From Escherichia phage vB_EcoM_P8: a stretch of DNA of 64,000 bases. The DNA is taken from the sequence record PV390659.2. One strand, 5' to 3'. How positions within the stretch are numbered: the first letter of the stretch is position 1; each line of letters starts with the position of its first letter. The translations under genes were made by a program, and so were the position numbers. Below the pieces are notes generated by a model, which was given only the letters and a program-made list of their open reading frames with translations, made no database searches and was not told the origin of the DNA. This document shows positions 1-64,000 of this stretch, one piece after another.

Positions 1-691
1 TCATTATTGAATTTAAGCTATAATTACTTTTTACAAGCGTGTGATTAATTTGATAAAAAGTAAATATTTCATCTGGGTTAACTAATAGCTTAAACACATC
101 TACTATATCAGTGTATTTTTTTACATACTTGTCACAACAGGACATGTGTAGCGTTAAATTAATAGGATTCATTGCATCAAGAATTTTTTCTAATGTTTCT
201 ATCTCGATTGCATCAACAAGTTCTATTTGACTTGATTCGCTAATTTCCTTCCAATCATACCATGTTTCATCTACTTGAACAGAATGAATATTTTCAGTAA
301 TCATCTTTGCTTTATTTTCATAAAACTCAGAAGGAAACTTTAATTTAATTTTAACATTAGCTACATCAAAAACAGGTTCCTTTAATTCTTTTTGATATAT
401 TTCAAATGGAACTGTCTTTTCTTTTTTACATTTTGGACATACAAATGTGACCGGTACTTTAGTTTTACCTATTGACCCTACAAATACCTGCAAAAATATA
501 AATGGTTGCCAAGTCTTCGGATAGTCTCCAAAATAATCAGCAATTAAATCAGCAATTATTTCTTTTTGTTCTTGTGGTGACCGATGTTCTATATCGTTTC
601 GAACTAACAAAAAATCTCGATAATCTTCTACCGTAAATGGTTTAAAACGATGAACACCATCTGGTAATTTACAACGAATAATGTTTGCCAT
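1..691 (-). CDS. 51: baseplate hub assembly protein gp51 (partial, 3' end runs off window)
   Basis: Minus-strand ORF starting at 691 (MANIIRC...), divergent from gene 26 as in T4; no stop before window edge. Confidence 0.55.
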
Positions 692-708
692 AGATGCTCC
701 TTTTATTC

Positions 709-720
709 TATTTATAAATA
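709..720. promoter_or_regulatory. back-to-back T4 late promoter motifs (TATAAATA on both strands) for genes 51 and 26
   Basis: TATTTATA 709-716 (minus-strand TATAAATA) and TATAAATA 713-720. Confidence 0.7.
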
Positions 721-741
721 TGATAAATAAAGGAGCTAAAT

Positions 742-1368
742 ATGTATGAATACAAATTTGATGTGAGAGTTGGTTCTAAAATAATCAACTGTCGCGCATT
801 TACTCTTAAAGAATATCTAGAACTTATTACTGCTAAAAAGAACGGTTCAGTAGAAGAGATCGTTAAAAAGCTAATCAAAGACTGTACAAATGCAAAAGAT
901 TTAAACCGCCAAGAATCAGAACTACTATTGATTCATTTATGGGCACATTCTCTTGGAGAAGTTAATCACGAAAACTCCTGGAAGTGCACCTGCGGAACTG
1001 AAATACCAACCCATATAAATCTATTACATACACAAATAGATGCACCAGAAGACCTCTGGTATACACTGGGTGACATTAAAATTAAGTTCCATTACCCTAA
1101 AATTTTTGATGATAAAAACATAGCCCACATGATAGTATCATGTATAGAAACAATTCATGCTAACGGTGAAAGCATTCCAATTGAAGACTTGAATGAAAAA
1201 GAGTTGGAAGATTTATATTCTATCATCACAGAGTCAGATATTGTAGCTATAAAAGATATGCTTTTAAAGCCTACTGTTTATTTGGCTGTTCCAATTAAGT
1301 GTCCAGAGTGTGGAAAAACTCACGCTCATGTAATAAGAGGACTCAAAGAATTCTTTGAGCTATTGTAA
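742..1368 (+). CDS. 26: baseplate hub subunit gp26
   Basis: 208 aa, T4 synteny 51/26/25, late promoter 22 bp upstream. Confidence 0.8.
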
Positions 1369-1766
1369 TGGCAAATATTAATAAGCTTTATTCTGACATT
1401 GACCCAGAAATGAAAATGGATTGGGACAAAGACGTTTCCAGATCTCTTGGATTAAGGTCAATTAAAAATAGTCTTTTAGGAATTATTACAACCAGGAAAG
1501 GGTCAAGGCCATTTGACCCAGAATTTGGATGCGATTTATCTGATCAGCTTTTTGAGAATATGACTCCTCTTACTGCTGATACTGTTGAGCGTAACATTGA
1601 AAGCGCAGTAAGAAACTACGAGCCACGTATTGATAAATTAGCAGTTAATGTAATACCAGTTTATGATGATTATACTCTGATAGTAGAAATACGCTTTTCG
1701 GTCATCGATAACCCTGATGATATTGAGCAGATAAAACTACAACTGGCTTCCAGTAACAGAGTATAA
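1368..1766 (+). CDS. 25: baseplate wedge subunit gp25
   Basis: 132 aa, overlapping start with gene 26 stop, T4 synteny. Confidence 0.8.
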   Translation: MANINKLYSDIDPEMKMDWDKDVSRSLGLRSIKNSLLGIITTRKGSRPFDPEFGCDLSDQLFENMTPLTADTVERNIESAVRNYEPRIDKLAVNVIPVYDDYTLIVEIRFSVIDNPDDIEQIKLQLASSNRV

Positions 1767-1792
1767 TGCTTCACGTATAAACGTGGTATAAT
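1766..1792 (+). promoter_or_regulatory. T4 middle promoter (MotA box plus -10) for uvsY
   Basis: ATGCTTCA 1766-1773, TATAAT 1787-1792. Confidence 0.6.
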
Positions 1793-1832
1793 GAATCTAA
1801 GTCCATCCAATAACAACTGAATAGAGAACAAT

Positions 1833-2246
1833 ATGAAATTAGAAGATCTTCAAGAAGAATTGAAGAAAGATGTGTTTATAGATTCGACTAAATTACAGTA
1901 TGAAGCAGCTAATAATGTGATGTTATATAGTAAATGGCTTAATAAGCATTCAAGTATTAAAAAGGAAATGCTTAGAATTGAAGCACAGAAAAAAGTTGCT
2001 CTTAAAGCTAAATTAGACTACTACTCGGGACGAGGAGATGGTGATGAATTTAGTATGGATCGTTATGAGAAATCAGAAATGAAGACAGTTCTATCAGCTG
2101 ATAAGGATGTTTTAAAAGTTGATACTTCATTACAATATTGGGGAATTTTATTAGATTTCTGTAGCGGAGCTCTTGATGCTATTAAATCACGTGGATTTGC
2201 TATTAAGCATATTCAAGACATGCGAGCATTTGAGGCTGGAAAATAA
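1833..2246 (+). CDS. uvsY: recombination mediator UvsY
   Basis: 137 aa protein near-identical to T4 UvsY as I recall it; MotA-box middle promoter upstream. Confidence 0.9.
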   Translation: MKLEDLQEELKKDVFIDSTKLQYEAANNVMLYSKWLNKHSSIKKEMLRIEAQKKVALKAKLDYYSGRGDGDEFSMDRYEKSEMKTVLSADKDVLKVDTSLQYWGILLDFCSGALDAIKSRGFAIKHIQDMRAFEAGK

Positions 2247-2470
2247 TGAAATATAGCATTGATGATGCTTTTAATTATGAAGAAGAATTCGAAACGGAAA
2301 TTCAATTCTTAATGAAAAAATATAATCTCAAGCGTCAGGATATTCGTATCCTGGCCGACCACCCATGCGGTGAAGATGTACTTTATATTAAAGGAAAATT
2401 TGCCGGATATCTTGATGAATATTTTTATTCTAAAGATATGGGCATTGATATGCATATGAGAGTTATATAA
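2246..2470 (+). CDS. hypothetical protein adjacent to uvsY
   Basis: 74 aa ORF, start overlaps uvsY stop. Confidence 0.6.
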   Translation: MKYSIDDAFNYEEEFETEIQFLMKKYNLKRQDIRILADHPCGEDVLYIKGKFAGYLDEYFYSKDMGIDMHMRVI

Positions 2471-2498
2471 ATAGATATATAATTTAGAGGAGACAATC

Positions 2499-2666
2499 AT
2501 GTCAGATAAGATTTGTGTTGTCTGTAAAACTCCAATCGATTCTGCATTGGTTGTTGAAACAGACAAAGGTCCTGTACATCCTGGGCCTTGCTATAATTAC
2601 ATTAAAGAACTACCAGTTTCAGAAAGTTCGGAAGAACAATTAAATGAAACACAACTTTTGCTATAG
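2499..2666 (+). CDS. small Cys-containing protein (possible zinc ribbon)
   Basis: 55 aa ORF not in ORF track (under 60 aa); AGGAG RBS at 2488-2492; CxxC near N-terminus. Confidence 0.45.
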   Translation: MSDKICVVCKTPIDSALVVETDKGPVHPGPCYNYIKELPVSESSEEQLNETQLLL

Positions 2667-2687
2667 TGTGACCTTTAGTCTATAGTT

Positions 2688-2718
2688 TTGGCCCTTCCTT
2701 TTTGGTTGGGCCTTTTTT
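2688..2718 (+). terminator. possible terminator between convergent uvsY operon and uvsW.1
   Basis: GGCCC ... GGGCC stem followed by TTTTTT; loop long, so weak. Confidence 0.35.
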
Positions 2719-2721
2719 AAT

Positions 2722-2964
2722 TTAAAAGCTTTCTTCTACTTCATCGTCTGAATCTTCTAATTCAGCTCTTTTTCCTGCCAAAGCATCTCTAACTGAGATG
2801 TCATCAGTATCTTTTAATTCAGTTTCTTTAACTCTTTTCTTATAATAAGCTTCAAGTTCTTCTAGACCCTCTAATGTTTGACAAGAGGCAATTTTACCCA
2901 TAAATTCATCAATAGAAGCTTCATAAAGAAATTGTTTAAATTCTAGTAACATCTTTTTCTCCAA
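2722..2964 (-). CDS. UvsW.1-like small protein
   Basis: 80 aa ORF immediately downstream of uvsW on minus strand, different frame. Confidence 0.6.
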   Translation of the reverse strand: MEKKMLLEFKQFLYEASIDEFMGKIASCQTLEGLEELEAYYKKRVKETELKDTDDISVRDALAGKRAELEDSDDEVEESF

Positions 2965-2977
2965 AGGGCCGAAGCCC

Positions 2978-4489
2978 TTATAAATTAACTGTTTTCATTA
3001 CGTAATTAAATTTTTCATCTGCGTATCGCTGAATACGATCAATGCCGTGTTTTAAAAGATAGTTCAAATGAACATATTTCTTTTTCGTATTAGCAGATTT
3101 TGGCTTAACACCACAATCATCGATGAGGTCCCAGACCGTTGCGATTGTTTTAGAACCATGCTTACGTAATACGCGACCTATTGTTTGCAATACAATAATT
3201 TTAGATTTAACGCCGTGCGCTAAAACAACGTGATGCAGATTTTTAACTGAAATACCAGTAGAAAATACACCATAACTAGCTACTATAATTATTCCTTTAC
3301 CGTTTTCAGCTAGGGTTTTCATTACATTGCGCGTTTCAGTATCAACTTCTCCTGATACGTAATAAACTTTATCGTATTCATTTTTAATTAAATCGAAAAT
3401 AGCTTTACCATGTGATACATGCTTAAACATGACAAAAGCGTTTTCATCTTTTTGTGCAAGTTTAATAGCTAATTTAGCGATCCATTTATTTCTTTTACTG
3501 AGCCCAGTAATAATTTTTATTTCTTCTTGGTAAGTTTTTCCCTTTAATTTAGTAGTGAACTCATCGGGATAGCGAAGAAAAATACTATTAATTTTTAACT
3601 CAGTTACTTGTCCATCTTCCATTAATTTAGAAGTCGTTACTGGTTTAAATATTTCACCAAACATTCCAACATACTGCATGATATTAGCTTTGCCATCACG
3701 CAATGAACCTGATAGACCAAATTTAAACATGCAGTTATTTAAACCTGATATGATAGATGAAATACTTTTTCCTGTGGCAAGATGGCATTCATCATTCATC
3801 ATCATTCCAAACTGTGAGAACCATTCTTTTGGTTGTTTTACTACAGTTTGCCATGTACCAACAATTACCGGTGCATCATTTTTATATTTATCATCTTTTG
3901 ATGCTCCGCCACCAATTTTCTTTATCATTGCATGACTGAATAAACGATAATCAACAAAGTCATCAGCCATCTGAGTTGTCAGAGCAGTTGTTGGAACAAT
4001 GATAAGAATTTTACCTTCATAATTTTCCAAATAATAACGTGCAAGCAAAGCTTGAATTAAAGATTTACCTGCGGATGTTGGAAGATTAAGAATTCTACGA
4101 CGATTAACTAATCCTTCGAACACTGCATCTTTTTGATACCAATGCGGTTCAATTCTTTTATTTCCTGAATGGATTTCTAATTTAGAAATCCATTCATCAA
4201 AATCTTTTCTTGATAATTCTTCTTTTTCGTTAATTTGTGGGTCAATCCAGGCTTTATAGCCAAAGTTATCACAGAACTTTTTAATTTGCCCGACTAAGCC
4301 GAACGGAAGAAGGCGATTATAATCTAAAAGACGGATTCGTCCATCCCAGTGACCATATTTGTATTTCGGATTAAAACGATACCCTTCAGCTTCAAAGCTA
4401 AAGAAATCACGGAGTTCATGAAATGTACTTTCTTCACAATCAATTCTCACGTGACTAAAATCATAAAAATGTACTTTAATGTCAGTCAT
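2978..4489 (-). CDS. uvsW: UvsW RNA-DNA and DNA-DNA helicase
   Basis: 503 aa; Walker A PTSAGKS, DECH box; recognised T4 UvsW sequence. Confidence 0.9.
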   Translation of the reverse strand: MTDIKVHFYDFSHVRIDCEESTFHELRDFFSFEAEGYRFNPKYKYGHWDGRIRLLDYNRLLPFGLVGQIKKFCDNFGYKAWIDPQINEKEELSRKDFDEWISKLEIHSGNKRIEPHWYQKDAVFEGLVNRRRILNLPTSAGKSLIQALLARYYLENYEGKILIIVPTTALTTQMADDFVDYRLFSHAMIKKIGGGASKDDKYKNDAPVIVGTWQTVVKQPKEWFSQFGMMMNDECHLATGKSISSIISGLNNCMFKFGLSGSLRDGKANIMQYVGMFGEIFKPVTTSKLMEDGQVTELKINSIFLRYPDEFTTKLKGKTYQEEIKIITGLSKRNKWIAKLAIKLAQKDENAFVMFKHVSHGKAIFDLIKNEYDKVYYVSGEVDTETRNVMKTLAENGKGIIIVASYGVFSTGISVKNLHHVVLAHGVKSKIIVLQTIGRVLRKHGSKTIATVWDLIDDCGVKPKSANTKKKYVHLNYLLKHGIDRIQRYADEKFNYVMKTVNL

Positions 4490-4518
4490 GTCTAAATACC
4501 ATGTAATAAATATATCTA

Positions 4519-4526
4519 TATTTATA
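4519..4526 (-). promoter_or_regulatory. late promoter for uvsW
   Basis: TATAAATA on minus strand, about 30 bp upstream of start. Confidence 0.65.
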
Positions 4527-4539
4527 CTGAGGAAATATT

Positions 4540-5220
4540 ATGATAGATAAAGATTATATTGCAGAGCTGAAGGCTCTTGATGATAATAAAGAAGCTAAAG
4601 CTAAATTAGCTGAATATGCTGAACAGTTTGGTATAAAGGTCAAAAAGAATAAATCTTTTGATAATATCGTTATTGATATTGAAGAAGCCCTCCAGAAGCT
4701 CGCTAGTGAACCTATGCCAGAGACTGATGGGTTATCTATTAAAGACTTAATTAATGCTGCTGATGCTGCAGAGGGATTAAAATATGACGATGAAGAGGTC
4801 AATCCAGAGGCAGCACTTCTGATTGATTCTCCGGTTAAATCTGACATTAAAATTGAAGTGGTAGAAACGGATAAAATTCCTGAAAATATCGATGTTTTGA
4901 TTGAAGATACTCCTTTTGTTGAAGAAAAATTCGAACAGGCTGTAGCTGAGATTATTGAATCTGAAAAACCGTCTGTATTTACTCTTCCGGAAAACTTTAG
5001 TCCTAATCTTCAGCTGATTGGGAAAAATCCAGGATTTTGTACCGTTCCTTGGTGGATTTATCAATGGATAGCCGAAACCCCAGATTGGAAATCTCGCCCA
5101 ACTAGTTTTGTGCATGCTTCTGCTCACCAAACATTATTTAGCTTAATTTATTATATTAATCGCGATGGATCAGTTCTAATTCGTGAATCTCGTAATTCTT
5201 CTTTCGTAACATTAAAATAA
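4540..5220 (+). CDS. hypothetical protein at the position of T4 inh (prohead protease inhibitor), assignment by synteny only
   Basis: 226 aa ORF between uvsW and hoc. Confidence 0.5.
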   Translation: MIDKDYIAELKALDDNKEAKAKLAEYAEQFGIKVKKNKSFDNIVIDIEEALQKLASEPMPETDGLSIKDLINAADAAEGLKYDDEEVNPEAALLIDSPVKSDIKIEVVETDKIPENIDVLIEDTPFVEEKFEQAVAEIIESEKPSVFTLPENFSPNLQLIGKNPGFCTVPWWIYQWIAETPDWKSRPTSFVHASAHQTLFSLIYYINRDGSVLIRESRNSSFVTLK

Positions 5221-5229
5221 GGATAACTT

Positions 5230-6360
5230 ATGGCTTTTACAGTTGATATAACTCCTAAAACACCAACAGGAGTTATTGATGAAACCAAGCAGTTTACTGC
5301 TACACCCAGTGGTCAAACTGGAGATGGACCTATTACATATGCTTGGACTGTAGATAATGTTCCACAAGATGGAGCTGAAGCAACTTTTGATTATGTATTA
5401 AAAGGACCTGCCGGTCAAAAGACTATTAAGGTAGTTGCAACAAATACTATTCCTGATTCCGAAGCTGAAACAGCTGAAATTAGTACAACTATTACAGTTC
5501 AAAACAAGACACAGACAACTACCTTGGCAGTAACTCCCGATAGTCCTTCAGCTGGAGTAATTGGAACCCCAGTTCAATTTACTGCTGCCTTAGCTTCTCA
5601 ACCATCAGGTGCATCTGCTACGTATCAGTGGCATGTAGATGGTTCTCCTGTAAGCGAAGCAACTAGTGCTACATTCAATTACACTCCTACTACAAGCGGA
5701 GTTAAAAAAATTAAGTGTGTCGCTCAAGTAACAGCGGCAGATTATGATACAAAAGAAGTTACTTCTAATGAAGTATCATTGACAGTTAATAAGAAGACAA
5801 TGAATCCACAGATTGCATTGACTCCTCCTTCTATTAACGTTCAGCAAGATGCTTCGGCTACATTTACTGCTAATGTTACTGGCGCACCTGACGCAGCACA
5901 AATTACTTACTCGTGGAAGAAAGATTCTTCTCCTGTAGAAGGGTCAACTAACGTATATACTGTCGATACCTCATCTGTTGGAAGTCAAACTATTGAAGTT
6001 ACTGCTGTCGTTACAGCGACTGATTATGATAGCAAAACAGTTAAAGCGACTGGTCAAGTTCAGGTAACTGATAAAGTTGCTCCGGAACCAGAAGGTGAAT
6101 TGCCTTATGTTCATCCTCTTCCACATCGTACTTCAGCTTATATCTGGTGCGGTTGGTGGGTTATGGATGAAATCCAAAAAATGACTGAAGAAGGTAAAGA
6201 TTGGAAAACTGACGACCCAGATAGTAAGTACTACTTGCATCGTTACACTCTTCAGAAGATGATGAAAGACTATCCAGAAGTTGATGTTCAAGAATCGCGC
6301 AATGGATACATCATTCATAAAACTGCTTTAGAAACTGGTATCATCTATACCTATCCATAA
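5230..6360 (+). CDS. hoc: Hoc highly immunogenic outer capsid protein (Ig-like domains)
   Basis: 376 aa; recognised T4 Hoc sequence with repeated Ig-like domains. Confidence 0.9.
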   Translation: MAFTVDITPKTPTGVIDETKQFTATPSGQTGDGPITYAWTVDNVPQDGAEATFDYVLKGPAGQKTIKVVATNTIPDSEAETAEISTTITVQNKTQTTTLAVTPDSPSAGVIGTPVQFTAALASQPSGASATYQWHVDGSPVSEATSATFNYTPTTSGVKKIKCVAQVTAADYDTKEVTSNEVSLTVNKKTMNPQIALTPPSINVQQDASATFTANVTGAPDAAQITYSWKKDSSPVEGSTNVYTVDTSSVGSQTIEVTAVVTATDYDSKTVKATGQVQVTDKVAPEPEGELPYVHPLPHRTSAYIWCGWWVMDEIQKMTEEGKDWKTDDPDSKYYLHRYTLQKMMKDYPEVDVQESRNGYIIHKTALETGIIYTYP

Positions 6361-6364
6361 TCTA

Positions 6365-6391
6365 AGGGGCTTCGGCCCCTTTCTTCATTTT
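6365..6391 (+). terminator. rho-independent terminator after hoc
   Basis: AGGGGCTTCGGCCCCT hairpin then T-rich tract. Confidence 0.7.
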
Positions 6392-6448
6392 GAAAGCACA
6401 CAAAACACAATCAGAAAACGATGTATATAATGGCACCAACTCGATAAC

Positions 6449-6664
6449 ATGAGATTGATTATGAGAACTGAGGTTGTGGTGTTTACACTCCATGAGTCTG
6501 GAAAGTCATTCATTGAAATTGCTCGTGAATTGAACTTACATGCAAAGGAAGTGGCTGTATTATGGGCTCGAGCTATGACTGCTAAGAATAAATTTGAGAC
6601 TCGAGAAAAAGTTGTCTATAGAAAAAGACATATTAATAAAAGGGTGAAAAATGGAACAGTATGA
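6449..6664 (+). CDS. hypothetical protein
   Basis: 71 aa ORF between hoc and rnlB. Confidence 0.5.
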   Translation: MRLIMRTEVVVFTLHESGKSFIEIARELNLHAKEVAVLWARAMTAKNKFETREKVVYRKRHINKRVKNGTV

Positions 6665-6929
6665 TCTTTATGAAAATGAATCTTTTGCTAATCAATTACG
6701 CGAAAAAGCACTTAAAAGTAAACAGTTTAAACTAGAGTGTTTTATTAAAGATTTTTCGGAACTTGCTAATAAAGCAGCTGAACAAGGTAAAACATATTTT
6801 AGTTATTATTGCACTGCTCGCGATAAATTGATTACTGAAGAAATTGGTGATTGGCTGAGAAAAGAAGGATTTAGCTTTAAAGTCAATAGTGATCAGCGTG
6901 ATGGTGATTGGTTAGAAATTACATTTTGA
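6651..6929 (+). CDS. hypothetical protein
   Basis: 92 aa ORF directly upstream of rnlB. Confidence 0.55.
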   Translation: MEQYDLYENESFANQLREKALKSKQFKLECFIKDFSELANKAAEQGKTYFSYYCTARDKLITEEIGDWLRKEGFSFKVNSDQRDGDWLEITF

Positions 6930-6938
6930 GGATTAATT

Positions 6939-7943
6939 ATGTTTAAAAAGTATAGCAGTCTTGAAAATCATTACAATTCTAAATTCATTGAAAAACTTTA
7001 CAGTTTAGGATTGACTGGTGGCGAATGGGTAGCTCGTGAAAAGATTCATGGCACAAATTTCTCACTGATTATTGAACGCGATAAAGCAACTTGTGCTAAA
7101 CGTACTGGACCGATTCTTCCTGCTGAAGATTTCTTTGGGTATGAAATTATTTTAAAGAATTACGCTGATTCCATTAAAGCAGTACAAGATATTATGGAAA
7201 CTTCGGCAGTTGTATCTTATCAAGTCTTCGGTGAATTTGCTGGACCTGGCATTCAGAAGAATGTCGATTATGGCGATAAAGATTTTTATGTATTTGACAT
7301 TATTGTTACTACAGAAAGCGGTGATGTAACTTATGTCGATGATTATATGATGGAATCATTCTGTAATACATTTAAATTTAAAATGGCTCCACTTTTAGGT
7401 CGCGGTAAATTTGAAGAGCTTATTAAATTGCCAAACGATTTAGATTCTGTTGTCCAAGATTATAATTTTACAGTAGACCATGCTGGATTAGTTGATGCAA
7501 ATAAATGCGTTTGGAATGCCGAAGCAAAAGGTGAAGTATTTACTGCTGAAGGATATGTATTGAAACCTTGTTATCCTTCTTGGATGCCTAATGGCAATCG
7601 TGTAGCTATTAAATGCAAGAACTCTAAATTTAGCGAAAAGAAAAAGTCTGATAAGCCTATTAAAGCTAAAGTTGAGCTGTCAGAAGCTGATAATAAATTG
7701 CTGGGAATTTTAGCTTGCTACGTTACACTGAACCGAGTAAATAACGTTATTTCTAAAATTGGCGAAATTGGTCCAAAAGATTTTGGAAAGGTGATGGGGC
7801 TAACTGTTCAAGATATTTTGGAAGAAACTTCTCGTGAAGGTATTACTTTAACTCAAGCGGATAATCCTTCTTTGATTAAAAAGGAATTAGTTAAAATGGT
7901 ACAAGATGTACTTCGTCCGGCTTGGATTGAATTGGTAAGTTAA
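6939..7943 (+). CDS. rnlB: RNA ligase 2 (Rnl2)
   Basis: 334 aa; KIHGTN ligase motif I; recognised T4 Rnl2. Confidence 0.9.
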
Positions 7944-7950
7944 ATAAAAA

Positions 7951-7975
7951 GGGACCTTTCGGTCCCTTTGTTTTA
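7951..7975. terminator. bidirectional terminator between rnlB and gene 24
   Basis: GGGACCTTTCGGTCCC hairpin flanked by A-run and T-run. Confidence 0.7.
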
Positions 7976-9256
7976 TTCATCAACGATAATTTTTGGTAAT
8001 TTAACACCTAATAAAACAGACAAATCTGAACGACCCGCCATTTTATCCATGTCTCCACCATCAATTATTCTTGCTTCTTTTTCATCTTTTGCTACAGTGT
8101 AAGGATTTGCAGATAAAGCATATCTAACCAATAAACCGATAGATGGTTGTAAGCTTTCTGGATCAACTACAACTTTAAATGCACCTACATGTTCAGGGTC
8201 ATCTAAGTCAAGACCTTCTGTATACGGAGCATAGAAAATTGATCCAACAATTTCTTTTTCGCCAATATTTTCTACTACACCAACGATTACATAATCTAAT
8301 GGGCTGTTAGTATCGCAATAAAGCGGTAAACCATTAGCTAAGAACCCGTAGGCATTTTGTGAAAGATATTTATCATCTTCTGGTTTATGTTTTAACCAAC
8401 CTGATGCAGCAAGAATCGCAGCGGCACGAGCTGAAGCAACACAGAACGTTGCAGTATAAGTTGATTCTTTTTGGATATGCGAAACCATTTCACATACCAT
8501 TCGGTATAATGAACGACCAGCTTCAGGTGCAGATGCATAACTCAAATCAATGAATCCAGTATCAGTAATTCCTGTAACTTTATAGCGTTTTGATACTGTA
8601 ATCAAAGACTGCAGAATATCTTTATTGATTTCATCCGCCATTTCAGTTGCAAGCAAATCTTCCAAGAAATTAGGAGCATCGAATCCATTTGCTTCTAAAT
8701 CTTGTGCTAATTCAACTGTAATGCCAGTTTTAAGTTTACGAGATTTAACCGCGGTTTGCCATTTATTAATCTGGAATCTAGCATCAGCAATTTCGCTATC
8801 AGAGCTTTCAAATTTGCTTGTTACTGCAGCATCAGAAAATAGACGAACCTTTAAAAGAACGATTGCAATCTGAAGAGCTAATTCTAAATCGCTTTCTTCA
8901 ATATCAGCAAATGGTGTATCTTCTAATACTTTATAAACGATATTATTATATTTGAATAAATCGCCTTTATTGAGAGTTAATTTAGACTCTTCTGTTAATT
9001 CTGTGATTTGTTCTCGGTCTACGTACCCAGCTTCGCCAGCGTAAGTAGCACCAGTTTTAAATGTAAATTCGTTATCTGGGTTAAGGTATTTGATACCATA
9101 AAAAGCAGCAACAGGTTGATTAGTTCTTTGCGTTGCTACAATGTCAGAATATATTAATTTAGTGGTAGCGCGAGTCAAAGCAACGAGATTTGGGCGACCG
9201 ATTGAGTTGCTATTCGTTGTGGTTGATTCGCGCAGAAGTTCGTTGATTTTAGCCAT
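7973..9256 (-). CDS. 24: head vertex protein gp24
   Basis: 427 aa, gp23 paralog, T4 synteny. Confidence 0.9.
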   Translation of the reverse strand: MAKINELLRESTTTNSNSIGRPNLVALTRATTKLIYSDIVATQRTNQPVAAFYGIKYLNPDNEFTFKTGATYAGEAGYVDREQITELTEESKLTLNKGDLFKYNNIVYKVLEDTPFADIEESDLELALQIAIVLLKVRLFSDAAVTSKFESSDSEIADARFQINKWQTAVKSRKLKTGITVELAQDLEANGFDAPNFLEDLLATEMADEINKDILQSLITVSKRYKVTGITDTGFIDLSYASAPEAGRSLYRMVCEMVSHIQKESTYTATFCVASARAAAILAASGWLKHKPEDDKYLSQNAYGFLANGLPLYCDTNSPLDYVIVGVVENIGEKEIVGSIFYAPYTEGLDLDDPEHVGAFKVVVDPESLQPSIGLLVRYALSANPYTVAKDEKEARIIDGGDMDKMAGRSDLSVLLGVKLPKIIVDE

Positions 9257-9283
9257 TGCGCTTTCCTTTTGGTTTATATGATT

Positions 9284-9291
9284 TATTTATA
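9284..9291 (-). promoter_or_regulatory. late promoter for gene 24
   Basis: TATAAATA on minus strand 28 bp upstream of start. Confidence 0.7.
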
Positions 9292-9292
9292 C

Positions 9293-9324
9293 CATAAAAA
9301 CAACTAAAGGGACCCGAAGGTCCC
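9293..9324 (-). terminator. terminator downstream of gene 23
   Basis: GGGACCCGAAGGTCCC hairpin followed on minus strand by T-rich tract. Confidence 0.7.
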
Positions 9325-9339
9325 TTAAATCGTCAAAGA

Positions 9340-10905
9340 TTAGATACCTTTAACATATACACGGCGGAAGTAAGCGTTTTTACCAAGGCTATTCAGAATA
9401 GAAGGCATACCGCTTTGAATGCGAGAAGCCGGAGCCTGAGCAGCGGATTCTGCAAATGGGTTGATACCGATACCGTAACGAGTTTTGAATCCCATTACTG
9501 GTTGGAAGTTCTTCGGATCGGAACCACGCAGCGGAGTCAGAGCTACATATGGAGCATAGTAAATACCAGCATCCATTTCGTTCGGACCTTTATAACCTAC
9601 AGTGAAATAATCCTGTTTAGCATACTGGTCGATATATACACGGTATTTACCACCCAGAACACCAGCAAATACTGACTTGGTAGTATCAGTGTTAAAGCCG
9701 GTAGCCAGACCCTGTGCAGCATAAGAAATGCCAGTATCAACTGAAGCCAGAACGTTAACTACGTTACGGGAAGCGATAATGAAGTTACCTTCACCACGAC
9801 CGGTCTGACGAGCAATTTCAACTGCTTCTTTGTCAATCTGGAACAACAGAGCTTTAAAGGATTCACCCGCCCAGCGAGCACCACGAATATCAATCGGATC
9901 CTGGAAGTCAAATACACCAGCTTTAGAACCCGGAGTCAGGGTCATACCAGATTTACCAACCTGAGCTGAGTAGTTAATCCAATCAACAACTTCACGGTTA
10001 ATTTCCAGCATGATTTCGGTAGCCAGAATACCAGACAGTTCAGCATCAGCATCCATACCGTGAACAGCGCGGAGGTCTTGTGCTAATTCGATAGAGTAAG
10101 CAGCTTTCAGCTGACGAGATTTAGCTTCGATAACTTGTTTATCGATACGGAAGCCCATTTCATTCCATGGGTTATCGGTAGAACCGTTGAAACCTTCCTG
10201 AAGTTCAGCGATAGAAGTAGCCATACCTTCAGCGATTTCTACCAGTACACCAGCTTCCATTTGTTTCTTAATTTCAGCATCTAATTTAGCTGCATCAGTT
10301 GCGCTTGCACTAATTGTTACTTGAGCAGAAGCCTGCAGATACACAGTACCAGTGTCCTGGAAGAAGTGAGTATAGATATCACCTACTGTGGTTTCTGTGC
10401 TAGCAGCCAGAGCCGGGAATTTCTTAGCAGCACCCTGACCAGAGAACATTGCATCTGGACCATACATTGGGTGGAATGCTTCTTTAGCACCGGAAGCGAT
10501 TGGGTCTTTACCATATACTGCACGCAGTGCGAATACCTGGCCAGTCGGGCTGTTCATCGGCTGAACACCACAAATATCGAAAGCAATCAGGTTAGGAATA
10601 GCACGACGTACCATACCCATAACAGCTGGGCCAATCTGAGTTACTGCGCCAGAAGTCTGACCAGCAGCGATGTTAGTAGCATTGTAACCGTGGTCACCAC
10701 CGATTTCAGCTTCTGTTAAGAAAGAACCGAACGCCTGAGCGATTTTTTCGTCTTTGTACTCTGGAGCTGTCTGGAAATCTTTTTCCTGGTTTTCAAAGAT
10801 TTTAGCGATAATCGCTTGTTTGCTATTAGCAATTTCCGGTAAACCTTCACCTTCCAGTAATGGCTTCCATTTGTTCAAAAGTTCAGCTTTAGTTTTGATA
10901 GTCAT
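9340..10905 (-). CDS. 23: major capsid protein gp23
   Basis: 521 aa; recognised T4 gp23 N-terminus MTIKTKAELLNKWKPLLEGEGLPEIANSKQAIIAKIFENQ. Confidence 0.95.
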   Translation of the reverse strand: MTIKTKAELLNKWKPLLEGEGLPEIANSKQAIIAKIFENQEKDFQTAPEYKDEKIAQAFGSFLTEAEIGGDHGYNATNIAAGQTSGAVTQIGPAVMGMVRRAIPNLIAFDICGVQPMNSPTGQVFALRAVYGKDPIASGAKEAFHPMYGPDAMFSGQGAAKKFPALAASTETTVGDIYTHFFQDTGTVYLQASAQVTISASATDAAKLDAEIKKQMEAGVLVEIAEGMATSIAELQEGFNGSTDNPWNEMGFRIDKQVIEAKSRQLKAAYSIELAQDLRAVHGMDADAELSGILATEIMLEINREVVDWINYSAQVGKSGMTLTPGSKAGVFDFQDPIDIRGARWAGESFKALLFQIDKEAVEIARQTGRGEGNFIIASRNVVNVLASVDTGISYAAQGLATGFNTDTTKSVFAGVLGGKYRVYIDQYAKQDYFTVGYKGPNEMDAGIYYAPYVALTPLRGSDPKNFQPVMGFKTRYGIGINPFAESAAQAPASRIQSGMPSILNSLGKNAYFRRVYVKGI

Positions 10906-10923
10906 TTGTGTTAACCTTTAAAA

Positions 10924-11733
10924 TTAGAAACGAGATGCGACTTTCGCATATACACTTACAATATCTTCTGCACCAGGTGCAGCTTTATCTTCTACAGCTT
11001 CAGTGACGAAATTCAGTCCGGCTGCTTCAGTATCAGGAGTATTTATACCCTCAGTAATAGTGCTTTCATCTTTATTAGACTTCTTCACCATTTCTACGAT
11101 GGCACTCAATTTATTTGAGAATTCATCTGAATAATCCATACCTTCGACCAGAGCAGAGACTTTTTCTTTTTGAGACTCAGTCAGATCTTTAGTACTTTCG
11201 CTCAATGCCACTTCACGCTGCACATAATTGATATATGCGTCACGCTTATTGAGTTCTTCGAACAGACGAGCTGATTCTTCTTTATGTTCTTGCAGCTCTT
11301 CTTCCATTTCAGCCACAACATCAACTGATTCTTCTGGAACAACAACGTTGTGTTCAACAAAGAGCTCTTTTAATCCACCAAGCATGGATTCAAACAGTTC
11401 GGCTTTGATGCCTTTATCAACTGCTAATTTATTTTCAGCGAGCCATTCTTTTGCAAGATGGTCGATGAATTTAGAAGCTTGCTCAGCGATTTTCTTCTCA
11501 GCTTTTTCTTCGGCTTCTTCTTTATTTTTTTCTACTTCTTCTTCTGCTTTTTCAGCAATTTTAGCGATATGAGATTCAGCTAATTTAACGGCGTGCTGCT
11601 TGACGGTAGCTTCGAATACAGTGCCGAAAGTTTCTTTTGCTTCCGGAGAAATATTAACTGATTCGAAAATACTATCAAGAGCAACGGAAGCATCAATTTT
11701 TTGCGCTTCAGCAATCAGTTGTTCTTTAAGCAT
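10924..11733 (-). CDS. 22: prohead core scaffolding protein gp22
   Basis: 269 aa acidic coiled-coil, T4 synteny. Confidence 0.9.
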   Translation of the reverse strand: MLKEQLIAEAQKIDASVALDSIFESVNISPEAKETFGTVFEATVKQHAVKLAESHIAKIAEKAEEEVEKNKEEAEEKAEKKIAEQASKFIDHLAKEWLAENKLAVDKGIKAELFESMLGGLKELFVEHNVVVPEESVDVVAEMEEELQEHKEESARLFEELNKRDAYINYVQREVALSESTKDLTESQKEKVSALVEGMDYSDEFSNKLSAIVEMVKKSNKDESTITEGINTPDTEAAGLNFVTEAVEDKAAPGAEDIVSVYAKVASRF

Positions 11734-11760
11734 TTTGTAGTCCTGTTGTTTAGATAATAA

Positions 11761-11768
11761 TATTTATA
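11761..11768 (-). promoter_or_regulatory. late promoter for gene 22
   Basis: TATAAATA on minus strand 28 bp upstream of start. Confidence 0.7.
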
Positions 11769-12402
11769 ACGCTTTTTTCATGGCCTCTGCGAGAGCCATA
11801 TAGGCGTCATCGGCACTTGTATCGGCTTCCGCCGTCTGTGATTCGGTAATTTCCTTAGGAGTTACCCATGCATCTGGAGCACTTGGACCCCATACTGCAT
11901 CAACACCTACAGTTAATTTGAATCCTTCGTTTACGATACGATAACCTTTATTTGTGTCAGTCAATGAACCTAATCCACGAGAAGAAACTCCTGGAATCCA
12001 TCCGGCACGAATATTAGCTGCTAATTTATCTCCAGGACCGTGGTCACCTTCAATAACACGAGCTCGTCCGTATACGTCATTTCCTTTCCACCACATATCT
12101 TCTATAATGATAGCGGCTTGCATCGGGTCAACATTAGCGCGTGGAGGATGATTTAATTCTCCGAGAGCTTGTTTAGTTAAAACTTGCTCATTAATATAGT
12201 CTTTTACCGCTTTTTCTAATATGCGTTTTGGATAAAGACGTTTATTTCTATTGACGACTTCTGCTTGCATGAATATTCCTTCGATGTATAAACCCGGTTT
12301 TAAACCTAAGTCTTTTCCATCGTGGGATTCGAGCATTGGCACACCATCAATAATTTCGCCAGGTTGACCCCAAGTTTCAATTAGTAATTGGGGTTCATTC
12401 AT
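11764..12402 (-). CDS. 21: prohead core protease gp21
   Basis: 212 aa, T4 synteny. Confidence 0.9.
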   Translation of the reverse strand: MNEPQLLIETWGQPGEIIDGVPMLESHDGKDLGLKPGLYIEGIFMQAEVVNRNKRLYPKRILEKAVKDYINEQVLTKQALGELNHPPRANVDPMQAAIIIEDMWWKGNDVYGRARVIEGDHGPGDKLAANIRAGWIPGVSSRGLGSLTDTNKGYRIVNEGFKLTVGVDAVWGPSAPDAWVTPKEITESQTAEADTSADDAYMALAEAMKKAL

Positions 12403-12827
12403 TAGCTTAATCCTAATGCTTTACGGCGTTTAAGAGCTTTTTTACGCTTACGCTGAGCACGAGATTGACCTGCTGGATTGGCAATCTTCGTTTTGGTAGC
12501 TTTGCGAGCAATTTGTCTACGTTTTGCTTTAGACAGTCCGGTGGTTTGAAATGCATTACGTTCACGCGTCTTGCGGTCTTTAGTACGTGTAATTTCACCA
12601 CGAGCAGAAACATGTTTAACGATGAATTCATTTAGCGGCATATCTTCATTAATAGAAGCTAATGCAATTGCTAAATCAGTTTCATCATCAAGCATATTCT
12701 CGACAATTGTATTTATATCGTCTTTATTTAAAGCAGAAGACAATTCGTCAAAGCGACCCTGTGCTTCAGGAATAAGTGCTTCGACATTCTCGAGAACTAA
12801 TTCATGAGTTTCAGGGATCAGAAGCAT
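12402..12827 (-). CDS. 68: prohead core protein gp68
   Basis: 141 aa, basic C-terminus, T4 synteny. Confidence 0.8.
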
Positions 12828-13071
12828 TATTCATCATCCTCGTCTTCGTCATCTTCGTCAGAGTCTTTGTCTTTTTTGTCGTCTTTATCATCACTATCTT
12901 CGTCTTCATCATCCTCGTCTTCAGGTTCTTCACCTTCGATTAAGAAATTACGAGCGATAGCGATTTTTTCTTCTTTAATTAAATCAATCGTTCTTGCAGC
13001 CATGGCTTCAGCAAATAATTTACGAGCGGCTACGAGGTCGTTTGATTTAATAGCTTCAATTAAACCTTCCA

Positions 13072-13072
<1 letters not shown>
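12827..13072 (-). CDS. 67: prohead core protein gp67 (acidic tail)
   Basis: 81 aa with poly-acidic C-terminus, T4 synteny. Confidence 0.8.
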
Positions 13073-14697
<1,625 letters not shown>

Positions 14698-14729
14698 TTA
14701 AGCAGGATGGGGATTTCTCCCCATTCATT

Positions 14730-15221
14730 TTATTCCCAATAATCGAGAGCGAGAGTTACTTCAAAGGTTTGGATTTCATTGTTTGAATCCCAATCTAACT
14801 GAAGTTCACCCACGTTAGTAGGCCACAGGCCTTTAATTTCGACTTCTTTTGTTACAGTTTTAGCGTCACGAGCATATTGGCGTACAATAGCACTCTTTTT
14901 ATACTCTGCTGGTTTTCCACCAGTAATTTCGTTTCCTTGCCCAGCAGCAATGCTTTGCCAGTCAACAAACTTCTGGCGTGCATCATGCGCCTCATCATTC
15001 ATTACTGTAATAGTCCAGTCATCGAATGTACGATCGCCTGCTACGTTAATTTTACGGTTCATAAATCCGACTGGAATTTTTTCTACAATACCAGCTGGTA
15101 AAGCAGTGGCTTTACATTGAAACGTAAAATTTTGTCCAAGATAAGAAATTTCTACTTGGAATAAGTTAGGTCGAGCAAAATCACCAGATTCAAACGCTCG
15201 TGTTACATCATCTACAAACAT
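14730..15221 (-). CDS. 19: tail tube protein gp19
   Basis: 163 aa, T4 synteny. Confidence 0.9.
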   Translation of the reverse strand: MFVDDVTRAFESGDFARPNLFQVEISYLGQNFTFQCKATALPAGIVEKIPVGFMNRKINVAGDRTFDDWTITVMNDEAHDARQKFVDWQSIAAGQGNEITGGKPAEYKKSAIVRQYARDAKTVTKEVEIKGLWPTNVGELQLDWDSNNEIQTFEVTLALDYWE

Positions 15222-15294
15222 ATTAGCCTCTGTAGTATTTATATCCCTATGTTTAACCTAGGGCATATAGAATTAAAGAATTAAGGATATAGTG

Positions 15295-15302
15295 TATTTA
15301 TA
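15295..15302 (-). promoter_or_regulatory. late promoter for gene 19
   Basis: TATAAATA on minus strand 74 bp upstream of start. Confidence 0.5.
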
Positions 15303-15337
15303 TGGCCTGCCGAAACAGGCCTTTAGAATGCACCGTA

Positions 15338-17317
15338 TTAACCTGCAAGACCAGTTAACTCATCGAAATCTGCACCTGTAGCAGTTGCTACGAAGTTCAA
15401 GGTAATGTAGTTAATGCTTCTAGCCGGTTGGATGTAGAATGTTGCAACAAACTCATTTCTATCAATTACTGACGGAGTGTTATTTGTTGTATCGCAAACT
15501 ACACGATATTCATAAATTCCACCGAGAGCTTTAATTCCCTGCAAGTATTGGGCAGTTTCTGTGCGGAATGATGAACGAGTAAACGCGTTGTTTAATTCGA
15601 ACAAACGATATTTTGAACTACGTCCGATATTCGTTTTCAACATATTAAACAGACGACGAACGTTAATACGATCAAATGGAGAAGGAACAGAAGTAGCTGT
15701 TTTATCACCATATAATACGTAACCATCACCACCTGTACCGGTTACCGGGTTGATAGCTTCTTGGTATAAACGGTCGCGCTGCGCCTGGCGAGTTTCAATA
15801 GCAAGTTTAATAACGTTAAGAATCTGGCCACGATTATAACCAGCTGGAGACATCCAAGTCTGAGAAACGTTATCGGTTCTTGCACATAAACCGGCAATAT
15901 CAGCTGCTAATGGAACCCAGCGATTGACATCATTATATTTGTCATACTGATATTTGTAGTTACCATCAATTGCTGCGTAGGTTGAACTGATATTAAAGTT
16001 ATTATCAGTGTATGAACCTGTTGCAGTTCTCCAATTGACTAAGTTATCAACAGCGCGAGTTACAGGAATTCCAACTACAGTTTCGCGCGGTGGTGAGCAT
16101 AGTACTAAGCAATCCTGGCGAGCATCCCCAATTGAAACGACGTGTTTTTGGACAGTAGATGCTGTTTCTAAAGATTCACCGGCACAAGAACCCGCAATAA
16201 ACAACTGAACGTCAACAGATTCACGGTCAGCAAAGAAGTCCCAGGCTTCCATTAAATCTCCTGCTGTTACTTCAGCATTTGATGATAATCCACCAGACAG
16301 AGTTAAAATTCCAGAGAATCCTTCTGGCCAGTTTTGTGCAGTTGCGAAAATATATTCTGAACCGCCTTTTGCGAAAAAGTCATCAATGTAGATGTTACTA
16401 TCGTAAATATCTTTTTCACCACGCTTTGTTGAAAGAACAATACTTTGAACAATAGCATCATTACGACGAACTATAATAGCGTATTGCGAATCAGTTTGTG
16501 GTCCATATCCAAACACCGCTTTGGCAGTAGATGCACGTGTTCCGCCACCTGGATAAATTGGAAGTAATACAGAAGCACCTTTTGCGTAGTCAGCTTTAGA
16601 TACGATTTCAATTTCGATTTTATCGCCCAACTCGCCTGGATAAAGAGCTACTACTCCTGGAATTCCATATTTTTCGAGATTTGTTTGAAATTCAACCGCT
16701 GTCATAGCAGCTTCGGCATTTTCAATCTCAGCTAATAAAATACCGGAATCAGTAATAATTTTTCCAAGAGTTATTACTGCAGCTAAACCAGATGAAGACG
16801 AAGAAATTTCTGCGGTCCAGTTAGAACCTAGTTCTGGATATTCACCGACTTCTTTCGCTTTAGCGATAATTTTTGCAGTAGGAATATTAATTTTCTTAAT
16901 TTTTCCATCAGCATCTACTTCGGTAATTTTACCTTCCGTTTCAATGTCTTCTGAAACATACTTAACTGTGATTTTATCTCCAACCGCGTAGTTACTACCT
17001 GGGGTAGAAATAGTGTATTCAATATTACCAGCAATCGGAGATGAGTTTTTAGCGGTATCTCTATCGACAGCACGCACAACTCGCAAATCATTTCCATATT
17101 GTAAGAAATTCATTGCAGACATAAAATAGTCAGCAGTTTCAGCTGTAGGTTGACCAAAAGTATTAACTAAATCTACTTCATTTGTAACCTGTTTGATCTG
17201 AAAAGCAGGACCCCACTGGAATTTACCGGCCAAAGCTGCTGTACCAGTAGAGTTATTAACCACGGTGCTTTGAACCGTAGTTTCTTTGAGCTCAATGCCC
17301 GGAGATAATAAAGTCAT
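15338..17317 (-). CDS. 18: tail sheath protein gp18
   Basis: 659 aa, T4 synteny. Confidence 0.9.
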   Translation of the reverse strand: MTLLSPGIELKETTVQSTVVNNSTGTAALAGKFQWGPAFQIKQVTNEVDLVNTFGQPTAETADYFMSAMNFLQYGNDLRVVRAVDRDTAKNSSPIAGNIEYTISTPGSNYAVGDKITVKYVSEDIETEGKITEVDADGKIKKINIPTAKIIAKAKEVGEYPELGSNWTAEISSSSSGLAAVITLGKIITDSGILLAEIENAEAAMTAVEFQTNLEKYGIPGVVALYPGELGDKIEIEIVSKADYAKGASVLLPIYPGGGTRASTAKAVFGYGPQTDSQYAIIVRRNDAIVQSIVLSTKRGEKDIYDSNIYIDDFFAKGGSEYIFATAQNWPEGFSGILTLSGGLSSNAEVTAGDLMEAWDFFADRESVDVQLFIAGSCAGESLETASTVQKHVVSIGDARQDCLVLCSPPRETVVGIPVTRAVDNLVNWRTATGSYTDNNFNISSTYAAIDGNYKYQYDKYNDVNRWVPLAADIAGLCARTDNVSQTWMSPAGYNRGQILNVIKLAIETRQAQRDRLYQEAINPVTGTGGDGYVLYGDKTATSVPSPFDRINVRRLFNMLKTNIGRSSKYRLFELNNAFTRSSFRTETAQYLQGIKALGGIYEYRVVCDTTNNTPSVIDRNEFVATFYIQPARSINYITLNFVATATGADFDELTGLAG

Positions 17318-17345
17318 TTTTAATCCTCTTTAATATGCTTTAATA

Positions 17346-20486
<3,141 letters not shown>

Positions 20487-20527
20487 GATTTCTCCTAATC
20501 TGGGCTTTAATTAGTTTATAATATTTA

Positions 20528-22229
<1,702 letters not shown>

Positions 22230-22242
22230 TTAAAAATCCTTT

Positions 22243-22258
22243 GGGGCCTTGCGGCCCC
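22243..22258 (-). terminator. hairpin downstream of wac
   Basis: GGGGCCTTGCGGCCCC hairpin. Confidence 0.55.
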
Positions 22259-22261
22259 ATG

Positions 22262-23719
22262 TTATGCTGGTGATAAAAAGGTAGAAAGTAATACCCATTC
22301 GCCGTCTTTACGAACGTAAGCTTGGCCATCTTTTGGAGCTTCAGGAATATAACCTGCTTCCTGTAAAGTCTGAACATCCCCATGTAATGAAGATACATTA
22401 CTTTTAATACTACGCATTTCTTGATTAATAGAAGAAATGTTAGTTTCATTAGCTTTTATTGAATTAGTTAATCCACGCTCTTCTACTGTTGAACCATTTG
22501 GATTTGTGCCGCTTACTAGTTTATTTAGTGCAACAACTTGGCCTTTAATTCCAGTAGTGTTATTACCAATTTCAACTTGTAAGTTTTGAACATCATTGTT
22601 CAGTCTATTAACCGAGGTTTCAACAGTTGAAACCCTATTTAAAAGAGACCCAGGAGGAGAAGGCTGACCTCCACTAGAATCAGTTCCAACGATTTGGTTT
22701 AGCCATGAAACGTTTGCTCGTAGTCCAGATGAAGTGTTTTCACCAACAATTCCATTTAAAAACTCGATAGATGTTGTATTATCTTTAATTCGACCTTTAA
22801 TGCTAGAAGGAATATCATCTGAGCCAATTGTTGTTTCAATGACAGTCAATCGTTGTTTAATACCTCCGCTTTTATTTAGTTCATCATTTAAAGCTGAAAT
22901 TTCTCGTGTATTAGTGTTAACATCTGTGATTATTGAAGTATTTCCTGGATATCCAATAGAAGTTTTGATAGATTTAATTTCGGAACTAAGATTAATCTGC
23001 GATTGATCTAAATTATGAACACGTGAATATATGCTTTCACTGAATGAAGATGGTCTTTGTCCAAGTTCTTGTCTAAGATTTCCGACTTCAATTGTCAGTG
23101 AACCTACATCAGATTCAATAAATTTTTCTTCCAAATCACTTAGACGTATTCCTTGGGAAGTTATAGCATCTGTATTATTAATGATGCGGTGCTTCATACC
23201 CGTGCTGCTATTTCCTACAACAGGAAGACCATTAATGTCTTGCCCAGCATATTGTCCTAATTCCCTTTTAATCCATAACAAATCATTTCTAATCGTTCTA
23301 TAAACTGAATTTGCTTGCGAATTAAATGGACCAATATCAGAAAGAATATTATCAACCGTAGTATTTGTGCCATTTAATATATCAGTATGTTCATTCGTGA
23401 GTGTCTTTAAATTTGATATATCATTTTTATTAACACTGATCTGTGATAGCGCTTCTATATCTCCTGATACATCTAAAATGCCTTGAATGGTTTTAATATC
23501 TTCCTGAGATGTTTCAATGGCAGTTTTAAGAATTCCTACATTTTCGTCGAGAACCTCGACATTTTTAAACACAGAAACAGTTGGTCTATTCATTGACCCA
23601 TCGTTTCCATACTTAGTACTAGCTCCTAATATTTCTTCACCATTTTTAATCCATGAAATACGTTCCTGACCTTCGCCAGGAACGCTATCAACAAAAGGTA
23701 ACTCTTTTAATTCAATCAT
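22262..23719 (-). CDS. wac: fibritin (whisker) with C-terminal foldon
   Basis: 485 aa coiled-coil; C-terminus [27 protein letters not shown] matches foldon. Confidence 0.9.
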
Positions 23720-23728
23720 TTGTAATCC

Positions 23729-25279
23729 TTAGTAATGAATTTTAATAATATAGTTTAATGATATATTCCATGGTCTAGTTTCATAACCAATTAATCCTTC
23801 ACGATTAAGTGTACCAAGGGCATCTCTCGGTCCACCCAATTCAAATCCATCATTAGTGAAGTATGAAGCATTATCCCAGTCGGCATATTTTCTAGTTCCA
23901 AGATATCCTTGATAAACGGACGCGCCAAATGGAGCTTCATGTCTTTGGTATTCTCCCCAACCACCAGCGTGTTTATGGTATGACATTTGTTGTGCCTGAA
24001 CACCACCAACATGCATTCCGTCACATCCTACACCAAGTCTATCCTTCCCATAGCCATCTTGTCCTCGTTGATTTAAAATATGACCGCCCGTGCCAGCTCC
24101 TCTAACAAAAAGACCTCGCATATCAGGAATGCCAGGGTTATTCCAATCACCACCAAATCTCGTTCCAACTGTGTTTCTATAATCAGGATATTGATCTCCT
24201 GACACGGTTCCACCATGGCACATAATCCAACCCGGAGGTGCTGAATCTCCCGCAAACATCATAATAGTTCCAACTGGAACCCTTTCTGACGCATATCTTT
24301 CAGTGGCAACAGGTTGATCGCCATTTTTCCACATTCCGCCGCGCGACCAAATTCCGTTTGCTGTAAGATGGTCTAAATTTAAAGAACCATTAATAGTTTG
24401 TCCACCACGAGTATTAATTACATCTGCGTTCCATGCTAATGCACCAGAGCTATCACCTTCAGGGGCAATACCGGCTTGCGTCGTTAATTTAACTACTCCA
24501 CGCATAGAACCAGTAGCTCCTCGACCATTTAGTGTTTCACCTGTTACTGCAACATCTCCTAAATTACTGTTAACTTCCGATTGTGTTCCTAAACGTATAA
24601 CACCCTTATATTCTTGTGTTGCAACAGAATTCATAAAGGTATACGGAGAAATTGCATATCCTTCGCGGAGAGTTCCTTGACGAGTTTGCGCAACAGTAGA
24701 TAATTGAACTACACCTCTCACAGATTCTGATGCAGTATCTTCGGAAGGAGCTATTTGTGAAATTAATTTTATTGCAAGTTTTTGCGTTTTTAATGGAGTC
24801 ATTGCCGTAGTATCATCAACTCCAGCTAAAGCTGCAGGTGTAGATGATATTTTAATAACCCCGTTTGATGACTCAGACGAATATCTATTTTGGAACACAT
24901 CGTCAGTATGGTATTTCAGTTTTTGCGGCGTTATTGATGAATTATTATCTGAGCCTTCTAATGTTTCTTCATTTGTTGAATAGCGCGTTAAACCATACTT
25001 AGTTTCAGTAGCATTTGGATACAATAATCTTGTTGCTAATGTAGCTGGTGTAACGATTTTAGAATTATTAGTTCCATCTAAAACCTCTTGCTCTGACGCA
25101 ATCATTGCTATTCCTTTAACTTCCATAGTTGCATCAGGAATACCATTTACGCCGATATTACTTATTTTTGATAATGCAGACTGCACTGTCGTGACAGTGT
25201 CAGGAAAATTCGATCCTACTGGATCGAATTTAACATATTTTGATTCATTTGATACGTGCTGATATGTATTGTTACTCAT
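23729..25279 (-). CDS. 12: short tail fiber protein gp12
   Basis: 516 aa, T4 synteny. Confidence 0.85.
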
Positions 25280-25935
25280 GCTATTCTCTCAAAATAATAA
25301 AATACTGTAGGTTGTGTGTGACTATCTAGCGTGACAGTTTGCGCACCTAATAATTGCCAAGTTCCGTATCCAGGTTTAGAAGGAGAAATTATTTCCTGTT
25401 TGAAAGTAATTCCTTTATCAGAGTATTGTTCTAAGATATGTTCTTGGTTATCTAAATACTTAACTTGTATTTTATTTCCTATGGTAGGATGGTCTTCAAA
25501 TGAATCAATTGCAATAAATTTTGCAACCATTTCCTGTAGAGCTGTTCTAACGGCACTGGTAAATTCGATTGAAGTCATTCCGTTGGTAGCTTTAACAGGA
25601 ATGCCAAACATGTTAACAATAACTGGGTCACCCGGTTTGGCTGAAGTATCAGTAACAGTTCCTTCAAATGACCAATAGTCTGTTTGCTGCACGCCAGTAG
25701 GAGATACGCCGCTTATATTAACTAATACAGCTCCAACTTGTTGCTCTGCCATATTTCTAACATCATTGATAGCAGATTCTACATTTGGGTCATAAAAACC
25801 CTTTGCTATTTGTGAAATTGTTACAGCGCCTACTGGCTGATTATTCATAACCGAAATATCATTTTTCTTAGTTCTAAAACCAAGAAAATCTGCTAAGCGG
25901 GAAATAACTCCCGCTTTATTATTAAGTAAACTCAT
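25276..25935 (-). CDS. 11: baseplate wedge / short-fiber attachment protein gp11
   Basis: 219 aa from internal ATG (MSLLNNKAG...) overlapping gene 10 stop; ORF track starts 18 nt upstream. Confidence 0.85.
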
Positions 25936-27740
25936 TATGCAATCCTTATCCAACGGTATACAGTAATAGACGGTTGAATATTACTAATATTAGCAGGAGG
26001 AGTATGTGAAGAGTTTGTTGTTGCGTAATCTTCACGGTATTTTGTATATATAGGACCAGTTTCATCTGGGTCATATTGGCAACCTCCAATAATAACCGAT
26101 CCATTTTCGTCTTCAATTAAAACTCTTTCGTCGGTTTTAGTTGCAGGAAGATTTGCGTTTTCAAGCGTTACTGATGTTGTTCCAACCGTTCCACCGGCAG
26201 TATGTGAAGGATTTCCACTAGAATCTAAATCATTATTGTTTAAAGCAAAGTTTGGATCCGTAACATCATCATTCCATCCTACTAAAACTTGTCCTTTACC
26301 AAATAATTTCCATGAACCAAATCCCATATAAGTCACCGGATTATTTGGATTTATAGCATTTTCATAAATTGAACCTACAGGATAAATGCTATCGAAAATA
26401 GATGATATTGAATTATACGTTCTAGTATAAGAATCAACTTTTTCAACATTTGGCCAACCGATTTTATCGAAATCTGTTAAGGCCACATCACCAGTAACTT
26501 CAGTAGATGATCCTTTGCTAACATAGCGGTCATCAGTCAATTCAATAATGTCATCTTTTTCTAAAAGAGTTCCTAAATCGTTATTGAACCATGTTATAAC
26601 GATAATGTCACCTGATTCAAATTTTCTATCAAATAAAAGACTGGTAGGTTTTCCATCTTCATATTCTATAGAATAATCTGTGTTTGATTCTTTCCATTCG
26701 CCACCAAGAGATATACATCCTTCTTGTGTATCTGAACTAGCGCCTTCACACAAAAACAGAGGATATCCAGCTGTTCCAGCCTGCTGCTGTAAAATTCCAT
26801 TAAAACGAACCTCAAGAGAGTTAGGATTAATGGGTTCACCAGGAATTAATCCAAATGCAGAAAATGGAATTGATTTCATCGCCGATAAATCAGTAACATA
26901 AATGCTTCCTTCTAAAGAAGTCTTTGATGTTAGTTTTGAATCTAGTACTTTTATTTGGCGTCTAGTATATGAACTTCTCCATTGTGATACACCATCCATA
27001 AATGTTTCAATTTGAACAGTGTCACCAATATTACAAGGCTGTCTTAATCGAATATTAAATCCATCAAGAGGAACTAATTCGCCTTCATTTTCGCCCGGAG
27101 AGCCAAAGTCACTGTTTTCGCTAAATACATCACCGTAATACAATTCGTTACCACGATGTTTTACTCTGATGTTATTGACATTATAACTAGTTCCATTAAA
27201 AACATCTAAAAAGTCTGTTTGCCCTTGAACTTCGACTAAAAATTCTTTACGAGCTACATTACTAATGTCTGAACTAATAATTTTATCAATTTGCTTATTT
27301 TTGACATACTCCCAGCGTCCTGGAGCGCAATAAACGAGCTCTAAATCACTAAATTGAATATTAATTTCAACTGACGATGACGACCCTTTAATTGTATCTC
27401 CGGAAGCAGCTACTAAAGTAACTGGATTGATGTTCCATGTAGCGAATACGTCTCTAGCTCTAATTACCTTGTTGTAATCATTAACAGTTCCTTTAGGAAG
27501 TTGTAGAGTTACTCTTCCAGACGAAGTATTAATGGCATATGATTTTCCCCATTCTGCCGTTAGTGTTTGTCCAGATGAAGCATTATAAGTTTTCCAGGCA
27601 CCGGCTGAATATGGAACATCTCCATCACCAAGTTCATAATAAAGTTCATCAAAGTTTTCATTTATTTTTATACCACCTTTACGCAGGTAGTCACCGGTAC
27701 CATCATCAACAACATTACCGATATTAATATTTTGTTTCAT
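25935..27740 (-). CDS. 10: baseplate wedge protein gp10
   Basis: 601 aa, T4 synteny. Confidence 0.85.
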
Positions 27741-28606
27741 TATTGAGCCACCCCGATTTTCTGCGTAGCGATAACTTTAACTGCTGCTCTCATACCGACA
27801 GTTGAAGAACTTATAGTCGCCGTTACATAATTTTCTTTAATACTAAATGCAATATTAGCGATTTCGTCTTCTTCGGTTTCATTCCCAACCCGCATGACAG
27901 CATATTCAGAAGAAATGACCGTTGAATTAACAGTATCTACAAGAATATTTATTTCTGCCGTTTTAATTTTTCTTCCATCTACCGATTGACACGTAACTAG
28001 TAATTTAGCCATATTGTATTCAGTACGATGAAATAATGGAATGTCAACTGATCCGGATGTAGAAATATTCCATGTACCTTCAGCCGGTGATTCCTTTTGG
28101 CCAAACATACTTTCAATAGAATAATTCCAAACTGACGTAGAATTATCAGATGAAATACAACGTAAAGTAACTTTACTATATGGGCTAGTTACTACCAAAT
28201 TACCTGAAACACCTTTAATTGAATCAATCGCTTGAATCGTTAAAGGATTGGTAACTGATATAGATCCATTTGAGTTAATAAATTCAACGCAATCACCAAG
28301 TTCGCCTCTTTCAATGATAACTTTAACACCTACAGCAGAGGTATCAATATCGTGTCTAGTACCAACTTTCACCGGAGTTGCGTACTCTGTGATAGAATGC
28401 TTTTGATAATATCCAGTAGCATGGATAATTTGGCCGTCAGCACCAGTACCATTTGCTACTGCCATTTTACGCTGATCGCCAAACGCGTTATAAATTGCAT
28501 TAAAATCACTGTTAATTTTATTACCACCGTCGAATAAGATATCACCAGTAGAAGCGTTACCAATTTCGCCGGTATCAATCAATTTCTTTGGTTCTTGAAT
28601 GAACAT
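27740..28606 (-). CDS. 9: baseplate wedge / long-fiber socket protein gp9
   Basis: 288 aa, T4 synteny, late promoter upstream. Confidence 0.85.
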   Translation of the reverse strand: MFIQEPKKLIDTGEIGNASTGDILFDGGNKINSDFNAIYNAFGDQRKMAVANGTGADGQIIHATGYYQKHSITEYATPVKVGTRHDIDTSAVGVKVIIERGELGDCVEFINSNGSISVTNPLTIQAIDSIKGVSGNLVVTSPYSKVTLRCISSDNSTSVWNYSIESMFGQKESPAEGTWNISTSGSVDIPLFHRTEYNMAKLLVTCQSVDGRKIKTAEINILVDTVNSTVISSEYAVMRVGNETEEDEIANIAFSIKENYVTATISSSTVGMRAAVKVIATQKIGVAQ

Positions 28607-28630
28607 AGCGGTTTCCTTATGAGTTTATAG

Positions 28631-28638
28631 TATTTATA
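28631..28638 (-). promoter_or_regulatory. late promoter for gene 9
   Basis: TATAAATA on minus strand 25 bp upstream of start. Confidence 0.7.
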
Positions 28639-28639
28639 A

Positions 28640-28664
28640 AGAAAAAGGGAGCCCATGGGCTCCC
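28640..28664 (-). terminator. rho-independent terminator downstream of gene 8
   Basis: GGGAGCCCATGGGCTCCC hairpin followed on minus strand by TTTTT. Confidence 0.7.
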
Positions 28665-28669
28665 TTAAT

Positions 28670-29674
28670 TTAAAATGTAAACAGAATATTGATTTCTTCC
28701 GTTTGATCCATTGCCATAATAATAGGTGGCCTATTTTCCATATAAATCATTTCGCCCGAATGCCTCATTAAATCTTCCGGATCATAGTAATCCTTTTCAG
28801 CTTTAACGTTTGGGTCATTTGGATGAACTTTAGCTTCAAGAGGATTCGTGATTATCGATATTTGTCTAAATCCTTTATTTCCTGGCAATGCAGCTTCAGG
28901 AAAATAAACTGAATCTAAGTATGCTTTAAAACGAATAGTATTTGCCTTAACCCGGTAAATTAATCCAAAATCATCTTGCTGCCAAGTGAGGTTATCTTCA
29001 TACCCCCATCTAGTCGGATCTTCTTTTAATTCCTCAGGCCAAGGAACCACGATATATTCATTCGTGCATCTGTTTATAGATACATCAGGCGGAATCTCAA
29101 AAAGATATTCCCATACATACCCGTCTCCAGGTTCGATTGTTCCTTCCGCGTCTCCTCGACCTTCAGGAGGAGTCATTGACCTAACAGAAGGAGTCCATTT
29201 TCCACCTAGCTTAAGGCATTCATCCTTATTAGTTAAAGACTCAATTGAGCACATTCCAGTATCAGGAACATCTAAACAACGATATACTAACCAGCCTGCG
29301 CCTGATTCGGTAGCGTTGTAAGGAGCTGAGTTACACACTACAATATCGTTAATTCTAAATGTGTATGGATCCGGATATCTAGTATCTCCCCAATCTCGAC
29401 GAGGAATAACTGCATCAAGCATAGATGGAAGAACCTTCACGGTTCCCATCATATGAGTCCACATGTCAGTTACACCTAACACAGAATCGGTGGGATAAGG
29501 TGGGGCAAATCCCACCTCATTTTCGTTTGATGACCACGGTTCTGATCTTCCAAATGTAATAAAGATAGTGTTTTTATCCGGACCACTTCCAATTGAATTA
29601 TAAAAATTCAACATTTTTTCTGTTCTAAATTTTGAAGTAACTATCGCACGATAGATAACACTTGAATCATTCAT
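28670..29674 (-). CDS. 8: baseplate wedge protein gp8
   Basis: 334 aa, T4 synteny. Confidence 0.85.
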   Translation of the reverse strand: MNDSSVIYRAIVTSKFRTEKMLNFYNSIGSGPDKNTIFITFGRSEPWSSNENEVGFAPPYPTDSVLGVTDMWTHMMGTVKVLPSMLDAVIPRRDWGDTRYPDPYTFRINDIVVCNSAPYNATESGAGWLVYRCLDVPDTGMCSIESLTNKDECLKLGGKWTPSVRSMTPPEGRGDAEGTIEPGDGYVWEYLFEIPPDVSINRCTNEYIVVPWPEELKEDPTRWGYEDNLTWQQDDFGLIYRVKANTIRFKAYLDSVYFPEAALPGNKGFRQISIITNPLEAKVHPNDPNVKAEKDYYDPEDLMRHSGEMIYMENRPPIIMAMDQTEEINILFTF

Positions 29675-32600
29675 CTATTTTAACCTGTGTTGGATTTTCA
29701 GGGTCTCTTGGATTTCCTATATTATCTTTTAGACGTTTATTAACTAAATCCCTAAATTGTGCAAATGTTGTTCCAGATGCATCAAATAGAGGACTCATTA
29801 ATTTACGTCGTTCAGACGGCAATTGACCTTGAAATATTGAATTATTATTTTCAGCATTATAGTCATCAGGAAGAGGATATTCTACACCAGCCATTGGGCC
29901 AGGTTCATAAATTGCTTCGCCTGTTACTGAATCATGCTCAATTTCACCGGTTGGAGTCAATTTAGCTACTCTATCAGCATATTCAGTAGGCAATCCAGAA
30001 TCCCATTTATAGTTTTTGTATTTATTAATTATAGTCTCTGTGTGTTTAAGAGTTAAACCAACATTAATAAACATTGTTAAAAGAGTAATTGCTATAAATC
30101 CAAATCCTACTGGATGAACAAAACGAATAACGTCAGATTTCCAGCGGGAAGAAGGTAAATTGGATTTAATTTTCATTACATAATATGATCTACTTCTATT
30201 AATATAGTCTATATTATTTTGAAGCAAATCCTTTCCTTTAACCCCGCGAATAATTTCGCCTTCGAAACTAGGGAGTCTTTCTGCTTTAACTTCTTGACCG
30301 GCAATTAATCTTCCCAAAAGATTATGAATAGTTACGGTCCATTGCAATTTGCCATTGGAATAGCTTCTTTCTATATAAGTAACATTACATCTTCCTGTAG
30401 CTGTATAAATCGTTTGTCCTACTAAATCTTCAGTCAAAGAATCAGATTGAACGATTATATCATATTCAGTACCAGCCCCAGATTCAATTTCAATTTCAAC
30501 TTCTTCATTATAAAGAACTTTAAAAAGAAATTTGTATGATGCTTCAATTCCTTTAGTAGAATAAAAATCATAGCTACGTGATTCAAAAAATCTTGCAACA
30601 GCATCACGTTTATCAGCATTTAAATAAATGTTTCTTTTATATATCTCTGACCACAAATATTCCCACGCGTGCTCTTCTCGCGGATATTGGTTACGAATTA
30701 AATTTCGTAAATTATTATACTGAGTTCCATATCCATCAGAAAGATACTGAATATATGCTTCGCAGAATGCCTCAAAATTAGAATCCTGTAGCAAATAAGA
30801 ATCAGGCATCATTGTGCCAATCAATGGTCTTAAATCAGGATCAGCCAATCCATGCTCTTCTTCCGGGGACCAAGGAGTTTCACGCTCTTGGTTTTGTAAA
30901 AATGCTTTTAAAAATATTCCAGTTGGCTTCCAAATTATTTCAACCGTGTCTCTCACTCGATAGTTAAAATCATAGTAAGAAATTATTTCACCAGAAGACT
31001 TATAAAAAAGCATCCCAGACGCGTATTTTTTAAATCCCGTGAATTTAACATTTGGCATTACTATCGTACAATCACCATCATCCCAGTATTCATGAACTAA
31101 TCTATCTGGTGATGTTTCAGGAATATTTTCTATAACTTTGGTGTATTTTAAATCAGCATAAACTACTACAGCTCTATCAGAGTTGTTTATCCAACAGCGT
31201 GTGTTAGATTTTTTAGACCAGTTAAAGAATGGTTCTGCATAGTATTTCATCGGCTGAGGTGTAAAAGTTTCCCAATCAGATTTTTCATCTGCTATAAATG
31301 CCATCATATGATAATGCTTATCAGCTAGCCATTCACGAGGAAATTCATATTTAACAGCGCCGATTAACTGATATTTCGCTGCAGTTTCAGGGTCATTAAC
31401 AATGTTATCACTTAAAAATTTAAAATTACTCGAAGACAGAGAAACTAATTTACCATCAGTTGACATATTCGCATATCCAGGTTGAATACGTCTTCTTTCT
31501 TCTTCAGTGTTGCCAAAAACTCTTTTCCATGTTTTCGTGGCATGATTTAAAACATATATTCCTTTATCGGCAGAATCAATTATTTTTGATGTTCTAGGAT
31601 TAGCATTTAATGTTTCAACTTCTCCAACAATAAGAGCGAAAACTTTATCACCAATAGAATCCATTTTATAACATACTGCTTTAGGATTTCCAGTTATAGT
31701 CATCGTATCAGGTTCAAATAGCCTTTCCGAATATGTTGGAGATAATGGGTCAGAATCTATAGGTGCATTACTCGTTTTTATGTATCTAACTTTGTCTCTG
31801 GCGACAACGTAAATGTAATCATCGGTGCAAGTAATAGCTTCTGCAATGCGGTATACATTAGCTGGCAAAGTCGCGTAAGTGGCAAAAATTTCTACATCAA
31901 ATCCTAGATGTAATTGGTCGCCAAGTTTAGCAAATGTTATATCCTGCGAACTAAATCTGACATCATCAGCTGACCATCTAACATCAGTAGATTTGCGGCC
32001 ATAGAAAATCTTGTCGTATCCTAGAACGTATGTTGTGTTTGCAGATTGGTAATATACTGTCTTAGATAAAGGATATCCTACGCGGTCATTGAAGAGTTTT
32101 ACAGCTTTCCAAGTTTGTCCTTTATCATTAGATACTTTAACTACAGGTTGATAACGCTCAAAAAGATATAGAATCCCTTCTGATTCCATCAAATAAACTC
32201 GGTTAATATCCTTACATACTTGCTGAATAGAACCTTGTATTTCATGATACTCATTTTCACCAATAATAAAATTACTTATTGATGAAACATCAACATATGA
32301 TGGGCTGAATTGAAACGATTCGTTCATCAATGCAGCCATTATAGTGTCATTGTTAAAATTGACATAGTCAGAATTATTAAGAGTAAATTTTTCCTGAATG
32401 AATTTATTAGCTAATTGCATTTCAATCATGTTTTGAAATGTATAAGCGTTTGTAGCAAAAGTTTCAAACTCTTCAGTATAAATCCAATCAGACTGCTCAA
32501 AATCCTGCGCAGCTGTAGCTACTCTAATAATGTACGATGTCAATGGATTAGCGTTATCAAAAAAGAAGCTGTTATTTGCAGTATATCCTAAGTTAATCCA

Positions 32601-32765
32601 TCTGTATTGATTACTCGGGAGATTTTCCCCCGAGTTTGTTTTTGTCTCAGCGATTTCTACAAAATAGTAGAAATTAGCACCAACGTCATCCCAGCGTACT
32701 TGCACCTGATTTGCGGATAACTTGGAAATTCTGAGACTAGTGACTGAAGGTGCTTTTACTGTCAT
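29667..32765 (-). CDS. 7: baseplate wedge initiator gp7
   Basis: 1032 aa, T4 synteny. Confidence 0.9.
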   Translation of the reverse strand: MTVKAPSVTSLRISKLSANQVQVRWDDVGANFYYFVEIAETKTNSGENLPSNQYRWINLGYTANNSFFFDNANPLTSYIIRVATAAQDFEQSDWIYTEEFETFATNAYTFQNMIEMQLANKFIQEKFTLNNSDYVNFNNDTIMAALMNESFQFSPSYVDVSSISNFIIGENEYHEIQGSIQQVCKDINRVYLMESEGILYLFERYQPVVKVSNDKGQTWKAVKLFNDRVGYPLSKTVYYQSANTTYVLGYDKIFYGRKSTDVRWSADDVRFSSQDITFAKLGDQLHLGFDVEIFATYATLPANVYRIAEAITCTDDYIYVVARDKVRYIKTSNAPIDSDPLSPTYSERLFEPDTMTITGNPKAVCYKMDSIGDKVFALIVGEVETLNANPRTSKIIDSADKGIYVLNHATKTWKRVFGNTEEERRRIQPGYANMSTDGKLVSLSSSNFKFLSDNIVNDPETAAKYQLIGAVKYEFPREWLADKHYHMMAFIADEKSDWETFTPQPMKYYAEPFFNWSKKSNTRCWINNSDRAVVVYADLKYTKVIENIPETSPDRLVHEYWDDGDCTIVMPNVKFTGFKKYASGMLFYKSSGEIISYYDFNYRVRDTVEIIWKPTGIFLKAFLQNQERETPWSPEEEHGLADPDLRPLIGTMMPDSYLLQDSNFEAFCEAYIQYLSDGYGTQYNNLRNLIRNQYPREEHAWEYLWSEIYKRNIYLNADKRDAVARFFESRSYDFYSTKGIEASYKFLFKVLYNEEVEIEIESGAGTEYDIIVQSDSLTEDLVGQTIYTATGRCNVTYIERSYSNGKLQWTVTIHNLLGRLIAGQEVKAERLPSFEGEIIRGVKGKDLLQNNIDYINRSRSYYVMKIKSNLPSSRWKSDVIRFVHPVGFGFIAITLLTMFINVGLTLKHTETIINKYKNYKWDSGLPTEYADRVAKLTPTGEIEHDSVTGEAIYEPGPMAGVEYPLPDDYNAENNNSIFQGQLPSERRKLMSPLFDASGTTFAQFRDLVNKRLKDNIGNPRDPENPTQVKIDE

Positions 32766-34744
32766 TGTGATATAGGCTCCAAATCGATAGTTAAGTATTG
32801 TGGACGTAAATCATTTTCAAATACAATCAGTGAACCATCGCGTGTGAAAATAACATCGTCTATTGGATCAGAATATAGCTCAATAGTCTGAACCTCAAAT
32901 TTATCGGATGTTAAATTAATTTTAGCGATATTCCAATAAATCATGTCAGCTGGATAATTTATTTCACCGATAACGTAGTATTTGTCGCGTCCATCGGAAC
33001 TTGCTAATTTATTAAAATCATTGCCTGTATATGGCTGAATGTTTTCATTTTCTGTAACATCGCCAGAAGCAAATGGACCAATAATAACTTTACCAATTCC
33101 TTTAGAATCTCGGTCTGTTGATACTATGCGAACGTCATATAATACATCTTCTTCTAAACCAGTATCAGGATTTACAACCTTTCGTCCAGAATTAAATGAA
33201 AACGTATTAGATTCCATAGAACGATCTTTTATTTGATTATTGTATTTAATACCTGCTTCAGGCGTTTTATAGAAGTTTTGTACTTCACGAACAATTTGAA
33301 TTGTCGCTGATGAACCAATGATAGAATGATCTGCATCATCTACATATGTCAACATCTTAGATTTAGCGAAAGATGAGTTAAAAATTTCTACGTCTTCGGT
33401 ATAATAACGATCAATTTTATCAATTATTTGACCTTCGAGCCACTGTTCGGATTCTTGCAGCTTATTTAAAGCATATGTGACTTTTAAATTAGTCTTAATA
33501 AAAAGATAATTAGGAGAAATAATTGATGGCGTAATAGGAGCTAAATTATAGTCTTTGAGATAATTTTTAATATCTTCGCGCTGTACAGTAGTTAAATACA
33601 ACCCTGATTTAGGTTTAGCCGCAATAAATGCATAACCAGGTTTAGTAGAATCAGTGAAAGTCTGAACTGCTTGAATAATAGAACCAAATCTCTCTGAGAC
33701 GAATGTATCATAGTCAGTTGCAGTTACGCAGCGTTGCTGGGTTTCGCGTTTAATAGTACCCAATTCGCGAATACGTTCAATATCTTCTGGATCGCCGCCG
33801 CCATCTGCCCCAACAAAATCTGGGTCATCGTTTGGATTTTCATTAATGTTGATGACAGTTATATTTGTTAATGTATCTGCATATGAAAATCCGACTGCGC
33901 CATTCGCATCTGCGCCGTTAGTACTGATGTACTCAATAACAATCGTAGAGTTCTGAGTAGGTTTAAGACCCCCAATATAATTAGCAGTCAATGCTCCTTC
34001 TGCCGCATTAACAGAAATCTCACCTTCACCAAAATAAAACTCAGTATTTCCATCAATAGTTTCACGCATGTAGTAAATTGTTGATGTAGAACCAGCATGA
34101 ACCATTGACTTTCTTGTCCAGTTAATCCATTCTGCTCCATCAACGTACAGTTTAACTTGGTTTCTATCTATATTTTTGTCATAAATGATAATAGGTGTTA
34201 ATTTATCATAAATGATTTCAGTTCTTACTATACGTCCCTGGGCTAATTTTAAACGCGGAAAATACTGGTTATTTTTATCGCGAATAGCAATAACATCTTC
34301 GGTAGATACAAAGTTATAAGGATTAACTGAAGTATCTTTTGCATATGCTAAAAAGCGAGTACCACGAGGAATAGTAATGTAATTTCTATTCAATGCATCT
34401 GTACAAGTTAGCATAATTTCAGTTTGAGCAGCTGATTTTGAAGTAGGTAAATATCCATTATCTTGTGCCGCTTGAACTACTGAACTACGTAAGTTAGCAG
34501 TACGCATAAAACTTTCATACACGGCAGCATTACCAAACTGCTGGATGTATAATGTATTATAAGCCAAAAGGTCGCACAGAACGTTTAATCTTGAGCCTTC
34601 AAAATCATAATCCAAAAATTCATTTTGGCCATTAAGCCATTCAATGAGGTTTTGTTTTATTTCAGCAAATGTACCCCCGACGAATATCTCGGGAATAGCA
34701 TTTGCTGTTCTTGTTAATTGATAATTTACAGGGGTATTTGCCAT
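32762..34744 (-). CDS. 6: baseplate wedge protein gp6
   Basis: 660 aa, T4 synteny. Confidence 0.9.
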   Translation of the reverse strand: MANTPVNYQLTRTANAIPEIFVGGTFAEIKQNLIEWLNGQNEFLDYDFEGSRLNVLCDLLAYNTLYIQQFGNAAVYESFMRTANLRSSVVQAAQDNGYLPTSKSAAQTEIMLTCTDALNRNYITIPRGTRFLAYAKDTSVNPYNFVSTEDVIAIRDKNNQYFPRLKLAQGRIVRTEIIYDKLTPIIIYDKNIDRNQVKLYVDGAEWINWTRKSMVHAGSTSTIYYMRETIDGNTEFYFGEGEISVNAAEGALTANYIGGLKPTQNSTIVIEYISTNGADANGAVGFSYADTLTNITVININENPNDDPDFVGADGGGDPEDIERIRELGTIKRETQQRCVTATDYDTFVSERFGSIIQAVQTFTDSTKPGYAFIAAKPKSGLYLTTVQREDIKNYLKDYNLAPITPSIISPNYLFIKTNLKVTYALNKLQESEQWLEGQIIDKIDRYYTEDVEIFNSSFAKSKMLTYVDDADHSIIGSSATIQIVREVQNFYKTPEAGIKYNNQIKDRSMESNTFSFNSGRKVVNPDTGLEEDVLYDVRIVSTDRDSKGIGKVIIGPFASGDVTENENIQPYTGNDFNKLASSDGRDKYYVIGEINYPADMIYWNIAKINLTSDKFEVQTIELYSDPIDDVIFTRDGSLIVFENDLRPQYLTIDLEPISQ

Positions 34745-34752
34745 TTTAAATC

Positions 34753-35046
34753 CTATTTAATGAATACTTTAGATGATGCCTGAGCCACAGTATCACCGCA
34801 TGATATTGGATCAGCCATTTGAACAGCTTTCTTTCCAGTGACATATACCTTAGAAGTTCTAGGTTGTGTCACTCCGCCATGTGTTTCATATGGCTTTTTA
34901 ATTTCTGTATGTTCTGTAATTGGATCACCTGCTACGAGAACAGCAATTCCTCCAGTGAATACTTTACTTTGTGTAGCATTCACAACCGTTGGAGGCCATG
35001 CTTCATGGCCGGCAGTAACACACTTATCATAACTTAATCCTGACAT
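34753..35046 (-). CDS. 5.4: PAAR-repeat spike tip protein gp5.4
   Basis: 97 aa between genes 5 and 6 as in T4. Confidence 0.75.
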
Positions 35047-35604
35047 TTATGGCCTCTCATACACGTAGCTTCTCAATTTATTAGCCCAACGACTCCAATT
35101 TCCAACTATAGTTTTTGTATAATTTTTAACAAGAGTTTTTCTTATTGGAGCTGGAGGATTCGTTGGTTCAGTAGTATCAGAAGATGACCTAGAATTACTG
35201 CCAGAACCTCCAGATTCACCTTGTTCTTGATAGTCATATATTAATGTTACTTCGTAAGTGAATGTCTTCTGGAGGTTTTGAGGAGCTTTCCATAGATATA
35301 ACTGAGTATTAGAATCAGTTGGAAGGTCTTCCCATGAAGCAGCAGTTTTAAATTCATTATCTAAACGATATTTCAACACATCATTTCCAAATCCAAACAC
35401 AGATTCATACGTTCCATATAAACGATTTTCTTCTACTAAAACCCCAGGAGTTTCTTCGTAACTAGTTATATTTATAGATACTAACGTTTCACCTGTTTCT
35501 AATTGAGCGGTAAAGGTGACGTCGATAGAAGAACCTTCCATGGATTCTCCTAAATCAGCGCTCATTGGAAGTATATTAGCCAATGTCAATCCTCGATCCA
35601 TCAA
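35047..35604 (-). CDS. hypothetical protein downstream of gene 5 (T4 5.1-like by position)
   Basis: 185 aa ORF. Confidence 0.6.
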
Positions 35605-37303
35605 TTGTGTATTGACCAGATGAAATAGAACTCATAGATGCCATTTTTTCTGTCCAATCACCACCAACGTCCCAATCAACTGTCCCAGCAACTTTCCAAG
35701 AAAGATTTCCATTTACTGTATTAGTCTGATTTCCTTCAACTAAAGTGGTAGCATCCCCTTTAACTGTAATGTCAGCATTACCTTCAACTACAATAGTAAC
35801 ATTACCTTTGACTAGGATAGTTCCATTACCTTCAACCGTCTTAGTTTCATCGCCACGCACAAATATTGTATTGCTTCCATCTATTTGGTGGAGACGATTA
35901 TCCATGTTGTAGTAAATTTCTGATCCACCGACGTTAGTCTTTTTATCGCCGGCTACCAAAAAATTACCATCAGCATTTGTTATATCATACAAATTATCAA
36001 CAGTTTTTCTCGTTCTTCTTCCTGATGGTGATACTTCCTCGTACGTTCCAGTTGGATGAACTAATCTGTATCGTTCTTGCCCCGGAGTATCATCAAATTC
36101 CTGAATATGACCGCTTTCAGTTTCCATTGTATGAACATACGGATACTCACCTTTATATGAAGAAACAGGTTCTTTGAATAAAATTCTCGAATCATTCGGA
36201 ATAGGAGGGTCAGCCGGGTCAGAAGACTTTGCTACAGTAGCAGCCATTGCTGACAAAGACCTAGCTGGTGTTTTAACTTCAATACCGTATGATTCCAAAT
36301 TCCCGGTAAGAATAATCATGGTAACACGGGATGCACGGCCTTTTGTTTGTTGATACCATAATGAATCACGCCCGGCTTTATATGCTTTTTCCCAATCTCC
36401 GGCTAACATAGCAGTTAACATTGTGTTAAATTTAGCTACGCCGCCAACACCCATCTGAAATGCCATATTTTCTAACGCCATTTGACGAGAACGATTAACT
36501 GCTTTCCAAACTGGGCCAACTTTAGAATGCGATTTAATGTCACGTTGCATATCAGCCAAATCGCGTTCAAATAAAGTTACCGCTTCTTCCATTGTAATAG
36601 AACCTGGATTTCCGGTAATTTCACGACCAACTTGTTTTGATAAAACTTTATTAATTTGGGTCATATCACGAACTGGCTGCTTCATGATAAGATGACCAAT
36701 ACCAATTGTCGGATATCCTTCGGTATCCCAATAAACTTTTAGTCTTAATCCTTCATCACGGCGAAGCATTTCAGCCATTGACATATTTGGATTATCATCA
36801 GTTGGAATCTCTGATAGCGGTCTATCATCGGGATTTATCGCAGTGTCTAAATTACTGTCTTGGATAACGTTAGAAGACGAATCATATCCTACTTCTCCTC
36901 CTTGGTTTAATACGTTAGTATCATTTCCTAGACGTCTAGGATACTGTCCAGTTGGGTCAGAAAATCCTTCAAGTCTATTAGGTTTTTCGCGAACTATTCC
37001 ACCATATGTGCCAAGGACAATTCCGTTAGTTTTCCATTTGTCTAAAAAATGACCATATACTCTAGTTCCTTCTACCGGACCAGTAACGGAGCCTCCAATT
37101 CCAGACATTGCTGCTGAAGTTATCGGTTGAATAACTGACATCCATGGCAACTTATCAGTTGGAATACCCATTACATCACCTTGTGCTCTTTGAGGTGGAT
37201 GCAGACCAACCACACGAACACGAACACGACCTAATTTTAATGGGTCCATTCTATCTTCAACAACACCAACAAACCAATTAAGGTTATTACTTATCATTTC
37301 CAT
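35576..37303 (-). CDS. 5: baseplate hub / cell-puncturing protein with lysozyme domain gp5
   Basis: 575 aa; internal lysozyme segment LRLKVYWDTEGYPTIGIGHLI similar to gene e product. Confidence 0.9.
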   Translation of the reverse strand: MEMISNNLNWFVGVVEDRMDPLKLGRVRVRVVGLHPPQRAQGDVMGIPTDKLPWMSVIQPITSAAMSGIGGSVTGPVEGTRVYGHFLDKWKTNGIVLGTYGGIVREKPNRLEGFSDPTGQYPRRLGNDTNVLNQGGEVGYDSSSNVIQDSNLDTAINPDDRPLSEIPTDDNPNMSMAEMLRRDEGLRLKVYWDTEGYPTIGIGHLIMKQPVRDMTQINKVLSKQVGREITGNPGSITMEEAVTLFERDLADMQRDIKSHSKVGPVWKAVNRSRQMALENMAFQMGVGGVAKFNTMLTAMLAGDWEKAYKAGRDSLWYQQTKGRASRVTMIILTGNLESYGIEVKTPARSLSAMAATVAKSSDPADPPIPNDSRILFKEPVSSYKGEYPYVHTMETESGHIQEFDDTPGQERYRLVHPTGTYEEVSPSGRRTRKTVDNLYDITNADGNFLVAGDKKTNVGGSEIYYNMDNRLHQIDGSNTIFVRGDETKTVEGNGTILVKGNVTIVVEGNADITVKGDATTLVEGNQTNTVNGNLSWKVAGTVDWDVGGDWTEKMASMSSISSGQYTIDGSRIDIG

Positions 37304-37877
37304 AAGATTTCTCCATTATACGTATAAGGTCGTTCATAAATGAATTGATGTCTGATTTTGCTATTATTTTTATTTGACGAAGTTTTTCATTTTCAAGAAC
37401 AGCAGCTTCATACGTATCGACCGCAGCAAGTGCTCCTTCATATTGAGGATATTTTCTAGCTTTATCGCCTTTATCATACCAAACATATGGATTATCATCG
37501 TATGATATTAAATTATAAAATTTTTCACCGTTCTCATTAACATGATATACTATTTGGTCTCCACCTACATTTTTGTATTTTTGTATAGATGCTTGATAAG
37601 CAGCTTCTTGCGAAGTAATCCATCCATAATACGGATCATAATTATCATTACACATCAATAAAACCCAATACAGCTGTGGATTTCCATATATAGCATTTGC
37701 TAATTCTTCCGGGCGTGGTGAACCTTTAATATAATAAGTACGTAAGCGGTATCCAGCAAGAGCGCGTTTGAAATAGTCTTTATAGTTTCTAAAAATATCT
37801 GTCATAGGAATAGTCGGCGCGTTTTTATTCACCGTTTTGGCCGCATATTCAATCGGATCAAAAAATGTAAAGAGCAT
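37287..37877 (-). CDS. 53: baseplate wedge protein gp53
   Basis: 196 aa, T4 synteny. Confidence 0.85.
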   Translation of the reverse strand: MLFTFFDPIEYAAKTVNKNAPTIPMTDIFRNYKDYFKRALAGYRLRTYYIKGSPRPEELANAIYGNPQLYWVLLMCNDNYDPYYGWITSQEAAYQASIQKYKNVGGDQIVYHVNENGEKFYNLISYDDNPYVWYDKGDKARKYPQYEGALAAVDTYEAAVLENEKLRQIKIIAKSDINSFMNDLIRIMEKSYGNDK

Positions 37878-37890
37878 GGGCCCTCCTGTT

Positions 37891-37913
37891 TATAAATATA
37901 TTATCTATTTATA
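37891..37913. promoter_or_regulatory. divergent late promoters for gene 4 (plus) and gene 53 (minus)
   Basis: TATAAATA 37891-37898 and TATTTATA 37906-37913. Confidence 0.7.
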
Positions 37914-37924
37914 AGGAGAATCCA

Positions 37925-38377
37925 ATGGCATATTCTGGAAAATGGGTTCCTAAAAATATATCAAAATATAGAGGTGACCCTAAAAAAATTACGTATAGAT
38001 CAAATTGGGAAAAATTCTTTTTTGAATGGTTAGATAAAAATCCAGAAATTATTGCATGGGGTAGTGAAACAGCAGTAATTCCTTATTTTTGTAATGCAGA
38101 AGGGAAAAAACGTAGATACTTCATGGATATTTGGATGAAAGATTCTTCTGGACAAGAATTTTTTATTGAAATAAAGCCTAAAAAAGAAACACAACCACCA
38201 GTTAAACCAGCACATCTAACAACCGCAGCGAAGAAAAGATTTATGAATGAAATTTATACATATTCCGTTAATACTGACAAATGGAAAGCAGCGCAATCTT
38301 TAGCTGAAAAGCGCGGAATAAAATTTAGAATTCTAACAGAAGATGGATTACGAGCTCTTGGCTTTAAGGGGGCATAA
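37925..38377 (+). CDS. 4: head completion protein gp4
   Basis: 150 aa, T4 synteny, late promoter upstream. Confidence 0.85.
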
Positions 38378-39201
38378 TGGCTATTTTTCAAATAATTAAT
38401 GAAAGCACTCCCCAAATTCCAAAGGTTAAGCAATCATTAAACGAAAAGAAATGGATTCAGATAGGTCTTGAATACAAAAAGGCCAAAGCAAAAGGAATGA
38501 CAGGAAAGCAATTTGCTGAAGAAAGAGGAATCAAATACTCTACGTTTACTTCGGCAATGTCAAAATATGCTTCAGGAATTAAAACGGCTGAAAAGATTCA
38601 AAAGCTTGAATCAAAACCAATGAATAAACTCAATAAGCAAGAAAGACAACTGCTTATGATAAATTCATTCAGGCAAACATTGCGTGATAAAATTCGCAAT
38701 GAAGGTGCAGCAATTAATAATAAAACCAGAAAGTGGTTTGCTGAAACTATTAAACAGGTAAAAGGACATAAAGTTGTTCGCCCGCAGCCGGGACGAATAT
38801 ATGCTTTTGCTTATGATGCTAAACACAAGGAAACTCTTCCTTATTGGGATAAATTTCCTTTGATAATTTACCTTGGTTTAGGTAAACATAATTTAATGTA
38901 TGGATTGAACTTGCACTATATTCCACCTAAAGCTCGTCAACAGTTTCTAGAAGAGCTTTTAAAGCAATATTCAAATACACCTACTATTACTAATAAAACG
39001 AAATTAAAAATTGATTGGAGTCAAGTGAAAGGATTTAGGGGTGCAGACCAAATGATTAAGGCATATATACCTGGTAATATTATGGGTAGCCTTGTTGAAA
39101 TCGCCCCGAAAGACTGGGCGAACGTTGTGTTAATGCCACTTCAGCAGTTCGTTTCAAAAGGAAAACGTTTCTCTGCAAACAAAGTCTGGTCAAATATCTA
39201 A
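38377..39201 (+). CDS. 2: DNA end protector protein gp2
   Basis: 274 aa, T4 synteny. Confidence 0.85.
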
Positions 39202-39307
39202 TTCTATTATCTTCCATTCTTTTCTATTGTTTGTTCTAATTGGAATTGAATGGAAGGGACTTAGACCCATTATACCACCAACATTTATAAAGCATTATGA
39301 GGAATAT

Positions 39308-39838
39308 ATGTCGCAAGCTCTGCAACAAATTTTTAACCAAGCAAATACAACTAACTTTGTAGTATCAATACCGCATAGTAATACTACATCTGCTTTTACT
39401 TTAAATGCTCAGTCAGTTCCTATTCCGGGAATTAGGATACCTGTTACTGATACCGTGACTGGGCCGTTTGGACTAGGCCGAGCACAGCGTCCAGGAGTTA
39501 CATTTGAGTACGATCCACTCATCGTGAGATTTATAGTTGATGAAGAACTTAAGTCGTGGATAGGAATGTATGAATGGATGCTAGGAACTAGTAACTATCT
39601 TACAGGCGAAAATACTGCCCAAAAAACAGGTCCTGAATACATTACGCTTTACATTTTAGATAATAGTAAAACTGAAATCGTGATGTCAATAAACTTTTAT
39701 AAGCCTTGGGTTTCTGACCTGTCTGAAGTAGAATTTAGTTACACGGAAGATTCAGACCCGGCTTTAGTATGTACAGCAACGATTCCTTATACGTATTTTC
39801 AAGTAGAAAAAGATGGTAAAATTATAGCAGAAGTTTAA
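39308..39838 (+). CDS. 3: tail tube terminator / sheath stabilizer gp3
   Basis: 176 aa from ATG 39308 (MSQALQQIF...); ORF track extends to an upstream alternative start. Confidence 0.8.
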   Translation: MSQALQQIFNQANTTNFVVSIPHSNTTSAFTLNAQSVPIPGIRIPVTDTVTGPFGLGRAQRPGVTFEYDPLIVRFIVDEELKSWIGMYEWMLGTSNYLTGENTAQKTGPEYITLYILDNSKTEIVMSINFYKPWVSDLSEVEFSYTEDSDPALVCTATIPYTYFQVEKDGKIIAEV

Positions 39839-39862
39839 TGCTTCAGTTTCATGTGTTATAAT
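39838..39862 (+). promoter_or_regulatory. T4 middle promoter for gene 1
   Basis: MotA box ATGCTTCA 39838-39845, TATAAT 39857-39862. Confidence 0.6.
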
Positions 39863-39887
39863 CTTAACTAAATTTGAGGAGAAACAT

Positions 39888-40612
39888 ATGAAACTAATCT
39901 TTTTGAGTGGTGTAAAGCGTAGTGGAAAAGATACTACTGCAGATTTTATCATGAATAATTATTCTGCAGTTAAATATCAACTTGCTGGTCCTATTAAAGA
40001 TGCATTGGCTTATGCATGGGGCGTATTCGCAGCAAACACTGACTATCCTTGCTTAACTCGTAAAGAGTTTGAAGGAATTGACTATGATCGTGAGACTAAT
40101 TTAAATCTGGCTAAATTAGAAGTAATTACGATTATGGAACAAGCATTTTGCTATCTTAATAGTAAAAGCCCAATTAAAGGCGTGTTTGTTTTTGATGACG
40201 AAGGAAAAGAATCAGTTAATTCCGTAGCATTTAACAAGATTATTGACGTTATAAATAATATTGAAGACCAATGGTCAGTCCGTCGTCTGATGCAAGCCCT
40301 AGGTACGGATTTGATTGTTAATAACTTCGACCGCATGTATTGGGTAAAATTATTTGCTTTAGATTATCTTGATAAATTTAACTCAGGTTATGATTATTAT
40401 ATCGTTCCTGATACTCGTCAAGACCATGAAATGGATGCGGCTAGGGCGATGGGTGCTACAGTAATTCATGTAGTTCGTCCTGGTCAAAAATCCAATGATA
40501 CTCATATTACAGAAGCTGGATTGCCAATTCGTGATGGCGATTTAGTAATTACAAACGATGGTTCTCTTGAAGAACTTTTTTCTAAAATTAAAAATACACT
40601 AAAGGTACTATA

Positions 40613-40613
<1 letters not shown>
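39888..40613 (+). CDS. 1: deoxynucleoside monophosphate kinase gp1
   Basis: 241 aa; recognised T4 gp1; P-loop GVKRSGKDT; MotA middle promoter upstream. Confidence 0.95.
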
Positions 40614-41310
<697 letters not shown>

Positions 41311-41362
41311 TTTCACAAAGTTGTTTACATACTGATGAGGTAGTGATACTATTATCTCATCA
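41311..41362 (+). promoter_or_regulatory. T4 early promoter with spacer stem-loop (PeSL-like) upstream of ipI
   Basis: GTTTAC 41324-41329, extended -10 GATACTAT, inverted repeat TGATGAG/CTCATCA. Confidence 0.65.
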
Positions 41363-41382
41363 AAATTAATTAGGAAAATAAA

Positions 41383-41670
41383 ATGAAAACATTTAAAGAA
41401 TTTACTTCTACAACTACCCCGGTTTCTACTATTACTGAAGCTACTCTTACTTCTGAAGTTATTAAAGCAAATAAAGGACGAGAAGGTAAACCAATGATTA
41501 GTTTGGTTGATGGCGAAGAAATCAAAGGTACTGTTTACCTAGGTGATGGGTGGTCTGCTAAAAAGGATGGTGCTACAATCGTTATCTCTCCTGCTGAAGA
41601 AACTGCGTTGTTTAAAGCTAAACACATTTCTGCGGCACATCTCAAGATTATTGCTAAAAATCTTTTGTAA
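41383..41670 (+). CDS. ipI: internal head protein I (IPI)
   Basis: 95 aa; N-terminal capsid-targeting sequence MKTFKEFTSTTTPVSTITEA; recognised T4 IPI. Confidence 0.9.
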   Translation: MKTFKEFTSTTTPVSTITEATLTSEVIKANKGREGKPMISLVDGEEIKGTVYLGDGWSAKKDGATIVISPAEETALFKAKHISAAHLKIIAKNLL

Positions 41671-41674
41671 TAAA

Positions 41675-41730
41675 TATTTCACAAAGTTGTTTACATAGGG
41701 TTTTAGTTGTGATACTATTACCCTATCAAC
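41675..41730 (+). promoter_or_regulatory. T4 early promoter with spacer stem-loop (PeSL-like)
   Basis: GTTTAC 41688-41693, GATACTAT -10, inverted repeat ATAGGG/CCCTAT. Confidence 0.65.
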
Positions 41731-41746
41731 TACTGAGGAGAATAAA

Positions 41747-41932
41747 ATGAAACGTTGTGAATTAATTCGAAATGTTGCTATTGCAATTTCTGCTTCTGCT
41801 TTTAGTTTTTCAATGTTTGTTGGATTTATATGTGGATTATTAACTACAGCAGAAAATGTGTTTTCACTTGTAGTAGCATTTTTAATTGGTTTAATCGCTA
41901 TTGTTATGGATAAAATTTCTAAAGGTGAATAG
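41747..41932 (+). CDS. small membrane protein (2 predicted TM helices)
   Basis: 61 aa hydrophobic ORF behind early promoter and GAGGAG RBS. Confidence 0.55.
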   Translation: MKRCELIRNVAIAISASAFSFSMFVGFICGLLTTAENVFSLVVAFLIGLIAIVMDKISKGE

Positions 41933-41933
41933 A

Positions 41934-42317
41934 ATGTATAAAGTGTACGCGGATTATCAGGCTAATCCATCTGAAAAGCCAGGTTGTCAAATTGGATGGG
42001 CTCATGATACTTTGCTTGAAGCAGTAGATGCTGCTCAAAAATTAGGATATAAATATGTAGAGATTGTTCAACTACCATCAGGAAAAGTTATTACTCTTGA
42101 AGAGTTCAATAATATTAAACCAAACTTTTTACTTTTTGCAGGTGATAATTATTATCCTCGTGGTGGATATGCTGATTTAATCGCGAAAGCCGCTACCGAA
42201 GATGAACTTCGTGATATTATTAAAGAAAATGAAAATAAACCGATGTATGGTTCTAATCGTTTTGACTGGTGGCAAATTGTAAATGCCCATACTCATACTA
42301 TTGTTGATGAAGGCTGA
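41934..42317 (+). CDS. hypothetical protein
   Basis: 127 aa from ATG 41934 (ORF track 41901 upstream alt start). Confidence 0.55.
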   Translation: MYKVYADYQANPSEKPGCQIGWAHDTLLEAVDAAQKLGYKYVEIVQLPSGKVITLEEFNNIKPNFLLFAGDNYYPRGGYADLIAKAATEDELRDIIKENENKPMYGSNRFDWWQIVNAHTHTIVDEG

Positions 42318-42319
42318 TA

Positions 42320-42610
42320 ATGATTCTTTATGCGAAAGTATCATCCATTGAAAATGGATATAAATATGATCAAGACGCGGCTAAAGCCTTGATTGATGAT
42401 TATGGCATTTTAACATGTTTTGAAGTTGAAAAGGTTTACATTGACCGTTCATCTTCTCAAGTTAAATTAGTGAAGGAAGACCGTAAATTTAATACAGTAA
42501 ATTTTGATTTCTTTATTGAAACAGAAAAAGGTCCTCTTGAATATGATATTTTCAAGAATCCTTTGGGTCTTGAATGTATTAAATATACTTACATTAATGC
42601 AGCGTGGTGA
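42320..42610 (+). CDS. hypothetical protein
   Basis: 96 aa ORF, tightly packed. Confidence 0.55.
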   Translation: MILYAKVSSIENGYKYDQDAAKALIDDYGILTCFEVEKVYIDRSSSQVKLVKEDRKFNTVNFDFFIETEKGPLEYDIFKNPLGLECIKYTYINAAW

Positions 42611-42612
42611 AA

Positions 42613-43128
42613 ATGAATATTTGTTTGGGTACTACAATTCCGCAGGGTTACGTAATTGATGTCACTACCTGGGAAAATGATGGTGACAACTATAAAACCA
42701 AAACACTGTTTGGCGTAGAAGAGCATGAAATCTTACAATTCCAATATCTTTTAAAGAAGTTTAAAAGCCGACATTCTAGTACTAAAATTGAGCACTATTG
42801 TGGTAATGCTTCGTTCAGTGAGCAATCGCTTTTTATCTATGAATACTTGGTTGAAGGACTGTTCTCAGACCAACTTTATCCAGAATTCATTAAAAAGGTC
42901 TTTGATATAGAAGTTGACCTTGGTAATAAATCTGAAGAAGATGAAGAACGTGTATTTGACTTATTCTTTGTGAATGGTAATAAAGTGCTTGAAGGACTTA
43001 TTAATATTTTAGGTAATGCTTCTGAGTATTATGATTATGATTTTTTGCGTGTAGTTGAGAGTGTTAAATACTCTTATATAGAAGAAGAAATTGTTTTGCC
43101 GACCGTTAAAATGTTTAATTTGCTTTAA
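42613..43128 (+). CDS. hypothetical protein
   Basis: 171 aa from ATG 42613 (ORF track GTG 42604). Confidence 0.55.
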   Translation: MNICLGTTIPQGYVIDVTTWENDGDNYKTKTLFGVEEHEILQFQYLLKKFKSRHSSTKIEHYCGNASFSEQSLFIYEYLVEGLFSDQLYPEFIKKVFDIEVDLGNKSEEDEERVFDLFFVNGNKVLEGLINILGNASEYYDYDFLRVVESVKYSYIEEEIVLPTVKMFNLL

Positions 43129-43214
43129 GAATTATTTGTTATTATTAACTTATATCGCATTGATTAATACCCTCTATCATCAAGGGTTCTTTCCTGAGAG
43201 CCTTTGTTAATAAT

Positions 43215-43287
43215 TGGGAATTAGCCAAGTTGGTAAGGCACTGGATTTTGATTCCAGGATGCAAAGGTTCGAGTCCTTTATTCCCAG
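43215..43287 (+). tRNA. tRNA-Gln (anticodon UUG)
   Basis: Cloverleaf read by eye: acceptor TGGGAAT/ATTCCCA, anticodon loop TTTTGAT, T-arm GGTTCGAGTCC. Confidence 0.85.
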
Positions 43288-43288
43288 C

Positions 43289-43375
43289 GCGAGAATGGTC
43301 AAATTGGTAAAGGCACAGCACTTAAAATGCTGCGGAATGATTTCCTTGTGGGTTCGAGTCCCACTTCTCGCACCA
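43289..43375 (+). tRNA. tRNA-Leu (anticodon UAA), class II, CCA encoded
   Basis: Acceptor GCGAGAA/TTCTCGC, anticodon loop CTTAAAA, long variable arm. Confidence 0.85.
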
Positions 43376-43380
43376 AATTT

Positions 43381-43454
<74 letters not shown>

Positions 43455-43464
43455 ATTTAATTTA

Positions 43465-43538
43465 CTCCGTGTAGCTCAGTTTGGTAGAGCGCCTGATTTG
43501 GGATCAGGAGGTCCAAGGTTCAAATCCTTGTATGGAGA
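43465..43538 (+). tRNA. tRNA-Pro (anticodon UGG)
   Basis: Anticodon stem CCTGA/TCAGG, loop TTTGGGA, T-arm GGTTCAAATCC. Confidence 0.8.
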
Positions 43539-43540
43539 CT

Positions 43541-43630
43541 GGAGGCGTGGCAGAGTGGTTTAATGCACCGGTCTTGAAAACCGGCAGTCGCTCCGGCGAC
43601 TCATAGGTTCAAATCCTATCGCCTCCGCCA
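43541..43630 (+). tRNA. tRNA-Ser (anticodon UGA), class II, CCA encoded
   Basis: Acceptor GGAGGCG/CGCCTCC, anticodon loop CTTGAAA, long variable arm. Confidence 0.85.
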
Positions 43631-43635
43631 GTTTT

Positions 43636-43711
43636 GCTGATTTAGCTCAGTAGGTAGAGCAACTCACTTGTAATGAGAAGGTCGGCGGTTCGATTCCGTC
43701 AATCAGCACCA
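43636..43711 (+). tRNA. tRNA-Thr (anticodon UGU), CCA encoded
   Basis: Acceptor GCTGATT/AATCAGC, anticodon loop CTTGTAA. Confidence 0.85.
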
Positions 43712-43712
43712 A

Positions 43713-43787
43713 GGCCCTGTAGCTGGAAGGTTCAAGCAAGCGACTCATAATCGTCAGATGGTGGTTCAATTCCACCCAGGGCCACCA
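43713..43787 (+). tRNA. tRNA with CAU anticodon (Ile2-type, as T4 tRNA-Ile; Met cannot be excluded from sequence alone)
   Basis: Acceptor GGCCCTG/CAGGGCC, anticodon loop CTCATAA, CCA encoded. Confidence 0.8.
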
Positions 43788-43800
43788 AATTAAGAATTAA

Positions 43801-43887
43801 GGGGAGTTATCCCGTAGAGGTAGCGGTGTGGACTGTAAATCCATTGTCATTGCGACTCGGGTGGTTCGACTCCATCACTCCCCACCA
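43801..43887 (+). tRNA. tRNA-Tyr-like (anticodon GUA), class II
   Basis: Perfect 7-bp acceptor GGGGAGT/ACTCCCC, anticodon stem GTGGA/TCCAT with loop CTGTAAA, long variable arm, T-arm GGTGGTTCGACTCCATC, CCA encoded. Confidence 0.65.
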
Positions 43888-43891
43888 ATTT

Positions 43892-43966
43892 GGATGTGTA
43901 GCTCAATGGCAGAGCGATCGCCTGTTAAGCGATTGGTTATAGGTTCGAATCCTATCACGTCCGCCA
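43892..43966 (+). tRNA. tRNA-Asn (anticodon GUU)
   Basis: Acceptor GGATGTG/CACGTCC, D-arm GCTCAATGGCAGAGC, anticodon stem ATCGC/GCGAT loop CTGTTAA, CCA encoded. Confidence 0.75.
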
Positions 43967-43970
43967 AATC

Positions 43971-44046
43971 CGAGGCATAGCTCAGAAGGAAGAGCAAGGA
44001 CCTTCTAAGTCCTAGGTCGTAGGTTCGATCCCTACTGCCTCGACCA
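43971..44046 (+). tRNA. tRNA-Arg (anticodon UCU)
   Basis: Perfect acceptor CGAGGCA/TGCCTCG, anticodon loop CTTCTAA, CCA encoded. Confidence 0.85.
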
Positions 44047-44062
44047 ATTAAGTGAGGAAAAT

Positions 44063-44413
44063 ATGAAAGGTAATGTTTATTTAGTAGTTCATGATTTAAC
44101 ATTCTATTTTAATCATAATGACACTGTTATTTCTGAACGTGTAATTAATTTACTTTATCAGCATGCAGATTATGTTTATGTCGAAAACGAATATGGTCAT
44201 TGGCAATTTCTCAAAAATCGTTCATTTGGTTTAGATGGTTACGAATATTTTGAACGTAAAGACCTTTTAGATAAAATTCCGTTATCTACACAATATCAAA
44301 ATCATAAGTCTTTATATAAATGCCGTCCAATTCGAAATGCTGAATCTGCGTATGAAGTAATTGATTTATGGCGTAAACGTCGTGAACAGGTTGATGCTTT
44401 AAAAGAATACTAA
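44063..44413 (+). CDS. hypothetical protein between tRNA cluster and structured RNA region
   Basis: 116 aa ORF, GAGGAAA RBS 7 nt upstream. Confidence 0.6.
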   Translation: MKGNVYLVVHDLTFYFNHNDTVISERVINLLYQHADYVYVENEYGHWQFLKNRSFGLDGYEYFERKDLLDKIPLSTQYQNHKSLYKCRPIRNAESAYEVIDLWRKRREQVDALKEY

Positions 44414-44419
44414 GAAACC

Positions 44420-44720
44420 GGGTCGCTACCGGTAAGTCGTCGGACTGATGTTCCCTGGAGTATAGTTTCTCCCACAGTTTTACTGTGTTCTGATTCTTTA
44501 CTATCACAGCAGAAACGGCGCACCGAATTATCGATTCGAGGAAATATCTTTGCCGTAAGCCGAGTAGCGTTTTTGGCGGAACGTTCGGATATGGTCGAGA
44601 TATGGCCTTTTAAAAATATTGAGTAGCGTCAACTGCTTAATAACCGGGTTCGAATCCCGGCGTTTCGTACAAACACTTGCCTTAGCAGGTGGAACCCCGA
44701 CAAGGTTGCCGCAAGGCTTA
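44420..44720 (+). ncRNA. non-coding structured region, possibly T4 small stable RNA (species 1/2, rnaC/rnaD) homologs
   Basis: About 300 nt with no ORF, tRNA-like T-arm CCGGGTTCGAATCCCGG at 44643-44659, ends at a strong terminator; location after tRNA-Arg matches my recollection of T4. Confidence 0.4.
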
Positions 44721-44747
44721 GCCCCGACCGAAAGGTTGGGGCTTTTT
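44721..44747 (+). terminator. rho-independent terminator (copy 1 of duplicated element)
   Basis: GCCCCGACCGAAAGGTTGGGGC hairpin plus TTTTT. Confidence 0.8.
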
Positions 44748-44749
44748 AG

Positions 44750-44757
44750 TATAAATA
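44750..44757 (+). promoter_or_regulatory. late promoter for internal-protein-like gene
   Basis: TATAAATA 40 bp upstream of ATG 44798. Confidence 0.6.
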
Positions 44758-44797
44758 TAGTAGTATATTAAATCCACGAATTAAAACAGGAAATAAG

Positions 44798-45271
44798 ATG
44801 AAATCATATGCTCAATTTTTAAATGAAGCGGTGTTAAATGAAGCATCTAGCACCGAAATTCAAGCTGTCGCAAAAGCAGCCATTGCAGCGGGTAAATATT
44901 CCTATAAAGATGCTTCTGACGAATCACGATTCCAGTTTGCTCGCGACATGAAAGCAGAAGGATTTACGGGAAATGCAGTTAGTATGGCCTGGAAAAGTTT
45001 AGTTGCTACTGGCGCTGCTTTTGCAAAGGCTTCAGGTAAACCTGCTCCTAAAGCAGATCCTAAAGCTGCACAAGAAAAAAATATCGTTAAAGGAATTATC
45101 GCTAAATATGAAGCTATCCTTAAAGAGCTTTTAGTAATCAAAACCGAAGGCCAAAAGTTAGCCCGCGCTTATAGTTTCAAAGATAATCCACATGCTCACT
45201 CTCTTGAGTATGTTGAAGACATCCAAAAAATTATTAAAGACCGCATTTGGTCTGCTAAACAAATCAAATAA
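44798..45271 (+). CDS. internal-protein-like virion protein candidate (N-terminal capsid-targeting-like sequence)
   Basis: 157 aa; N-terminus MKSYAQFLNEAVLNEA resembles IPI targeting sequence with L-x-E-A cleavage-like sites; own TATAAATA late promoter; flanked by identical terminators. Confidence 0.6.
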   Translation: MKSYAQFLNEAVLNEASSTEIQAVAKAAIAAGKYSYKDASDESRFQFARDMKAEGFTGNAVSMAWKSLVATGAAFAKASGKPAPKADPKAAQEKNIVKGIIAKYEAILKELLVIKTEGQKLARAYSFKDNPHAHSLEYVEDIQKIIKDRIWSAKQIK

Positions 45272-45278
45272 CATTTTA

Positions 45279-45305
45279 GCCCCGACCGAAAGGTTGGGGC
45301 TTTTT
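45279..45305 (+). terminator. rho-independent terminator (copy 2, identical sequence)
   Basis: GCCCCGACCGAAAGGTTGGGGC hairpin plus TTTTT. Confidence 0.8.
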
Positions 45306-45424
45306 GATATCTAGGCCTTTCTGGACCTCTCTAGGCATCATTTAGTTTATACCCTTTATAATATATTATCCTATCCTTTAATTGCCCATCCCTGCCCTAG
45401 AATTCCCTAAAACTTTTTAAAAAT

Positions 45425-45480
45425 TTTTTCACAAAACGGTTTACATCCCCGTTCTTCCATGGTACTATACAACTATCAAC
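45425..45480 (+). promoter_or_regulatory. T4 early promoter
   Basis: GTTTAC 45439-45444, TACTAT 45463-45468. Confidence 0.6.
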
Positions 45481-45512
45481 TACTGATACAGAAAAACAAC
45501 TTGGAGAATGAA

Positions 45513-45776
45513 ATGGATAATTACGGCGAACTGTTCAACTTCTTTATGAAATGCGTTTCAGAAGATTTCGGTCGTACAGTGAATGATATTAAAGTTATCG
45601 GTCCTGATCATCCGATGTTTGAAACTTACGCAGTAATGGGTAATGAAGATGGTCAGTGGTATACTGTAAAGGTTGTGATTAACATGTTCACTGCTGAAGG
45701 TTATGTTAAACTGTCTTCTAAAGTTTACCATGATAACGACGAAATCGCAGAAGAATATTTTAATAATATGAAATAA
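45513..45776 (+). CDS. hypothetical protein
   Basis: 87 aa from ATG 45513 with GGAGAA RBS; ORF track start 45459 lies inside the promoter. Confidence 0.55.
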   Translation: MDNYGELFNFFMKCVSEDFGRTVNDIKVIGPDHPMFETYAVMGNEDGQWYTVKVVINMFTAEGYVKLSSKVYHDNDEIAEEYFNNMK

Positions 45777-45820
45777 GTTTACATAGGCTCATGATTGAGA
45801 TATTATGAGCCTATAATTTG
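45777..45820 (+). promoter_or_regulatory. T4 early promoter with spacer stem-loop (PeSL-like)
   Basis: GTTTAC 45777-45782, inverted repeat ATAGGCTCAT/ATGAGCCTAT, TATAAT 45812-45817. Confidence 0.65.
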
Positions 45821-45831
45821 AGGAAACTGTT

Positions 45832-46362
45832 ATGTCTCTTTATACCGAACTGAATGAAACTTCCGAAAAATCTTTTGATGGTATCTTATCAATAATGCAA
45901 AAGCAGGTATTAGAACAGCTTAGTGAAGCCGCAAGCAACGGACATAAGGCTTGTCGAATCCCAAGCCCACATCGTCGCCTGTATGAACGCCCTCTTATTA
46001 ATTGGCTAGAAAGCGAAGGTCTTACAGTTAAGATTTGTCCTGCCAAATTTGATGTCCCACGTATTCTTAATATTTACTGGGATAAACCGATTGAGAAACC
46101 GATTGAGAAAAGTGAACCTTGGGTTGTCAATGTAAAAACATATGATAATGGATGCTCACTTGAGGTGTCTGCTGTAATTAAAGGCACTCACGGTGAAAAA
46201 TCGTGGGGTTGGCCTGGTAAAGATAAAGAAATCGTGTTAAGTGTAAAAGCTACTAGTATTAGTACTCCTATAGCTAAAAGCATTATCGCCGCCGCTGTTG
46301 AAGAAGCTGAACGAATTTGTAAAATTAAAAATAGTTTACATCTCTTAAATAGCATGATATAA
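45832..46362 (+). CDS. hypothetical protein
   Basis: 176 aa ORF behind early promoter; contains a 12-bp tandem duplication (PIEKPIEK). Confidence 0.6.
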   Translation: MSLYTELNETSEKSFDGILSIMQKQVLEQLSEAASNGHKACRIPSPHRRLYERPLINWLESEGLTVKICPAKFDVPRILNIYWDKPIEKPIEKSEPWVVNVKTYDNGCSLEVSAVIKGTHGEKSWGWPGKDKEIVLSVKATSISTPIAKSIIAAAVEEAERICKIKNSLHLLNSMI

Positions 46363-46405
46363 TTCTTCCACAGATTTTAATTTTTAATCAACCTAAGGAA
46401 ATACT

Positions 46406-46999
46406 ATGAACACACTGAAGAAAATTGTTGAGTTTATTCGCACTAAACTTGGTTCTGCTATGGCTAAAAATCTATCTGTTGAAGAACAGTATACTGCTGC
46501 AGCAGCAAAACTTCTTGATAAAATTAAAGACCTAAAAACTGCTTCTGTTAAATCTATTAATGAAGAAAAACGTATTCGTGAACTTGTTATCGAAAAGAAT
46601 CGACAAGCCGAATCAAAAGAGCGTGAAATTCGCAAACTTCTTTCCGAAGGTCAAGATGTAACAATGCATGCTAAGCTCGGTTTACTATATCGTCGAACAG
46701 CTGAGCAGTTGACTACTAAAGCTGATGGTTATGCTGAAATGCGAATTGAAATCGCCAAGAAAGTAGTTGAGTTAGATGATGCTCGTCAAGAACTTGCAGT
46801 TAAATTGGAATATATCCGTGAAACTCGTGCGGCAAATGCTCTTGGAATTAGTACTGCTGATGATGTAGTTGAAATCGCAGCGCTAACTAAGGTTGATATT
46901 GAAGATACCCTTGCTCGAGTTGAAACCTTTAATGGTAATATTTCTGGGGTTGAAACTACCTCTGCCGATGTTCAGGAATACATTAATTCTCTGAAATAA
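46406..46999 (+). CDS. coiled-coil protein, possibly PspA/IM30-like
   Basis: 197 aa, heptad-rich helical sequence; family assignment is a guess from composition. Confidence 0.5.
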
Positions 47000-47006
47000 T
47001 GATAAG

Positions 47007-47024
47007 GGGCTTCGGCCCCTATTA
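47007..47024 (+). terminator. hairpin after ORF 46406-46999
   Basis: AGGGGCTTCGGCCCCT hairpin, same sequence as the hoc terminator stem; no strong T-run. Confidence 0.45.
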
Positions 47025-47040
47025 CTTGGAGTAAATAGGA

Positions 47041-47649
47041 ATGAAAATGCAAAGTGATTTCAATTCAATGTTTGAAGAGTTCCAAAGACAAGTTGATGTT
47101 CCAGACCAATTACTAAATGCTCTTAAACGTATGGCAGAAGGACGTAATTACTATTGGGGCTCTTCGTATGAAACTGATGAAAGTCTTTCTGGAAGACTTT
47201 ATAGAGGTAAAAAGTCTTTAATACGTCCTGGAATACTCATTAAAAGTATTGAATCAATTCATTCATTGACATGTGATTTTGATGTTGAATTTACTGATTT
47301 CATTTCTCCTGAATGGACAGTTTGTTATTTAAATGACGATTATGATTATCTTGGCGTTTATAGTTTAAGTGACGCATGGTTTAAACGTAATTTACAAAAG
47401 TCAAATTTATTTTATATTGATACTACGGTAAAATTTCAGGGAAAGAAATATTTCTTTACTCTTATAGTTGATTCTGAAACAAAGCATGAAAATAAACGTA
47501 TTCTTAGTAAAAAGAATATCTTAACTATTGTTGATGATCTTTTTGATAAATTCGTGGAAAATCCTAATTTTGAAAGCGATTTATTATTAGAAAAATTTGT
47601 TAAGGAATGTAGAGAATATGTCAAAGCCATCACTATACCTTCCAAGTAA
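47041..47649 (+). CDS. hypothetical protein with C-terminal FVKECR motif shared with the next three ORFs
   Basis: 202 aa ORF. Confidence 0.55.
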   Translation: MKMQSDFNSMFEEFQRQVDVPDQLLNALKRMAEGRNYYWGSSYETDESLSGRLYRGKKSLIRPGILIKSIESIHSLTCDFDVEFTDFISPEWTVCYLNDDYDYLGVYSLSDAWFKRNLQKSNLFYIDTTVKFQGKKYFFTLIVDSETKHENKRILSKKNILTIVDDLFDKFVENPNFESDLLLEKFVKECREYVKAITIPSK

Positions 47650-48010
47650 ACCTGTGAAGTATGAACTAAAGCGTCAGCTAATTCCTACTGATGTATTAAT
47701 AGGTCCTGTGACAGCTATATCATTTGTAATTCTATTGATTGTTGGAATGGTTATAGACTTTATGACTGATATTGAATCTGGCGTAATATTTTTGTTAGTA
47801 TTAATTCTTCCATTAGTAGTTCCATTTTTATTGGTACCTGTAAATTGGGTAGGATATTGGTATCAAGGAAGGCATTATCGTAAACGTGTACGTGAATGGA
47901 AAGCTCAGTGTAAAAAGATTAAAAAGGAACACCAGCTTAAACTAAATATGTATGAATTTAATGAAATTATGAAATTTGTTAAGGAATCACGATGCAAAAG
48001 CCAAAACTAA
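47618..48010 (+). CDS. small membrane protein, paralog family member (C-terminal FVKESR)
   Basis: 130 aa from ATG 47618; two hydrophobic helices then basic region. Confidence 0.55.
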   Translation: MSKPSLYLPSKPVKYELKRQLIPTDVLIGPVTAISFVILLIVGMVIDFMTDIESGVIFLLVLILPLVVPFLLVPVNWVGYWYQGRHYRKRVREWKAQCKKIKKEHQLKLNMYEFNEIMKFVKESRCKSQN

Positions 48011-48366
48011 ATAAAGTCAAATATTCTTTTTCTGAGTCATTTTTAATTTTTGCTGTAGCGTTGGCTGCAGCTCTTGCTGGTAGTCTTATTGGATTAATGA
48101 TTGACTGTATTATTTTAAACATCCGCAGTAACGTCAGCGGTATAGTAGATATAATAGAAGTTTGGAGTGAACTTCATTATACTATAGCGATTTCATTATT
48201 TTCATTCTTTGGTATTATTTTATATTTTCATTATGATAATTTTAAAATAAATTGGCAAAGAAAAAAGGATTACAAAATACAATTAAAAGAATATAATAAC
48301 TACATGTCTTATATTGAAAATGAATCAATGAAAGAATTCGTGAATGATTGTAGGAAAATCAAATGA
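47992..48366 (+). CDS. small membrane protein, paralog family member (C-terminal FVNDCRKIK)
   Basis: 124 aa, two predicted TM helices. Confidence 0.55.
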   Translation: MQKPKLNKVKYSFSESFLIFAVALAAALAGSLIGLMIDCIILNIRSNVSGIVDIIEVWSELHYTIAISLFSFFGIILYFHYDNFKINWQRKKDYKIQLKEYNNYMSYIENESMKEFVNDCRKIK

Positions 48367-48851
48367 TTTTAAAAACTCGCTGGTATGATTTAGATGATGG
48401 GGACGATGGCATTCCAGTTGATAGAGTTGACTGGAATGGCTGTTCCGAAGATATGAAAAATTTGTTAATTAGGGAGTTTAGAATGGGATATCAACCAGTT
48501 AAGCCATCTACTGCAACAGATGATAAATTCGTGTGTATTCAAAATGGTCGTGCTAAGTTAACGAACGCTGATTGGTTCACAGATAAGAAGGTTATTCTGT
48601 GGTATATTATTAGTTTTCCTGTGACATCATTTGTATTTTGCTTCTTTGGAGAAAGTCCAATAGGCAGAACGGAAGATTGGATTCTTTTAATTATACTTGT
48701 TAATATTTTTACAGCAGCAGTACTATCAGGAATATGGTGCGTGTTCATTGAAATGCCATGGCGGTTACGTAGGCAGCAAAAGATTTTTGATGAAAAGAAA
48801 TATACTCAAAATTTAAATAATTTTATCACTGAATGCAGGAAATTAAAATGA
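48363..48851 (+). CDS. small membrane protein, paralog family member (C-terminal FITECRKLK)
   Basis: 162 aa, two predicted TM helices. Confidence 0.55.
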   Translation: MILKTRWYDLDDGDDGIPVDRVDWNGCSEDMKNLLIREFRMGYQPVKPSTATDDKFVCIQNGRAKLTNADWFTDKKVILWYIISFPVTSFVFCFFGESPIGRTEDWILLIILVNIFTAAVLSGIWCVFIEMPWRLRRQQKIFDEKKYTQNLNNFITECRKLK

Positions 48852-49288
48852 AAACACTATCAGCTGGTATTATCTTTATGACCGAAGATAAAGATTTATT
48901 CATGGGACGGGTTACTGGTTCTCGTAAGCCTGGAATGATGGCACATCGCTGGGATATTCCAAAGGGCCGCGTAGAAAATTCTGATTTAAGCGCACTAGAT
49001 GCAGCACGAAGAGAATGCTCAGAAGAGACCGGTTTTAGCAATTATAGTCCAGACCTTCTAAAAGACCTAGGTGTATTTAAATATTCTAGTAATAAAGACT
49101 TACAGTTATTTTATTATACGATTCCAGTAGAGCATGAGATGTTTAGAAATTGCCATTGCGAGTCTTATTTTGAAAATAAAGATGGCGTTATGATTCCAGA
49201 GATGGATGCTTTTGCTCTTATTCCTCGTACTCAGTGGCAATATGTGATGGGTCCTTCACTTTACCGAATAATGAACAGCCTCTTTTAA
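48848..49288 (+). CDS. nudE: Nudix hydrolase NudE
   Basis: Nudix box GRVENSDLSALDAARRECSEETG; start taken at ATG 48848 with AGGAAA RBS (ORF track alternative 48833). Confidence 0.8.
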   Translation: MKTLSAGIIFMTEDKDLFMGRVTGSRKPGMMAHRWDIPKGRVENSDLSALDAARRECSEETGFSNYSPDLLKDLGVFKYSSNKDLQLFYYTIPVEHEMFRNCHCESYFENKDGVMIPEMDAFALIPRTQWQYVMGPSLYRIMNSLF

Positions 49289-49819
<531 letters not shown>

Positions 49820-49860
49820 AGTGGTTTACTTTCTCCTAGAATTGTGATAGTATATTCACA
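49820..49860 (+). promoter_or_regulatory. T4 early promoter upstream of denV
   Basis: GTTTAC 49824-49829, TAGTAT 49848-49853. Confidence 0.55.
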
Positions 49861-49878
49861 GTTACTTGGAGGGATAAA

Positions 49879-50295
49879 ATGACTCGTATTAATTTGACTT
49901 TAGTATCTGAACTTGCTGATCAACATTTAATCGCAGAATACCGTGAATTGCCACGCGTTTTTGGTATAGTTCGTAAACACGTGGCAAATGGTAAGCGGGT
50001 TAAAGATTTTAAAATATCTTCCGAGTTTATTTTAGGTTCTGGTCATGTTACGTTCTTTTACGACAAGTTAGAATTTTTGCGAAAGCGTCAATCAGACATT
50101 ATAATGGAATGCTTAAAACGTGGGTTTAGTATAAAAGATACTGAAGTTCCTGACATCAGCGATATTCCAGCAGAATGGAAAAATGATTATAATCCATGCA
50201 AATCAGCTATTAAATTGAGTCAACAACGACTCGATGAAAAAATTTTAATGAAGCCACACTGGTACAAGTATTACGGCAAAAATATTTACATTTAA
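49879..50295 (+). CDS. denV: endonuclease V, pyrimidine dimer DNA glycosylase
   Basis: 138 aa; recognised T4 endo V ([17 protein letters not shown]...). Confidence 0.95.
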
Positions 50296-50304
50296 AGGAA
50301 ACAT

Positions 50305-50779
50305 ATGAAAACATATCAAGAATTTATCACTGAAGCAGCTATTAATTCTCAAATTATTGCTGAATCTTTTACTGATCTTTTGAAATTTAAAAAAAGGTCA
50401 AAAAATCACTGCTGTATTGGATGATGGTACAGAAGTTGAGATGGATGTACAGGGATATAATTATGCAGTAGATGGAAAACTGTATAATAAATCCCATGCT
50501 AAATTTGATTCATTTGACGACTTTGTTAATACAGTTGAAGATGAAAAAACTCGTAGATCAATTTCAACTGGTGATGCTAAGGTTCTTATGGCACACGGTC
50601 ATGAACGTATTCGTGCTAAACAGAATAAAATGGGTGAAGATAATTTCGCATTAGTTGGTTATCAATCTGGTAAGCAAACTTATGGCTATCAGCGTACTGC
50701 TACCATGTATAATAAGAATGGTAAAATCGCTTTCGTGAATAGTAAAGGTTCTATTCAGTACGTCAAATCATTCAAATAA
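50305..50779 (+). pseudogene. internal-protein-like gene interrupted by a +1 frameshift in an A7 homopolymer (or sequencing error)
   Basis: ATG 50305 encodes MKTYQEFITEAAINSQ... and stops at 50422-50424; the reading continues in the +1 frame from the A7 run (50389-50395) to 50779; with six A the ORF is continuous, about 157 aa. Confidence 0.6.
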
Positions 50780-50920
50780 TATGGGAACAACCTGGACCTC
50801 ATGATTCTGTGAGGGATTCCCGCCAACCTGTAATAAGGTCGAGCCCAAGTGCGGTAATGGGTAAATACAGAAATGGACAATTCATGCGCCATGGAATGGC
50901 CCAAATTTAGAGAGAATAAA

Positions 50921-51460
50921 ATGAGAACATTTTTAACTGGCCCTTATCTATCCCTGATGAATGCTTTTACACACCATTCTGATGCTAGAGTAGAAGAAAT
51001 TTGTAAAAACGATTATATCCCACCATTTGAAGACTTGCTTAAACAATATTGTACACTTCGACTAGATGGTGGACGTCAATCTGGTAAATCAACTGCTGTG
51101 ACTAACTTTGCTGCTAATTGGCTGTATGACGGTGGAACAGTTATTGTTCTTTCTAATACTTCAGCTTACGCTAAAATTTCTGCGGGCCACATTAAAAAAG
51201 AATTTTCTCGTTATTCTGGCGATGATATTCGATTCCGCTTATTTACCGATTCTGTCCATAGTTTTATCGGTAATAAAGGAAGCAAGTTCAGAGGTTTATC
51301 GCTTTCGCGGATTTTGTATATAATCGATGAGCCTGTTAAATCTCCTGATATGGATAAAATTTACGATATTCATATTGAAACTGTGCACCACTGTTGCAAT
51401 AGTAAATGCTGCATTGGTGGTATTACTCGTCCACAGTTTTTCATAATCGGAATGCAATGA
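50921..51460 (+). CDS. P-loop NTPase-like protein with C-terminal Cys cluster
   Basis: Walker A GGRQSGKST, Walker B-like LYIIDEP, C-terminal HHCCNSKCCIGG; start at ATG 50921 with RBS. Confidence 0.55.
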   Translation: MRTFLTGPYLSLMNAFTHHSDARVEEICKNDYIPPFEDLLKQYCTLRLDGGRQSGKSTAVTNFAANWLYDGGTVIVLSNTSAYAKISAGHIKKEFSRYSGDDIRFRLFTDSVHSFIGNKGSKFRGLSLSRILYIIDEPVKSPDMDKIYDIHIETVHHCCNSKCCIGGITRPQFFIIGMQ

Positions 51461-51786
51461 TGACAGACACGCAACTTTTCGAATATCTTTATTTTTCGCC
51501 AAAAACTATTAAAAATAAATTGGTGAATCATTTTGAAATTTTGGCAAATAACAACGTCTTGAGCGAATTTTATCCTAAGCAATACAAATTACAAAAAGGC
51601 GTATTCAAAGGATGCAGAGTTTTGTGTACTGCTCCTAATGCAAGATTAATGAATAAAATTCCATATTTTACCATGGAATTTATTGATGGACCTTTTAAAG
51701 GACTAATCACCCAAAGTTTAATGGCATATGATTCTGAGCCATTTTTAATTAAAGAGCAATCTTGGATAAATTTATTTTCTAATTGA
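51457..51786 (+). CDS. hypothetical protein
   Basis: 109 aa from ATG overlapping upstream stop (ATGATGA). Confidence 0.5.
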
Positions 51787-51794
51787 GAGGTTAT

Positions 51795-52157
51795 ATGAAA
51801 GCATATCAAATTCTTGAAGGCACGCATAAAGGTACTATTTATTTTGAAGATGGTATTCAAGCACGAATTATTGTCTCTAAAACCTTTAAAGAGGACTCTT
51901 TTGTAGACCCGGAAATTTTCTACGGTTTGCATGCCCGTGAAATTGAAATTGAAACACAACCTACAGTTAAAATTGAAGGTGGTCAACACCTGAACGTTAA
52001 CGTTCTGCGTCGTGAAACTCTGGAAGATGCAGTTAAGCATCCGGAAAAATATCCGCAGCTGACCATCCGTGTATCCGGTTATGCAGTTCGCTTTAACTCT
52101 CTGACTCCGGAACAGCAGCGCGACGTTATCGCTCGTACCTTTACCGAGAGTCTGTAA
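51795..52157 (+). CDS. autonomous glycyl radical cofactor (GrcA/YfiD-like)
   Basis: C-terminal [29 protein letters not shown] glycyl-radical motif, matching E. coli GrcA as I recall it; GAGAGG RBS. Confidence 0.8.
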
Positions 52158-52378
52158 TGGCAAAGATAATTATTGAAGGTTCTAAAGATGTGCTAAATGC
52201 TTTCGCCGAGTGGTTTAGTAATTCAGGCGAACAGCAATTTAATGAAGCATGGAATATGGGTGATATTGATGGAATTTATCCTACGACAGAAATTTCTGTT
52301 CAGGGATATGGCATTCATGAACCTATTCGTTTAGTTGAATATGATTTAGGTACTGGTGAGGAAGTAAAATATGATTGA
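52157..52378 (+). CDS. hypothetical protein
   Basis: 73 aa ORF, ATGA-type overlap with upstream gene. Confidence 0.5.
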   Translation: MAKIIIEGSKDVLNAFAEWFSNSGEQQFNEAWNMGDIDGIYPTTEISVQGYGIHEPIRLVEYDLGTGEEVKYD

Positions 52379-52637
52379 AGATATTAAGGGTTATAAGCCA
52401 CATACTGAAGAGAAAATCGGTAAAGTGAATGCTATCAAAGATGCTGAAGTTCGTTTAGGACTTATCTTTGATGCTTTATATGATGAATTCTGGGAAGCAC
52501 TAGATAATTGTGAAGACTGTGAATTCGCGAAGAATTATGCTGAAAGTCTTGATCAGTTAACTATTGCTAAAACGAAACTCAAAGAAGCCAGTATGTGGGC
52601 TTGTCGTGCTGTGTTCCAACCAGAGGAAAAATATTAA
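52371..52637 (+). CDS. hypothetical small helical protein; position corresponds to T4 vs.4 (Acb2) by ORF counting only
   Basis: 88 aa ORF; assignment from synteny, not sequence recognition. Confidence 0.45.
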
Positions 52638-52915
52638 TGGCTCAATTAAGCGCAGGGTTTGGTTATGAGTATTATACTGCCCCTCGTCGTGTATCTGTTG
52701 CTCCTAAGAAAATTCAAAGTCTTGATGACTTCCAGGAAGTAGTCCGTAACGCTTTCCAGGACTATGCACGCTATCTTAAAGAAGATTCACAGGACTGTCT
52801 CGAAGAAGATGAAATTGCTTACTATGAGCAGCGTCTTGAGCAACTCAAAAATTTACATGAGGTTCGTGCAGAAGTTTCAAAGTCTATGAATAAATTGATT
52901 AGATTTAAAGAATAA
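52637..52915 (+). CDS. hypothetical protein
   Basis: 92 aa from ATG 52637 overlapping upstream stop. Confidence 0.5.
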
Positions 52916-52950
52916 CTGTTTACTTTTCCTCTTGACTGTGGTATAATTTT
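52916..52950 (+). promoter_or_regulatory. T4 early promoter upstream of regB
   Basis: GTTTAC 52918-52923, TATAAT 52942-52947. Confidence 0.65.
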
Positions 52951-52974
52951 TCTATCAGTTAAGAGGAGAATAAC

Positions 52975-53436
52975 ATGACTATCAACACAGAAGTTTTTAT
53001 CCGTCGAAATAAGCTCCGTCGTCACTTTGAGTCGGAGTTTCGTCAAATTAACAATGAGATTCGTGAGGCATCAAAAGCAGCAGGGGTCTCATCGTTTCAT
53101 CTAAAATATTCTCAGCATCTTCTTGATCGTGCAATTCAACGGGAGATTGATGAGACATATGTTTTTGAATTATTCCATAAAATAAAAGACCATGTTTTAG
53201 AAGTTAATGAATTCCTGAGTATGCCTCCGCGTCCTGACATTGATGAGGATTTTATTGATGGGGTTGAATATCGTCCTGGGCGTTTAGAAATCACAGATGG
53301 AAATCTTTGGCTTGGATTTACAGTTTGTAAACCTAATGCGAAGTTCAAAGACCCGTCGCTTCAATGCAGGATGGCAATTATCAACAGTCGTCGTTTACCA
53401 GGAAAGGCTTCTAAAGCAGTAATTAAAACTCAATGA
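52975..53436 (+). CDS. regB: RegB site-specific endoribonuclease
   Basis: 153 aa; recognised T4 RegB (MTINTEVFIRRNKLRRHFESEFRQ...); early promoter upstream. Confidence 0.9.
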   Translation: MTINTEVFIRRNKLRRHFESEFRQINNEIREASKAAGVSSFHLKYSQHLLDRAIQREIDETYVFELFHKIKDHVLEVNEFLSMPPRPDIDEDFIDGVEYRPGRLEITDGNLWLGFTVCKPNAKFKDPSLQCRMAIINSRRLPGKASKAVIKTQ

Positions 53437-53443
53437 GGTAAGC

Positions 53444-53989
53444 ATGAGAAAAGCACTACTCGCTGGTCTATTGGCCATTTCTATGATGGCACATAGCTCC
53501 GAGCATACTTTCAGTAATGTCCAACTCGATAACATGCGTTACGCGTATCAATTCGGGGAACAATTTTCTAAGGATGGAAAATATAAAACACACAAAAATA
53601 TCCATAAAAGCGGATTAGGTCATATAATGGCTGCTATTTTATGGCAAGAAAGCTCTGCCGGAGTTAATTTAAAATCTAAACCAAAACATCATGCCTACGG
53701 AATGTTCCAAAATTATTTGCCGACCATGCGGGCAAGAGTTAAGGAACTTGGTTATAATATGACCGATGCCGAAATAAAAAGAATGTTGAATAAACGGTCC
53801 AATTCAGCTTCCTGGGCGTACATTGAACTTTCTTATTGGTTAAATATACATAAGGGCGATATAAGAAAGGCGATATCCTCTTATAATTCGGGATGGAATG
53901 TTAAAGCAGGTTCTAAATATGCTTCTGAAGTCCTAGAAAAGGCTAACTACCTTAAAAATAATAAACTTTTGGAAATAGTAAATGACTAA
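53444..53989 (+). CDS. secreted lytic transglycosylase-like protein
   Basis: 181 aa; N-terminal signal peptide MRKALLAGLLAISMMAHS; SLT-like segments WQESSAG ... MFQNY ... SYNSG. Confidence 0.55.
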   Translation: MRKALLAGLLAISMMAHSSEHTFSNVQLDNMRYAYQFGEQFSKDGKYKTHKNIHKSGLGHIMAAILWQESSAGVNLKSKPKHHAYGMFQNYLPTMRARVKELGYNMTDAEIKRMLNKRSNSASWAYIELSYWLNIHKGDIRKAISSYNSGWNVKAGSKYASEVLEKANYLKNNKLLEIVND

Positions 53990-54323
53990 AATTTTAGTTT
54001 TATGTATAGGATTAATTTCATTTTCTGCGTTAGCAAATACATCATATACTGAAATTAGAGAGTATGTAAACCGTACTGCCGCGGATTATTGCGGGAAAAA
54101 TAAAGCATGCCAAGCTGAATTTGCGCAGAAATTAATATATGCATATAAAGACGGAGAAAGAGATAAATCAAGCAGATACAAAAATGATACTTTATTAAAA
54201 CGATATGCTAAAAAGTGGAATACCTTAGAATGTTCAGTTGCGGAGGAGAAAGATAAAGCCGCTTGTCATTCAATGGTTGACCGTTTGGTAGATTCTTATA
54301 ATCGAGGATTGAGTACTAGATGA
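53982..54323 (+). CDS. small secreted protein (signal peptide); position of T4 vs by synteny
   Basis: 113 aa; N-terminus MTKILVLCIGLISFSALA. Confidence 0.5.
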   Translation: MTKILVLCIGLISFSALANTSYTEIREYVNRTAADYCGKNKACQAEFAQKLIYAYKDGERDKSSRYKNDTLLKRYAKKWNTLECSVAEEKDKAACHSMVDRLVDSYNRGLSTR

Positions 54324-54799
54324 TTGTAAAATATATCAAGGGCGATATTGTCGCCCTATTTCTTCAAGGTAATATTATTGCGCACGGGTGCAATTGTTTT
54401 CATACTATGGGTTCAGGTGTAGCGGGTCAATTAGCAAGGGCCTATCCTAAAATTTTAGAAATAGATAAAACCACTACCGAGTACGGTTCTCGTGATAAAT
54501 TAGGCGATATGTCTATTGTTTTTAAACATAATCCTACAGGATTTGGTATATGCTATAACCTGTATACACAATACGAACCGGGTCCTAATCTTGATTATGG
54601 TGCTTTAGTAAACTGCATGATAGAATTAAATCTACAGGCAGAGACCCTTTTGTTTAAACCAGTAATTTATATTCCACGCATAGGTTGTGGTATTGCTGGC
54701 GGCGATTGGGATAAGGTTTCTAAATTAATCGACATGTTTACTCCTGATATTGATTTAATAGTGGTGGATTATGAAAGTGCATTACCCGCATCCGTTTGA
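54320..54799 (+). CDS. macro-domain-like protein (possible ADP-ribose binding or hydrolase)
   Basis: 159 aa; glycine-rich segments GSGVAGQLARAYP and IGCGIAGGDW resemble macro-domain phosphate-binding loops. Confidence 0.5.
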   Translation: MIVKYIKGDIVALFLQGNIIAHGCNCFHTMGSGVAGQLARAYPKILEIDKTTTEYGSRDKLGDMSIVFKHNPTGFGICYNLYTQYEPGPNLDYGALVNCMIELNLQAETLLFKPVIYIPRIGCGIAGGDWDKVSKLIDMFTPDIDLIVVDYESALPASV

Positions 54800-54983
54800 T
54801 CCTAAAAACAAAGCGGAAATTATTCGACAATGGGAACGCATTTGCCGTACTAAATGCCCAATTAATAGTCCACATGATGTAGATAAAGACTATATTGGAA
54901 CATTCGTTGAATATACCTTTATTGATAAGAAAGGTCATAAACAACATGTAGAAGAATATTGCTTAAAGGTTACATGGTTATGA
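54771..54983 (+). CDS. hypothetical protein
   Basis: 70 aa ORF. Confidence 0.45.
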   Translation: MKVHYPHPFDPKNKAEIIRQWERICRTKCPINSPHDVDKDYIGTFVEYTFIDKKGHKQHVEEYCLKVTWL

Positions 54984-55186
54984 GCCAAACTAGTATTCTT
55001 AAAAATGCCCATTGTGAAAAGTGTAAATGGCCAGTTGTTTTTGCTTTATGCAATGATGAAATGGCTTGTGATTTCGATTATTGGTGCTATTGCTCTAATA
55101 AAGGATGCATCAATCATAAAGGCGAAGGATTTTATTCAGGATTTTATCCTTATCCTGATTTCGTTAAAGAAGGTAAACCAAAATGA
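54980..55186 (+). CDS. Cys-rich small protein (possible metal-binding)
   Basis: 68 aa from ATG 54980; 8 cysteines including CEKCKW and CYCSNKGC. Confidence 0.5.
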   Translation: MSQTSILKNAHCEKCKWPVVFALCNDEMACDFDYWCYCSNKGCINHKGEGFYSGFYPYPDFVKEGKPK

Positions 55187-55356
55187 ATAGTTTTGAGTTA
55201 CAATATGAAGTGTTACGTGAACTTGATAATTTAATTGAACTCGCTGTTAATAAAGGTTTTGCCATTGGAATTGGTCAAAAAGATACTGATCATTTAACTA
55301 TGGAAATATTTAAGCAAAAGCGAATTATTTTAAAACTTCTGGAAATTAATATATGA
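55183..55356 (+). CDS. hypothetical small protein
   Basis: 57 aa ORF not in ORF track; ATGA-type overlaps on both sides. Confidence 0.4.
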   Translation: MNSFELQYEVLRELDNLIELAVNKGFAIGIGQKDTDHLTMEIFKQKRIILKLLEINI

Positions 55357-55538
55357 GTCTGAGTAAAGAACAAAAAGATAAATTGTTTGAGCTTATCCAT
55401 GAACTTCTAGATGAGCATACAGAAGCAAACACCTTTTATGATGAATACGGCCCGCTATCTCCCGAACACCAGGAAGAATTTGCTGATCGGTTTGATAAGA
55501 AAGAAAACGAATTAATAGCTTATGTGAATACGCTTTAA
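55353..55538 (+). CDS. hypothetical small acidic protein
   Basis: 61 aa ORF. Confidence 0.5.
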   Translation: MSLSKEQKDKLFELIHELLDEHTEANTFYDEYGPLSPEHQEEFADRFDKKENELIAYVNTL

Positions 55539-55547
55539 GAAGGTGAT

Positions 55548-56129
55548 ATGGCGAGTTTAATTTTTACTTATGCAGCAATGAATGCTGGAAAATCTGCTTC
55601 TCTTTTGACTGCTGCGCATAATTATAAAGAACGTGGAATGAGTGTATTAGTTCTTAAGCCTGCTATTGATACTCGCGATTCTGTCTGTGAAGTCGTTTCT
55701 CGCATTGGAATTAAGCAGGAAGCGAATATTATTACGGATGATATGGATATTTTCGAGTTCTATAAATGGGCTGAAGCACAAAAAGATATTCATTGCGTAT
55801 TTGTAGATGAAGCTCAGTTTTTAAAAACTGAACAGGTACATCAATTAAGCCGAATTGTCGATGCATATAATGTTCCTGTTATGGCTTATGGTCTAAGGAC
55901 TGATTTCGCTGGAAAATTATTTGAAGGTTCTAAAGAACTTTTGGCGATTGCAGATAAACTTATTGAACTAAAGGCAGTTTGTCATTGCGGTAAAAAAGCG
56001 ATTATGACAGCTCGATTAATGGAAGATGGAACGCCAGTTAAAGAAGGTAATCAAATCTGTATTGGTGATGAAATTTATGTTTCTTTGTGTAGAAAACATT
56101 GGAATGAATTAACTAAAAAGCTCGGTTAG
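55548..56129 (+). CDS. tk: thymidine kinase
   Basis: 193 aa; P-loop AAMNAGKS; recognised T4 Tk. Confidence 0.95.
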   Translation: MASLIFTYAAMNAGKSASLLTAAHNYKERGMSVLVLKPAIDTRDSVCEVVSRIGIKQEANIITDDMDIFEFYKWAEAQKDIHCVFVDEAQFLKTEQVHQLSRIVDAYNVPVMAYGLRTDFAGKLFEGSKELLAIADKLIELKAVCHCGKKAIMTARLMEDGTPVKEGNQICIGDEIYVSLCRKHWNELTKKLG

Positions 56130-56138
56130 TGCAAAAGT

Positions 56139-56146
56139 TATAAATA
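56139..56146 (+). promoter_or_regulatory. late promoter upstream of rI region
   Basis: TATAAATA 56139-56146. Confidence 0.55.
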
Positions 56147-56171
56147 GGTTTATCTAACTAAAGGGGTATAT

Positions 56172-56384
56172 ATGCTACAATTAACTGAAAAGCAACTTCG
56201 CAATCTTACTGTTCTTCAATTAGATGAAATTCGTAGGGAAGTTGGAAATATCATTTCAGCTTTGCGTCGAGAAGTATCACTCAACCAATCTCCGGCAGAC
56301 TATACTAGATTGCGAAATTTTGAAAAATACCTTGATAAAGTTAAGGCCGTGCATCGGCATAAAGTAAATACAGGACAAAAATGA
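56172..56384 (+). CDS. hypothetical protein upstream of rI
   Basis: 70 aa ORF with late promoter motif upstream. Confidence 0.55.
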
Positions 56385-56396
56385 TAGGAGGCCTTT

Positions 56397-56690
56397 ATGG
56401 CCTTAAAAGCAACGGCATTATTTGCCATGCTAGGATTAGCGTTTGCTTTATCTCCACCAATTGAAGCGAATGTCGATCCTCATTTTGATAAATTTATGGA
56501 ATCTGGTATTAGACATGTTTATATGCTTTTTGAAAATAAAAGCGTAGAATCATCTGAACAGTTCTATAGTTTTATGCGAACGACCTATAAAAATGACCCG
56601 TGCTCTTCCGATTTTGAATGTATAGAACGAGGCGCGGAGATGGCACAATCATACGCTAGAATTATGAACATTAAATTGGAGACTGAATGA
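56397..56690 (+). CDS. rI: lysis inhibition regulator RI
   Basis: 97 aa; recognised T4 RI (MALKATALFAMLGL... signal-anchor, periplasmic domain). Confidence 0.9.
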   Translation: MALKATALFAMLGLAFALSPPIEANVDPHFDKFMESGIRHVYMLFENKSVESSEQFYSFMRTTYKNDPCSSDFECIERGAEMAQSYARIMNIKLETE

Positions 56691-57073
56691 AATTCAGCGA
56701 CTTTTCACAAAGTGGAAAACCTTCAAAGGCAGATGAATACTTAGGTTTATTAATGGCTGCACAAGCTTATTTTCATTCTGCGCATTTTGAAACTAAAAGT
56801 TATGCTAGACACAAAGCATACGATTTTATTTTCTCTGAGTTGCCAGATTTGATTGATAAATTTGGTGAGCAATATTTGGGGTATTCTGGTAGAAAATACA
56901 CACCTTCAATTCCAGATGCTAGTAAACTTCCTACCGACACAATTAAAATGATTGATCGTATACTAGACCAATCTAACAGCATTTACAAAGAAATGCCTCC
57001 AGCCATTCAAAGCACGATAGATGATATTACTGGAATGTTTTACCAAAGTAAGTATCTTCTTTCCCTCGAATAA
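56687..57073 (+). CDS. hypothetical protein downstream of rI
   Basis: 128 aa ORF followed by strong terminator. Confidence 0.6.
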
Positions 57074-57077
57074 CATT

Positions 57078-57100
57078 AGTCTCCTTCGGGAGACTTTTTT
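57078..57100 (+). terminator. rho-independent terminator after the rI block
   Basis: AGTCTCCTTCGGGAGACT hairpin plus TTTTTT. Confidence 0.8.
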
Positions 57101-57104
57101 CATT

Positions 57105-57145
57105 TTACCGGTTTACTTTCCATTTGAGCTGTGATACTATACAAC
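57105..57145 (+). promoter_or_regulatory. T4 early promoter
   Basis: GTTTAC 57111-57116, TACTAT 57135-57140. Confidence 0.6.
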
Positions 57146-57168
57146 TATCGGATAAAGAGGAGAACATC

Positions 57169-57357
57169 ATGAAAATTGAAGCACTTAATCAAGAAGGAAA
57201 TATCTACGTCATCATTAATGGTGATTTTTTCGTCAACATGGATGATGTTACTAGTGAAGAACTTGAAGAACTTCTTAAGAAACGTTATGATATGTGTGAT
57301 GAAGCTGCAACTCATATGGCGTGTGCAATATTCTCTCTTTCATATGTGGTGGAATAA
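57169..57357 (+). CDS. hypothetical small protein
   Basis: 62 aa from ATG 57169 with AGAGGAG RBS. Confidence 0.5.
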
Positions 57358-57560
57358 TGATTAGTATTGAACAAGCAGATAAAATTAAAGAATTGGTAGC
57401 TTTAATTCGCAAAGCAGATGAGGAACTTAGTGACTTTGCTTGGTTTTCGGCAGGCATTGCAAATAAAGGTATTGAAGAATTTGAAGCTAAAGTTGATAAT
57501 GCTGTAGAAGCTTTAGATATGTTTCTTGATGAAATTATCGATCACAATACGAGAGTTTAA
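57357..57560 (+). CDS. small helical protein, member of a tandem paralog set
   Basis: 67 aa from ATG 57357 ([17 protein letters not shown]...). Confidence 0.5.
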   Translation: MISIEQADKIKELVALIRKADEELSDFAWFSAGIANKGIEEFEAKVDNAVEALDMFLDEIIDHNTRV

Positions 57561-57562
57561 GT

Positions 57563-57757
57563 ATGCTGACACACGAACAGTTTGAAAAAATCATTAAATT
57601 AGCACGTGATGTTGAAATAGATTCATATCAATTAGCAGTTGAGCATTGTGAAGGATATTCATACGATGGTATAGAAGCAGCTAAAAAGGATTTGGATAAA
57701 TCCAAAGCTAAGTTAGTTCAATATCTTGAAATGATTAGGTGGAATAATGAAAACTGA
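57563..57757 (+). CDS. small helical protein, member of a tandem paralog set
   Basis: 64 aa (MLTHEQFEKIIKLARDV...). Confidence 0.5.
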   Translation: MLTHEQFEKIIKLARDVEIDSYQLAVEHCEGYSYDGIEAAKKDLDKSKAKLVQYLEMIRWNNEN

Positions 57758-57920
57758 AAAGCAGATGTTTTTAATGAAGCTAATTGAAGAATACGCTAAT
57801 GCAGTTTCTGACTATGAGTGTTCTTCTAGGGAAAGAGGCATAGCTTTTGCAAAGGAAGAAATGAAAATCATGGTTGATGCTCACACAAAACTCCAGAATT
57901 TTATTGAAAACGTCATTTAA
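57747..57920 (+). CDS. small helical protein, member of a tandem paralog set
   Basis: 57 aa ORF not in ORF track (MKTEKQMFLMKLIEEYANAV...). Confidence 0.45.
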   Translation: MKTEKQMFLMKLIEEYANAVSDYECSSRERGIAFAKEEMKIMVDAHTKLQNFIENVI

Positions 57921-57966
57921 TGGTTTACAAGTTGGCAAGGTTATGGTATAGTAATCTTGCCAACTG
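57921..57966 (+). promoter_or_regulatory. T4 early promoter with spacer stem-loop (PeSL-like)
   Basis: GTTTAC 57923-57928, TATAGT 57947-57952, inverted repeat CAAGTTGGCAAG/CTTGCCAACTG. Confidence 0.6.
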
Positions 57967-57980
57967 CCAAGGAGAAGAGA

Positions 57981-58085
57981 ATGAAAGTTTTGTTTGTTGT
58001 GTATGTGATGATTCAATATAATTACCCAATGTTTACTTATAATCTGGTGAACAACATTATTGATATTATTCAAAGGAGCATGTAA
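57981..58085 (+). CDS. possible 34-aa hydrophobic peptide
   Basis: ATG behind GGAGAAGAG RBS right after an early promoter; TAATG overlap with next gene. Confidence 0.3.
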   Translation: MKVLFVVYVMIQYNYPMFTYNLVNNIIDIIQRSM

Positions 58086-58270
58086 TGACAAGTGAGCAGG
58101 CTTTTAAATTAAGAGAATTAATTGAGATGTATAGTAAAGCTGTTCATGCATCAACAGTTATTGATGAATCAGCTTTCTCCGGACATGCTAATAAGATTAA
58201 ATACAAAACTCTTATGGAAGAAGCTAAAGTAAATCTTGATTCTTATATTGAAACTTTAATTGGTGAATAA
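58085..58270 (+). CDS. small helical protein, member of a tandem paralog set
   Basis: 61 aa (MTSEQAFKLRELIEMYSKAV...). Confidence 0.5.
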   Translation: MTSEQAFKLRELIEMYSKAVHASTVIDESAFSGHANKIKYKTLMEEAKVNLDSYIETLIGE

Positions 58271-58271
58271 C

Positions 58272-58538
58272 ATGAGCTTTCCTAAATTAGAAGTAGGCGA
58301 TTTAGTCTTAACAAAATTGTGGAATGATGCTCAATCAGTAGAAATCTGTCAATATCGTGGAGCAACAGGTAATTTGATGTACACGATTTATAACCCAGAA
58401 ATTTTGTTAGAGTGTCATTTGGAACGCTTTATAAAAGACACCGATAGTATGCCTTATAGTGTATCGATTGTACGTAAATCTGATACAAAGGAATACTCTA
58501 AAATTTTAGAACAAATTCATGCCAATAAAAAGGATTAA
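58272..58538 (+). CDS. hypothetical protein
   Basis: 88 aa from ATG 58272. Confidence 0.5.
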   Translation: MSFPKLEVGDLVLTKLWNDAQSVEICQYRGATGNLMYTIYNPEILLECHLERFIKDTDSMPYSVSIVRKSDTKEYSKILEQIHANKKD

Positions 58539-58539
58539 T

Positions 58540-59070
58540 ATGAAACGATTAGTACTAGAAGTTAGTTCACTTTTTGGTGAATTGGCTATAGAAAAAGTAA
58601 ATAATATGTATCGTTTGACGCAAGAAGACGATATGCTATATTTTACGCCTAGCGAAATTATTCATTTAACCCAAATTGAAAAACCATACACTGATAAAAT
58701 TGTAAGCATTAATGATGAGCATAAAATTCATTTTTATTCTTTATGCCCAGGATTTAATATTGAAAGCGAGTCAATATGCTTATCAATTAATAATTGGGAT
58801 AATTTTATAGCTAAGATTAAATATTTCTATTATTCTAATGAAAGAAAACATGGTTTAAAATGGTTTAAAAATTGCAATGCTATTATTACTAACGCTTGTA
58901 ATCAAAATTATGAAACTGTTTTAAATGTATCAAAATGCTATGAAGAGGGAGATGTCTTAACTATTCGTCAATCGGTAAATGATGTTAATGTTGTTGTATT
59001 AAACAAAGAAGAAGCTGTTTTATTAAAGACTTATCTTGATTCTGTCATTCCAACTATGATTTCAAAGTGA
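58540..59070 (+). CDS. hypothetical protein, paralogous to ORF 59248-59598
   Basis: 176 aa from ATG 58540 (ORF track 58519). Confidence 0.5.
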   Translation: MKRLVLEVSSLFGELAIEKVNNMYRLTQEDDMLYFTPSEIIHLTQIEKPYTDKIVSINDEHKIHFYSLCPGFNIESESICLSINNWDNFIAKIKYFYYSNERKHGLKWFKNCNAIITNACNQNYETVLNVSKCYEEGDVLTIRQSVNDVNVVVLNKEEAVLLKTYLDSVIPTMISK

Positions 59071-59076
59071 GGAAAT

Positions 59077-59247
59077 ATGTTTATTTCAAGTGAAAGTGGT
59101 TTAATTCGTGTTGAATTTAAAAATGACATCTTCCTTATTCAAGGAGATGATAATATTAAAATGAGTTATGACGAAATTAAGAAAATTTGTCATGCTCTTG
59201 AAAGTCATGGAAAAGTAAATGCTACTATCGATATAGGCGATTTATGA
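59077..59247 (+). CDS. hypothetical small protein
   Basis: 56 aa ORF not in ORF track, GAGGAAA RBS. Confidence 0.4.
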   Translation: MFISSESGLIRVEFKNDIFLIQGDDNIKMSYDEIKKICHALESHGKVNATIDIGDL

Positions 59248-59598
59248 GTGACACTTTATGAAGTATCCGAAGGATTTAACATTGAAGATGAAAACAACAT
59301 CTTAGCTATTGATAAAAGAAGTGATTTGTTTGATGTGTTAAAAGTTTATGAACAGTCAAACGGTGGAAGAAAAGCCGTATTAATTTATCAAAAACCGCAT
59401 TCATGTGGAACTGCTTCAATCATTTCAAATATTGAAGATGAAACTGATACTTATATGTGTGTTTTGAAAGCTGGCCGTGACCGTCATCCGGATTTTATTT
59501 CTATTCGTCAAAACAATGAAGAAATTTCATTATCAAAATCAGAAGCTGAAGCTATGATTAAGTATTTAACAACTGTTACACCTTCAATGAAAGGATAA
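59248..59598 (+). CDS. hypothetical protein (GTG start), paralogous to C-terminal half of 58540-59070
   Basis: 116 aa; shared motifs GFNIE..E and KxYL..V.PxM. Confidence 0.5.
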   Translation: MTLYEVSEGFNIEDENNILAIDKRSDLFDVLKVYEQSNGGRKAVLIYQKPHSCGTASIISNIEDETDTYMCVLKAGRDRHPDFISIRQNNEEISLSKSEAEAMIKYLTTVTPSMKG

Positions 59599-59600
59599 TT

Positions 59601-60062
59601 ATGATTATTAATGAAAGCTCTTGGCACTATAAATTATTCAAAATGTTTAATGATGAATGGAAACGGCCTAAGACACTATGCGCGTATTTTTGGTCTATTG
59701 TTATTCCTACATTTTTCGTTTCTTTTTTCGGATGTACTATACTCGCAGGTCTAACTATCATCTGTGCAGAAATCATACAGAAATGGCTTATTTTTGGTAG
59801 TTTATGGACTCTTATTCCATCAGCATTTGTACTTGCCATTTTGCTTGTTTTACTTATTATTGGTTCATTTGTTATTCCTGCACAACTGCATGAAAAATAT
59901 AAAGATTATAAATGGAAAAAGGATTATGCTTTACATGTAGAAAATATTGATAGGGCGTATAAAGGTTTACCTCCTATTCAACCCAAGAAGTCTATTATCG
60001 CCGAATTTTTAAAAGCTCGTAAAGCTAAAGTATGTCCTGTTATTGAATATAAGGCTGAATGA
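59601..60062 (+). CDS. membrane protein (about 3 predicted TM helices)
   Basis: 153 aa hydrophobic ORF. Confidence 0.55.
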   Translation: MIINESSWHYKLFKMFNDEWKRPKTLCAYFWSIVIPTFFVSFFGCTILAGLTIICAEIIQKWLIFGSLWTLIPSAFVLAILLVLLIIGSFVIPAQLHEKYKDYKWKKDYALHVENIDRAYKGLPPIQPKKSIIAEFLKARKAKVCPVIEYKAE

Positions 60063-61072
60063 TGAAAACAGTAATGAAAAGCTATTTTGGTAGTCATCTT
60101 TATGGAACTTCTACTCCAGAATCTGATGTAGATTTTAAAGAAATCTTTGTTCCTCCTGCTCGCGATATTCTTATCGGAAATGTTAAAGAGCATATGAGTA
60201 AAAACACTAACAACACATCATCTAAAAACACTAAAGATGATATTGACCATGAACTATACAGTCTTAAGTATTTCTTTAAATTAGCAGCAGACGGTGAAAC
60301 TGTAGCATTGGATATGCTTCACACTCCGCCTGAACTAGTAGTTAAATCTGATTTGCCTGATGTATGGAAATTTATCCAAGACAATCGTTCACGGTTTTAT
60401 ACAACTAACATGAAAGCCTATTTAGGATATGTGCGCAAGCAAGCTTCTAAATATGGTGTTAAGGGTTCTCGTTTGGCCGCATTGCGTGATGTATTGAAAG
60501 TAGTTAATCAAATCCCCGATCAGTGGGTTGATTACCGAGAAGATGGAACACAAGGACAACGTCGTACTAAAATTGCAGATATTAAACACCGTCTTCCAGA
60601 GAACGAGTTCTGTGAATGGGTATTCCATAACCACGAGAAAACAGGTCCTCAAACGTTCTATACTGTTCTTGGACGTAAGTACCAAACCACCTTGTCTTTA
60701 ATCGAGCTCAAGCAATCTCTGAATAAGCTCGATGCGGAATATGGTGAACGTGCTCGTAAGGCTGAAGCTAATGAAGGTATTGACTGGAAAGCTCTGAGTC
60801 ATGCTTATCGCGCAGGGTATCAATTGATGGAAATCTACCAAACAGGTGATTTGGCGTTCCCATTGCGCGAAGCCTCTATCATTAAGCTGATTAAAGCCGG
60901 TGAATTACCATTTAAAGAAGTTCAAGAACTTCTTGAAGATACTGTTGATTTGGTTGAAGTCCTAGCCATCCAGGCAGCTAAGAACGGTATGCCTGATAAG
61001 GTAGACATGAAGTTCTGGGACAAGTTCGTTGAAGAGGTATATCTTGAAAACCACCGAAGTTATTATAAATGA
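60059..61072 (+). CDS. predicted nucleotidyltransferase-fold protein
   Basis: 337 aa; N-terminal GSHLYGTSTPESDVDF fits the minimal NTase GS...D.D motif; strong terminator downstream. Confidence 0.55.
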   Translation: MMKTVMKSYFGSHLYGTSTPESDVDFKEIFVPPARDILIGNVKEHMSKNTNNTSSKNTKDDIDHELYSLKYFFKLAADGETVALDMLHTPPELVVKSDLPDVWKFIQDNRSRFYTTNMKAYLGYVRKQASKYGVKGSRLAALRDVLKVVNQIPDQWVDYREDGTQGQRRTKIADIKHRLPENEFCEWVFHNHEKTGPQTFYTVLGRKYQTTLSLIELKQSLNKLDAEYGERARKAEANEGIDWKALSHAYRAGYQLMEIYQTGDLAFPLREASIIKLIKAGELPFKEVQELLEDTVDLVEVLAIQAAKNGMPDKVDMKFWDKFVEEVYLENHRSYYK

Positions 61073-61074
61073 TA

Positions 61075-61100
61075 GGGAGCCTTCGGGCTCCCTTTTTTGT
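61075..61100 (+). terminator. rho-independent terminator after nucleotidyltransferase-like gene
   Basis: GGGAGCCTTCGGGCTCCC hairpin plus TTTTTTGTTT. Confidence 0.8.
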
Positions 61101-61109
61101 TTAAAATGA

Positions 61110-61160
61110 CGTCACAAAGTTGTTTACAAGCATAAAGCTTTATGGTACTATACAACTATC
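61110..61160 (+). promoter_or_regulatory. T4 early promoter with palindromic spacer
   Basis: GTTTAC 61123-61128, palindrome ATAAAGCTTTAT, TACTAT 61147-61152. Confidence 0.6.
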
Positions 61161-61185
61161 AACTGATGTGGATTTGGGGAATAAA

Positions 61186-61335
61186 ATGAAAACTACGTTA
61201 ATTGAAGTAAAAAAGTTGATTGACACAGAAGAGATTTCAGCTTGTTTTGAAAATTTCTTAGAAGATGCAACTGAAGATAACGCAGTTTATCTCGCTCAGA
61301 AAATTATAGAAACATATTTGGAGCAGAATCAATGA
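61186..61335 (+). CDS. hypothetical small protein
   Basis: 49 aa from ATG 61186; ORF track start 61120 lies inside the promoter. Confidence 0.45.
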   Translation: MKTTLIEVKKLIDTEEISACFENFLEDATEDNAVYLAQKIIETYLEQNQ

Positions 61336-61595
61336 CAGTTTACGTAGATGTTTTAATGAATCATGGATGGAAACTTCGCGGTCATCCAACTAAAAATTGT
61401 CATATGTTCACTGATGGAGATATTGAAGAGCTTCATGAAATGGCAGAAGCAATAGGAATGAAACGCTCTTGGTTTCAAGATAAACGCATTAAACATTATG
61501 ACTTACACGCGCACCGCCGCCAAAAAGCCGTAGAACTTGGAGCTGTAGAAGTATCTCGTCGCGAAGCAGTAAAAATTTGGCGAGCATTAAAATAA
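61332..61595 (+). CDS. hypothetical protein
   Basis: 87 aa ORF. Confidence 0.5.
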   Translation: MTVYVDVLMNHGWKLRGHPTKNCHMFTDGDIEELHEMAEAIGMKRSWFQDKRIKHYDLHAHRRQKAVELGAVEVSRREAVKIWRALK

Positions 61596-61640
61596 ATTGT
61601 TTACAGTAGGGTAGTAGTGTGATACTATTACCCTATCAAA
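61596..61640 (+). promoter_or_regulatory. T4 early promoter with spacer stem-loop (PeSL-like)
   Basis: GTTTAC 61600-61605, stem TAGGGTA/TACCCTA enclosing GATACTAT. Confidence 0.65.
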
Positions 61641-61664
61641 ACAAATGTGAAATTGGAGAATAAA

Positions 61665-62633
61665 ATGAAAACTGTAACTATCAATAAGGGTATCTACTTC
61701 GGTAAAGAAATCTCTGGAACTTTTGAGCTCTTAGGCGAATGGTTCCCAGATAATGCTCCGGTAGATGCACAAGGAGATGGTAAAGTTTTTGTTGAAATTG
61801 ACGGTAAACGTCGAGGTGTTTGGGTTTACAAATCAGATATTTCATATGATGGTGTAAAAGTTGAAGAAGTTAAAGAATCATATGAAGATATGAAAACCCG
61901 CATTAATAAAAGATTTAATGTTATGGGAATGATGACGAATGGTATTATTAATGGAAATATTCGTTCATTGATTATCTCTGGCGCAGCAGGTATTGGTAAA
62001 ACGTATTCTTTAGATAAAGCTTTAAATAAAGCAAATGATAATGGATACATTGAATATAAAAGCATTAACGGTAAAATCTCTGGTATTGGTCTTTATGAAC
62101 AGCTTTGGAATAATCGTGAAGAGAATTCTGTCCTTTTGATTGATGATGTGGATGTTTTCTCTGATATGGACATTCTTAATCTTCTAAAAGCTGCTCTGGA
62201 CACTGGAGAGACCCGTAAAGTCTGCTGGAGCACTGCATCTTCTTACTTAGAAGAAAAAGGCATTGAGCGTGAGTTTGAATTTAAAGGAACGATTGTTTTT
62301 ATCACAAACGTTGACATTGACCGCGAATTAGACCGTGGTACTAAACTTGCTCCACACTTACAAGCATTAGTGTCCCGCTCAGTTTATTTGGATTTGGGTG
62401 TTCACACTAATGAAGAAATTATGGTCAGGGTTGAAGATGTTATTCTTTCAACTGACATGATGCAAAAGCGCGGTCTTTCTGATGAAGAAACTTATAAAGC
62501 ATTATCATGGATGAAAGTTAATGTTAATCGTTTACGCAATGTTTCACTGCGTACTGCTCTTTATCTTGCTGACTTTATTATGACCGACAAAAACGGTTGG
62601 GAAGAAATTGCTGAGGTTACTCTTCTGAAATAA
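61665..62633 (+). CDS. P-loop ATPase (AAA-like)
   Basis: Walker A GAAGIGKTYS, Walker B VLLIDDVD; ATG 61665 with GGAGAA RBS (ORF track GTG 61647). Confidence 0.6.
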   Translation: MKTVTINKGIYFGKEISGTFELLGEWFPDNAPVDAQGDGKVFVEIDGKRRGVWVYKSDISYDGVKVEEVKESYEDMKTRINKRFNVMGMMTNGIINGNIRSLIISGAAGIGKTYSLDKALNKANDNGYIEYKSINGKISGIGLYEQLWNNREENSVLLIDDVDVFSDMDILNLLKAALDTGETRKVCWSTASSYLEEKGIEREFEFKGTIVFITNVDIDRELDRGTKLAPHLQALVSRSVYLDLGVHTNEEIMVRVEDVILSTDMMQKRGLSDEETYKALSWMKVNVNRLRNVSLRTALYLADFIMTDKNGWEEIAEVTLLK

Positions 62634-62734
62634 TTCATAAGAGGACTTCTATGACAAAAAGGCAGTTCAGAAATAGATTATATGGACTGCCATTAAAAAG
62701 ATGACTAGAATTAAACTGGTGAATGGAGGTAGTG

Positions 62735-63037
62735 ATGTTATACTCAAAGGCTCGTGAAATTTACGAAACTAAAATTAAAGAAGCAGTATTTCAGTTCGCA
62801 ACGACAATGCGATGGACAAATGACTGGGAGTATTCAAAAAATCATAAGAAGCCCATGGTGACAAGAAAGGCTCATATGTTAGTGTTAATAGACCGTGAGC
62901 AGATTAAAGCCCGAGAAGCCCTCCAGAATCATAAAAAGGCTGCCTTTGAATGGTTTATGGATAACACTGCACCCGAGACTAAGAAAGCAGTGAGCGCATG
63001 GTTCAGTGGAAAAAATTGTGAAAGAAGTTTCTTTTAG
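62735..63037 (+). CDS. hypothetical protein
   Basis: 100 aa from ATG 62735 with GGAGG RBS. Confidence 0.5.
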   Translation: MLYSKAREIYETKIKEAVFQFATTMRWTNDWEYSKNHKKPMVTRKAHMLVLIDREQIKAREALQNHKKAAFEWFMDNTAPETKKAVSAWFSGKNCERSFF

Positions 63038-63075
63038 TGGTTTACAAGACTGTTCCTCTGTGGTACTATACAACT
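63035..63075 (+). promoter_or_regulatory. T4 early promoter
   Basis: GTTTAC 63040-63045, TACTAT 63064-63069. Confidence 0.6.
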
Positions 63076-63097
63076 ATCAACTACGGAGGAACAGAAA

Positions 63098-63625
63098 ATG
63101 AACGCTAAAGATATTTTCAACTTGGTAAATTACAACGATGGTAAATTTAAATCTGAAGCACAAAGCAAGTTCTTTAACGACATCTCAATCGGAGGTGAAA
63201 TCACAGTTGATGGAGGACAAATTTACAAATCCCGCTGGAATTGGATCGTTATTATTGATGAGATTGGTATTGTAGAAATTTACAAAAATACGAATAAAAA
63301 TCGTACATTACACTGGTCTCGTGATACTAACGAACAGTACAAAAAGGATAAAGCATCTAAATTATCTCGTGTAACTCAAGAAGATATTGAGTTCATCAAG
63401 AAAGATATTTTAATGTATGATAACTTAATTGCTGAAGAGCAAGCTGTTATTGATAAATTTGATGAGATTAAAGCTTCTCGTGAAATTCCTGATTTTATGA
63501 AAGAATCAGTAAATGAACGATACTCTCTCATTTCAGAGCGTATTGAAACTTACAAAAAGCAAAAAGCTGAACGCCAAAATACTCTTCGGAAGTTTGAAGA
63601 ACGGTTAAAGACGGTACTCGCATAA
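63098..63625 (+). CDS. hypothetical protein with coiled-coil C-terminus
   Basis: 175 aa ORF behind early promoter. Confidence 0.55.
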   Translation: MNAKDIFNLVNYNDGKFKSEAQSKFFNDISIGGEITVDGGQIYKSRWNWIVIIDEIGIVEIYKNTNKNRTLHWSRDTNEQYKKDKASKLSRVTQEDIEFIKKDILMYDNLIAEEQAVIDKFDEIKASREIPDFMKESVNERYSLISERIETYKKQKAERQNTLRKFEERLKTVLA

Positions 63626-63680
63626 CCGCTTTATACCAAGGATGGTATAATGGTTCTAAGCCCTTTTAATTGAGATTATT

Positions 63681-63974
63681 ATGAAACAGTTGATAATTAA
63701 AAGATTGAATTTATTGATATGTTGTTTATGTGTAGTAGTTGCATATGGTTATTACGCAATTAATGATTATATGCACTATAAAGATTATGATGTTACTGTA
63801 GTTAATACTATTACAGGAACACAAGGAAAAGGGTCTAGTTTATCGTTTATTGCCGTATATGAACTTAAAGACGGTTATAGATTTAGTGAATATATTTCCC
63901 CAGAGATGTATTCTTCAATAGAAAAAGGTGATAATATTATCAAACAATGTCTGTTTTACGTCGAAAGGACGTAA
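63681..63974 (+). CDS. small membrane-anchored protein
   Basis: 97 aa; N-terminal hydrophobic helix LLICCLCVVVAYGYYAI. Confidence 0.5.
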   Translation: MKQLIIKRLNLLICCLCVVVAYGYYAINDYMHYKDYDVTVVNTITGTQGKGSSLSFIAVYELKDGYRFSEYISPEMYSSIEKGDNIIKQCLFYVERT

Positions 63975-64000
63975 ACTTACAGTAATATTATCACCTTTTT

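Follow-up and report, generated by a model that had tools for sequence, protein, structure and literature searches.

Five DUF7438 paralogues in a hyperplastic early region of the T4-like phage vB_EcoM_P8

Genes and early promoters of the locus

The DNA analysed here (hereafter the window) is a 64,000-nt stretch of Escherichia phage vB_EcoM_P8 (record PV390659.2), a T4-like phage of the genus Tequatrovirus, and in the region of the locus its sequence matches that of phage vB_EcoM_BMB16 at 100% identity. The locus forms part of the hyperplastic early region and contains five DUF7438 paralogues, four of which are orthologous to T4 mobD.4, mobD.3, mobD.2a and tk.2, whereas the accessory copy 4 is lacking in T4; the tk.1-type copy of T4 is missing from the window. 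The features are as follows.

55353–55538, plus strand: tk.2-type DUF7438 gene directly upstream of tk, 61 aa (Pfam 68.7 bits; phrog_653)
57078–57095, plus strand: intrinsic-terminator hairpin AGTCTCC-TTCG-GGAGACT with a T run, after rI.-1 (terminator scan)
57112–57140, plus strand: early promoter of the mobD.5 operon, TTTACT-N17-TACTAT with an upstream TG (from the sequence; conserved in T4)
57169–57357, plus strand: mobD.5, first gene of the operon, 62 aa, outside DUF7438 (phrog_3024; T4 annotation)
57357–57560, plus strand: mobD.4 orthologue, DUF7438 copy 1, 67 aa (Pfam 61.6 bits; dN/dS 0.20)
57563–57757, plus strand: mobD.3 orthologue, DUF7438 copy 2, 64 aa (Pfam 62.1 bits; dN/dS 0.10)
57747–57920, plus strand: full-length mobD.2a, DUF7438 copy 3, 57 aa (Pfam 52.4 bits; phrog_2758; dN/dS 0.055)
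57924–57952, plus strand: early promoter TTTACA-17-TATAGT with an upstream TG, equivalent of T4 Pe57954 (promoter scan)
57930–57965, plus strand: 15-bp stem-loop around the promoter spacer and −10 (RNA fold −24.3 kcal/mol, z −4.9)
57981–58085, plus strand: mobD.2, 34 aa, hydrophobic N-terminus, AAGGAG Shine-Dalgarno, outside DUF7438 (dN/dS 0.105)
58085–58270, plus strand: accessory DUF7438 copy 4, 61 aa, RB14ncORF101c type by the RB14 annotation, not in T4 (Pfam 55.9 bits; phrog_4859)
58272–58538, plus strand: Phage_tudor gene, 88 aa (Pfam PF24144, 136.5 bits)

The five DUF7438 ORFs lie at the positions given in a preliminary description of the window, and the 34-codon hydrophobic ORF that it had placed between copies 3 and 4 is mobD.2. 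The T4 names mobD.4, mobD.3, mobD.2a and tk.2, as well as the curation of the family as DUF7438, had gone unrecognised there. Mean identity to tequatrovirus orthologues was ~90–96% for mobD.4, mobD.3 and mobD.2a, and the tk.2-type protein was ~55% identical to T4 Tk.2. The loop of mobD.4 differs in length between phages through indel variants, and mobD.2a is intact in this phage, while the T4 reference record holds a frameshifted 38-aa version that matches in two pieces. Copy 4 and the Phage_tudor gene together constitute an insertion relative to T4, where both are missing, and in some phages copy 4 occurs without the Phage_tudor gene. Neither the mobD.5 nor the mobD.2 product matched any Pfam family.

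Two promoter elements frame the array. The terminator hairpin upstream of mobD.5 is 97% conserved with T4, T6 and RB14, and the promoter behind it exactly matches the PST/T4 PeSL consensus TTTACW-N17-TAYWAT (PMC4122927); in T4, the mobD.5 promoter was detected by primer extension, the RNA having been taken 3 min after infection (PMC1702504). The second promoter, whose −10 hexamer TATAGT carries one mismatch to the PeSL consensus, hardly differs from the T4 sequence between mobD.2a and mobD.2, and its predicted start site falls 21–22 nt before the mobD.2 ATG, equivalent to T4 coordinate ~57954, the position of the documented early promoter Pe57954 (PMC6024815). The term PeSL denotes an early promoter and a stem-loop in combination (PMC4122927), and the location of this promoter inside the 15-bp stem-loop makes it PeSL-like, bearing out the earlier proposal of such an element between copies 3 and 4. 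One pair of the stem varies, being G-C in this phage, A-T in T4, and G-T in T6 and four IMG/VR loci (L005, L006, L014 and L015).

Both elements resemble the PeSL cassettes described in T4-like phages (Arbiol et al. 2010, PMC2839356; Comeau et al. 2014, PMC4122927) in combining a near-consensus, sigma-70-type early promoter with a stem-loop, followed by a Shine-Dalgarno sequence and a start codon, and in lying in a hyperplastic region beside an indel that sets the phage apart from T4. The element before mobD.5 adopts the canonical order of terminator hairpin and then promoter. By contrast, the stem-loop of the 57921–57966 element encloses the spacer and the −10 rather than standing upstream of the promoter and has no T run; the insertion of copy 4 and the Phage_tudor gene lies one gene downstream of it. 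The genes mobD.5, mobD.4, mobD.3 and mobD.2a make up one early transcription unit, bounded upstream by the terminator-plus-promoter (PeSL) cassette and downstream by the promoter-in-stem-loop element, which drives mobD.2, copy 4 and the Phage_tudor gene.

Homology of the five proteins

All five proteins matched Pfam PF24219 (DUF7438) end to end with scores of 52.4–68.7 bits (E 7e-14 to 6e-19), the alignments spanning profile positions 1–56 or 1–57 of 57 and every score standing over 27 bits above the family's gathering threshold of 25. T4 Tk.1, T4 Tk.2 and phiEco32 gp28 match the same family. The four ORFs, together with the fifth beside the thymidine kinase gene tk, are therefore true paralogues of a catalogued T4 family, and the ORF at 55353–55538, offered in the preliminary description as a possible distant fifth member, is a genuine one with the top score of the five. 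The paralogous array was correctly observed but is not new, as it is already curated as DUF7438 (T4 MobD.4, MobD.3, MobD.2a, Tk.1 and Tk.2; PHROGs 653, 2758 and 4859), from which the proteins described here differ in nothing essential, having the same length, hairpin fold and early-region context. The window's 904 six-frame ORFs include no further member. A pseT.2-like ORF elsewhere in the genome, which reached E 1e-3 with our own HMM, had no Pfam support and was rejected as a sixth member.

The paralogues are old, being mutually ≤30% identical, and an explanation of their likeness by biased composition and the amphipathic periodicity of short helical ORFs, some of which might not be genes, draws on the faintness of some of the direct similarities. 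In Smith-Waterman comparisons against 2000 shuffles, mobD.3 reached z ≤2.6 with the other copies, and HMMs built from single orthologue groups found the other groups just at E 0.01–3. Other pairs scored higher, with z values of 6.5 for mobD.4 and copy 4, 6.2 for the tk.2-type protein and copy 4, 5.7 for mobD.2a and copy 4, and 4.0 for the tk.2-type protein and mobD.4. HMMs trained solely on family members <40% identical to the left-out protein gave the true proteins 21–45 bits, while reversed sequences scored about 0 (≤1.7 bits), 1000 full shuffles ≤12.7 bits and 1000 shuffles preserving the hydrophobic/polar pattern ≤22 bits; in none of the five cases did a single one of these 1000 attain the score of the real protein. 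Since shuffled and reversed sequences never attain the true scores, composition is not the explanation of the similarity, and the paralogy of these small helical proteins withstood the shuffled-sequence control that had been named as its refutation. In addition, a profile search of 1.84 billion proteins retrieved only 35 clusters (50%-identity representatives) at E ≤1e-3, all short phage proteins rather than generic coiled coils; apart from a few truncated fragments, the members were complete, ~53–86 residues long and matched from their first residues. Taken with dN/dS values well under 1 and the detection of family proteins in T4, the Pfam and leave-out scores refute the composition-only reading, to which we attach next to no weight.

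Selection, expression and distribution

Purifying selection acts on each of the copies within Tequatrovirus, with dN/dS of 0.05–0.34 (compared with 0.013 for tk and 0.09 for rI), as estimated from pairwise counts that for copy 4 rest on few substitutions. The same pairwise counts in tequatrovirus orthologues gave no signal of positive selection. The preliminary description had regarded the array as typical of loci diversified under host-interaction selection; these dN/dS values and the age of the paralogues do not support that view. What varies instead is gene content, with copy 4 present in ~39% of tequatroviruses and found in 192 phage records vs 642 for mobD.2a.

In T4, MobD.3 and MobD.4 are made as early RNA and early protein, and Tk.1 and Tk.2 as early RNA and middle-class protein (PMC9697503 supplements). 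Purifying selection and the detection of these four T4 members as proteins from early RNA together establish that the genes are real. A viable T4 deletion running from nrdC.11 to mobD.3 removed mobD.3 and mobD.2a (PMC9825161).

Across phage genera the DUF7438 copy number ranges from 1 to 6, and in T-even phages the copies are confined to two fixed neighbourhoods. Outside T4-like phages, we looked up phiEco32 gp28 and three distant members; the latter sit amid strings of small ORFs, one of them on a 45-kb contig with phage genes. The 121-kb contigs L017 and L018 are phiE142, a T4-like and not a T5-like phage.

Predicted fold and possible functions

AlphaFold2 models were obtained for two of the five members and predict an antiparallel two-helix hairpin of ~60 residues in both, with helices at residues 5–32 and 37–60 in the tk.2-type copy (pLDDT 90.7) and at 4–29 and 34–63 in mobD.3 (pLDDT 95.1). 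The paralogues have in common a hydrophobic heptad skeleton, an N-terminal, capping-box-like motif M-[IL]-[TS]-x-E-Q-x-x-K-[LI] and a C-terminal motif L-x-x-[FY]-[IL]-x-x-[LI], and the alignment of the diverse family contains no conserved stretch of 7–10 residues. The residues conserved family-wide look structural, belonging to the core and the helix cap, and so give no hint of a binding site common to the family. All five proteins are acidic, as is the family at large, in which 37 of 38 diverse members carry net negative charge and 36 of 38 have a pI of 4.05–5.51.

Searches of the PDB, Foldseek comparisons with the PDB and BFVD, and searches of Pfam and NCBIfam found no sequence or structure relative with an assigned function. 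Foldseek against the PDB gave nothing significant, the best match (E 0.3) being to generic hairpins such as the histidine-kinase DHp domain, while against BFVD the same family came out on top and nearly all matches were uncharacterised phage proteins of ~55–70 residues. Queried with a single protein and with a profile of 38 sequences, the PDB returned nothing below E 0.01 and nothing relevant, and NCBIfam gave no significant match. A text search of the literature found no paper discussing mobD.4, mobD.3, mobD.2a, tk.2 or DUF7438.

The most likely role of the DUF7438 proteins would be that of small protein-binding accessory factors. We favour, with some confidence, a reading in which the five paralogues of this hyperplastic early region are hairpins that probably act as stoichiometric binders of differing proteins early in infection. 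The ~60-residue hairpin probably either dimerises into a four-helix bundle or packs against the helices of a partner. In the first minutes of infection, each paralogue would bind a protein of its own, from host or phage, in stoichiometric amounts and inhibit or modulate it, and binding may bring a conditional benefit in some hosts. Precedents for such a role are T7 Gp2, T7 Gp0.4, lambda Kil, T4 AsiA and Mosigvirus Emp (bioRxiv 10.64898/2026.09.14.751387), which are likewise tiny, early and non-essential and lie among strings of small ORFs. They have no homology to DUF7438, however, and no toxicity has been reported for a DUF7438 protein; the Mosigvirus early-protein toxicity screen names no member of the family, and its hit Emp is an unrelated 109-aa alpha/beta protein encoded near motA. 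The positive-selection signal expected of an arms-race interface is not seen in these genes, an observation that runs against the binder model.

About half of the T4 genes are still without a function, mostly small early ORFs of this kind. Five or six of these T4 unknowns are shown here to be members of a single family of paralogues, whose simple fold is predicted with confidence in the two proteins modelled; several separate unknowns are thereby reduced to one testable question. The DUF7438 array adds no new kind of system. A bolder version of the binder reading, which we put forward tentatively and consider possible but doubtful, holds that the DUF7438 proteins are modular hairpin adaptors, each neutralising a different host factor, possibly of defence or stress response, with copies swapped by the PeSL-bounded cassette and the set of copies helping to fix host range. 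Were this true, copy 4, with its occurrence in ~39% of tequatroviruses, would be a host-range or counter-defence gene.

Other roles can be weighed against binding to diverse proteins. It is unlikely, in our view, that the family serves the phage's own processes, either as partners or regulators of neighbouring products (such as the y05I-like MobD.1, Tk or RI) or as ROP-like RNA-binding four-helix bundles tuning early mRNA. Such a role would suit the two fixed T-even neighbourhoods and the presence beside the array of MobD.1, which has the Pfam T4_y05I_N/C 'putative transcription factor' domains, but phiEco32 and unrelated metagenomic phage contigs have members without these neighbours. The family therefore has no conserved gene partner. 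The size and fold of DUF7438, which we take to be similar to those of ROP, speak for the RNA-binding form, and ROP/Rom and other dimerising helical hairpins (four-helix bundles), as well as DHp domains, are likewise ~60-residue proteins of two antiparallel helices and a tight loop. However, they have no sequence relationship to DUF7438, their Foldseek E values are ≥0.3, nothing indicates RNA binding or phosphotransfer for DUF7438, and the acidity of the proteins disfavours nucleic-acid binding.

That same acidity, together with early expression, raises the idea of DNA mimics or anti-restriction decoys, like Ocr, ArdA and Arn, that would block the host's DNA-binding defence proteins; acidity is nearly universal in the family, and the tk.2-type protein and mobD.4 have net charges of −10 and −9 (pI 4.3–4.4). 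The remaining three proteins show no more than mild acidity (net charge −2 to −4), no known DNA mimic appeared as a structural match in Foldseek searches of the PDB and BFVD, and a 60-residue hairpin is far shorter than known mimics unless oligomeric, so that we judge this explanation improbable.

The database labels of two copies, a helicase loader for copy 4 and a molybdopterin-guanine dinucleotide biosynthesis protein MobD for mobD.4, are already contradicted and have hardly any chance of being correct, although phrog_4859 is named 'helicase loader', a frequent mislabel of copy 4, and both names are used in RefSeq records. Pfam finds DUF7438 only and NCBIfam nothing significant; homology of copy 4 to the loader families T4 gp59, DnaC and lambda P was not found in Pfam, NCBIfam or PDB searches, and mobD.4 has no Pfam or NCBIfam match to the Mob proteins of molybdenum cofactor synthesis. 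Furthermore, phrog_4859 is apparently just the orthologue group of copy 4, which also matches phrog_653 and phrog_2758, the groups of other copies, and the genome's annotation has the true T4-type (gp59-type) helicase loader, of 217 aa, at another place (PV102577 31249–31902). The mislabelled gene is recorded elsewhere as 'cell wall hydrolase' or 'kilA anti-repressor', and the analysis exposes 'helicase loader', 'MobD molybdopterin biosynthesis', 'kilA' and 'cell wall hydrolase' as misleading labels. The label 'MobD' misreads the T4 gene name mobD.x, in which mobD stands for a homing endonuclease. A link of the array to the mobD homing endonuclease itself was rejected, the phage's annotation of this stretch showing no homing endonuclease; in RB14, an ORF at the mobD position is annotated as replacing mobD.

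DUF7438 paralogues in the tk-mobD region

A megablast search with 55300-58600 matched 578 phage records, nearly all Tequatrovirus, with Escherichia phage vB_EcoM_BMB16 showing 100% identity to the window region. The gene order was read from the T4 reference annotation together with T6, RB14 and BMB16, and the direction of T4 early transcription corresponds to the + strand of the window:

upstream part, vs, tk.4 (macro domain), tk.3 and two RB32-type ORFs
55353-55538, +, tk.2-type gene
55548-56129, tk; then rI.1, rI, rI.-1 and a terminator
57169-57357, +, mobD.5
57357-57560, +, mobD.4
57563-57757, +, mobD.3
57747-57920, +, mobD.2a; then a promoter
57981-58085, +, mobD.2 (34 aa)
58085-58270, +, RB14ncORF101c-type gene, an ORF that T4 lacks
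58272-58538, +, Phage_tudor gene (PF24144, 88 aa); then mobD.1

The preliminary description had proposed the ORFs identified here as mobD.4, mobD.3, mobD.2a and the RB14ncORF101c-type gene as four paralogues, with the ORF identified here as the tk.2-type gene as a possible distant fifth, and the ORFs lie exactly as it described them. All five proteins matched the Pfam family PF24219 (DUF7438) over the whole model (E 7e-14 to 6e-19, 52-69 bits, gathering score 25), and the fifth member is real. In PHROGs they are distributed over phrog_653 (mobD.4, mobD.3 and tk.2 type), phrog_2758 (mobD.2a) and phrog_4859 (RB14ncORF101c type), among which cross-hits occur. Because the Pfam seed may include orthologues of the five, we ran independent controls. 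Smith-Waterman alignment against 2000 shuffles gave z = 6.5, 5.7, 6.2 and 4.0 for four pairs, with weak pairwise similarity for mobD.3, while close-orthologue profiles of four groups always ranked the left-out paralogue first among 900 other window ORFs, but only at E 0.001-0.15. With a broader profile of 38 diverse members, from which any at least 40% identical to the test protein were removed, the five proteins scored 35, 45, 33, 21 and 38 bits, against at most 1.7 bits for reversed sequences, at most 12.7 bits for 1000 full shuffles and at most 22 bits for 1000 shuffles keeping the exact hydrophobic/polar pattern. No shuffle attained the true score of its own protein, and therefore neither composition nor amphipathic periodicity explains the similarity, so that the paralogy initially proposed is correct and statistically sound. 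Four of the five are nonetheless orthologues of T4 genes that already have names, all five fall in a curated but functionally uncharacterised family, and the sequence is identical to a deposited genome; the family is not new and its interest is modest.

A profile scan of 904 six-frame ORFs found no further member in the window. Outside it, a 76-aa pseT.2-like ORF of the same phage (locus L034, PV102577.1, 19804-20034, minus strand) matched the family profile at E 1e-3 and 17 bits, with both the N- and C-terminal motifs around a longer middle and a negative Pfam DUF7438 result; it could be a remote relative or have matched by chance. Among the neighbours, the RB14ncORF101c-type and Phage_tudor genes form a ~450-bp insertion relative to T4, and the former occurs without the latter in some phages, e.g. 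4E10 and EC121. MobD.1 (58540-59070) matched Pfam T4_y05I_N and T4_y05I_C ('y05I-like putative transcription factor') and varied more between tequatroviruses than any other gene of the block (~85% amino-acid identity, dN/dS ~0.3). The tk.4 orthologue (54320-54799, 159 aa) begins with macro-domain-like sequence, and an A1pp phosphatase motif is noted for Tk.4 in the T4 record.

PeSL-type elements flanking the mobD.5-mobD.2a unit

An early promoter between the third and fourth copies had been suggested and labelled PeSL-like (promoter-early stem-loop), and both points were borne out. A promoter scan placed TTTACA-17-TATAGT, together with an upstream TG, at 57924-57952, and the region differs very little from the T4 sequence between mobD.2a and mobD.2. 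Transcription is expected to start 21-22 nt ahead of the mobD.2 ATG, a point that falls at about T4 coordinate 57954, suggesting that this promoter corresponds to T4 early promoter Pe57954, downstream of which genes go up in a dksA mutant (PMC6024815). A 15-bp stem-loop at 57930-57965 (-24.3 kcal/mol, z -4.9) contains the promoter spacer and the -10 element, and this combination of promoter and stem-loop makes the label apt (PMC4122927). One stem pair is G-C in the window, G-T in T6 and four IMG/VR comparison loci (L005, L006, L014 and L015) and A-T in T4, a compensatory series. Lacking a T run downstream, the stem-loop does not qualify as a classical terminator; a possible role is to stabilise or process RNA that reads through from the mobD.5 operon.

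Upstream of mobD.5, a terminator hairpin with a T run (57078-57095) is followed by TTTACT-N17-TACTAT, an exact match to the published PST/T4 PeSL promoter consensus, and this terminator-then-promoter order is the canonical cassette arrangement (PMC4122927). The region is 97% conserved with T4, where primer extension revealed the mobD.5 promoter (PMC1702504). This T4-conserved arrangement and the promoter within a stem-loop thus place mobD.5, mobD.4, mobD.3 and mobD.2a in one unit between two PeSL-type elements.

Distribution and selection of the family

Among 1.84 billion representative proteins, an exhaustive HMMER search recovered only 35 clusters at E<=1e-3. A few of these are truncated fragments, and the complete members span ~53-86 residues, with matches that start at the first residues; DUF7438 is a small specific family and no generic coiled coil. 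Member counts from a profile scan of fetched loci were:

T4: tk.2, tk.1, mobD.4, mobD.3 and mobD.2a
T6, RB14 and EC121: six, T4's five plus the RB14ncORF101c type
window phage: five, without the tk.1 type and with the RB14ncORF101c type
L007-L013, more distant T4-like loci: two or three within the scanned 12-kb stretches
Gaprivervirus TH54: the tk.2 type and three others whose tandem order differs
phiE142-like phages: two or three
phiEco32 (podovirus): one, gp28

By tblastn, mobD.2a was found in 642 phage records (491 at >=80% identity) and the RB14ncORF101c type in 192 (191 at >=80%), so that about 39% of tequatroviruses carry the latter. Three distant metagenomic members were looked up; each was surrounded by strings of small ORFs, and one was on a 45-kb contig bearing phage genes such as a lysozyme and NinH. 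In phiEco32 (loci L020/L033, NC_010324, 29631-31831), gp28 (53 aa) adjoins two HNH endonuclease genes, and megablast matches to this 2.2-kb stretch at 95-99% identity or higher number in the hundreds among phages of Klebsiella and Enterobacter, suggesting a mobile segment that is widely shared. In the T4 reference (L004, NC_000866, 3497-3666, minus strand), a frameshift leaves mobD.2a annotated as 38 aa, each half matching the family profile separately; the gene is an intact 57 aa in T2, T6, the window and T4 'wild' (L003, KJ477684, 2627-2797), the last record carrying it without annotation.

Across 14 tequatrovirus loci, dN/dS was 0.10 for the tk.2 type, 0.20 for mobD.4, 0.10 for mobD.3, 0.055 for mobD.2a and 0.34, with few substitutions, for the RB14ncORF101c type, compared with 0.013 for tk and 0.09 each for rI and rI.1. 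Purifying selection therefore acts on the family genes, if somewhat less stringently than on tk; these estimates give no indication of diversifying selection, and the substitution pattern lends no support to the earlier suggestion of host-interaction selection on the array.

Predicted hairpins and candidate roles

The AlphaFold2 models of two members predicted antiparallel two-helix hairpins, with helices 5-32 and 37-60 in the tk.2-type protein (pLDDT 90.7) and 4-29 and 34-63 in mobD.3 (pLDDT 95.1), in line with the initial view of small helical proteins. Conservation among the 38 diverse members is found at hydrophobic positions with heptad spacing in the two helices, in the N-terminal motif M-[IL]-[TS]-x-E-Q-x-x-K-[LI], which resembles a helix capping box, and in the motif L-x-x-[FY]-[IL]-x-x-[LI] at the C-terminus. 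The paralogues differ in the loop and helix surfaces, and loop variation within orthologue groups, indels included, was clearest in mobD.4. Little surface is buried by a lone hairpin of 60 residues, which makes pairing into a four-helix bundle, or packing on a partner's helices, probable.

In the time-resolved transcriptome and proteome of T4 (PMC9697503 supplements), MobD.3 and MobD.4 belong to the early class for both RNA and protein, Tk.1 and Tk.2 combine early RNA with middle-class protein, and mobD.2a, mobD.2 and mobD.5 have early RNA but no assigned protein class. The block from nrdC.11 to mobD.3 is missing from a viable T4 with a reduced genome (PMC9825161), and therefore at least mobD.3 and mobD.2a are dispensable in the laboratory. 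Most plausibly, each paralogue would bind a different host (or phage) protein stoichiometrically and confer a conditional benefit, a role consistent with synthesis within minutes of infection, the dispensability of some in T4, variable copy number and a conserved surface particular to each paralogue. DNA mimicry is rated lower, since net negative charge is general (37/38 diverse members; pI 4.05-5.51 in 36/38) but strong acidity is confined to two copies. A phage-internal regulatory or ROP-like role is likewise less favoured, given the acidic proteins and the lack of a conserved neighbour outside T-evens. The functions annotated in databases fare poorly, as 'helicase loader', 'molybdopterin-guanine dinucleotide biosynthesis protein MobD', 'kilA anti-repressor' and 'cell wall hydrolase' are mutually contradictory and backed by no model, and a real gp59-type loader is annotated elsewhere in the same genome.

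PDB sequence and profile searches returned nothing relevant, Foldseek against PDB gave generic hairpins only (E >=0.3), NCBIfam had no significant match for the family proteins, and a literature text search found no paper naming these genes or DUF7438; the closest BFVD matches were uncharacterised small proteins of related enterobacterial phages. Misleading names have spread through RefSeq and GenBank for 57357-57560, 58085-58270, 56687-57073 and their orthologues, including 'XRE family regulator', 'integrase' and, for rI.-1, 'starvation-inducible transcriptional regulator', and none of the attached product names had Pfam or NCBIfam support among the proteins scanned. By Pfam, the gene labelled 'XRE family regulator' is Phage_tudor, and the molybdopterin label derives from the gene name mobD.x.
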